This document shows positions 1 to 64,000 of a stretch of DNA of 64,000 bases, in pieces. The translations under genes and the position numbers were made by a program. Each line of letters begins with the position of its first letter. Positions within the stretch are counted from its first letter, which is position 1. The notes beneath the pieces are model-generated. The model worked only from the letters and a program-made list of their open reading frames with translations. It made no database searches and was not told the DNA's origin. This DNA is from Podarcis tiliguerta (taxonomy: Eukaryota). The DNA lies in the NCBI GenBank assembly GCA_965153285.1, contig OZ229117.1; one strand, given 5' to 3'.

Positions 1-26
1 CACCAAAAGAGTTCAAGTAGCCATAC

Positions 27-3000
27 CCAAAGTCTGTGCAATTTGTGCTGGGGGGAAGAGGAGCTGCAGACAACGGTTGAGGTAGGGCACCAAGTCTTCC
101 AGAAATGCCATGCAGAAGTGAATGAACAGCTCTTGCTCTCGGCTGCTGAAGGCCACAGCCTCTGCCCGGTGGAAAACCAGAATGACCTTTGTCACCTGCA
201 AAGAGAAAAAGAGAAGCTATAATTTCTTGGTTTGGTGTCCAAGTGGAAGGAAGGGACTGCAGTATTACTCAGCATGCTAGCCTCATCAAATGGTCAAAAT
301 AAAAGCCCAGCTAATCGGTCTGGGACACACCCAGAAGCTGAGTGACAAGATGTCACATACTACCTTATAGAACAGGGACTAAGAAACTTTGATCTCTCAA
401 GTGCCACAGTCTCCTGGCAGGCAATCCAGCAGGGGCCATTTGCTGACTATGGGTGGGGTTAGAGCTAGTGGTGAGCAGGTTCAGTAGCCAAAACAGGCGA
501 GGTCAACCACTTTCTCTCTCTCCTCTCTTCCAGCCCACCCAAAGCAAGCACTGATTGCTGTTGTCAGATGCCTGAACTGGCTGCTTGCAAAGGGCTTCTT
601 GAAATAAGCCAGAGGCCCATCCCTGAACAGACAGACAGCAGCAACATCAGAGGGAACAAGCATAAACTCACAAACATGACCTGCCAAGTTGCTGAAAAGG
701 GCTAGGAAACTCCAAGGAGTATAACTAAAGATAAGGCTGCAAGCAGCTAAAACTCTGCTGCTAGCAAATTTCTGTCCTGTCACCTAGACATCTGGAGTAT
801 TTTTAATCCAGCCTCTTGGTGCACATGAGCAACAAAGAGCCCCACCTGGCCAAGTGCATCCTCCAGGGTAGCCGCCACGTCTGGGGCAAGAGCCACAGGG
901 CAGCAGAGGCGCAGGTCGTTGAAGGCTACTAGGATGTTGTTGAGGAAGCAGGCGAGTGGTGGGAAATCTAGCAGCACCATGGGGGGCTGGAGGGTGCCTG
1001 GCTGGGCAGAAGGAGCCACTGCTACAGGGATGGTGCTGCTGCTGCTGCCCAAGGCAGTCGGCACAGAGATTAGCGTGTAGGAGTTCATCTCCTCCTGGAA
1101 TTTGTTCACAGCTTCCTGCATGGCTCTCTTGAAGGTGACCAGTGCCACCCGCTGAAATATGGGGATGAGCAAGCCCCGGAAGTCCGCTCCAACACGGCTG
1201 AACGAGAGGCCAAAGTACATGCACTGGCCCAGCAGGGAGTCCAGGCGGCTGCCCACACCACGCTGCAAGTCACGCTCAAGCACCAGCAGGAACTGGGAGA
1301 CCTTCTGCAGGACCCACCCATGGAAGATGGCACTTTCATTGAGGGTGTCCTGCCCAGGGGGAGGCACCAGCGGCTCCTCGTCAGCAAAAATGGCACGGTA
1401 CTGCGTGACAATGTCAAAGAGGTGCACGCGGCAGGCCTCAATGGTCTTGGTAATATGCACATAGGGGTCGTCACCAGGAACAGCAGCAAGGATAGAACGT
1501 AGCCAGATGTCCCGTGCCTGCAGGAAAGTAATTCGTAGCTCAGCCTCAGTGAAGACATCCATGCAGCGAAGGTAGCCAATGATGCGCAAGCAGGCTGGCA
1601 GCTGAATGTTGGTGCGAAGCTGCTGGATCAGCTGCGTAAGCATGAGCTGTGTGGACTGGCGCACCTCTGCCACTATGCCCTAGGAAGGAGAAGAGAGACA
1701 AAATAAACTGTTACCCATGGTACCCAAACCAAGCTGATCTCAATACTGCACAAACTATTTTATTTTCACTAGAGTCCATGTGATCACTTAAGAAAGGGTC
1801 TACAGGTCACTGGTAGATATACCTGCTTGATATACTAGATATACTCTGGCTGCCAAAGTAGACAATATTGGGCTTAGTGCACAGTCCAACCTGGTATGAG
1901 GTAACTGCATGTTATAATGATGTGTACTTTTGGGAACTTTTAAAGAGATCTAACTTGCTGTTATCCTGAGTTCCTTTGGGAGGAAGAGTGGGATATAAAC
2001 ATGGTAAATAAATAAAGTGTTGTGACCTTAAGAATGCATTCTTCTTTGCAGATAGAAGAAGGGCTTTACTGGATCAGAACAGGGCCTGCCTCATCTCAGC
2101 TTTCTGTACAAGAATCCCTGCAACTAGCAAATTAGACATTCACCAAGAGTCATTAGTCAGTGATGGGGTGTGGTCTATCTTCTATCTATCCCTGCTTTGC
2201 AGATTGCACTTAAGAGATCAGTGGCTTGTATCCTGCTCTTGTTGAAAGTCAAAGAAATAGATCACTACAGCACATGCACAAACCCAGGCTGCAATAAGCA
2301 ACATAAGCACTTAGTCAAGGAAAAAAGCAACAAGAGAAGAAGCCTCAAATCCAGAAATTTTCTGGCTTCTACAAACAGAACAAGACAGCTCATGATGGTC
2401 CAGGATTGTGGGCCTCAGGTACCCTTAGGCAGTCAAACAACCTGGATCAAACTTAGGAAACCAGAACAGAAGCCACCCCACCTCTGACTCTGTGAGCCAA
2501 GGCAGAGAAAACAAATGCAAAGGGTTGGAGATGCCTTTCTTCACTAAGCTTTTGCTCAGGTCCTGAAACTCTAGTAGCAAATGGCTGGGACCTACTATCA
2601 TCGTATGGCTTAAGGCAGCTCTGGCACCTGCCAGGCTCAGAACATGTCTGCACCTGGATGACAGGGATGGTGGCGTGCTTCTTCTCAAGGCGGCGGACGT
2701 AGGACACCAGCTCCAGGGCCTCCTCATAGTAACTGTTCCGGACGCAGGTGTCCATCAGCTGGGGGATCTCCAGCACTTCCAGGATCTCTGTGTGGAGGTT
2801 CAGGGTCAGGCTGTTCATACGGCGGTTCTGGGCGATCTGTTCAGCCTCCTGCATGAAGTTCCTGGAGGCAGGAGCAAAAGAAGAAGAAAGCAGGTTAGGC
2901 CAGGAAAAGCAAAAGGGGAAGCCAGCCAGCCCCCTCTAACCCACCCATTCCAATGGCAGTGAGTTCCATAAGTTAACGGTGGGGCGCCCCAGGATTATTC

Positions 3001-3407
3001 CTGCCCCCAAAAGGAGTGTGGCGGCAGCCTTGGCCTCAAACTCCTCCTGCTCACCGGCAGGCCTCGGCGAAGGGTGGGAGGCGGCCCAAGAGGCGGTCGA
3101 GGCCCTGCTCGATGCCACCGAAGCCGCGACGCGTCTCAGCGGTGCATTCGGCGGAGCGGATGAAGGTCTTGTAGTGGGCGAAGGCCAAGGCCCGCGTCTG
3201 CGCCCCGAGCTGTGCTCGTTCCTCCGCCAACCGGCCGGGTTCCCTCCGCAAGGCCTCCAGGCCCAGGCCCGCCAGCGCCGACAGGTATGTCGCCAGCTCC
3301 GCGTCCCCCGCCGCCAGGGGCGGAGGCAGTGGCGAGGTCGCCCCGCGGAAAAGCCATGCCAGCAGGCTCGCTTCCTCTAGGTCCGCCGAAGGCTCCTGGG
3401 CCGCCAT
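27..3407 (-). CDS. COG8: Conserved oligomeric Golgi complex subunit 8, coding exons 1-4; 3' end lies left of the window
   Basis: Exons 3407-3055, 2861-2654, 1679-846 and 195-27, all GT-AG and frame-consistent. Motifs LAFAHYKTFIRSAECT, EILEVLEIPQLMDTCVRNSYYEEALEL, CRVHLFDIVTQYRAIF and GQCMYFGLSFSRVGADFRG are typical of COG8/Dor1. Confidence 0.97.
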
Positions 3408-3759
3408 CGGGCCTCCCTCGACGTGGACCAGGAAGTGATCGCTATGGCAACCGGGAGGCCGCGCTAGCCAGAGGCAGAGGCTAGTCCTCCGTGGCAGATC
3501 CGGGTGCCGCTCTGCCCGAAACCTCTGTGTTCGTATGACGTAACCAGGAGGTCACGCAACGACGCTCCGACATGAAGATCACTTGCACTCTATTGTGACC
3601 ATAGACATATTTCTGTGCGTCAGCCTAGAAAGGGAAGAGCCTATGAGTGTAGGACATCCGAACGTAGTTTGATGTTGCAACTTCCGTTTCACGTCTTTGA
3701 TCCGAGGCTTCCTTGAATTGGAACCACGCGGGTCTCCGGCGTCTGTCTCGGAAGGTGCG
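3408..3759. promoter_or_regulatory. Bidirectional CpG-island promoter shared by COG8 and NIP7
   Basis: 352 bp between divergent ATGs, CpG-rich. ETS CAGGAAGTG 3429-3437 and ACTTCCG 3680-3686, RFX-like TCGCTATGGCAAC 3439-3451, CRE-like TGACGTAA 3536-3543. Confidence 0.85.
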
Positions 3760-6266
3760 ATGCGGCCCCTCACGGAGGAAGAAACGCGTGCGCTCTTCGA
3801 GAAGCTCTCCAAATAGTAAGCGGGGTGGCTGTGGTGGCATTTGTGTTCTCTGGGTTCATTAGGGTTTATGATTAACCCATGGAACTCACTGACACAAGAT
3901 ACCCGGATCCCCACCCAATGGACAGAGGGAATTAGAGAAATCAGTGAAGGAGGGGAAGTCTGTCTCTTGCTGTTGGCCCAGAAAGTAAAATGGAAGCGTC
4001 ATTGAACCATAGCGGTGGAAGATCCCGCATAGGTCCTCTAGCCCACCCCAATGGATGTAGAGAATCACAACATTATAGGCAGGCAGCAACCCATGCTCTG
4101 TTGCGAGGAAGGGGGCACCCATCTTCCCATACAGACTGTACCAGTGTGGAATAGCTCTTCTTAATCTTCCACGGAATACCACTAGCTGGGAGACAACAGC
4201 AGGAGAACTAGATGGGTCGTGTTTAATGCAGAAAAATAATTACAGGGATTATAGGGAAGTCAGTATAATAGTTTAAAATTGAAGTCTTCATATACAGGGG
4301 AAGGATGTCTTAGAAATGGCTGCTGTTCTCCACCCCTGCTTGCTGGCTCCCTGCAGGCATTTGACTTGCTTTTGCCAGGAGGAGGAGGCTGAACTAATTG
4401 GGCATTTGCTCAAATCTAGCGTAAGAGGGCTGTTCTCATGCTTTCTGGGGACTGGCTGACAGTGTGTCTCTTTGTTCCAACCTTTTTAAGTATTGGTGAG
4501 AACATCCAGCTCCTGGTTGACCGGCCAGATGGTGCCTACTGCTTCCGCCTGCACAAGGACCGTGTCTATTACCTCAGGTGAGGAGGCCCTACATTCACCC
4601 TGGGGCATGTTATTAATTTTAACACCTTCATCCATAACACACATTAAGTAAAAATAAAAGGATGGATCTTTGAACATGTGTAAGGCTCTCTTCCTCTTCC
4701 AGAATGTACCCACGTCTTTGTGGGTGGGGAGAAGAGTAGAGGCATCTATGGGGAAAAGGAAAGGGCCTGTTTTCTTTTGTAAGATGCTGCTTGTTTTCAC
4801 TGCAGAGCTGCAAGGTGCTGGGAAAGAGATCTTGTTTCCCTTGTGTTTTTAGCAGCAGAAGAGCAAAAGATGTAAAAGGAGCAGAACTGAACTAAGGGAA
4901 GCTGTACTCATGGAGTCTTTCATATGCAAATGAAGGACAGAGAGGAGGGACTTGGTCTCATAATTTAACTCTGAGCTCCCGTCTTGTCTGATCCAGTTTT
5001 TGGCACATTTTATCACTTCCAGTGCAAGTGCACCACATTGTATTTGGGGACCAGGAGTGGCTATAACGTCTTTCTTGTTTTAGGGTTGCTTGGATTAAAT
5101 CCCCAAACCTGCCTTTCCATCATCTCAGTATCCCCAATTTGGTTTAGGTACCTTAAAGCTTCTCCTCTCCCCTATGGAAGCATATGATCAAAAAGCCACA
5201 ATATTGGCTGCAGGTACTTGGAGTGATGCTCTTGGTTCAGTGATGCTCTGATGGTGACTTTGGAGCTTCTGAATCTGGAGAGACCGAGTCCTAATGATAA
5301 GTCTTTGCTTTCTGTTTCTCAGTGAGAAGATTCTGAAGCTTGCTACAAACATCCCCCGGGAGAATCTGGTATCTCTCGGCACCTGCTTTGGAAAGTTCAC
5401 CAAGAGCCAGAAGTTCCGACTCCACATCACTGCCCTCGATTACCTTGCTCCGTACGCCAAGGTAAAGATGGCACAGAGGACCATTTATTTGAGGGGCACT
5501 ATCCTACCAAAATAGGTACCGCTCTGGTGGGAAGGTAAATGGCATTTCCATGCTGCTCTGGTTTCGCCAGAAGTGGTTTAGTCATGCTGACCACATGACC
5601 CGGAAGCTGTACGCCGGCTCCCTCGGCCAATGAAGCGAGATGAGTACTGCAACCCCAGAGACGTCTGCAATTGGACCTAACGGTCAGGGGTCCCTTTATC
5701 TTTACCTAGCCTACCAAAAATGTCAAAACACCTGTAGTGCTGTGTGGGGTGGGGACCTGCTAGCTGTTTATTGGGAAGGAGGGTATTTTTTTCCCTTGTG
5801 CTAATCTAAGGAGGACAAGAAAGGGAACCCGTGTAGTGGTACATTTAATGTAACTCAAAGAGGATATCTCTCATTTTTTTTCTCATGCAGTACAAAGTGT
5901 GGGTGAAGCCTGGGGCAGAGCAGTCCTTCCTTTATGGGAACCACATACTGAAGTCTGGCTTGGGGCGCATCACAGAGAGCACTGCCCAGTACCAGGGTGT
6001 GGTGGTATATTCCATGGCTGACGTCCCCCTGGTGAGTGACACCTGGTGGGTGGGTGGGTTGGATGGTTGGACCCGAGTGAATTTGAAGTTAAGACAATGC
6101 CCCTCCAAGGTCTTAATGCCTTCCTTGTTCCAATTGACCTTCTTAGGGCTTTGGAGTGGCAGCCAAGTCCACCCAGGAGTGCCGGAAAGTGGACCCCATG
6201 GCGATCGTGGTTTTTCACCAAGCGGATATTGGAGAATACATACGGCATGAAGAGACGCTGACATAA
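3760..6266 (+). CDS. NIP7: 60S ribosome subunit biogenesis protein NIP7, complete, 180 aa
   Basis: Exons 3760-3815, 4491-4577, 5323-5461, 5891-6031 and 6147-6266 (543 nt). Translation [33 protein letters not shown]...[17 protein letters not shown]. Confidence 0.98.
5513..5709 (+). mobile_element. 5'-truncated Sauria SINE in NIP7 intron 3
   Basis: TAGGTACCGCT...CACATGACCCGGAAGCTGTACGCCGGCTCCCTCGGCC...GGTCAGGGGTCCCTTTATCTTTACCT matches the Sauria SINE 3' half and ACCTTT-type tail as recalled. Flanking direct repeat CCTACCAAAA at 5503-5512 and 5710-5719 (TSD). Confidence 0.9.
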
Positions 6267-7109
6267 ATGGCAGGGCAGAAAGCCCCAGAGACTGACTTTC
6301 CCTCAGATAGAAGCTGCAGGCTTTCAACCAGCCTGTGCCCCTTTTCATGCAGACTGTGGAAAGCGCAACTTCTACCTCCTGATGTGGCTACCTCCTGATG
6401 GCCACAGTGAGACTGTAGATGAGTTACAAAACTTTGGGATGTAGCTGCAGGCCTGGCAGTTCTAGGGACACAGCTACAATTCTGACACAGTAAAGCTATT
6501 TCATTTTTATCCTTTCATTGTCTTGATTCATCTGGTGTTCAGGGAACTGATTACATTAAAGCCTCTTTTATTTTGCCCTGGGCTTTGGGGCTGGGGAACC
6601 AGGGGTGTTTTACAAAGCCATGGAGAACCAAAAGCTAGAAGTTCTCTTTTCCTCTCACCTTCCCTGCTGCAGCTACCTTTGCTTCCAAGCTGTCTGTCTC
6701 TAAAGGAAGAGGAAGGAATCTTGTGTTTGGTGGTGGTGGAGATCATGTGTGTCTGCATGCGCACCCCCATTTACTAACTATGCCCTTAATGTACCTCTTG
6801 ATCAATGTAAAAATCTCACATACCTATGCTGTGGTTGCAGCAGGACTCCTGCATTTTGAGTCATGTTTATTTTAACTTGGGGCAGTTTCATTTCAAGTCA
6901 ACCAACCCCCTGTGGCTCCTCTGGAAGAATACTTGGATTTTTCAGCCAACACCCCTCCCCCACCAAAAAAAGAAGCCGCACCAGCAGGTGGACATGCCCT
7001 TGCTCTCCTTTGCTGCTTGCAGGTATTTAGTCAGTTGGGTGTTAAGAGGATGGCAAGGAGAGAGCAGTTTGGCTTTTCAGCCTGGCATAAATAGCCTTCT
7101 GAAGCAGCC

Positions 7110-11072
<3,963 letters not shown>

Positions 11073-12299
11073 CTACCTGCTGCTTGCCAGACTTCTTGGA
11101 CTGCAATTCCCATCAGCCCTAGTCTCAGATGGTTGTGCTGATGTAACCTGTAGTCCAAGAGATCTGGAGGCGAGGGGAGGCAGTGGTAAAGTGTTCCTTC
11201 AAGCACAAGCCTCTTGCAGCAGTTGAGCAGCAGAGCACTAGGCCCTGTACAGGTGAAGCAGCCGAGGGGCAGACAGAACATTGATTCCTCCTAAGATCTC
11301 CAGGTGGCATACCTGGTTCCTCCAGCACCACGTTTTTAATAACCACCACCCTGAGAGGTTGAAAGGGTGCCTGGACCAGGCTGATCCAGGGAGTTTTCCT
11401 GCTCAGTGCTTTGAACCTGGCTGGAATCAGTTCCTCATAGCCTGACATTCTGGCTAATTCAACCACCACACTGGTACTCTTTGCTGCAGGTTTCCTGTTG
11501 GGGCATTTGGTTGGCCGCTTTGAAAACCAGGTGCTGGACTAGATGGGCCCCTATTTGACCAGATTATTCAGCTGCTTCAGGGCTCTTCTGATGCTTTTAT
11601 GCTAAAAGGCAACAGGGAATGGTTAGATCTATTCTGTCTTAGACGAAGGCAGGTTACCCAACAGCAAAAAGCACAGAGCAAACAAATCTGCTATGCTAGA
11701 GGGTAAGCAGGTCACACTTTCATTACTGCAACTCACACATACTGCATTTTAAGTCCCAAGACTGCAGTTTGATTTAAATAGTATCTCTTTCCTACTAAAG
11801 CCCTTTGTTGGGAAAAACTGCCCTAACTAGTTTGCCCTTTTCTTTGCCCAGAGTGTGGCTGCATTCCATTCCACCCACTTCAGCGCAAATCCTTCTTGTC
11901 TCCTTGTTACTCAAAAGTTCTCCCAAAGCACAAACTCTGCTTTGTTGTAGCAGCTGGTGCTTGAAGGACAAACTGTGTATCACAGGGGGAAGTTTTCCCA
12001 GCAGCTGAGATAAGAGAGGGGGCACCTCTGGGATAAAATCTGCTCATGGAAAAAAAAGATAGCGACTTTCAAGATCTGTGTAGTTTTGGTGGTGAGGCAG
12101 AGGGAAAGCACAGCCACAACCCATTTTGCATGTGGTGTCTGGCCCCATCCATGCTACACAATCAACCGCTTCTTGGACTCACAGAAGCCAGCATGTCCTC
12201 CAACACATTTGAAGTTCAAGCAGTACCACCAGCTAAAAAAAGGAACAGGAAAAAAAGTGGTGGCGGGAACGGTCTGCCCCAATGGGAGAACAACTAGCA

Positions 12300-15210
12300 A
12301 CACCTTTGTCCTGCCTCAGAACACATGGAATGCTAGTGCCAAACTAAATAGCATGGTGGAGATTCCTTTTACGTAACTATCATGGGAAGCAGCGCCTGTT
12401 AAAGGAACATGAAATACAGAAGTTGGGGGGAAAACGCACTTTGAAACAGGTTCTAATGAAATCCTTAGAAAATTGGAACACAAAAGATCAGAATTAGAAG
12501 TGTTATATATGGAGAGAATAGGCAAATCCATGCTCGTTGTGAGTCAAAAGTTATATGAAGATGGTAATAAACATTCCAAATGCTAGCCAGGGCTCTCAAA
12601 AGTAAGCAATGTATTTAAATAATTACTTTAAATATGGAACTCACTCATGACTAAAATCAGATTAGCAATATGTTTATAGAGTTTTATAAAGAGCTATATA
12701 ACCCTTTACCTGAAAAAAATTAAGTGAGAAGATGTGTTATCAAACCTTTCATATAGAAAGCACAACAAAAGATAACACTCTGCAGAAGAAATTGATCAAG
12801 CTATTAAAAAAACTGAAATACTATATATGAGCCCTTGACCCGATGGGCTTGGCAACACATTTTTTTAAAAATACAGAGACCTACTTACACTTTATATTTG
12901 TCAACTTTATCCATCTGGCAAGAGCAATCAGGTGCTGATACATAGGCATTGATCCAGAATAACTGTTCTTCTAAAGCCAGGCAGAGATAAAGCACAGGTG
13001 TGCTCATACAGGCGAATTACCTTATTGAATCAGGACCAGATTATCTTCTTCTCAATTTTAGTTGCACATTTAAATCTAATAATTAGGAATTTAATCCATA
13101 CAGACGAAACATACCTCTTGGGCATATCTTGGATCCCATAAGACTGTTCTTTTTGGATTTATGTTCCTTAGAAATTTACAAAGCCTTTGGTGGTCTGGAA
13201 TGGTGTTATCTCTTAACATTTTGCAGACATGCCTACTAGGCAATCACCTTATTACAGCAATAGCTAAACTCTATTCAAATAATTCAGCTACTCTAAGAAT
13301 TAATAACATGGACTCCTCAGCAATTGCAATCTGGAGGGGGACAAAAAAGGTTGTCCCTTGTGGCTACTGCTCCTCGTCTTCTCCTTTGAACCATTCGCTA
13401 ATATCTTACGTCTTAATCCAAATGTAAAAGGATATTCAAGAGAGGGCAAAGAGCATCTATTGACAATGTATGCAGATGATATTGTTGTGATGATGAAAGG
13501 CCCTAAGGGGTCAGCCTGTGCATTAAAGGAAGAATGAAAATCTTTTTCTAAAGTGTCAGACTTAAAAGTAAACATTGGAAAATCAATGATGTTTTTCAGT
13601 CTTCCACCACTGACTCAAATACACACACGTCATATTCTTAATACACCTATGTGCTGCTCTGCATCTGAGACTTGGGTGTGCCAATTCTAAAAAACATGAA
13701 CCATGAATCTAAACTGAATTATCCCATTATTTTAAAAATGAACATGGACTTTAAAAAATGGAACAAATCTAACCTTTCCATTTTAGGCTCTATTGCAGCA
13801 GTACATATGTTAATTCCCCGTTTTCTGTCTCTTTTTCAGGTCCTCCTTACTTTTCTCCAACGTCCAAATGGCAAACTAAAATTGTTTCATATTTCAAGAT
13901 AAGTCTTCAAGGTTGCCCATGAAATCCTATTTTCTTTTCTTTTTTAAATCAAAGTTGTTGGGGTTTACCAAACCTCTCGGTATACCATGATGCGTTCCAA
14001 TTGAGACAGCAGGCTTTCATGATTATGAAGGATGGTAAGAAATGGATCAATTTGGAAGAAAAACAAATAGCCCTAGGTCTGCTATTTGCTTCATCTTTCA
14101 AAAACCTTAAAATTATCACCCAAATGAATAACCCATATTTACAAACTAAATTGATGATATGGAAAAAATGGAAGTTGACTCTCCCCAGGTTGTTCACCAC
14201 TCACTTCTCTGCAGACATATGCCAGTCTGAAAGATGATACTTTAAAAGCTAAAATAAAGAAAAGGGTAAAATTGGGTTATTTCAGACTGATTTTTTTTTT
14301 TACAGGAGTAAGACCAGTAACTTTAAATGTACTAAAAATGGGAATTAACTTTAAACAAGACTTCAAATTCTACAAATCAAACATTTACTAAAGGATCTGA
14401 TGGTTAAATTACATGCAACTTCTTTTGAATGATCCAAGGTGCCACTAGGTAATGGAGATAAGGAAATAGTATCAAAATTTTATGGTTACTTAATACAGAA
14501 TTTGGGGACTTGTCTAGCCTAAAATCAAAATGGGAACATGATGTAAAAGTAACAATGGAATACTCAATTTGGAAAGGCATATGGATGAAGAAACCCTTTA
14601 AAGTCAGTGTATGCAAATATTAAAGAACTTTCACTCAAAATCTTCCACAGATGGTATAGGACTCCATCCCAACATCACATCAACTATAAGCCCCTTATGT
14701 TGGCGTGGATGTGACACTAAGGGGACAAATATACATTTATGGTGGACTTGTTCTTGAATACAAGTTGTTTGGTCCCTGGTTCACATAGAACTAACAGCAC
14801 TAATAAAGAAAACAACTGAATTCACTCCATAGCTTTTTATTTTAACAATGTTCCAAGGTACAAATAAAAATGTACTATCTAAAGAACTCATCACTTTAGC
14901 AACTGTAACAAGGCGGTCTATTGTCCAACACTGGAAATATTTTGTGGTATAAAAACATGTACAACACTGCAATTTCAGCAGAAATTACATTTAGTTTTCA
15001 ATTAATTCAAGTTGAGGCATAACCTATGGATTTTGGTGCAGTGTGGTGGGATTTTATATAGTATGTTATTAATACTAATTGAAGTAACTTGATTCCACAA
15101 GTAAATAAGAATGTTTGCCTATCGTGAGACTATAAGATGATGTCATCCTGTTTGTGGATAGAATATATCTTATTCTACTGTCTTTTTACTTTAACCTTAT
15201 TTATAGCATT
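12300..15210 (+). mobile_element. Decayed 5'-truncated LINE-1 (ORF2 RT and C-terminal zinc knuckle)
   Basis: AT-rich. Frameshifted ORF2 remnants: QKLYEDGNKHSK, MYADDIVV (YADD 13469-13480), FSKVSDLKVNIGKS and CWRGCDTKGTNIHLWWTC (about 14695-14751). Many stops. Boundaries approximate. Confidence 0.9.
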
Positions 15211-15241
15211 TGTACTCCAGATGATTATGGCATAATACCAG

Positions 15242-15247
15242 TTTATT
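15242..15247 (-). terminator. Probable TERF2 polyadenylation signal
   Basis: AATAAA on the minus strand about 325 nt after the stop codon, at the end of an AU-rich UTR-like stretch. Confidence 0.55.
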
Positions 15248-15570
15248 AATATCACAGCAGACCTACAGTGAAAAATAACATTTATAAGAAAATAAAAAAA
15301 TGAAATGACGTATTTTTTATACTGTAAAATGTGCACTTTCCATAGCAATTGTTTACACAAAGTTGAATCTGTATTTTCAGTACTGAAAAATAAAAGGGGA
15401 AAAAATGGAGGGAGGGGGAGAGCCTATGTCAGAAAGCAGAGGGAGAAGCCTCCAGTGATGCTAAGAGATTGTGGCTATCAGCCTGCTGGCCCAATGCAAT
15501 AAACTGCAAAAGTACCTCTGGCCCACCCTGTGTCCACATAGCATTGGATCTCAGGCACTTGCCCCCAGGT

Positions 15571-18500
15571 TCACAAGAGCCCCCGATTCTTCATCGTCCG
15601 CCATCGGTCCTTGATCGCCACAGGAGTGCGGTTCTTAAAGGGGAATGCCTGGGAAATGGCTTTCCACCTCCCTTCCCCAAACTTCTTCACGCCTTCCTTA
15701 ATCCACTGAGACTCCTCTGAAGTCCAGATCTAGAAAGAAGAGGGCATAGGCTCTCATGAGCAACCATCAAGTGCTGCAAGACTTGCCCCTTGTCCCCATG
15801 ACAGAACGACAGATACCCCAGCCTCTGGAGATGGTTCCATGGCTGTTGCTAACAGAGGATTGCCACTGACATGGAATGTAGCTCAGTAACTCACAGCAGG
15901 CAAATATCCAGCCCATATTTCAAGACATTAAACCCAACTTGGTGGAACACTTAGTCCTCCTTCTGCAATATGTGGGTAATAAAAATAAAATTCAGCCACC
16001 TTACAGTGTGGTTGAAGAGGCCATCAAAGATAGCAGATATAATGTGCTGAGATTGCCCAGGCTTCTTTGAAACACCTGGGTATCCAAGACCCTTGATTAT
16101 TTAATTAATTAGGAGAGGCCCCTTAGTCCAGTGGTTGAATATGCAGAAGATCCCAGCTTCAAACCTGTGACATCTCCAGGTAGAGCCGCGAAAGAGACAC
16201 CTGTACTGAAACCCTGTAGCACAGACAATACTGAGCTAGACGGACCAGGATTCAGCATATGGCAGCTTTCTATGTTCCCATTAATGGGGATTTCATCAGT
16301 TCTTTCATTTGGGAGAGGGGGTCCTCATCAACTGGCCTCCATTTAGAGGGGTCTTGTCAAGGCAGGCCTATTTCTCCCCACTGGAGTGCTCAGCTCCAGA
16401 CTGGGTGTAGGCTTGGTTACCTTCTTTTTCGAACCAAAGAGGGAAGTGTTGATGCTGCTGGTGCCTTCTTCCTTCGATTCTGAAACACAAATTCATTTAC
16501 AAACTTTATGGGATGCATGATTTTACCACTACTACACCTCATCAGAAATCCAGGGTAGTGGTCAAATTCCACCCAGCCCTTGGCATGATGTGTAGAGTCA
16601 ACTACTGATGGAACTATGTTAAGGGTTGCCATAAATCCAGGGCATCCCAGACATGTCCTCTTTTGGGGGGCCAACATGCCCAATCCAGGGGGATTTTTTA
16701 CATTTTAAAGGACATGTCTGGGGTTGTAGGGAGGGGTTATTTATTCATTTATTGCTTGGCCAACTCTACACACCACTGCTGCCACCAGCCCAAGCTGGGA
16801 AAAGAAGAATGTGGGTGCACTTCCTTCCCTGGCTCAGGCTGTCCTCTTTTTTGCTCTTCAAGATCTGGCAACCCTAAACTATGTGGCAAACAGTCATCCA
16901 TGTTCACTCACAGTTGCCATCTCATTCTAGCACAGTTCACAAAATTGATCACTTTGTTTTGCAAGATGCTTACCAGGTTTTGAGAGTTTTGCCTTTAGCT
17001 AGTCTGGGCATTGCCTAAGCAAGCCTCCTGAAGGACCGCACTTAACAGTTCTCTTTGCCCGCCATGCTGGCAATGTTTTTCCCCATATCATTGTGATGTC
17101 ACTGGGTAATGCAATGTGAGAAGCCATCAAAACTGCACAGGTGCTTTAATTAGAAGAGTGCATGGAGCTACAATTGAGCATCATGCAGAGCAAGAAGCCA
17201 GTGCTGCTGCTGTGCACTTGCGAGTAGGCAGTCCAAATATTTTACTTTTCTGATCCAAGAGCTGTGCCCCCAAATCCTTACTGTGTACAGGATACTAGCT
17301 GCTTCACCAGGCTCCAATTAACTTCTCAATTCTATGGAGCAGACAATGGGAACTCAAAGCTCCTGGCCTGACATTCAGACACTCACAGAGGAGAGCCTCA
17401 GCTGCTTGGCAGCTTTGCTATTTTGAGAGTAGCTTCGCTATATTTCTGCCAAAGCCCTTTGCGGCAAAGAACCCTTGATCATGCCGAGCACCCAAAACCA
17501 AGCAGACAGATTCAAACATTTGCTGCTTACCAAAAAGTTCATCCTCATCACTCCAGACCTCCTTTTCTTCATCCTGATTTAAACAAATTAGTCTCCTCTT
17601 TGCTAATCTGAATGGAACAGAGAAACACAAGTAAGGAAAGACCTACCCCACAAGGAGATGAGACAGGACTGAGCTGCATCAATTAATGTCACACACAACC
17701 AGGATTATGGAGATGATGGGTTAAGTATCAGACAAGGAGCGAGGTTAATTTGTCCCAGCAAACACACCACTGCAGAGACCTATGGCAGCTTAAATATGAG
17801 CAAATAGCTGGTGGCAAAAACACAAACCCTTATCCTTGGCACAGACGGAAGGGGGGGGGGGGAGAGAAATAACATTTTCTACCTTCTGTCTGGCAACTGA
17901 AGCTAACATTCCAGGCATCTGACAAAGCAGAGTCCGGCACAGGTGTTTCTGCCACAATAAATCTGTTTAGCAATCTTTAATGGGGCCAGAGACCGTATTG
18001 TCAATTCTGCTATCTTTGCAATCTGAGTAATAAAAATTAAGACAAGGTATGTGAACCAGATTCTCTTGCCACCTGCTTCTACTAGCTGGGGGAGAAGATG
18101 CACAGCGATGCAACCCTACCACTGCAAACCACCTTTGCCTTCCTTGGAGCTTCTGGGCTGAGGCCTTCTAATGGATTCCTTGCAAAGGTGAAAGTTGCAC
18201 CAAATGCCTCATGCTATGCCGGTTCCCCAGCAGACCCCACAGCAGTCATGGCCTCTTACCTGGGATATCGGGAGGTATTATCAGGCTGGGTGGGTATTTG
18301 GGGCTGTGCAGGCCGGACAACCAAAGTTGCCACAGGCCTCTTGGATGGAACTCGGGAGGAACTCGGGGGGTTCCAGCTCTCTGACCCCATAACCAGTGTG
18401 CTTATGGACACTGAGCGTTCACTGGGGTGCGGCCTGGAGGCAGCACGGTTCTTCTCCGTTTGGCACTTGGCTGCGTGGAAATCAGAAGCCAAACATGGCT

Positions 18501-21500
18501 TGGGGAAAGTCCAGTCCAACTTGTCCAGTTTTGAAAACTCTTCATCTGCATCTGGGGAATTGGACAGGATCTTGAAAGCATCCCTCAGAGTAGAAAACCC
18601 ATACGAGCCCATCCTCTTAGGCGAGCATCTGCAAAATAAAGAAACATCAGAAGGTTGCTCCACAAGTTTTGCCAATTTATGTTGCTGACCTCACCCCCAA
18701 GACCTTGCTCCCCTGGCAGCAGGTGCAATTTGAGTCTGAGTGCTGAGAGCCAGAAGTTGTATGGCAAAACAGCTGCCCAGCATGGCAAAGGGAGTCAAAA
18801 CTGTAAGAGGCCATAGGCTGCTAACCTGTCAGAGTCACTGGAAACTGCTGAGACAGTGGCAACAGCAACCACAGCAGGCTCTGCAGCTCCACTGGTTTCT
18901 TCTTCTGGCTTTGAAGCTGCCTGGCACTCATCAACCACTTTAGCAAGCTCCAAAACAGCTCCCTTTGCCTCCATCAAAGGCCTTGCAACTGTCTCACGGC
19001 CTCCCTCCAGAGAATGTGGCTGTTCTTCCACTGTATTTCTAGGCCCTGCCTCAGGCCAGGGCTCTTCCAAAGTCTCATCAGATCTTCCCACAGATTCAGG
19101 TTTATCTGCTGCCGCCACCTCTGAGGTTTCTTTCACCATTTCCTCCTTGCTGGCCATTTCCAAAGGATTGAGCCTGGTCTCTATCTGATCATCCAAATCC
19201 CTTTTTGCCATCTTAAACAGAGAATGTGAACACAGTTACTAGAGAACACTTCTCAACTTTATTTTCTTTTTTCTAGTTCTATACAGCAGCCATGCCCAAG
19301 CTGGTGCCCTGAAGATGCTTTACCTACAATTCCCCTAAGCCCCAGTCAGCACAGCCTCATGATGCTGGAGCTGTTGGGAATTGCTAGTCCAAAACATTGT
19401 CAGGTTACAAGCTTGATATATGTCAAATGTGACATTGGAGCCCTGTGCTGTTCTGCTGTGGGGTACTTTGCTCTTTACAAAAATATTTTCCAAACACATA
19501 ATAGTTTGGCCAGGGAGGCTTCTGTCTTAAGCCTCAGGTGCTGAATGTACTTTTTTGATCACAGTGTTTAGACGGCAAGAGCTGCTGTGGCAATGTGGGT
19601 GATATTCAAGTGCTCCAGCAACACACAGAAATATATGAAGAAAGCAAGCTGCCTTATGCCAAGCCAGACCAATGGTTCATATAGTTTCCTATCACCACAC
19701 ATTGAGTGACAGCGGCTCTCCGGGGTTTCAAGCAGGGGACATTCCCAGTCCTACCTAGAGATGCCAGGGATTGAACTTGGGACCTTCTGCATGCAAAGCA
19801 GATGTTCGACTACTAAGCTGTGCTCCCACTACAACATCCCACATCTCAATCAAGCAGCACTCCATACCCTTGCTTACCTCTAAGAGAAAGGGCTCAGAGT
19901 CACTCAAGCAGCTTTCTAAATACAGAAGTATTCTCTGCTGGAAAGCTTTATAGGAAAAGTTCCAGATGGCTGGATGAGCGAAGTTTTTTTCTCGGATGAT
20001 GCTCTGGAACATCGACCTCATTTTCTAAGCAAGGGGAAATGTTTTTCAGTACTTGCAAGCAAATTGCAGCACAGGGCAGAGATAAAAGCAATTTTTGCAG
20101 TCATTAGAAGTTTAAACAAAACAAGCCAAACCACTAGAGCAGTCTAGGTAATGTCACAAATGCATGAAAGTAATGATGACTAGAGATGTGGACCACAATC
20201 TGTAGCAACATGTGCTGCTTGTAGATGCAATTTTTCTCACTGCGTGAGGGGGACAATAAACTTTCAAGTATTTAAAGAACTCACTGAATTTGAGAATGTG
20301 GGAAGGACAAACCATGACTCTGCTTTGCAGTGAAATGACCCTATAAGAGGCACATTTCAACAACAACCTCGACATGAACTCATACCTGCTGAAAGCTCAC
20401 CTGGGAACTTGGGTCCTTTGATATGTGTTTCCTCAGGATCTTGCTGGCTTGTTCATATTCTTTGTTTTTTAGACAGGTTATAACAGCCTGGAGGAGAAAG
20501 ACAAAATAATGGTTTGCAAGGAAGACTTTGGGGGAATGTTCCTAATCTTAAGAAGATACTGTTCGAGAGATATCCCTCTGGCAATTTTCTAGATCTGCTT
20601 CACATTTTCAACCCAGTGTGTTTTATTGTGTAATATTAGACCACTTATTAAAGAATAAAAAAAAATTCAAGTAAGGCAAGTTACTTAAAAGTCTGTAGGC
20701 TAACAACATTGAAATAATGTATGCCTCAGGAGAGTCAAGAAGCCAGCTTTTCCTGGATTGCCCCAGAAGGAAACAAGTTTTCAAAACATGCTGAGTTCCA
20801 ATAAACTCAGGCACTTCTGAGGAGACATTTCCCTTTCATTTCATCCCAACATATAGGAATCGTGCCTCCTTGCTTCTATTAACTTTTGTGAACTTATTTA
20901 AAAGTCCAATTTAAGTATGGAGAAAAATAGGCAAGAGTTAATCCTGGCATTGAATTAGCACCTTAATTAAACCCTTTCCTAAATATACTGCGTTTTGAAA
21001 CTCAAGACAGCTGTCCTCATACTAACTAGGCTGAGAAACAGTAATCAGTGCCCACAGAAGAGGAAATGCTAACACTTACTGCTTCCTTTATTTTATTTCT
21101 TATTTCTTCTATTATATCAATGCCTATGTCCAATTCATTCTTCATCTTATCCAAAAGAACAAGGGCATATTCAAGAGGTGTTAACTTGGTCTTGGTATCA
21201 ATGGTCCAGTCTTCTTCAATCCTAGACAGAAGCTGGATAATCCGCAGCTGAATGCCAATGCGTTTCTCTAGCACTAGGGGCCTTGCAAGCACAGCTGGAG
21301 AAGAACAAGACAGTCAAAACAGCTACTAAGCAAAATCAGATAGTTCAGCAAACCAGGTGTAACGAGGCTTGGGCCAGGGCACCAAAGCCCTGTCCCATAT
21401 CTTGTATCCCTGGCCATATACAGACAGACAGCTTCATCCCAACATGCCCTTTGGCTCAGGAGTCACTTTGCATTTGCTTGTTTTTGTGTGTGTGATCTAC

Positions 21501-22891
21501 AATATCCTTTAGTATCTATATATACACAAACACACACATTTTTTTTAGTGTCTTAATCTTTGTGGTAAGAGATCTTGCTGGAGCTCCCGTTTTGTGGGGC
21601 AGAAATGCAGTATGTACAGATTTTATTTATAGACACACAGAAGTAATTACTGTAAGAAAATGAATGGTAAAGTACAGTAGTTGAGATTCTTAGAACTACA
21701 CTCCAAAGGTGCTAGGCCATTCCTAACGGTTGGCTTCTGGAAACCATCACACTCAACTACAGCCCACACCCAAAACTCATTAAACTCAATCTCTTAATAC
21801 ACACATCAACATTCTCCAATTTGAAATAGATTTCAAGAGGGCTCTGAAATTTTCAGGTACTTAGGAGGCTAAAGGCAGCCGGGCTTGCGGGGGGGCAGGC
21901 GGGGCAGGGATCCTGACCATCTGTGATGGGCTTTAGGAAGCATTCATTTAAGGGGGCATGTATGTATCCTAACCATCTTCCTGAGAATCACAGCTGGCTG
22001 TTTTCAGACCGACCTTCTGAGTTCTGTGCTGTTGGTTAGTTGTACTTTGTGCATTTTCTTTAAAAATCATTATTGGATGAATTTCCCCCTAAACTGATTT
22101 TAGAACTTTGAATTTATTGTTATTCACGCTTTTATACTGTATTTTATGCTGTTTTTTTGTTGTATCACAATTGTTTTAAATTTGTTAGCCACCCTGAGCC
22201 CAGTTTTCTGAACCGGGAAGGGCGGGGTATAAATAAAAATTTATTATTATTTCCCTTAATTTCTAAAGGCAAATGACAAACGTTCCAGGGACACAGATTG
22301 TATTATATTTTAAGTTGCTTTAGGTTCATTTTTTCTTAAATGAAAACACCTAATGACTATTAACCTAGACAGCATCTTAAAAAGTAGAGACATCACCTTG
22401 CCAACAAAGGTCCGTATAGTAAAAGCTATGGTTTTCCCAGTAGTGATGTATGGAAGTGAGAGCTGGACCATAAAGAAGGCTGATCACCGAAGAATTGATG
22501 CTTTTGAATTATGGTGCTGGAGGAGAGTGGCTGAGGAAACCCAGCCAGATGGGCGGCGTATAACTAATAAAATTATTATTAGTTATTTACACTCACGTTC
22601 CTTAGCAGGAAATACCTTTACAGTTATTTAACCCAGCGAGAATGTTCCCCAAATGCCCCTTTCGTAAAACAAACTGGTCTCCCCACCGTATATGACGTCC
22701 CGCAGCTGGCGAAAGTCCTGGCTGCGGCCGGCCCGGAAAGCCTGAAGGGCCCGGTGGGCGTAGAAGAGGATGGCCCACCGGTTCACCGCCTCCTCCAAGG
22801 CCTTTTCGCGAGCCTCCGCGGCTCCTTCGGGCGACGCAGCAAGAGACGCTCCACGGCCACCGCCCGCCATCTTCCCTCTCCCGCGCGCCAT
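15571..22891 (-). CDS. TERF2: Telomeric repeat-binding factor 2, complete, about 567 aa, 9 coding exons
   Basis: Exons 22891-22687, 21294-21080, 20487-20401, 20024-19878, 19211-18826, 18628-18260, 17607-17531, 16479-16421 and 15729-15571 (1704 nt, open). TRFH (LEEAVNRW...LTPLE...[10 protein letters not shown]), RAP1-binding motif (LRDAFKILS...FSKLDKLD), TIN2 motif (SISTLVM), iDDR-like [13 protein letters not shown], Myb/telobox IKDRWRTMK. Alternative ATG at 22870. Confidence 0.96.
16111..16280 (+). mobile_element. tRNA-derived SINE (Squam3-like)
   Basis: Degenerate A/B-box head, GACAATACTGAGCTAGACGGACCA body and ATATGGCAGCTTTCTATGTTCC tail. Confidence 0.75.
19640..19830 (-). mobile_element. 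tRNA-derived SINE (Squam3-like)
   Basis: Minus strand reads CAGCTTAGTAG (A box)...TTTGCATGCAGAAGGTCCCAAGTTCAATCCCTGGCATCTC (B box)...ATAAGGCAGCTT tail. Confidence 0.85.
22010..22250 (+). mobile_element. 3' end of an L2/CR1-group LINE
   Basis: T-rich tract ending GTTAGCCACCCTGAG...GAAGGGCGGGGTATAAATAAAAATTTATTATTAT. Similar ends occur at about 1955-2015, 27530-27820 and 36530-36765. Confidence 0.55.
22360..22527 (+). mobile_element. Bov-B (RTE-clade LINE) internal fragment in TERF2 intron 1
   Basis: Translates [55 protein letters not shown], the Bov-B ORF C-terminal region as recalled. Confidence 0.92.
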
Positions 22892-24082
22892 CCCGCCGGG
22901 AAGGGGGCGTTGGCGTAAGTGACGACATTTAACGGGTCCTTCCCCTGACGTAATCGGTGGGCGGGACAGGAGCGGGGAGCGCGGAGGGCAGCGCTGGCTC
23001 AGAGCCTGGGACCCTGTAGTCTCAGCACCGTCCCGGTCCTAGCGGGGCGATCTCTGCTCGCTCCTCTGCTTGGAGGCCCACAAAGTGCAGAGGGTGGAAA
23101 GGAAGGCTATGGGCAGCTCGCCCTCCGCCGCGGCGCTGCTTGCCCAGGGAAATCAAGGGGGCAGCCGGGCAGGTTCTAACAGACAATGGCAGAGAAAGCG
23201 GACTTGGGGAGGATAGAGGGCCGAGACCGGGACACTGTCTCTGGCGGGTTGCTGCTGCAGCTGCGCTGCACGTGCGAAGTCACCAGACGGAGGGATCAAG
23301 ATGCCCCGACGGCTGGGGGGTGGGATCATCTGCAGCAGTTGCCAGATGCTCCCGCGTTGTCTCTTGTGCCTCTTCAGCCAATCAAAGAGAGCTGCTCTTT
23401 CTCCCTCTCTCGTTTCATGCTGGCCAACTCCCTTCACGCCTGTCCGGCCTGCCTCGCCCCTTCCAGGAAGGCGCCCTACGCCTCTGCCTCGGGCAGCCTG
23501 GGGAACAGGGCTCCTGGAGATCGGTCCTGCTTGGTTGGCTGGAGGAAGGGACTTGGAGATGATGGCGGTGGGGTAAAGCCCCACTTGCGATTTCTGGGTC
23601 GGGAGACGGGTTGTATATGGGGCTGGGGTCCATAAGGACTTTTTCGGGCAGCCCATAATATTTCTTCCGTTGTTGATATCATTTTCTTTTCATATCACTC
23701 TGCGAAGTCTTAGCACCAGACACAACATTGCGAAAAGAAGATGGGCAACTATTCAAACTGGACCAAAGAGAGCGAAGCTGCATTAAAAGGGTTTTATTTT
23801 GCATGGGAAATGCGAGCGGTTTTTAAATACTATAAAACGCAACTTTTCCGTATGCACACGGCTTCCGGCTGCCCCTGAGCGCTCGTTCTGCAGCCCTGCT
23901 GGGATCATTTCGGGGGGGAAGGCAGAATCTAATCGAGGCTGCCCCTAAACTCGGGAATTGAGAGACTATAAAAGAAGACGGAAGTTTTGCCTCGTGTGTT
24001 TATAGTGCAGCGCGCTTCTTTGTAGCTCAGTTTCCGGCTCTCTGCCGGAAGTGGAGCCCATGTGCATCCTCCTTTTGCTGCC
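22892..24082. promoter_or_regulatory. Divergent CpG-island promoter region for TERF2 and DHODH
   Basis: CpG-rich. CRE-like TGACGTAA 22946-22953, GC box 22959-22965, ZNF143-type ACTACAnnnCCCA on the minus strand 23007-23020, ETS TTCCGG 24032-24037 and CCGGAAGT 24045-24052. Confidence 0.8.
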
Positions 24083-27000
24083 ATGGCGGGAGCTGCGGGC
24101 GCGTCGCTCTGGGTGAGGAAGGTCGCACAGTGGGCGGGCGCTGGGTTCAAGGGAGGCCGTAGCTTCGTACCAGAGCAGGCATTTTGCAGGTCGAGGTACC
24201 CTGTGAAGAAAGAGCCTTTGCTCTGCCGGGGAGAGCCTAGAGGGAGGCCCGCCTTTGCCAGACAGCGCAGGCGATACTCGATGAGCAAATTATTTGCCCC
24301 CCCGCAGTGCTCTGCGCGCGCGCACCCACCCACCCGTGTTGCTGGTTTGAAGCAACTAATGGGGAAATGCGGAGTGGATTCTTCTGTCTTGAGGCGGGGC
24401 TAGATGCGCTGTAGGACGATATGCAGTCTTGCAGCTGTGGTTGCCCAGAAACAGGATACCAGCCTCCAATTCAAGGGGAAAGTTGCAACTCCTTCACTAC
24501 TGTGTCACCTATGAAAGCGCTTAACTCCTCTTACTGCTAGAAAGGGACTAAGCGAAGTTTGCAGGGCAGGTATCATGTCTTCGAGAGAGGAAGGAGCTGA
24601 TGCCAGTCAGCGCAAGAAGCCCTGACCTAGGTGGTCCAAAAATCTGTCGGGGGGGTGGGGTGGGGAAGCAGCTCCTTTCCGTTCCTTAGTGAACCGCGCA
24701 GCTTGAACGTAGTTGCTGGGAGGGCTCCAGTGGCCAGCTGTGAGAGCAAATTGTGTGTTGCTCCTTTGGGATAGGCTGGAGCAACAGCCAAGCCAAGCAG
24801 AGGTTGAGCGGGTGCAGCTTTTGCTGAGCAGCAGTGGTTCTCCTGCCTGCCATGCAGCTGCTGAAGGGCTTGAGGCAGATTCCTCTACCAAAAGGCCTCT
24901 TGTCGGATCTGGCCAGTCATTGCCAGGAGCCAGTAGTAATTGGAAGCTATGCCTTCCTTATGTTGTGGCATCTGAAATCCTCCCCTTTTGCCATCCCAGG
25001 TAGTACCAGCAGCTCTTCAACAGGATTCCTGCTGCGTTTAGCCCTTTCAGAGTGCCCTATGCGGACCAGCTGCTTTCTCAGTTTTAGGGTCAGTATTTAT
25101 CCCAACTGGGGTGATGAGGCAGGGTAGCTTGGCCAGGTCTAGCCAAAGCCAACTTGGAGCTTTAACCCAGATATTCCAGACAGAGTTCTGTGGGTGTGTT
25201 AGGGTGGAGCAGGGTGGTAGACCTTCCTCCTCCCGTTCTCCAGGGGTTGGGTGGGCTGTAGGCTTGGGGGTGTATCTCACTCTCTTTGCTCTCCCAGCGA
25301 CGCTTTAAGGAGGCAACAGTGATTCTCGGTGGGGGCAGCCTGATCTTCACCTCATACCTGGTGGTCAAGGGAGATGAGCACTTCTACGCTGCGCAGCTGA
25401 TGCCACTCCTGCAGAGAGTGGTGGGCCCTGAGACAGCCCACAGGCTGGCTGTGCGCTTTGTGGCTCTGGGGATCCTGCCCTGCTCAAGCCAATCTGACTC
25501 GGATGCATTGGTGCGTAAACTATGCAGGTGACTGGCGGTCAGAGGCTGCTGTGCTCCTGCTTTGGGCCCTGCCTCTCATCCTACTGCTCCCAGTCCCTTC
25601 CTGTGGGCTCCTAGGACAGGATGGGGCCTTCCCTGTCTCTTCTGCTGCCTAAGGCTTTCTGCTGGTTAACAGGTGCTTAATTGGCTTCCCAGGCAGTGGA
25701 AGTCTTTGGGCGCCGGTTTCGGAACCCTCTTGGCCTGGCTGCTGGTTTTGACAAGCATGGAGAGGCTGTAGATGGACTCTACAAGATGGGATTTGGCTTT
25801 GTGGAGGTGGGGAGTGTCACCCCAGAGCCCCAAGAGGGGAACCCCAGGCCCCGTGTCTTCCGGCTGCCAGAGGACCAGGCCATTATTAACAGGTAGGAGG
25901 CCGGAACAGAGGTGGGTGGCGAGGGTGAGCCTTTGACAAGCCTCTCCTGCGGTGGTGGAGGAGGTGATGTGTTGGGGAAGAGAGGGGTGGTGGTAATCAC
26001 CTGAGCTGTGTCCACCACTTTCTAGGTATGGGTTCAACAGCCACGGGCATGCAGTGGTGGAGCACAGACTTCGAGCCCGACAAGAAACTCAGCGTCAGCT
26101 CAGCTCAGGTGAGGTGGCTTGTGTCCTCCCTGCCCATGAGCCATGGAAAATCCCGGCCCCCTTCTTTCCCCCACCCAATTGCTGCTGTACTAGTACATGC
26201 TTGTGGCAGTCAGATCTGGAGAGGAGCTTTCAGGGAACGTGAAGAGTGGCAAGGAGCAAATAATGCTGCAGTTGATTAGTGGAGGATTTCTGGATCCTGC
26301 CCTGGACCCTTCCCAGAGCATCTCTGGTCAGGAGCAGTGCCTGCCTGAGTGCCAGTGGCTGCTTCCTTTTGCTCAGCCCTAACAGGCCCACTGTGGTCCT
26401 GTGCTCTCCCTGGGGAAATATCTTATGTGTCTGCCCCCTCATCAAGGATTCCTCACATAGTAGTCATCTTTGCTCTGGCCCTCCCTGTCTGACCGGCTTC
26501 TGCTTGTGCATCCTCTCCCTTCCTAGCGGGGATGCCTCTTGGAATAAATCTTGGCAAGAACAAGGCCTCTGTGGATGCAGCAGCCGACTACGTGGCAGGC
26601 GTGCGTGTGCTGGGCCCACTGGCTGATTACCTGGTGGTGAATGTTTCCAGTCCCAACACACCGGGATTGCGGGCCCTTCAAGGCAAAGCAGAGCTGCGCC
26701 TCCTGTTGTCCAAGGTGAGTCTCCTGCCCCAAGAGCATTACCTGATCCCCTCTAGTAAGCAGCCAGGGCGCCCTCTGGCACATATTTCAGCGCCTGCTCT
26801 CTGGGCTGAGGGCAGCAGCTGCTTGGAGCAAAGGAGAAGCAGCCTGCTGCTCCCATTTCACATTTATTGAACAGTGCCTGGCAAAGGAAGGCCAAGGCTT
26901 TGCTGGTACATTGTTCACACATCCTACTGCAGGAGTTGAATGCATGCCTCTTTGAGAACCTTGTACAAGTGTGGCAGCCTTGCCTCCAGATGTTGGTGGT

Positions 27001-28380
27001 TGACCTATAGGAGGCTGCTTCTATCTTGCCCTCCTTCCTCCCCACCTTTTGGATCCTGCTGTTGAGCCCCTCCTGCTCTGCAGAACTCCACTTATGTCCC
27101 TAGTTCATAGCAGGGGCAGTTCCCCTCTCCTAGCTGTGTTGTGCTGCACTCCATGGCTTGTAATCATGGGCAGTGTGAAACTTGTGCCCTTCTGAGCAGT
27201 GTGAACATGATCTTTGACCTACGGCTGTGTGCTTCTTGGCAGGTGCTGGCTGAGAGGGACGCCTTGGCATGCAAGCACAAGCCGGCTGTACTGGTGAAAA
27301 TTGCTCCAGACCTCACGGCCCAAGACAAGCAGGACATTGCCAGTGTCATCTCCGAGGTGATGCAGGGGTGGGTGGGCAGGAGCGGTTCTGTCTGGCTGCT
27401 GCCTCAATTATTCCTCGTTGGTTTGGACTTTTATGCCTTGTTCTAGAGCAGCTCCCTTAAGAGATCACCTTGCCCCATGTGGGCCTCTTTGATCACTTCC
27501 ATCTGTGGAACTTGCACTTTTACACCTGCCACTCTGCACACCTCGCAAGAGCAATCTCATGAGCATAGCAGCACTTGAAACTCCCTGCCTCTTGATACTG
27601 GGCAGGCACCCGCACTATATTGCATTTAGCAAGCCTACCCAGACATGTAATTTAGTCACCTATTATTGAATTTATCTTTGTTTTAAATTGAGGTGGCTTT
27701 ACATACCTTTGCTTTTAGTGAACTGTGGATTTCAGCTGTGTTTTAGCTTAAGCTATATTTGTACGCTACTTGGGAGATATAAAGATTTTTGATTAAGTGG
27801 TCTTATGAATTTCCTTTAAATAAGAGTGCGAATGGGGTAGGGCTAGACTTTCAGGGCCACCGCTGTGGGAAGAAGGGCAGCGCATAGGAGGAGAATGTGG
27901 CTCTGAGGCTTGACTGGGCTCCCTTTTTCCCAGTTAGGCGTTGATGGACTGGTGGTCACCAACACCACTGTGAGCCGCCCCAGCACCTTGCGTGCAGCTC
28001 TTCGTGGGGAGGCTGGGGGTCTAAGCGGAGCTCCCCTGCGAGAGCTCTCCACTCAGCTGGTCAGTGAGATGTACTCTCTCACCCAAGGTAAGGAGACAGG
28101 CTGGAGGGAGGGAGGGGATGCAGGTGGGAGGGACTCCAGAATCCCTCCTACTACCAGCCTCTTCTTGCCCCCCAGGACGGGTCCCCATCATTGGTGTAGG
28201 TGGAGTCTCCAGCGGGCAAGATGCCTTGGACAAGATCCGTGCAGGGGCCTCCTTGGTGCAGATGTACACTGCCCTCACCTACCGTGGGCCACCTGTGGTG
28301 GGTGCTGTGAAACAGGAGCTGGAGGCTCTGTTGAGGTGAGTGCCAGGCTGGGCCCAGCTCCCAGCTTCTTGATGGCCCAA

Positions 28381-28436
<56 letters not shown>

Positions 28437-29469
28437 GAAGGAGGGGTGCACCTAACGGACCCTCAGTCCAGCTGTGTGTTGCAGATACATTATGATGTAA
28501 TTTCAGATTCAAGCAAAGTTGTGCTGATTAAGAAAGCACAGCAGAATGAGATTGCTGCTAGCATAAGATTAGGCTGTAGAGGGAGGTGAGCAGACCACAA
28601 AACTGTCTGTCTCCCACCTAGGTTGTCATGCTGGGCTCCTTATTGCATGTATGCTCTCCATTTACACTGCAAGAAGCTGATCCCTGTTACTCTTTACATC
28701 AGCTTCAAGTACCTGGTCCTCCTTGCTTGATGTTCTGTGTCTCTCTCTCTCTCTGCCGCTTACACCCATCCCTTCTCTTCCTCCCACATTCTGCTTGCCA
28801 GCCAGCCTGCCTTTCCTCCAGATCTGCTTCCTAGCCCCTGGCACATCTCCTCTTGGAAGCCCCTGCTGCCCCCTGTTCTTCCACCTGTCCCTTATCTCCA
28901 GTCTCAAATTACCTTCCACCTCCACCAAGACAAATTACCTTTTCTCCACCACAGCTCCTTTGTGTCATTTTGTGGTCTATGGAGCCCTGGCAGCATTACA
29001 GCAGTTGATGTCTGGGACAACAGTAGTCCCAAAACAAATAATAACAGACCTTGCTTTCTATTCTTTATACCCGTGCATCTGTTGCCTTATCCAAACAATC
29101 AAATATATACTATGTAGAAGAGAAAGTGGTCTTGATCCTGTGCATATTTCACATCCTTGGTTACCTGTGACTCGCCTGCAGATCACAAGTCCGCTCCCCA
29201 CAACATACAAGGATCTGCTCTACAGGCATAAGCTTTTCTGGTCACTTTTTGTAGCTGGGGAGGGAGATGGGGACCCAAGTGGGGAGCTGGTATCTTAAGC
29301 AAATAAGGACTTTGCTTCGGGTTGAGTTTTTATCTTTCTAGGCGCCAAGAAGACTGCAGGGCCAGAGACAGCTACCTGGTCCACTCACTCTGTGCTGTTT
29401 TCTCCTTTGTGCAGGGAGCAAGGATTCCAGAGTGTGCAGGATGCTGTGGGTGCAGATCACGGCCTCTGA
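24083..29469 (+). CDS. DHODH: Dihydroorotate dehydrogenase (quinone), mitochondrial, complete, about 398 aa
   Basis: Exons 24083-24112, 25298-25510, 25693-25892, 26026-26108, 26527-26714, 27243-27356, 27934-28087, 28176-28335 and 29415-29469 (1197 nt). Motifs [56 protein letters not shown]. Confidence 0.97.
28385..28435 (+). repeat. Compound (TG)n(AG)n microsatellite
   Basis: Directly visible dinucleotide runs. Confidence 0.95.
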
Positions 29470-30116
29470 GGACTCCTGGCATGGGCTTAGTGTGACAGCA
29501 GGGACTCTGTGGGCACAGAGATGCTTGTTTGCCCTGGTCCCCGTGGTAGCATCCAGCATGTTTCTGCTTGTAGTACTGCTGGCCCCCTCGTCTTCCCCTA
29601 CATGAGGGCAGGGGGGCTTCCATCAAGATCAGCTGGGTCCATTGTTTTTCCAGCAAGGAACAAAAAAGTGCCTCCCTTAAGAGCTTCACAGTGTACTTCT
29701 TAATGCAAACTTTTGCAGTCCAGCAGGTACTAAGTGTCCCTGGAACAGGATGAGCAAACATTGACACAAGTCAAGTAGGCCAGGCTGGGGCTGGCTTCTT
29801 TCGTCAGAAACTATCAAGCAACGCAGAGGATCAGAATATGTGTGTATCCTCAGCCAAGACAAAGTCAAGGAATTCCCCTCATCTGCTGAGACCCAACAGA
29901 GTCAGGTCTGCAGTGTAACTCAGTCTCTCTCAGATGGGATTAAGTAAGGTGGGAGTATAGCAGAAATATTTTCTCTGTTTCATCCCAGAGCCCCACTCTT
30001 GATCTTAGGATGCTAAGGAGGATGGAAGCACGATCAGCATTGCTCTGAGGGGCTGTGGGATTTTGTTCCCTGCCTTGCCTTCAGGGGGAGGTGGGTATTT
30101 TTCTGGGTGGCCTTTC

Positions 30117-30122
30117 AATAAA
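30117..30122 (+). terminator. Probable DHODH polyadenylation signal
   Basis: AATAAA followed by a GT/T-rich downstream element. Confidence 0.7.
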
Positions 30123-30629
30123 GCTTTTGTTTGTTTGTTTAAACTTGTTATTTTTATTTTTTATTTCATTATGTTTTTAAATTTGGTATGAAGTGCCATA
30201 TGACAAGTGCATTTCACTTGTTTTATGATGGAGATCAGCATACAAAAGGTTAAAAAACATTGCCAATGGTGGGTGGGACTTCTCTTTAATTATTAAAAGT
30301 AACTCTAAAGGAGAGCATATTGTTTCACTTCTATGTGAAGGCCAGGCACAGGCACCTCCCAAGAGTAGAAGTTCTCTCATGGAGAAGGCCCCTGCAGCTG
30401 CCCTCTGACCCATGGCTTGAGGAAGAGGTGCCAGCTCCGGAGGTAAATCTGCAGAGTCCTGAGAGCTCTGGTGAGGGGAGAGGGGCAACATTTGAAGACC
30501 CAGTTTGTTTGTATTTCAGTGGTAAGGGGGTTGTGCCCTGGCACCCAGTGCAGGCTTTGCAGCAGTGACTGGGAGGTTATCCTAGGAATTGCACCCATGC
30601 AAAATAAAAGGGGGGCAGCTGGGCGCAAA

Positions 30630-31980
30630 AGGCGTCAGACGAACCTCTCGCCCAAGGAGTGATTCGCAAGGGCGCGAACAGCATAGGTCACCCCACCAGA
30701 CTCTCCAACCGCGGGAAGAGGGGCTGATTTGGCTCTGACGTAGGAAGGGCGGGAGGAGGCGGACCCGGAGAAGCCCCGCCCCCGGTCCAAGAGGCTCGTC
30801 TGTAGCCGGGGCAACGGGTTATGTCGCCCTAGACATAAGAAAGGGTAAGAGCGGCCCTTCCGGTGCGCGGGATTTTCGGGCTCCTGAAAACCCATCCGGC
30901 TGCAATCCGAGCCGCTTTGGATAGAGAGCGCGGGACTCGCGTTTGCCCCTCTGTCGGCTGCAAGTCTCCTAGACCTTTTCAGTCTCCGGACCCGCCTTTA
31001 ACCAAACATGCATTTGGGGACCAATCTTGTAATCGTTTACCACACATTTGCACAGCGGTGGTGCTGCTGTCGCGACCCATCTCGGATCAGGCCGTGACTC
31101 ACAAGAGGGTCTCTACCCACCACCACTTGGACTAGATGATCCCCGCGGCCCCTTCCGACTCTACTTTGCCATGACCTATGGCTGGGGAACTTCCGGCCCA
31201 GCAGAGGATGGATGGACTACAATTCCCATCCTCGTCTCTGGCCACGCTGGCTGCTGGGAGCTGCGCTCTCTAACAGCACCTGGAGGACCGTGAATGTCCC
31301 CGCACAGCGCCCCATCCCTGCATTAGCCCCGTTCCCACCCATGATCTCGAGCTGCTTTCGCAGCTGTCTGAGGGAGCGGCACGCCCCTCCTCTTCTGAGG
31401 CGAAACTGCTAGTTCTGCCGCCTTCCGTTCCAGCTGTGCGGAAGTCCGGGATCTCCTTGCGCAGTTTCCTGTGGGCGGCTTTTACGTTCCCTCCTCCAGG
31501 CGGCTGCAATCCGGAAATCCCGCCTCCGCACAAGGACTCGGTCGGTCGGTCTAGGAGCCGCGCTGCTGCACATTCTATAACGACTCTATGGCGCGGGGAG
31601 AGGCCGTCGCAGCTGCCGTCGCGGGGCATTGTGGGGCGGGCAATGGCGGCGCCCGGCAAGCGGAGGGTCAGGCCTTGAAGCGGCGGCCGCGCGGCGGCGG
31701 AGGGTGAGGCTGAGGCGGGCAGGACTCTGCCCCCGTCTCTGTCCCGAAGGCGAAGCGAGGCCGGGCCAGCGGGTTGGGCGGCGCTGCTGCTGCTGCTTCC
31801 GCTGCCGCTTTCAGCGCGGTGTGTCGTCCAGTGGCAGCGCGTCCCGCGGGACTCTGAACGGCCGAGCAGCCCCTCCAGCAGCCCAATTTTCCCCGCCGCC
31901 GTTAGGCGCCACCCCCCTTGCCGCCCAGTCCCCCTCCCGCTCACTCGAGTGCCTCCTTGCTCCCCGCAGAGAGCCCTGCA
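30630..31980 (+). promoter_or_regulatory. CpG-island promoter, non-coding exon 1 and intron 1 of DHX38
   Basis: CpG-dense. TGACGTA 30736, GC box 30747, ETS 30857-30863 and 31439-31445, ACTACAATTCCCA 31216-31228. Candidate donor GTGAGG at 31704 and acceptor CCCCGCAG at 31969. Confidence 0.75.
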
Positions 31981-43985
<12,005 letters not shown>

Positions 43986-45619
43986 CCCCTGCCCTCCCAG
44001 CTCTGTACAGAAGACCCTGCTGTGCTTAGTTGGGCAGAGCCCACCTTGGATGGACATGGAAAAAATAATTTTATTGTTTATATAAATGTTGCTGCTTCCT
44101 GACCTGATTTTGAGCAGTTGCTTTTGTTTGGCCTCTTCCTTGGTGCAAGGTTGGGGGTGAGGCTGGAGCAAGGTGTGTTTGGGGTGTACCTGTGGGGAGC
44201 CCTGTCCTCCCTCAGCCCACCCTGCTTTCTGCCACCTGCCTCCCTTTTGCCTTATACACGCTCACAGCACAACGTGTGGTTTTTTGGGGAAAGTGGCTCA
44301 GCACTTCCCCATTTATTAGCTTAGTATCTGCACAAGTTCTTTTTTTCTTTCTTTCTTCTTCTGCGTAAGAAGTCACATGATTAGTCGATCGGCCGGTCCC
44401 TGTCCAAATATTCACTGGAGCCTGGCGCGGCAGGCACCAAGGTGTGTCCTCTGCTGGGCAGGGAGGGGGCCAGCGTGTGTGGCGAAGAATAGGTATCCAG
44501 CAGCCGTGGTGGGGCTAGGACAGGTTCCACTTTGTAGCCAGCACTTTGCTTTGTTTCCGGCTCAAGCAGTGAGAGCTGCAAATGGTAATAATGATGATGA
44601 TTTGGGGTGGGGGGAGGAGGTACAGCAGGAATGGCTTTCTACATCCATGCTTGACTAACAATCAGTTTGCTCAGGGAATCTCTACGGGAGACTGAAAATA
44701 AGATAGCATCTATTTGAATGCTATTACTTCATTTTAGACTATTGTACACAGCATTGGTCCTCTTAAGAAAGGGCATGTTTGCACCCACCATAAATGATTG
44801 AAAGGGAGTGGAAATGGCTTCTGTACACCCAAGGACTAAAGTCAATTCTAGACATAATGTTGGATAAAGCGTTTATTTAAATACTTTCCCCTCCAATATT
44901 GGTATGTAACTCCATTAGAGGTCAGTTGGGGAACTGTGGCCTGGCCTCTGCTACCGGCCCCTGGCTTTAAGCATGTGGCCCTCTGGATGATGATAGATTC
45001 CATCAGCCCCAGCCACTATTGCCAGGAGTGAGGGGAGCCAGAACTTCACAATAGCTACAAGCTCCCCACCCTTGCAGGAAAGCTGTGGGGCTGGGGCGGG
45101 GGGGGGGGGTGTATTTGCCCAGGGCCCATCTCACTGGCTGCTGGAAAAAGATTGCTGTATAACAGAACTCCGTAGCCTATACCAGGCAGTTCCTTACAGA
45201 GGCTTTATCACACTGCTTTTGCAGGCTTTCCAGAGGTTTCTGGTGCTTTGTGTAGGGTGCTATGATGCCCCAGCCTGCATGTGTGAGCCGAGAAAATAAC
45301 TTTTTAAGCCAAGCTTGTGCAAAGTGCCTTCCTGCCATCAGAGACATCCTACCTTGCCTCAAAAGATTGGTCCAGGCAGTCCCTGGCTTGGAAGTTAACT
45401 CACGTCACTGAAGGAGGTTGTGAGTCAGCAAGTCCCCTGAAGGCAGGGAAGCTCCTTGGTGCTGGCATTGTCCAAGGAGAGGAGTGGGGGAGAACAGAAG
45501 CACTTACTCATCCGATGGGAACGTAGGCCAAGGCTGTGGTAGTACAGCACCTGGGTCCAAATCACTGCTGTGAAAAGCCTGCAACCAGAAAGAGGAGACT
45601 TTGTGTGTGTGTTATTTCC

Positions 45620-46830
45620 CTTAAGATTTCATTAAGGCTTTTTTTTGTACTACAATACAATACAAAATGAACAAAAACGAAAAGAGAAAGAATAATCTCA
45701 ATAATGTCCCAGAGTAGAAGGCAAGGAAAACAAAAGGAAAAAAGAGGAAGGAATATAAAAGGAAAAGAGATGTGAAAGGGACTTTTGATTTTCTGTCTCT
45801 GCCAGCTCAGGATGTCCATGGCTTCATTCCATTCCTTCAACATCATAACTCGTGCCATTTGGGAGTTTCATTCCTCCAGACACTGGTGCAAAGGACTTCT
45901 CATTTCATTTCATTATCTTATTTCATTTCATTATCTGCTACCTCCAACTCTACTATTTCACTCTCCTGTTCTGGAAATCCTTTTTTGATATTGTTCTCCA
46001 AAGTCTCTGTGCCCTCTTTAATACCATTTTCCATTTCATCCTTCTCTGGTCCATTTTCCTTCACCATTTCATCAATCTCAGCTCTGATCTCTCTTAACTG
46101 CTCATCCAATAATTGCTGTAAGATGGCGACAGTCAATGGAGTGTCCAACAATGTATTTGCCATACTGAGTGTTCTTAATCTTATTAACAGTTCAATACGC
46201 ATCTTAAAAACTTAAGACCTTAAGGTCTTCACAGCATTCCTTATCAAACCACATTTCTTTCCCACAGTGACATAGAAAAAATACTTTCAGATTGAAGTCA
46301 ACAGTTTTGTCAAAAAAACAGAATTTAAAATAAAAGATTTCTAACAATCTGAACACCCTTGATTGTTAAATGATAAACTCTTCTTAAGAAGGTAGCTCAC
46401 ACACCAGATGTAAATTTCAACTGGCAGACAGAGAACCTCTCAGTTGTAATTTATAGCAGTCTTGAAGGTAATTGGAGAAAGGGAGGCTTTGCTGACCTTA
46501 TGCCCTGAGGGTGTTATGTGGTTTGGGGGCAGAATGAAAATTCTTCTCTAAGTCACTCACCTCCATCTGGGTTCTCAGCTGCTCAGTCTCCAGACATGGA
46601 AAGCAGCTTTTCTTTTTCACACTATTTTTCCAAAATAAATTCAATAGCTAAGATTTATGGCTTTGGCTATCATGAATCACTACGTAATCATCTCTGTTGG
46701 TGAACCATCCGCTGTTCCTCCTTCGGCAGTCCGAGGATCTGTGTTTTCAAGGAGTGGATTTGCCCAACACACAGGCTCTGTGGTCACTACCAGGCACTCA
46801 TTGTGGGTTGGATGCTGAAAGCCGACTTCT
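45620..46830 (-). mobile_element. Short L1-derived element (5'UTR, ORF1-like coiled-coil remnant, A-rich tail)
   Basis: Minus-strand ORF 45918-46202 (ILQQLLDEQLREIRAEIDEMVKE...ELEVADNEMK) resembles an ORF1 coiled coil. L1-like tail near 45620-45650. No clear TSD; boundaries approximate. Confidence 0.6.
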
Positions 46831-47066
46831 CTGTGCTCTTGTTGCTGAACTGCAAAAGCCTCCACAACAGCACTTGTTCAATGCCTTCTCATTAAATGAT
46901 GTGGGTGGTCTGGGGAATCCTTGGGGTTGTCCCATCTTCTGCCATGTCTCCTGTTATGGCAATATTGGCCCACTCTGCATTTGTTGGTTTAGGGTTCCAG
47001 AAGTACTTTACTTCAAATAATGCCTGCCTGCCTTGCAGGCTCACAGAACACCTTGCCACTCACTCA

Positions 47067-50000
47067 TTACTTTTCCTGCTGGGAAACTGAGGCAGCCTAC
47101 TGAGAGTGCCTCAGGGTGTCACTCTCTGCCATCTGGACCCCTGGGATTATTGGCCCTTCACTACCAAGCCTTCCACTCACCTTGAGGCGCTCACACTCAA
47201 TACGCCGCTCATCCACTTCACTTTTCAAGCGTTTATTCTCTTGCTGGAGTCTCTCCATTAGCCCATGGAGGTGGCTGTGGAAAGAAACTGCCTTAACAAA
47301 GGCGAACAAACAGCCATGCAGCAGCCTTTGGACTTAACACATGTGGATAACAGGACAAGGAAAGGAGGAGCGCCTGAATTTTAAAAACACCTCTTGTCCT
47401 GCACAATATTTGGAGATATGGGGTGGAGGCAGGGGAAGTTGGAACCAGCAGGTGAGCCTACTGCCCACCCCTTGAGGAAGGGCAGAAGTGTGGGAGGCCT
47501 GGAGGAGGCTCCACCCCCCCCCGCGCGTGTCCGCCTGCTGCACTTACTCCCTCTCGCCCGTCAGCTGAGCAATTTGCTTGATCTGGTCCCGGATCTTGTC
47601 GCCCAACTTCTCATTCACCTGCCTGCAACGAGACACCAGTTGGGAGGAAGTAACAAGGGGCAAGGAAAGGTGGTAAGCAGTACTGCTAGAGCCCATTCCC
47701 ACCCACCCCAGGAGGAGGAGGCTGCCACAGCCAGGTGGCACAAACTCACTTCTGCTCCTTCACCCACTGGCTGACGTTGGCCACCACCAACTCACTCTCA
47801 TGATGCAGGCGGTAGCTGTCGGCCCGTGCTGTCTCCAGGGAGGTCTGCAGGGATTCCACCTGCCAGGTAAGAAGAGGGCAGTCTAGGAAGGCCACCCTGG
47901 CATGGTTCCAGAAGTGCAAAGCAACCTCCACTGGCCCCTCCCCTCTCTTGCCCCTAAACTATTCTGAAAGGGCCAAAGAATGAAAAGCAGAGCCAGATGC
48001 AAACAAGACTCCCAAATGGCAACCACAAGGTCTCTGGTGGGCCACAGACTAAGAGCCCTGCTGCAGCCGGCTCAGAGCTCCACCTGGTGCGGCATCTGGG
48101 GATCCAAACCAGGTGCTGCCAGGAAACCCAAAGGCAGAGGATCAGGTCTAGAATATTTCCCAGTGCCTGGTATTCAGAGGTAGATTGCCTCTGGACAAGG
48201 AGGTTCCACAAAGCTATCATGGCCAACGCCTACTGGCACATCTCTTTGTCTTGAGGTTGTCTACTCCCCCATTTAAACCATTCTAATTGGCAGCTGTCGG
48301 CACACCCTGTGACAGTGAGTGCCATCATCGAGTTCTACGTTGTGTGAAAAGGAACCTTCTTTGGTCTTCTGCAAATTCATTTGCTTGCCCCCCAATCTCA
48401 GTAGGTAATCTCACTGTGCCACCAGCAAAACCTCAACCTTGGTCAAGTTCCACTTGAGGACAGCACCAGACCTTAGAGAGGATGTGGACAAGCGGAAGAG
48501 GATGCAAAGGAGAGTATCAGAGATGCTCAAGAACTTGGCAGGGCAACCGGCCCTGAGGAAAGGCTGGAGGAGAGCAGCAGCAGGTGAAGGGAGGGACAAG
48601 ACAAAGCTGGAGGAAGCTGAGCAACAAAGAGAAGGAAAGGAGAGAAAGAACGAGATCAGCTGAGCTCTAACTCTGGAGAGAAGAACAAACCAAGGCTTAT
48701 AGGGGCCAAAGGGTGGGGAGGGGAGTGAGAGAGTATTCACTGGGCAACCTCAGTGCATGGGGTGCAACCAGCTCTGGCTTTGAGGCTAGACAGGCTTGTT
48801 GCTTTCACAACTCCCTGAGGCAGCCAGGCCAGCCTGTTGTGACCTTTGTTGTCACCTCAGCTTGTGAATGTGCCACCCAGAAGCCATGAGGACTCTTTGG
48901 ATGCTTCGCTTAGGGCCTTCTTCCCCAGTGACTTGGGATCTGCTTTCTTCCTAGGGGCAGCAGAGGTGGATGGTGCCCCTGGGGAGTCTGGGGGATGAGT
49001 CTCCTCCCCAAGCTTTACTTACGTCCCGGCTGGAAACCACAAACTTCTGCCGGAGGACGTTGACTTCGTTCTGCAGCTCTTCTCTCTGCCAAAGCAGCCC
49101 CAGGAGAGGACCAAAGGAAAAGCATCAGCCACCTGAGGAGGACTTGGCTGTGTATCCCTCCACCCTGCAGGGAGCCCCTCGTCACCTCCTCTGTCGCCTG
49201 GTGACACTTCTCCTCCAGCGAGGCCAGCTCCACCTTCATCACCACCAGCTCCTCGTCTTTTTCGGCCAGAGCCCGCTCGGCCGCCCGGTGCTCCTGCTGC
49301 CAGTGCTGCACTTGGCTGCCCAGGGCACTCAGCCGCTCCTCGGAGGCACAGGCCTGTGAAGACAGAGGAGTTGCCCACTGGGTGAGCTTGGGCTGAGCAA
49401 GAAGCCCCCTCCAGCCCTCCCTCCCTGGGCCAGGGATGCTCACCTCCTGCTCCCTCTCCCTCTGCATGGCCAGCAGCTGCTGCAGCTGCTCTCGGGAGCC
49501 GCTCAGTTCTTCCTCCAGATGGTCTGCCCTGTGCTGGGCAAGCTGCAGCTCCGCCTGCAGGCAGGACACCTCCCGGGTTCTCTGCTCCAGCTGCCAAGAA
49601 GGGAGGGTAGAGGTCATCTCCCGGGTTGGCTGGCCTCCAGAAGGTGCCCAAGTTTGGCTTGGCCTTACCTGCTCCACCGCCTCCCTTTGGCTGGCCTGGC
49701 AGGACGTGGCCTGCAGCCGGAGGTCCTGGGCAATGTTCTTGGCTGCAGCCAGGGACTGGCTGCTCTGGCGCTCCTTCTCCTGGGCAGTGTGCAGCTCAGT
49801 GTGGAGCTGGGAGAGGGTGGCCTCCTGGCGCAACACCTGTGGAGTGGGGTGGGGGAGGCAAGCCTGGTCAACCTGCAGGAAGGCAGGTGAGGGCGGGAAG
49901 GTGGCAATGGCTGCCCACACTCACCTCTGCTGTCTCCTGCTGCAACTGCAACTGGGCGTGTTCATACTTTTTGCGGAGCACCTCCAGCTCCGTCTTCTGC

Positions 50001-53000
50001 TGCTTCAGCTGCTCACGCAGAACACGGCTCTCTGTCTCCCGCTCTGTGGCGCAGGTGTGCAGGCTCTGGGCTTTCCACTCTTCCTCCTGCAACTGCAAGG
50101 CCAGGGGGCTGTCAGCTCCTGGGAGACTTGGCACACGCCTCCTCCCTGCAGCCCTGCCCAGTGGCTCACCCTGCACTGGCTGCTCTGGAGCTGATGCTGC
50201 AGCTCCTTGCATTGCTGTACCAGCTGGCACTCCTGCTCCTTGGCCCTTCGCAGCTGCCGCTGCAGCTCCTCCTCCTGGCGCTTCTGCTGGCCCAACTCTG
50301 CCTGCAACTCATCCAGCACCGACTGGTTCCCTTGCACCTGTGGGCGGCACGTACCAGAAGGCTTCAGGCTGCCACCAGCTGAGCTCTCCCGCAAGCAGAA
50401 GCAACTGGCTTGGCTGAGATGGCAGTTGCCCTTCAAGCCCTCCCACTTTCCCCTTCCCCACCTTCAGCTGCAGGCTCTTCAGCCCTTCCCGGCTGCTCTG
50501 TAGCTTCTGCTGCAGCCGAGATGCCTCCTTCTGGTGCTGCTGGGACTCTTGCATGGCTGCCTGGTGCTGCTGCTTTGACTGGCTCAGCTCTCCCATCAGT
50601 TGCTCCAACACCTCTCTGGGGGAGGCAGAATCAGCAGCAAGAATAAAAACTCTGGGTCAAAGTGGTTCCATCTAGACCAGCCTCCTCTTGCTGACAGCAG
50701 GCAGCCCAGCACAATGCCTCAAGAGAAGCCCCAAGTGGGACCTGAGGACAACAGCTCCCTTCCCACCCCTCTTTGATCCTTCACAACTAGTACCCACGGA
50801 AGGCGCCCCTCCTCTTCTGCAATCCTTTCCCCCCCCCCCATAGAGACTCATGCCAGGGCCTAAGGAGACCCCCACTCCCTGCCATTTGCCACTGCAGCTG
50901 CTACCTTTTCTGCTCCAGCTCTGCTTCAGCAATGGAGAGCCTTTCGTTTAGAACCCGGAGCTCTGCCTCGAGCCGGCGGCCAGCCTGTGTCTGATGTGTG
51001 AGCTCTGTGAGCCGCTCACTCAGCTGCTCCTGGGCGTTGTGCAGGCTGCTCTGGGCCAGCAGCACCTGCTCTTCCTGCTGCGCCAGCTCCTGGGCTGTGG
51101 GGTGGAGGGAGGGTCTGAGATGCTGGCAGGAGCCCCAAAGGGGAGCAGAAGAAACCAGCAGGTGGGCTGGCTGAAGCATCCCACAAGGCTCTGGGGAGGT
51201 GGGAGAAGGGATGGGTCCTCGGCTTGCTTCTCCCTCCCACCTTTGCTGCTTTGCTCCAAGTGTTGCCACTGCCCAGTAACCTAGTCTCAATGTTACCGAC
51301 AGGAATTTCTGGCCTCCAGCCTCATATGTCCTGGCCCCACTCACCAGTTTTCTGGTGCTGCTCCTGGCTCTCGTGCAAGCTCTGCCGCAGGGCCTGCGCC
51401 TCGGCACACAATGTGGCACACTCTGCTCTGCTGTGCTCCAGCTCCCGCTGGGCCTTCTGCAGGCTGGCCTCCAGGTGATGGGCACGGGCACGCTGCTGCT
51501 CCACTTCCTGCCCCTTCTCCTGCAGGGTGCTGCAGGCATGCACCATCTCCGCCTGGGACTTCCGCAGGATTGCATCTCGCTTCTGGATGGCCTGGGGGTG
51601 GGAGGGAGCGCAGAGAGGGAGTCGGCCACAGACAAGGACCCCCACACCCCAGCAAGCCTCCCAGCAAAGGCAGGCAGAGGCGCTCACCTGCTCCTTTTGA
51701 GCAACCAGCTTGCGGCTTTGCTTGAGCTCCATCTGCAGCTGCTGGACCTGCTGCTGCTGCTTGTCCCTCTCAGCTGCTGCCTCCTCATACAGGCTTTGCA
51801 AGTTCAGCTCCAGGTGAGCCAGGTCTGGGGAAAAAGGTGGCCTCTTGCTCAGCACTAGCTGAGCCCAGCCCGACGTCTGCTCAGGCCAAGAGTGGGAAGG
51901 TCTGGCCTACATCCTTGCTACTTCCACTCATTCCTACCGTTCAGAGCGCTGCTCTTCTGCTCAGTGACCCTCACCAGCTCCAGTTTTAAATCCTGCACCA
52001 GGCCCTGGTACTCCTCAGCCTGCCGCTGGTGCTTAGAGCTCTCCTCTTCCTCTTTCAGCAGCTTCTGCTCAGAACAAAGAGAACCGCGACTCAGCCTGGA
52101 GCCCTACATCTCCAGGGCTCCCCCCAGCACCCCCCAACAAGTGTTGTGGCCCGAGAGCAGGGCCTACCTGCCTGAGGGTCTCTGCGGCGACTATCTGGCT
52201 TTCATAGCTGCCGTTGGAGCAGCTGTGAGTTGCTTTGTAAGAAGCGAAGTCCCTGTGCAACGTGGCCAGCGCCGCCTCTTGGTCTAGGAACTGAAGAGCA
52301 CACAGCAGTCAGTCAGAGGTGGCTCCCTCTTCCGCTGCCCGTGGGGTAGGGGGCCGAGGCCAGGCTCACCTGGACACGGTTGGCTGCCAACTGCTCCTGC
52401 AGCGCCTGGATGGTCTCTTCAGAATGGCAGGCGAGCTGCCGGCTCTGGGCCAGCTCCACCCGGGTGTCGCGCAGCTCCCGCATCAGCTGCTCAGCGGTGT
52501 CTTCCGCCCGGCTGGCCTGCCAGCATTTGCCCTTCAGCTCCTCCTGCAGGATCTGCTGCTCCGCTTGCAACCTATAGAGGGCCTCGTCCTTTTCCTTGGC
52601 CTGCGGCAACAGGGCAAGCGCAGCTCAGGGCCAGGAAAGCAGCCAGGCCCCCATTGCCACCGCCTTCCCCTCTGAACTGGGGCCCCTACCTGGCAGGCGG
52701 CCTCCTCCTCCAGGCGCTGCAACTGGCACTCCAGCTCCCCGGCTCTACTCAGCGAGGCCTGGAACTTCTTCTTGTAGAGCTCCAGGCTGCCCTCCAGGAG
52801 GGTGCTGCTGCTCTCCACCTGGCCCAGCTGCTCGTGCAGGTGCCGCTCTCGCTCGCTCTGGCAGGACAGCTCCCGCTCCTGCTTCTGGGTCACTTCCTCG
52901 TAGTAAAGGAGCTGCGGGGGGGAAGGGAGGTGGGCAACTCTGGGTGGGAGGGTAGGAGTGGGGTGTGGGGTGCAGCCAGCTGGCTGGGCTCACCTGCTCC

Positions 53001-56000
53001 TTGAGGACCTGGCACTGCTGAAGCAGCATCTCCAGGTCCAGCGTCTGCTTCTCGATCCGGCACTCGCGGGACTGCAGCTTGCTGAGGTTCTCCTGGTTGC
53101 GCCCCTTGCAGATATCCAGCTCCTGCTGCAGGCGCTGCAGCTTGTCTTGCAGCTGGTCCATGTTGGCCTGGTGGTCCTGCCGGGCAGAGAGCTGTTCACC
53201 CCGTAGCTGCTCCAGGGCGGCGGCCTTGCTCTGGCTCTGCAGACAGCACAGCCGGGGGGGGGGGTTGTCATGTGAGTAAGAGGAGGAGTGCCTTGGAGCT
53301 TGGTCTCCTCTCTTCCCCACGCAGCAAGGAATGGATCTGGCCCCAAATTGGCTCCTTCCCCCTGCAGTCAGGGGTTCTGGGTGTGCACCTGGAGGAGAGG
53401 CAGCCCACAAGGATGCAGGGAGGCTGAAGACCGTTGAAGGGAAGGGACTCAGACTTTAGGGGGTGGCAGGAAACTGAGATCAGCTGGTAGGGAAATGGGG
53501 GCCAAACTGAGTTTGCAACCACTCCCCACCCCCCGCCAGAGGGCACGGACCTTGCTGAGGGAGGACTCCTTCTCGTGCTGGAGCTGGCAGATGAGCCGAG
53601 TCTGCTCCACTATTGCCTTCTCCTGCTCAGTGCAAGAGTCTCGCAGGCTCCTCAGCTCATCCTGCAGGTGGTGGAGCTGCCCCCTGAGGTGGTTCACTTC
53701 AGCCTCTTTACCTGCAAGCTGGCAGTGCCAGGGGACAGATGAGCATCCTCAGGAGGCTGCCGGGCAATCCACACATTCAGACCATCTCATCCTACCCCTT
53801 CTCTCCCTCCCCTGGCCTGGCTCTTTTCCTCTGCGCTATGTGAGGCAAAGCCCCCCGGACCCTCATCCTTGCACTACGGCCCCAACTGCTGCTTGTCAAA
53901 ATAGATCCTGAGCTGCCGACTTATAGTCAATCCAGCTTCTGGAACAGATGAGAGCCCAGAGAACATCACTGTGCGTTGCCCTGCGATTTGCCTGCTTGTT
54001 TCTAAACAACCTGCTGAGGACACACAAGCACCTCCTGTGGCCTGCCCTTTGGTGATTGATCCTCTGCGAGGGGACAGTCTGCTGTCCTTGGGACTGTTTC
54101 CCTGCTCAGAGAACACTGGGGAGGGAGGGAGGGAGGAGGGCCTGGCTGCTGGTCACCTTGGGAGCTCCACCCTTTGTGGGCTACTTTTTCAAGACTGCGA
54201 CAAGGAGGCTCTCTGTCCCCAAAATGTCACCTCATCCTTCCCTTGCACCCGCTCCTCCTCAGCTGCTTTCAGACATCCCTGAAGTTTCACAATCGTCTGG
54301 TCACGGAGATCGACCTGGGGGAAGAAGGGCCTGACTAAGAACTGCCAGCTTGGGGGGGGGGGGAGGGATTCCAGAGACAATGCCTAGAACTTGGAACCTT
54401 CCTTGGGTGCTGCTGCAGCAACCTTCTCCCTCTGGCAGGAAGAGCAGCAGGGGGCTGCTGGGCCAGGAGGAGTCTTGCCTGGGAGGCCTGCAGCAGCTAG
54501 CCAGCCTACCTCTTGCCTGGAGGCTTCCAGCTGCTCCACCAGCGCTGCCATGCTCTGGGCCAGTTGTTGGTGCTCTGCGTGGGCGTCAGACAGCCGCTCC
54601 TGGCATCGGGAGAGCTCGTCCTGTGCTGCTTGGAAGTCAGCCTCCTTCTGCTCCGCCCGCTCTTCGCTCTGCTGCAGCTGCATCCAAGGCCAGGCAAAGC
54701 ACCACGTGAGAGGATGTGGAGGGAAGTAAGCCGCAGAGAGGCACACCAGGGGGAGGTCCCTGTTTAGAGCTGGAAGAAACTGGGGCAAGCTGGGCTGGGA
54801 TTTGGAACAGAGTCTCTCTGGGCTTGGAGTGAGAGGGGAGCAGGAAGGCTCACCTGAGTCTGGCAGGTGGAAAGCTGCTCTTGCAAGGAGGCCAGCTGCT
54901 CCTTGGTCCTCTGGGCCTGGCAAGAAAGAGAGAGAAGGGCTGAGCAGAGGCCTCAACCCCTGAGCACTTGGCAGGGACTTTGAGCTTCAATTGCCCAGCC
55001 ATCTCCCTCCAGTGTGCCTCTTGCTCACACACAACCTTCTGCAGGGCACTTAGCCCCTGGTCTGTCTGTCTGCAGCTCCTCCTGTCTGCAGAGGATGTGC
55101 GAGGCGTGCTGCTGTGTGCTCAGCAGCTCCTTCTGCTGACCCACCTGGTCCCAGGAAAAAAGGGCCAGGCCAAAAAAACATCCTTAGCTCCCGAGTGGGT
55201 GGGTTTCTCTGGCCCCTCCCAATTCACACTGGGCTGTACCTCACTCTGCAGCATCCTCAGCTGGTGACGTGCCAAGGACTCTTTCTGCCGAAGGTCCTGG
55301 ATCTCCTCCTCCCTGCTGCGGACTCTGGACTCGGAGGCAGCCTGGGAAGCCCGAGAGGCTGCCAAATTTTCCTGCAGCTGGTGGATAATGTCCTTGTACT
55401 GCTGCACCTGCCATGGCAACAGCGTTTTAATCAAGGTAAGCACAGAAGAACCTTGCAAAGAGGCTTTGCTGCTCAGTTAACCCCAGAATTCCCCCTCCTC
55501 CAAAAAGTAGCAGTGGCAAAGGATTTGAGACCTGCCATTCCCGCTCCCCACCCCATATCAGTTTTTAGATGAAGGTTTTGGAGGGTATTTGGGAATTACT
55601 GAGCCTTTTGTTTTTGTTTTTGTTTTTGTTTTGTTTAACAGGCATTGCTTTTCTTGATTTCCTGGCTTTAAAATTATTTAATGGGTTATTATTGTTTGCT
55701 AATAAGGTCAGAAGGGTCCTGCTGGATCAGCCCCACTAAAAAGCTACCTTATACAGTGGTACCTCAGGTTACAAACTTAATTCGTTCCAGAGGTCCGTTC
55801 TTAACCCGAAACCGTTCTTAACCTGAGGTGCACTTTCGCTAATGGGGCCTCCCGCGTTGCGATTTCCGTTCTCATCCTGGGGCAAACTTCGCAACCCGAA
55901 GTAAGTAACTACTTCCAAGTTAGCGAAGTTTGTAACCCGAAGCATTTGTAACCCGAGGTACCACTGTAATGAGTAAGGTCAATGGTCCATCTAGCTCAAG

Positions 56001-57308
56001 ATTGACACAGACTGGCATCAAGCAGTAGGAAATCTCTCCCGGCTCCACCTAGTGATTCCACCAGGAATTGAACCTGTGTCACCCGAGCATACAAAAGCAT
56101 ATGGCCTTGCCCAGCCCAGCCCCATCTGGTCCTCAGTGGCCAACCAGATGCCCCCAAAGGGAAGCCCACAAGCAGGGCGAGAATACATTAGCTTCGCTCC
56201 TCACTTGTGATTCCCAGCAACTGGGATCCAGAAGCATTTACTAATTCTGAGGCCAGAATACAGCCATCTTTGTCCTTCCTAGAGTGTGTATCTGGAGACA
56301 ACAGTTTCCCTCTGGATCTTTCCCTTCTACCAGGTTTCGGTTTTGCCCACAATATCTATGCTCCCCTCTAAGACAAAGAGCTCCAACTTATCCATCTTGT
56401 CTCAGAGGCTTCTAGCATTACATCGTTATCACTGGGAGCCTCTGGGAGGAACCCAGGGATGGAAGCATTTAAAAGAAATCAAAAGAGCCCAAATGCCCAG
56501 AGACTGCAGGGGAGAGAAGGGCACGTGGTCCTCTTGGGACAAACCTCCTTCCCTCAAGCACCTTGGACCAGGGCCAGGAGAGGGACACATGGTACCTGCT
56601 GCTCTGCTGCTTGGCTATCAGCTGCAGCTCTTGCCAGCTTCGCCATTTGCTGCTTTTGCTGCCAGATCTGGAAGATAAATTGGGCACCTGCGGCTCTTTC
56701 ATGGCAGCCATGGCCTGAAAGCGAGCATCTAGCTCAGGGGATCCTCAGGCAGGCCAGCCAGCCATGAGGGTTTTCAGACAGGGAAAGCAAGGTGTGAATG
56801 CCAGAAGACATCAGTGGGCTCCCAGGGGGTCTTTCCAAGCCTTCCGTCCTGCTGACTTGGCTCTCTGCTCTCTCTAGCACCAGGCCTGCCTCCTCCACTA
56901 GGGCTTGCTACATTTCCAACTCTTGCACAGCCTGCCTGCGTTCAGATGCCTGTGGGCAAGGAGCGTAGGCTTGGGTGAGGCCCCCAGCATGGCTCTGTGG
57001 GATGGGATGGCAGCTCACAGGGGGTGGGGATAAAACAAGCTCTGTGGCTCCCACTGCCTGCCACTCTACCAGGTTTCTGCCTGCCCCCAAGTCCTTCATT
57101 CTGGGGATGGGGTGGGGGACTCCCATGCACCCCCCTGTCCAGGTGGTCCAGCACTCTATACCTGCTCCCTGGTTCCCTGCAGGTCCTCCTGCTGCTCCTG
57201 GACTTGGATCTCCAGCTGGCAGATGAGGCCTTCCTGGTCAGTCATTTGCTGCTGCAGGGCGCTGTGGGTCTCCTGGAGTCTGTGCAGTGCCTTGCTCTGC
57301 TCCACAGC
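47067..57308 (-). CDS. PMFBP1: PMFBP1-like long coiled-coil protein; start codon not identified
   Basis: Open spliced chain: 54916-54854, 54677-54510, 54314-54231, 53718-53551, 53236-52994, 52911-52690, 52600-52370, 52290-52168, 52064-51938, 51824-51688, 51591-51345, 51094-50905, 50615-50462, 50337-50170, 50092-49925, 49836-49669, 49590-49444, 49353-49186, 49085-49023, 47859-47750, 47622-47548, 47274-47181, and probable last exon 47096-47067. Further exon-like units at 57308-57162, 56949-56857, 56667-56596, 55407-55240 and 55144-about 55036. Q/E/L-rich heptads, motif VSQWVKEQKQVNEKLGDKIRDQ, and tail-to-tail position with DHX38 as in human. Confidence 0.8.
48100..48380 (-). mobile_element. CR1 LINE 3' fragment
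   Basis: CCTGGTATTCAGAGG...GCCTCTGGAC and CTGTGACAGTGAGTGCCAT...TGTGTGAAAAGG are reverse-complement CR1 3'-end features. A similar fragment lies at about 56110-56285. Confidence 0.6.
48430..48575 (+). mobile_element. CR1 LINE ORF2 fragment
   Basis: APDLREDVDKRKRMQRRVSEMLKNL resembles the CR1 C-terminal motif AP..KKDVDKLERVQRRATKMI.GL. Confidence 0.65.
55754..55966. mobile_element. Tc1/mariner (Tigger-like) MITE, same family as 9706-9920
   Basis: TIR CAGTGGTACCTCAGGTTACAAA...TTTGTAACCCGAGGTACCACTG, TA TSDs, internal sequence collinear with 9706-9920. Confidence 0.92.
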
Positions 57309-59924
57309 CTGGAAGGGAACACAATGGCATGAGGGCCTCCTCCCACTCCCTCTGGGTCTTTGGCAGGGCTATGAGCTCCCTGCCTCAGCCCTGAACCTGA
57401 CTACTTCACTGGGCAAACCTGGCACCCTTCCAGGTCAATACAGGACTGCCTCTTCAAACAGAAATTGCACTCAGATGTGGAGGGGCTAGAGGAGAAAGGG
57501 GCGCCCACTTGCAGAACGCCCTCTGCAGGGAAGCTTGCCTGGGGCCACATCTGATGTCTTTCTGGTGCCAAGCAGAGACCTTTTTAAAAAAATTAGCCCA
57601 GCACACCATCAGGCTGGTCTCAACCTAGCATAGCATTTTAAAAAATGATGCTATTGTTTCTCTTCTGAAGAGCCACCTCCTCACTCATGAAGTGCTGGGA
57701 ACTCTGACTGCGTATCTCAGTGCAATATTCAATTGAAGGTCAGTGAGAGGCAACCCCACTGGAAAGAAGCACAGACCTCTTGATGGGGATGCTTCCTTGG
57801 CTTAATTGGGAGCATCAGTGAGGAAGCAGGGAAGGTACTCCCAGCCCACGCAGCCCACAGTCACTCTTGCATTTGCACACATGCCTCTTGGGGGCAGTTC
57901 TCATGACCTACAGGTAGAGGAGGCTTGGGTCAGCCATGAACTCCTGTGCAAAATGAATACAGTCATTCTGGAGGGAAGGGCGAGGAGGCCATAGGGGCCG
58001 AGAAGGCAGGGATGATGGCAATCTCCTGGGCAAAGGCCAGAAATGCAGATGGAGGCCACCCACTTTCAGTGGTCGGAGGACCACCTGTCCTGGCAGAAGC
58101 CTCTTGGTCTGCCAGGGAGGTGGCCAAAACAGATGCAATCCAAAGAGCCTTTAGAGGAAATGGACCTGTTGTGGCTCTTGGAAGCACTAACCTTCTTTGC
58201 CAGATGCAAGACAGGCCGACCGCTTTCCACCGGGGCCCTCCCTGCTCCTCTGCCACTCCAGAAGCAGAGGAGGAAGCTGCCTTGGCTCCCCTTTTGTGGC
58301 CCTCCTGCTCTCTCTGCTCAGCCACTAAAGAAGAAGTTGTCGGCAGTGAGGTTTTAATCCCTTCTTCCTTGCCAGCTGCAGGCCCAGCGGAGGATCAATA
58401 GTGTTTAGACAGCCAAGGAGATCCCTTTCCCTCCTAAAGCACCCGATCAATAGCAGCCTTTCCCCTCCTTTCCCCCTCCCTCCACGCACGAAAGAACAAG
58501 CGTCAAAGAACCGGCGCCTTTGGGCTGATTGGGATGCCCAAAGGCAAGGAGTGGTTGCTGGCCATATGCGCCCACTGGGAATCACAGTGCAAGTTCTGGC
58601 TGCTTCAGACCCAGCGGGTCCAAAGAGACATGAGGTCTCATTTCTGGGCCAGATCCTGAGTCCAGAGTGCTCCCGAGAGCTGCAGGAGTTACTTCATTTC
58701 CAAACTGCAGCATGTGGGATGGTCAGCTAAGCCACCTCAGGAAGAGGCAGAACAACATCCTCCTCATCACATCCTTCCACAGGGAGGGCTCCAAGCCCCA
58801 GGCATCTTATTCCCTAGTTCTCACGCTTTGTATGGCTGGACCAGTCCAAGGTAAAGGACAGGCAATGTTGTGTGAGGCTGGTGTGTCACCTGGGAGCACT
58901 GCCACTGCAACTTGTGGAGAAGGATGCTGAAAGCAGGAGGCACCTGGAGGAGCCTGCAGCGCCAAGCAGGAGGCACGTCCCACCCACCCCCTTGCTGTGG
59001 AGCGACTCAGGCAACGGCAAAAAGCCACCGAGGAAATCCCGCCTCCCTTTAATTGCTGCCTTCATGTTATTCTTTTCAAGGCTGTGTTAATTGAAATTAA
59101 ACAGCTGCCACGTTCTGGCTGGGACAAAAGCTGTCTCTGCTCTGCTCCTTCGTGATTTAATGAAGACTGACACGCGGTGAGAAAACAACAACGGCTCACA
59201 TCTTCCCAGATGCCAACAAAGCGTGGGGAGGGAGCAGGGGGCTGCCTCTCCCCACCCCAAAGAACCGCATCCCTCGGTTGGAACCGCACCCCCAGGCCAC
59301 AGGCCACATTACCTCTGAGTTCTGGGCAGCTCTTAACACACCACCAGCCTTAAGGAAAGACGTGGGTGTATCAGGTGGCAAGTGCCAGGTGCCCTGTGCT
59401 TGCCATGCCAGGCACAGACCTGTGAACTTCATCCTCAGGTGTGCTGCTGCTGGCTTGTGCCATCGCTCCCTGGTGTGTCCTCTTGGGAGGATGGAGCCTG
59501 TGTGGTTCACTCATTGCCTGACCTTGAGTGCTCTTCACATCCCCAGTCAACCCCAAGCTGGGCCTCTTCTTTTCTACCAGAAGGGGTTCCCCTGTTGGCA
59601 CTTAGCCAGCATATTGGGCAAGTGGGGTGGTGTCTGACCTAGGCAAGAGGGAGACTCCTGACTTGGCCTTGGCCTGAGAGGTTGCTGCTGCTCTGTTTGG
59701 TCTGGGCAGTCCCACCCTGAGTTGTTGGCTCAGTGGGCCCCACTTGGCCCCACAGGGGCACAGGGAGCACTTTCACGTCTGCCACGGGCATCTGTTGCTT
59801 CTGGGCCAAAGCACACAAGGAAGGCCTTCAAGGGCCTGCTCACAGGATCACAACTTGCTGAAGGGTGAGGAAAGTGTACTGCTGTCTGCTTGGGGATTTC
59901 ACCATTGTGTGGAAAGAGATAGAT

Positions 59925-60249
59925 CAGGGGTCAGCAACCTAAGGCCCATGGGCCACAAGCGGCCCATGGGGATCATTTAACCAGCCCACGGATCCCCACC
60001 GCCCGCTTGGTCGGCTCCTATGCACCGCGCTGAACTGGCGTGGAGCAGAGTGGGGACCGCCTTCCGCGATGCTGGCCAACTTCCCATTGGCTGCAGGAAG
60101 CTCCTGCAGCCAATGGGAAGCTGGGCACGCCTCCTCCACACTGGAAGGAGCGCCAGAAATAGTGTTTGCATGTGTGTGAACACTCCGGCCCACTGAGACA
60201 TCTCCAGGCTTGTGAACCAGCCCAAGCCACAAAACTTTGCCGACCCCTG
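59925..60249. mobile_element. Non-autonomous hAT transposon
   Basis: TIR CAGGGGTCAGCAA...TTGCCGACCCCTG, subterminal GGCCC motifs, 8-bp TSD AGATAGAT (59917-59924) / AGACAGAT (60250-60257). Confidence 0.88.
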
Positions 60250-60649
60250 AGACAGATGAAAAGAGAAGCCCGGGACAAGGGTGTGGGGCACCTAGCTGGC
60301 TGGTTAGATGGTGGGCTGATCCCACCCGGGACCTTGTGTGCTTCCCGTGTCAGAGGCTGTATGAAGCCTCTGAATACCACTTACAGGGGAACCCAGGCAG
60401 GCAGAATGCTGTTGCCCTCAGGTGCACATCCCTCACAGGGCATCCGGCTGGCCACTATTAAGAACAGGAGGCCTCCATTGGTCTGATCCAGCAACCAGGC
60501 TCCTCTTAAACCTGGGTCTCAATGACAGACTTGGATCCTGAGCCTTTGCTACTCCTCGTGTCTTCAAAAATGGGAAGGAGAACCCCCTTCCTCCCCTCTT
60601 CTTCACAAACGGGCCTGGCAGGCACAGCACTGTTCCGCACAGCAAAATA

Positions 60650-60960
60650 TGCAAAATGACGCATGAGCACAGACCTCATTAACACCCGCCTCCAACATCA
60701 TTAAGATGTTTCCAAGAAAATTAATTGAGAGACTCATTAAAAATAAATTAAGAAAAATGTGTTGCAGAGCGCTTGCTCTGAGCTCGTAAATCACAGCTCG
60801 AAGCTCCGGGCTGCTGTGCAGACAATTAACGCTGGCCAATTTGTTTTACCCTGACTGCGAAAATTAGAAAGCAGACGTGGAGATTAGATTAGGGGTGTCT
60901 GTCGAGCGGAACTCAGAGTGCATATTTTAGGATACAAAATGGAAATTAGGAAAACAACAA
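60650..60960. promoter_or_regulatory. Candidate conserved developmental enhancer (homeodomain-site rich)
   Basis: Non-repetitive AT-rich block in GC-rich surroundings, dense in ATTA/TAAT. PBX-HOX motif TGATTTACGA on the minus strand at 60784-60793. Conservation not checked. Confidence 0.5.
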
Positions 60961-61894
60961 AGGCCAGCCAGATTTTAGTCCATCCGAGGGGCTGATGGGC
61001 AGAGATGGGGAAGGGCAGTAAGAATCAGGCTTGGCTGGTGGAGGGCAGCCCCCCCCCCCCGCAAGATGGTAGCTATCAGGGGCCGGTTTGTGCAGAGATA
61101 CCAGCTGCCCACCACACAGCATGGAGGGAAGGGGGTTCCCAGCCCTTTGGGCTGCAACACATGTTCCAATTCCCCCAGCAACATGAACAGAAAGAGTCTC
61201 TGTCCTGCACTCAGGCCCCTCCCAGCTCTCCTGGAAGTTAGTTACTGGAAGATCTGTAAAACAAGTCTCAGAGGTCTCCAACCCCAAAGACTGCTTGATG
61301 CAGGAAGCGGGAGACCAGCCCTGCTACAGCAACTCCCACGCAGTCTAGAGAAGCACGTGATCCTCTGGGCACCCCATGGGCCTTGGGACAGCACACCATG
61401 AATTTGTTGGCTGACTTGGTACGCAAGTCAGAGAAGAAGGAAGGGAGGCAGCTTGTCCTTAAGCTCAATCCTACACTCTGGCCCTTGGCATAGCCCTTGC
61501 CCAGGCTGGAGGAGGCATTTTCTTGCCCATCTCGGGACTGCAGCCTGACCTGAGGCTTTCAGAGGCTCTTGCAAAGTTTAAAGAATTCCGGAAGCATCAG
61601 CACAAGGAGGAGCAAGCTGCCTGTGCCAGGAAGAGGCTTGATTGAGTGCCAAGGAAGACAGAATGGCCCTCTCACCCACCCCAACCCAGGATTGGCAGCC
61701 ACCCCCAAGTACCCAAAGAAAGAAGAAGAGAAGAGCTGATGATGAAGTCGTTTCTGTACTTCAAAAGTCAGGCAGCTGCCAGAGAGGCAGGCAGAGTGTT
61801 AGAGGAGGACAATGCAAAAGGAAGAAAATGGCAGAAGAGTCTCCACTGAAGGAGTAGTTGAAGAGGTGACATTAAACTCAAAAAGGAATTAGAA

Positions 61895-63040
61895 CGGGGG
61901 GGGCACTAGGGGGCGCATTGAAAGATGGCCGACAATACCATCTCTCCGACCCACACAGGGTAATTAAGAGGCTGTTATGGGAGTAGGCAGCCTCCCTTGT
62001 TGCCCCAAGGAAATGGGGAACACTGCCCTTGCCTGCTGTGCCCATAAATCACCCCCTAATTCGAAAGAAGGGGGTGAGGGCCCTAGGCAGAATGCCCCCG
62101 TGTGGACCTCGGCTCTCCTGGACGCTGTCTCTGATCGCGCACTAGTTGCAGCAATTTGGAATAATTAATTACAAAAGAAGCAAATGCACATATTTCAAGT
62201 GAAGAAGGGGAGTGAAGTCTGCTAATTTAAGTGACCTCTGCGAAAGAAGATGACGGGCTGGAGAAACAGGAATATTTTACGATGAAGATACACCAAAGGG
62301 CGGGGTATGTTGACAACGGGCTGAATGGGGGGGGGACCTTTTTTACTTTCCTTCTATGTGATTTACAAGAACCCCTCCTCATTAGAACCGTCGGTTGAAC
62401 TGACCCAAGCAGGATGATTAAGGTCTGTGTGGAGATAAACTTTAACCAAAAGTATGCTTTATGGAGACCGAGAAGCAATAAGAGCTTCTGGGAATGGGGC
62501 AGCAATTAATTCGGAGTCGCCATCTTGCCAAAGGATTTATAGCCGGGAGGAAGAACGGATTTGTTTTCAGACTGCATTCCTAGTGAATCTCCTCAGAGGT
62601 TTTGAGAAAGGAGGCAGATTGGTGAAGACTAATGACGCTAAGACTGTTTTGATGTATGGAAGTGATGTTATATGGAAAACATCTGGATATGGCTACTGGA
62701 TAAAAAAAATAATATCCACGCAGGATTACAAACTGTTCTAACCAGCTTGCGGAGACTATCAGAGGTCACAAAGAGAAAGGAAAAATATATGAAAATAACA
62801 ACAAGAGATGTGGAAAAATAATAAGAAAGGACTGGATAGTACTGTGAACATCATAAGGTTAGATTTGTGGACATTAAAACAGCAGTAAGAAGTAAGAAGT
62901 TGATTGGATCCCTTCGGAACTTGAAATATGGGTACCCCTAAAAAAAAATTAAAATTCGGCTGTGTAATTTGGAATTTATGTAATTTAGTTTGATTTGATG
63001 TGATTGGTCGGTTAATAAAAAAATATTCTTAAAAAAACCC
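61895..63040 (+). mobile_element. Complete short non-autonomous L1-like retroelement (1146 bp)
   Basis: Perfect 16-bp TSD CAAAAAGGAATTAGAA (61879-61894 and 63041-63056), 5' G-run, YY1-type AAGATGGCCG at 61922-61931, AATAAA at 63014-63019 with A-rich tail. No RT ORF. Confidence 0.85.
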
Positions 63041-64000
63041 CAAAAAGGAATTAGAATGAATTATCTAATTAAGCATACATTTCACAACAGATCACTGGGG
63101 TCAGGTGGCATCAACCCAAAAGGTGAATGGGACTGGAAGACAGCCAAACACAGCACCCATTTTTCTTTTTTTTAACAAAAGAAAACTGAGGAGGAATCCA
63201 GAAAGTCCAAGGCAAACATCTAGACAACAGAATTAAGCCGGATGAGATTTCATCCTGTGGTGAAAGTCTTGCTCCATCATAATGCACCAAGAGAAGTGGT
63301 GGACGGGAGGAATGAGCAGGTAGCATTTCCTAAGGAAAGGAGTCAGCAGTGTCATTTCAGAGAAGCCCTGAGCGCAGATCTCAGCGTCTTCCTGCCTTAC
63401 TTTGTGGACCACCATGGCTGGCCTAGAGCGCTGGCAGCTTAGCACTGAAGGGCCAAAGAACTGCTAATTATTACTAAATCCAATACTAAGGGGTGCTTGA
63501 GACTCAGGCCACTGGGGGTGGGGGGTGGGGTGGAAGGAATGCAGTAAGATTAGAAAGAAGTTTAAGGGGCTGTGAGCACAACCACAACCACACACCTATA
63601 ATCCCTCATTGCCTCTGGTACTCTTTGCTCGCTTCTGGCTGGTGTCTGGAGAACATTTTCAGGGCCCAGCTACAGTGGTGGAGGGTGGCAGGAAGCCCTG
63701 TGGAGCAAAAAATCTTCCTAGCAAGGGCCCCCTGTTTGATGCAGCAGATGATGTAAATAACTCACCCACCCCTGGCCAAGAGTCATAAAAGCAATGGGAA
63801 CCTGTGCATAGCTGCCTCCATTTTGGCTGCAGTTAGTAATTAATACAACTCTTGCCTGTCCTTTCCTGCACATTGGCAATGCTGGGGGTGGGAGGATTGG
63901 AGTTCCTGAAAAGGACAGCAGGGGTCTCCCTCAGCCTTTGCAAGCTCTGCCTCGGCCGTTCCCCCACACCCCACCGCATCTACTGCATAATTTCAAAATG

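Follow-up and report, generated by a model that had tools for sequence, protein, structure and literature searches.

The docking loop of TRF2

Loop L34 of the TRF2 TRFH domain lies between helices 3 and 4, where it forms the lid of a peptide-docking groove. In mammals it bears Phe120, which stacks on the proline of the client motif. The standard account of how leading-end telomeres are processed rests on this residue, and TRF2-F120A is the allele commonly used to separate the Apollo nuclease from shelterin. The human and mouse site is represented by PDB entries 3BUA (Apollo), 4M7C (SLX4), 5WQD (NBS1), and 7C5D (MCPH1). On its own, the F120A substitution prevents human and mouse TRF2 from binding Apollo, SLX4, and MCPH1 (PMC4334113, PMC7672075, PMC10497418), and in mouse cells it blocks Apollo recruitment and yields leading-end telomere fusions (PMC10497418). 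The main text of a survey of shelterin evolution treats the docking site as present in vertebrates (PMC8653790). The TERF2 gene of the lizard Podarcis tiliguerta encodes a remodelled version of this loop, which it shares with every other squamate sampled.

The TERF2 locus of Podarcis tiliguerta

The window, a 64-kb stretch of the P. tiliguerta genome, carries TERF2 on its minus strand. Exon 1 (22687..22891) opens with the start codon, breaks off after the first base of codon 85, and is followed by a donor GT at 22686-22685; it includes D81 (22699-22697) and a TAC codon that places Tyr at the Q84 position (22690-22688). The next exon, 215 nt at 21080..21294, represents a fusion of ancestral exons 2 and 3, as defined by its splice sites, its translation, and its match to the human TRF2 TRFH domain. 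Direct reading of the minus strand shows it bounded by an acceptor AG at 21296-21295 and a donor GT at 21079-21078. These canonical splice sites flank an open reading frame that codes for helix 3, loop L34, and helix 4 of the TRFH domain, equivalent to human residues 85-159 (500-aa numbering). Searching the window with lacertid TRF2 proteins (tblastn) located the remaining exons, all on the minus strand: two further TRFH exons at ~20487-20401 and ~20030-19866, a hinge exon at 19220-18807, the RAP1- and TIN2-binding exon at 18630-18259, the iDDR exon at 17609-17532, a short exon at 16480-16418, and the Myb exon at 15729-15574. The full-length protein is represented by the database Podarcis TRF2 sequences P0001 and P0147, which are 97-99% identical.

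The gene is TERF2 by its RAP1-binding motif, iDDR, Myb domain, and synteny. The RAP1-binding motif, which separates TRF2 from TRF1, matches Pfam PF16772 (TERF2_RBM, E 2.1e-16, window 18259-18630, minus strand), and the Myb/SANT domain matches PF00249 (E 6.8e-15, window 15577-15729, minus strand). The TIN2-binding stretch aligns with lacertid TRF2 proteins in tblastn. The iDDR, which PMC8653790 defines as a Trp-centred acidic motif preceding the Myb domain, is represented by an exon that aligns at 96-100% to the Podarcis TRF2 iDDR exon, with the acidic core seen in the open reading frame. These results bear out the statement of an earlier note on this DNA that the RAP1, TIN2, iDDR, and Myb motifs are retained. 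TMED6-like exons lie at 8846-7113 on the same strand as TERF2, and the TMED6-TERF2 neighbourhood is kept. A phmmer search of the 21080-21294 exon against PDB chains of the human TRF2 TRFH domain (3bua, 1h6p, 4m7c) gave E values of about 8e-8, and the AlphaFold2 model of Podarcis muralis TRF2 (97% identical) has TRF2 TRFH crystal structures as its top structural matches (TM 0.91, rmsd 1.9 Å). Pfam did not match the TRFH family PF08558 on single TRFH exons because they are too short; full-length lacertid proteins do carry PF08558. It also gave no match on open reading frames at 10506-11024 or on the hinge. The 215-nt exon is a genuine TRFH-domain exon of wall-lizard TERF2.

A shortened loop without Phe120

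Alignment to the human chains by phmmer opens a single four-residue gap, which follows SRIEE and faces GENL of the human protein, and pairs D-W-T-I-D with D-C-S-F-D. MAFFT alignment of 55 vertebrate TRFH domains places the gap at the identical position. Loop L34 here has 10 residues and no GENL, compared with a canonical loop of 14 residues that begins G-E-N-L. The junction from which the 12 nt coding GENL are missing is at 21211..21212 (minus strand), where the GAA codon of E112 (21214-21212) is followed directly by the loop codons at 21197..21211, namely GAC for D117 (21211-21209), TGG for W118 (21208-21206), ACC for T119 (21205-21203), ATT for Ile at the F120 position (21202-21200), and GAT for D121 (21199-21197). 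The absence of GENL, the Ile codon at position 120, and the Tyr at position 84, all read from the DNA in the earlier note, are confirmed. The replacement of acidic MEAE by basic TKTK, also listed there, is a lacertid detail; other squamates have TETE, SETE, ADTE, and similar sequences.

Distribution and age

Squamata comprises about 11,000 species. All 26 species sampled, from geckos, skinks, cordylids, lacertids, a teiid, an amphisbaenian, anguimorphs, iguanians, and snakes, have a 10-residue loop of the form [D/N]-W-x-[I/V/T]-[D/N], with an invariant Trp118 and Ile, Val, or Thr at position 120; the Thr is found in geckos. Diverged TRF2-like paralogues in lacertids are still aromatic at position 118 (F in Zootoca, W in P. 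lilfordi). More than 110 sequences from non-squamate amniotes, comprising tuatara (two gene models), turtles, crocodilians, birds, and mammals, have instead a 14-residue loop, G-E/Q-N-L-D/E-C-S/T-F. The 14-residue loop is also present in 47 of 54 teleost terfa sequences, nearly all of them with F or Y, and conservation of F/Y spans more than 400 million years.

The earlier note had proposed dating the change by aligning TERF2 across squamates, tuatara, turtles, and birds, and this comparison points to the squamate stem. A tree built without the loop columns recovers squamates as one clade (SH-aLRT 100) and gives their stem the longest internal amniote branch, at 0.42 changes per site. With the short loop in all squamates sampled and the long loop in tuatara and the other amniotes, the short loop is, on these sequences, a derived squamate character fixed on the squamate stem after the tuatara split. 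The loop is remodelled relative to human as the earlier note described, but its bearer is all of Squamata and not a single lizard lineage. The opposite polarity, in which non-mammals in general would have the short loop and mammals would have gained an insertion, was rejected, as the short-loop matches were all squamate and the turtle loop was long. Literature searches for TRF2/TERF2 and squamates, including the main text of the shelterin survey (PMC8653790), found no prior description of this exception.

Origin of the 12-nt loss

Ancestral exon 2 ended with the four GENL codons. The former intron 2, in phase 1, was positioned between 21211 and 21210; in this genome there is no intron there and the two exons are contiguous. 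Intron positions were deduced from exon-skipping isoforms and genomic open reading frame products of other reptiles. Turtle exon-skipping isoforms P0053 and P0054 join exon 1 (RDVMQ) directly to DCTFD, and the Phrynosoma model P0014 joins exon 1 to DWTID. A snake-like product (P0016) and a gecko-like product (P0017) both lead from unrelated upstream sequence straight to DW...KEA, beyond which lies intron sequence of the GTA type. Intron 2 therefore appears to survive in Phrynosoma and in the snake-like and gecko-like contigs and to have been lost later, toward Podarcis, which suggests that codon loss and intron loss were two separate events.

Because GENL makes up the last four codons of exon 2, the 12 nt were probably removed at the 3' end of that exon, through a small deletion or through use of an in-frame donor farther upstream. 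The adjoining intron would have been lost afterwards, and precisely, in the lineage leading to Podarcis. A compensating acceptor shift was rejected because exon 3 starts at the same place, in phase 1, in turtles and squamates.

Groove residues and predicted structure

The contact roles of the groove residues are taken from the TRF2-MCPH1 crystal structure (PMC7672075). D81, L101, R102, and R109 are kept in 26 of 26 squamates and E94 in 24 of 26, and all five are present in the window. S98 is Gly here, at a position that also varies in birds. The squamate substitutions are Cys118 to Trp, Gln84 to Tyr, Asn, or Thr, and Met83 and Met104 to Ile, Leu, or Val. Positions Q84, M83, S131, and E123 are invariant in other amniotes and variable in squamates, which looks like relaxed constraint. 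The new loop itself is better conserved in squamates than the domain average (entropy 0.64 vs 0.93).

Of the 69 TRFH positions that do not vary in other amniotes, 26 are changed or relaxed in squamates. Fixed differences between squamates and other amniotes cluster in residues 81-121, an interval chosen post hoc, which contains 7 of the 12 events (one-sided Fisher p 0.01); the same test on residues 81-132 gives p 0.064. Under a looser criterion, a test of whether constraint is relaxed around the groove did not reach significance (p 0.13-0.30).

The TRFH fold is intact in the predicted structure. The AlphaFold2 model of Podarcis muralis TRF2 superimposes on human TRF2 TRFH complexes with TM 0.87-0.91 and an rmsd of about 2 Å, and its loop block has a pLDDT of about 89, compared with less than 50 at C-T-F in the tuatara model.

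Rewired, lost, or neutral docking

The consequences of the shortened loop depend on which clients reptiles have. According to PMC8653790, the Y/H-x-L-x-P motifs of SLX4, MCPH1, and NBS1 arose only in haplorrhines, primates, and placentals, and the only amniote-wide motif carriers are Apollo and PNUTS. Because the first three motifs are mammalian inventions, the reptile clients affected are Apollo and PNUTS only. The earlier suggestion that SLX4 and MCPH1 recruitment had been lost must be dropped, as their motifs arose only in mammals.

The favoured reading, to which we give about even credence, is that docking was rewired with Trp118 as its new platform rather than lost. The groove would still dock short linear motifs, with client affinity or specificity changed and not abolished. 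Residues E94, L101, R102, R109, and D81, which hold the motif's Tyr, its backbone, and its fourth residue, vary little or not at all among squamates. The platform that stacks on the proline would have moved from Phe120 to the invariant Trp118, carried on a shorter and more ordered loop, and the periodicity of the sequence suggests that Trp118 may fill the space of Phe120. The invariant Trp118 and the retention of D81, E94, L101, R102, and R109 argue for a rebuilt rather than a dead site. Both were missed in the earlier note, whose overall reading is partly supported.

Loss of the Phe could be fatal to canonical docking because F120A alone abolishes client binding. Canonical Y-x-L-x-P docking may thus have been lost on the squamate stem, with Apollo and PNUTS reaching telomeres through another contact or not being brought there by TRF2, and with leading ends processed otherwise. 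This outcome is possible but on the doubtful side. Phe120 is otherwise invariant in amniotes and nearly so in teleosts, and Ala at this position abolishes binding; the loop that forms hydrogen bonds with the peptide is four residues shorter in squamates. Free variation at M83, Q84, E123, and S131 in squamates, the gecko Thr120, and the long TRFH stem branch likewise count in favour of loss. A lost site fits poorly, however, with polar contacts D81, E94, R102, and R109 and the Tyr-cleft residue L101 kept throughout the squamate radiation (E94 in 24 of 26), with an invariant Trp118, and with a loop entropy below that of its domain. Ile or Val could still pack on a proline, and PMC8653790 reports the motif of Apollo across amniotes. 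That squamates form a natural F120-null clade, with a TRF2 unable to dock Y-x-L-x-P for some 200 million years, seems unlikely. If it were true, a contact of some other kind would bring Apollo to leading-end telomeres, or a separate nuclease pathway would restore the 3' overhang, perhaps along with a shift in the balance between iDDR and MRN.

The change might also be neutral, with Ile or Val at position 120 and the retained groove binding the same clients about equally, and with the short loop merely tolerated after a small deletion or a displaced splice site in a lineage that evolves quickly. The entire TRFH domain changes fast in squamates, as the 26 changed or relaxed positions show, the fold is unchanged, and most known contact residues are kept. 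Neutrality is nonetheless improbable: F/Y has been kept for more than 400 million years and loop length does not vary in most of the remaining jawed vertebrates sampled, which argues against a tolerant site, and the C118W change was fixed simultaneously and has been invariant since, which looks compensatory.

An assembly error, raised in the earlier note as a possible refutation, or a mis-called exon that dropped 12 nt from this genome is excluded for practical purposes because the short loop recurs in independent assemblies and RefSeq/Ensembl models from 26 squamate species, including those of Podarcis muralis and P. lilfordi, which are 97-99% identical over an exon with an open frame and canonical splice sites.

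Comparison with known systems

Recruitment of telomere-processing factors may differ in squamates as a whole. A whole vertebrate order naturally without Phe120, next to its sister the tuatara and other sampled amniotes that have it, is a ready-made evolutionary experiment. If Trp118 on a shorter loop provides a different aromatic geometry that is tolerated, the rules of motif recognition would be redefined, with relevance to the design of TRFH inhibitors. If instead Apollo recruitment is dispensable or achieved otherwise, this bears on how essential the TRF2-Apollo link is.

The TRF1 TRFH Phe142 site, which docks the F-x-L-x-P motif of TIN2 (PDB 3BQO), is a paralogous domain with an equivalent loop and aromatic platform. 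Loop changes set client specificity between TRF1 and TRF2, according to PMC8653790. The lizard model fits TRF1 less well than TRF2, with TM about 0.75-0.82 and 24-28% identity.

The closest counterpart is the Phe120 site of human and mouse TRF2, an orthologue with the same all-helical TRFH fold (about 53% identity), the same loop position, and the same groove residues. The squamate site differs from it in lacking GENL and in the replacement of Phe120 by Ile, Val, or Thr and of Cys118 by Trp, and peptide docking by it is putative. Like the engineered TRF2-F120A, squamate TRF2 has no Phe to stack on the motif's proline. Unlike TRF2-F120A, a single truncating substitution within a loop that is otherwise mammalian, the squamate variant is natural, ancient, and clade-wide, and it combines a large aliphatic residue at position 120 with a neighbouring Trp and a shortened loop, by which the loss is presumably compensated.

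The TERF2 Locus

TERF2 is intact as a gene in the window. The exon carrying the remodelled docking loop (21294..21080, 215 nt, minus strand) lies between an AG acceptor at 21296-21295 and a GTAAGT donor from 21079, and its in-frame product reads ...AVLARPL...[24 protein letters not shown]...KEA. A phmmer search of all PDB chains matched this exon to human TRF2 TRFH domains only (3bua, 1h6p, 4m7c, 3bu8; E about 1e-7), aligning human D-C-S-F-D with lizard D-W-T-I-D and leaving a single 4-residue gap after SRIEE, opposite human GENL. In-frame translation places the Trp codon of position 118 (TGG) at 21208-21206 (-) and an Ile codon (ATT) at 21202-21200 (-), in the position of human F120 and exactly where an earlier note had located it. 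The gap bears out the same note's claim that GENL is absent, and its Tyr in the Q84 position is found as TAC at 22690-22688 (-) in exon 1 (22891-22687, -), which ends ...RDVIY plus one base. Later exons encode the RAP1-binding motif and Myb domain (Pfam) and likewise the iDDR, three of the motifs that the note had described as retained.

The gene is 95-99% identical to TRF2 of P. muralis and P. lilfordi, 88-93% to that of Lacerta and 82-93% to that of Zootoca, values that mark the genome as that of a Podarcis wall lizard; as full-length stand-ins, the analysis took the database proteins P0001 and P0147. Directly downstream on the same strand are TMED6-like exons (7113-8846, -), 59-70% identical to the C-terminal part of a Sceloporus TMED6/TERF2 read-through model (P0021). 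This adjacency explains why that TRF2 protein bears the NCBI name 'TMED6'.

Distribution and Age of the Short Loop

With the exon as query, HMMER was run over 1.84 billion representative proteins and the sources of the hits were looked up; two word-indexed protein searches, seeded with turtle and Podarcis TRF2, added further sequences. In every case, the proteins with the short loop, which lacks GENL, come from squamates: lacertids, skinks (Tiliqua, Lerista), the cordylid Hemicordylus, the teiid Salvator, the amphisbaenian Rhineura, anguimorphs (Elgaria, Varanus), iguanians (Anolis, Sceloporus, Pogona, Phrynosoma), boas, pythons, vipers, colubrids, one elapid and five geckos. Their loop has 10 residues, [D/N]-W-x-[I/V/T]-[D/N]..., flanked by SR[I/L]EE and [T/M]P[L/F]E. 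The change is thus real in the lizard, and the lineage of which the earlier note spoke is Squamata as a whole, the short loop being common to squamates from geckos to snakes. A 14-residue loop, G-E/Q-N-L-D/E-C-S/T-F, is found in >110 TRF2 sequences outside squamates (turtles, crocodilians, palaeognath and neognath birds, two tuatara models, platypus, one marsupial and placentals), and 47 of 54 teleost TRF2 (terfa) sequences have a 14-residue G-[E/D]-x-L-x-x-x-[F/Y] loop. The short loop was also considered as the general non-mammalian state, which the source organisms of the short-loop proteins rejected.

Because tuatara, turtles, archosaurs, mammals and most teleosts share it, a long loop with an aromatic residue is ancestral. 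The GENL deletion, C118W and the loss of Phe120 are shared derived characters of Squamata. The comparison across squamates, tuatara, turtles and birds dates the change, as the note had proposed: it became fixed once the tuatara lineage had branched off but before geckos diverged, very roughly 250-200 million years ago. In a maximum-likelihood TRFH tree built without the loop columns, squamates form a single clade (SH-aLRT 100), and no internal amniote branch is longer than their stem, at 0.42 changes per site; rapid evolution therefore affected the squamate TRFH domain as a whole and not just the loop. Tuatara TRF2 is placed with turtles and archosaurs in this tree, not with squamates.

Shortened loops also occur in a handful of teleost terfa sequences (P0256, P0249 and two reading GERLDVSSESI); one is without the G-x-x-L part but keeps the Phe, and two are without the Phe. 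Loop length may have changed independently in fishes.

Loss of GENL and of an Intron

In sea-turtle isoforms P0053 and P0054, exon 1 (...RDVMQ) is spliced in frame straight to DCTFD..., which places the ancestral intron 2 immediately after GENL, in phase 1; the last 12 nt of ancestral exon 2 encoded GENL. In a Phrynosoma model (P0014), ...RDVIY is joined to DWTID, and in a snake-like ORF (P0016) and a gecko-like ORF of the same layout (P0017), unrelated upstream sequence, pyrimidine-rich in P0016, precedes DW...KEA and intron-like sequence follows. This exon boundary before DW means that geckos, snakes and iguanians kept intron 2, and that their exon 2 ends 12 nt earlier than the ancestral one. 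The Podarcis window has no intron at the junction 21210/21211, so ancestral exons 2 and 3 are fused.

Two events would account for these structures. In the first, the donor would have moved to an in-frame site 12 nt upstream, the Gly-Glu codons GGT-GAR providing G|GTGAR, or a 12-nt deletion would have removed the exon end. The second would be a separate loss of the intron in the Podarcis lineage, which looks precise relative to squamate mRNA and seems to postdate the disappearance of GENL on the squamate stem.

Two database models differ at this junction. Anolis carolinensis P0180 (MetaClust) reads EE-DENK-DW, with four residues more than P0009 and P0025; DENK resembles ancestral G-E-N-L, and it stems either from splicing at another site, 12 nt away, or from homology-based model building. 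The Varanus Ensembl models P0010 and P0160 have GECGEP in place of DWTIDTK (EE-GECGEP-TEQ), which would be consistent with read-through of the G|GTGAR donor; the NCBI protein P0151 has the normal squamate loop. Both may be splice-site artefacts.

Lacertids also have a second, diverged 'TRF2-like' gene, outside the window on a different chromosome of ~47-51 Mb (P0004, Zootoca; P0202, Lacerta agilis; P0002, P. lilfordi). The Zootoca protein has TRFH and Myb domains and D-F-T-I-D in the loop, with no RBM match. Colinear alignment of the P. lilfordi fragment spans the fused exon and continues into the next intron of the window, which suggests DNA-level duplication after the intron loss. An aromatic residue persists in position 118, with Phe in the Zootoca copy and Trp in the P. 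lilfordi one.

The Remodelled Docking Site

TRFH domains (human residues 45-245) were compared between 26 squamates and 26 other amniotes, a position being scored as changed if its conservation reached 90% among the other amniotes and its replacement reached 90% among the squamates. M83, Q84, M104, I139, F143, V157, L196 and T238 are replaced, as is K93, a borderline case that passes in one row set only. G113-L116 are deleted, C118 is an invariant Trp across squamates, and F120 is I in 20, T in 4 geckos and V in 2. Residues 81-121 hold 7/12 events versus 18/87 unchanged conserved columns (odds ratio 5.4, one-sided p 0.01), an interval picked post hoc, with p 0.064 for 81-132 and no significance under a looser criterion.

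When human TRF2 TRFH is crystallised with the MCPH1 motif, the motif's Tyr occupies the L101/R102 cleft, hydrogen-bonded to S98 and E94; helices 2 and 3 enclose a pocket for the Leu, F120 is the residue on which the Pro stacks, and backbone or side-chain bonds reach R109 and D81 (PMC7672075). Squamates retain D81, L101, R102 and R109 in 26/26 and E94 in 24/26; S98 varies in squamates and also in birds. M83, Q84, E123 and S131, invariant in other amniotes, are free to vary in squamates. In teleosts a large hydrophobic residue is the usual occupant of position 118, a hint that residues 118 and 120 point in the same direction.

P. muralis TRF2, modelled with AlphaFold2 from an alignment of 47 sequences, has a confident TRFH domain, best matched in the PDB by human TRF2 TRFH complexes (TM 0.87-0.91, rmsd 1.8-2.5 Å, about 53% identity), with TRF1 ranking behind. 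In the Podarcis model, helix 3 ends at the first Glu of EE and a 12-residue loop leads to helix 4, starting at Pro (block pLDDT about 89); in the tuatara model, helix 3 ends at the Gly of GENL and the loop to that Pro has 14 residues, with pLDDT <50 at C-T-F. The models thus predict a squamate loop of reduced length and greater order.

The short-loop sequence is genuine, and it reflects an old, derived change that spans the whole clade. Squamates have preserved the fold together with most groove contacts, but neither the Phe platform nor the length of the loop. The reading that we favour, with about even confidence, is that the groove still works, Trp118 (plus Ile/Val120) forming a putative relocated hydrophobic platform with altered affinity or specificity. 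F120A abolishes binding of Apollo, SLX4 and MCPH1 (PMC4334113, PMC7672075, PMC10497418) and causes leading-end fusions in mouse cells (PMC10497418); canonical docking may likewise have been lost in squamates, with Apollo handled otherwise, though we hold this to be rather unlikely. According to the principal evolutionary survey, Apollo and PNUTS carry the docking motif amniote-wide, and NBS1, MCPH1 and SLX4 gained it only within mammals (PMC8653790), so these three are irrelevant to reptiles and SLX4 falls away as a client whose recruitment the earlier note had proposed to be lost or rewired. Less probable still is a neutral loop change. An artefact is highly improbable, since the short loop occurs throughout squamates.

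Full-text literature searches turned up no paper that connects TRF2/TERF2 to squamates, and the survey's main text presents the Phe site as a vertebrate feature and names no exception (PMC8653790). We rate the squamate site as a naturally occurring alternative to a well-studied docking architecture, shared by the whole order.
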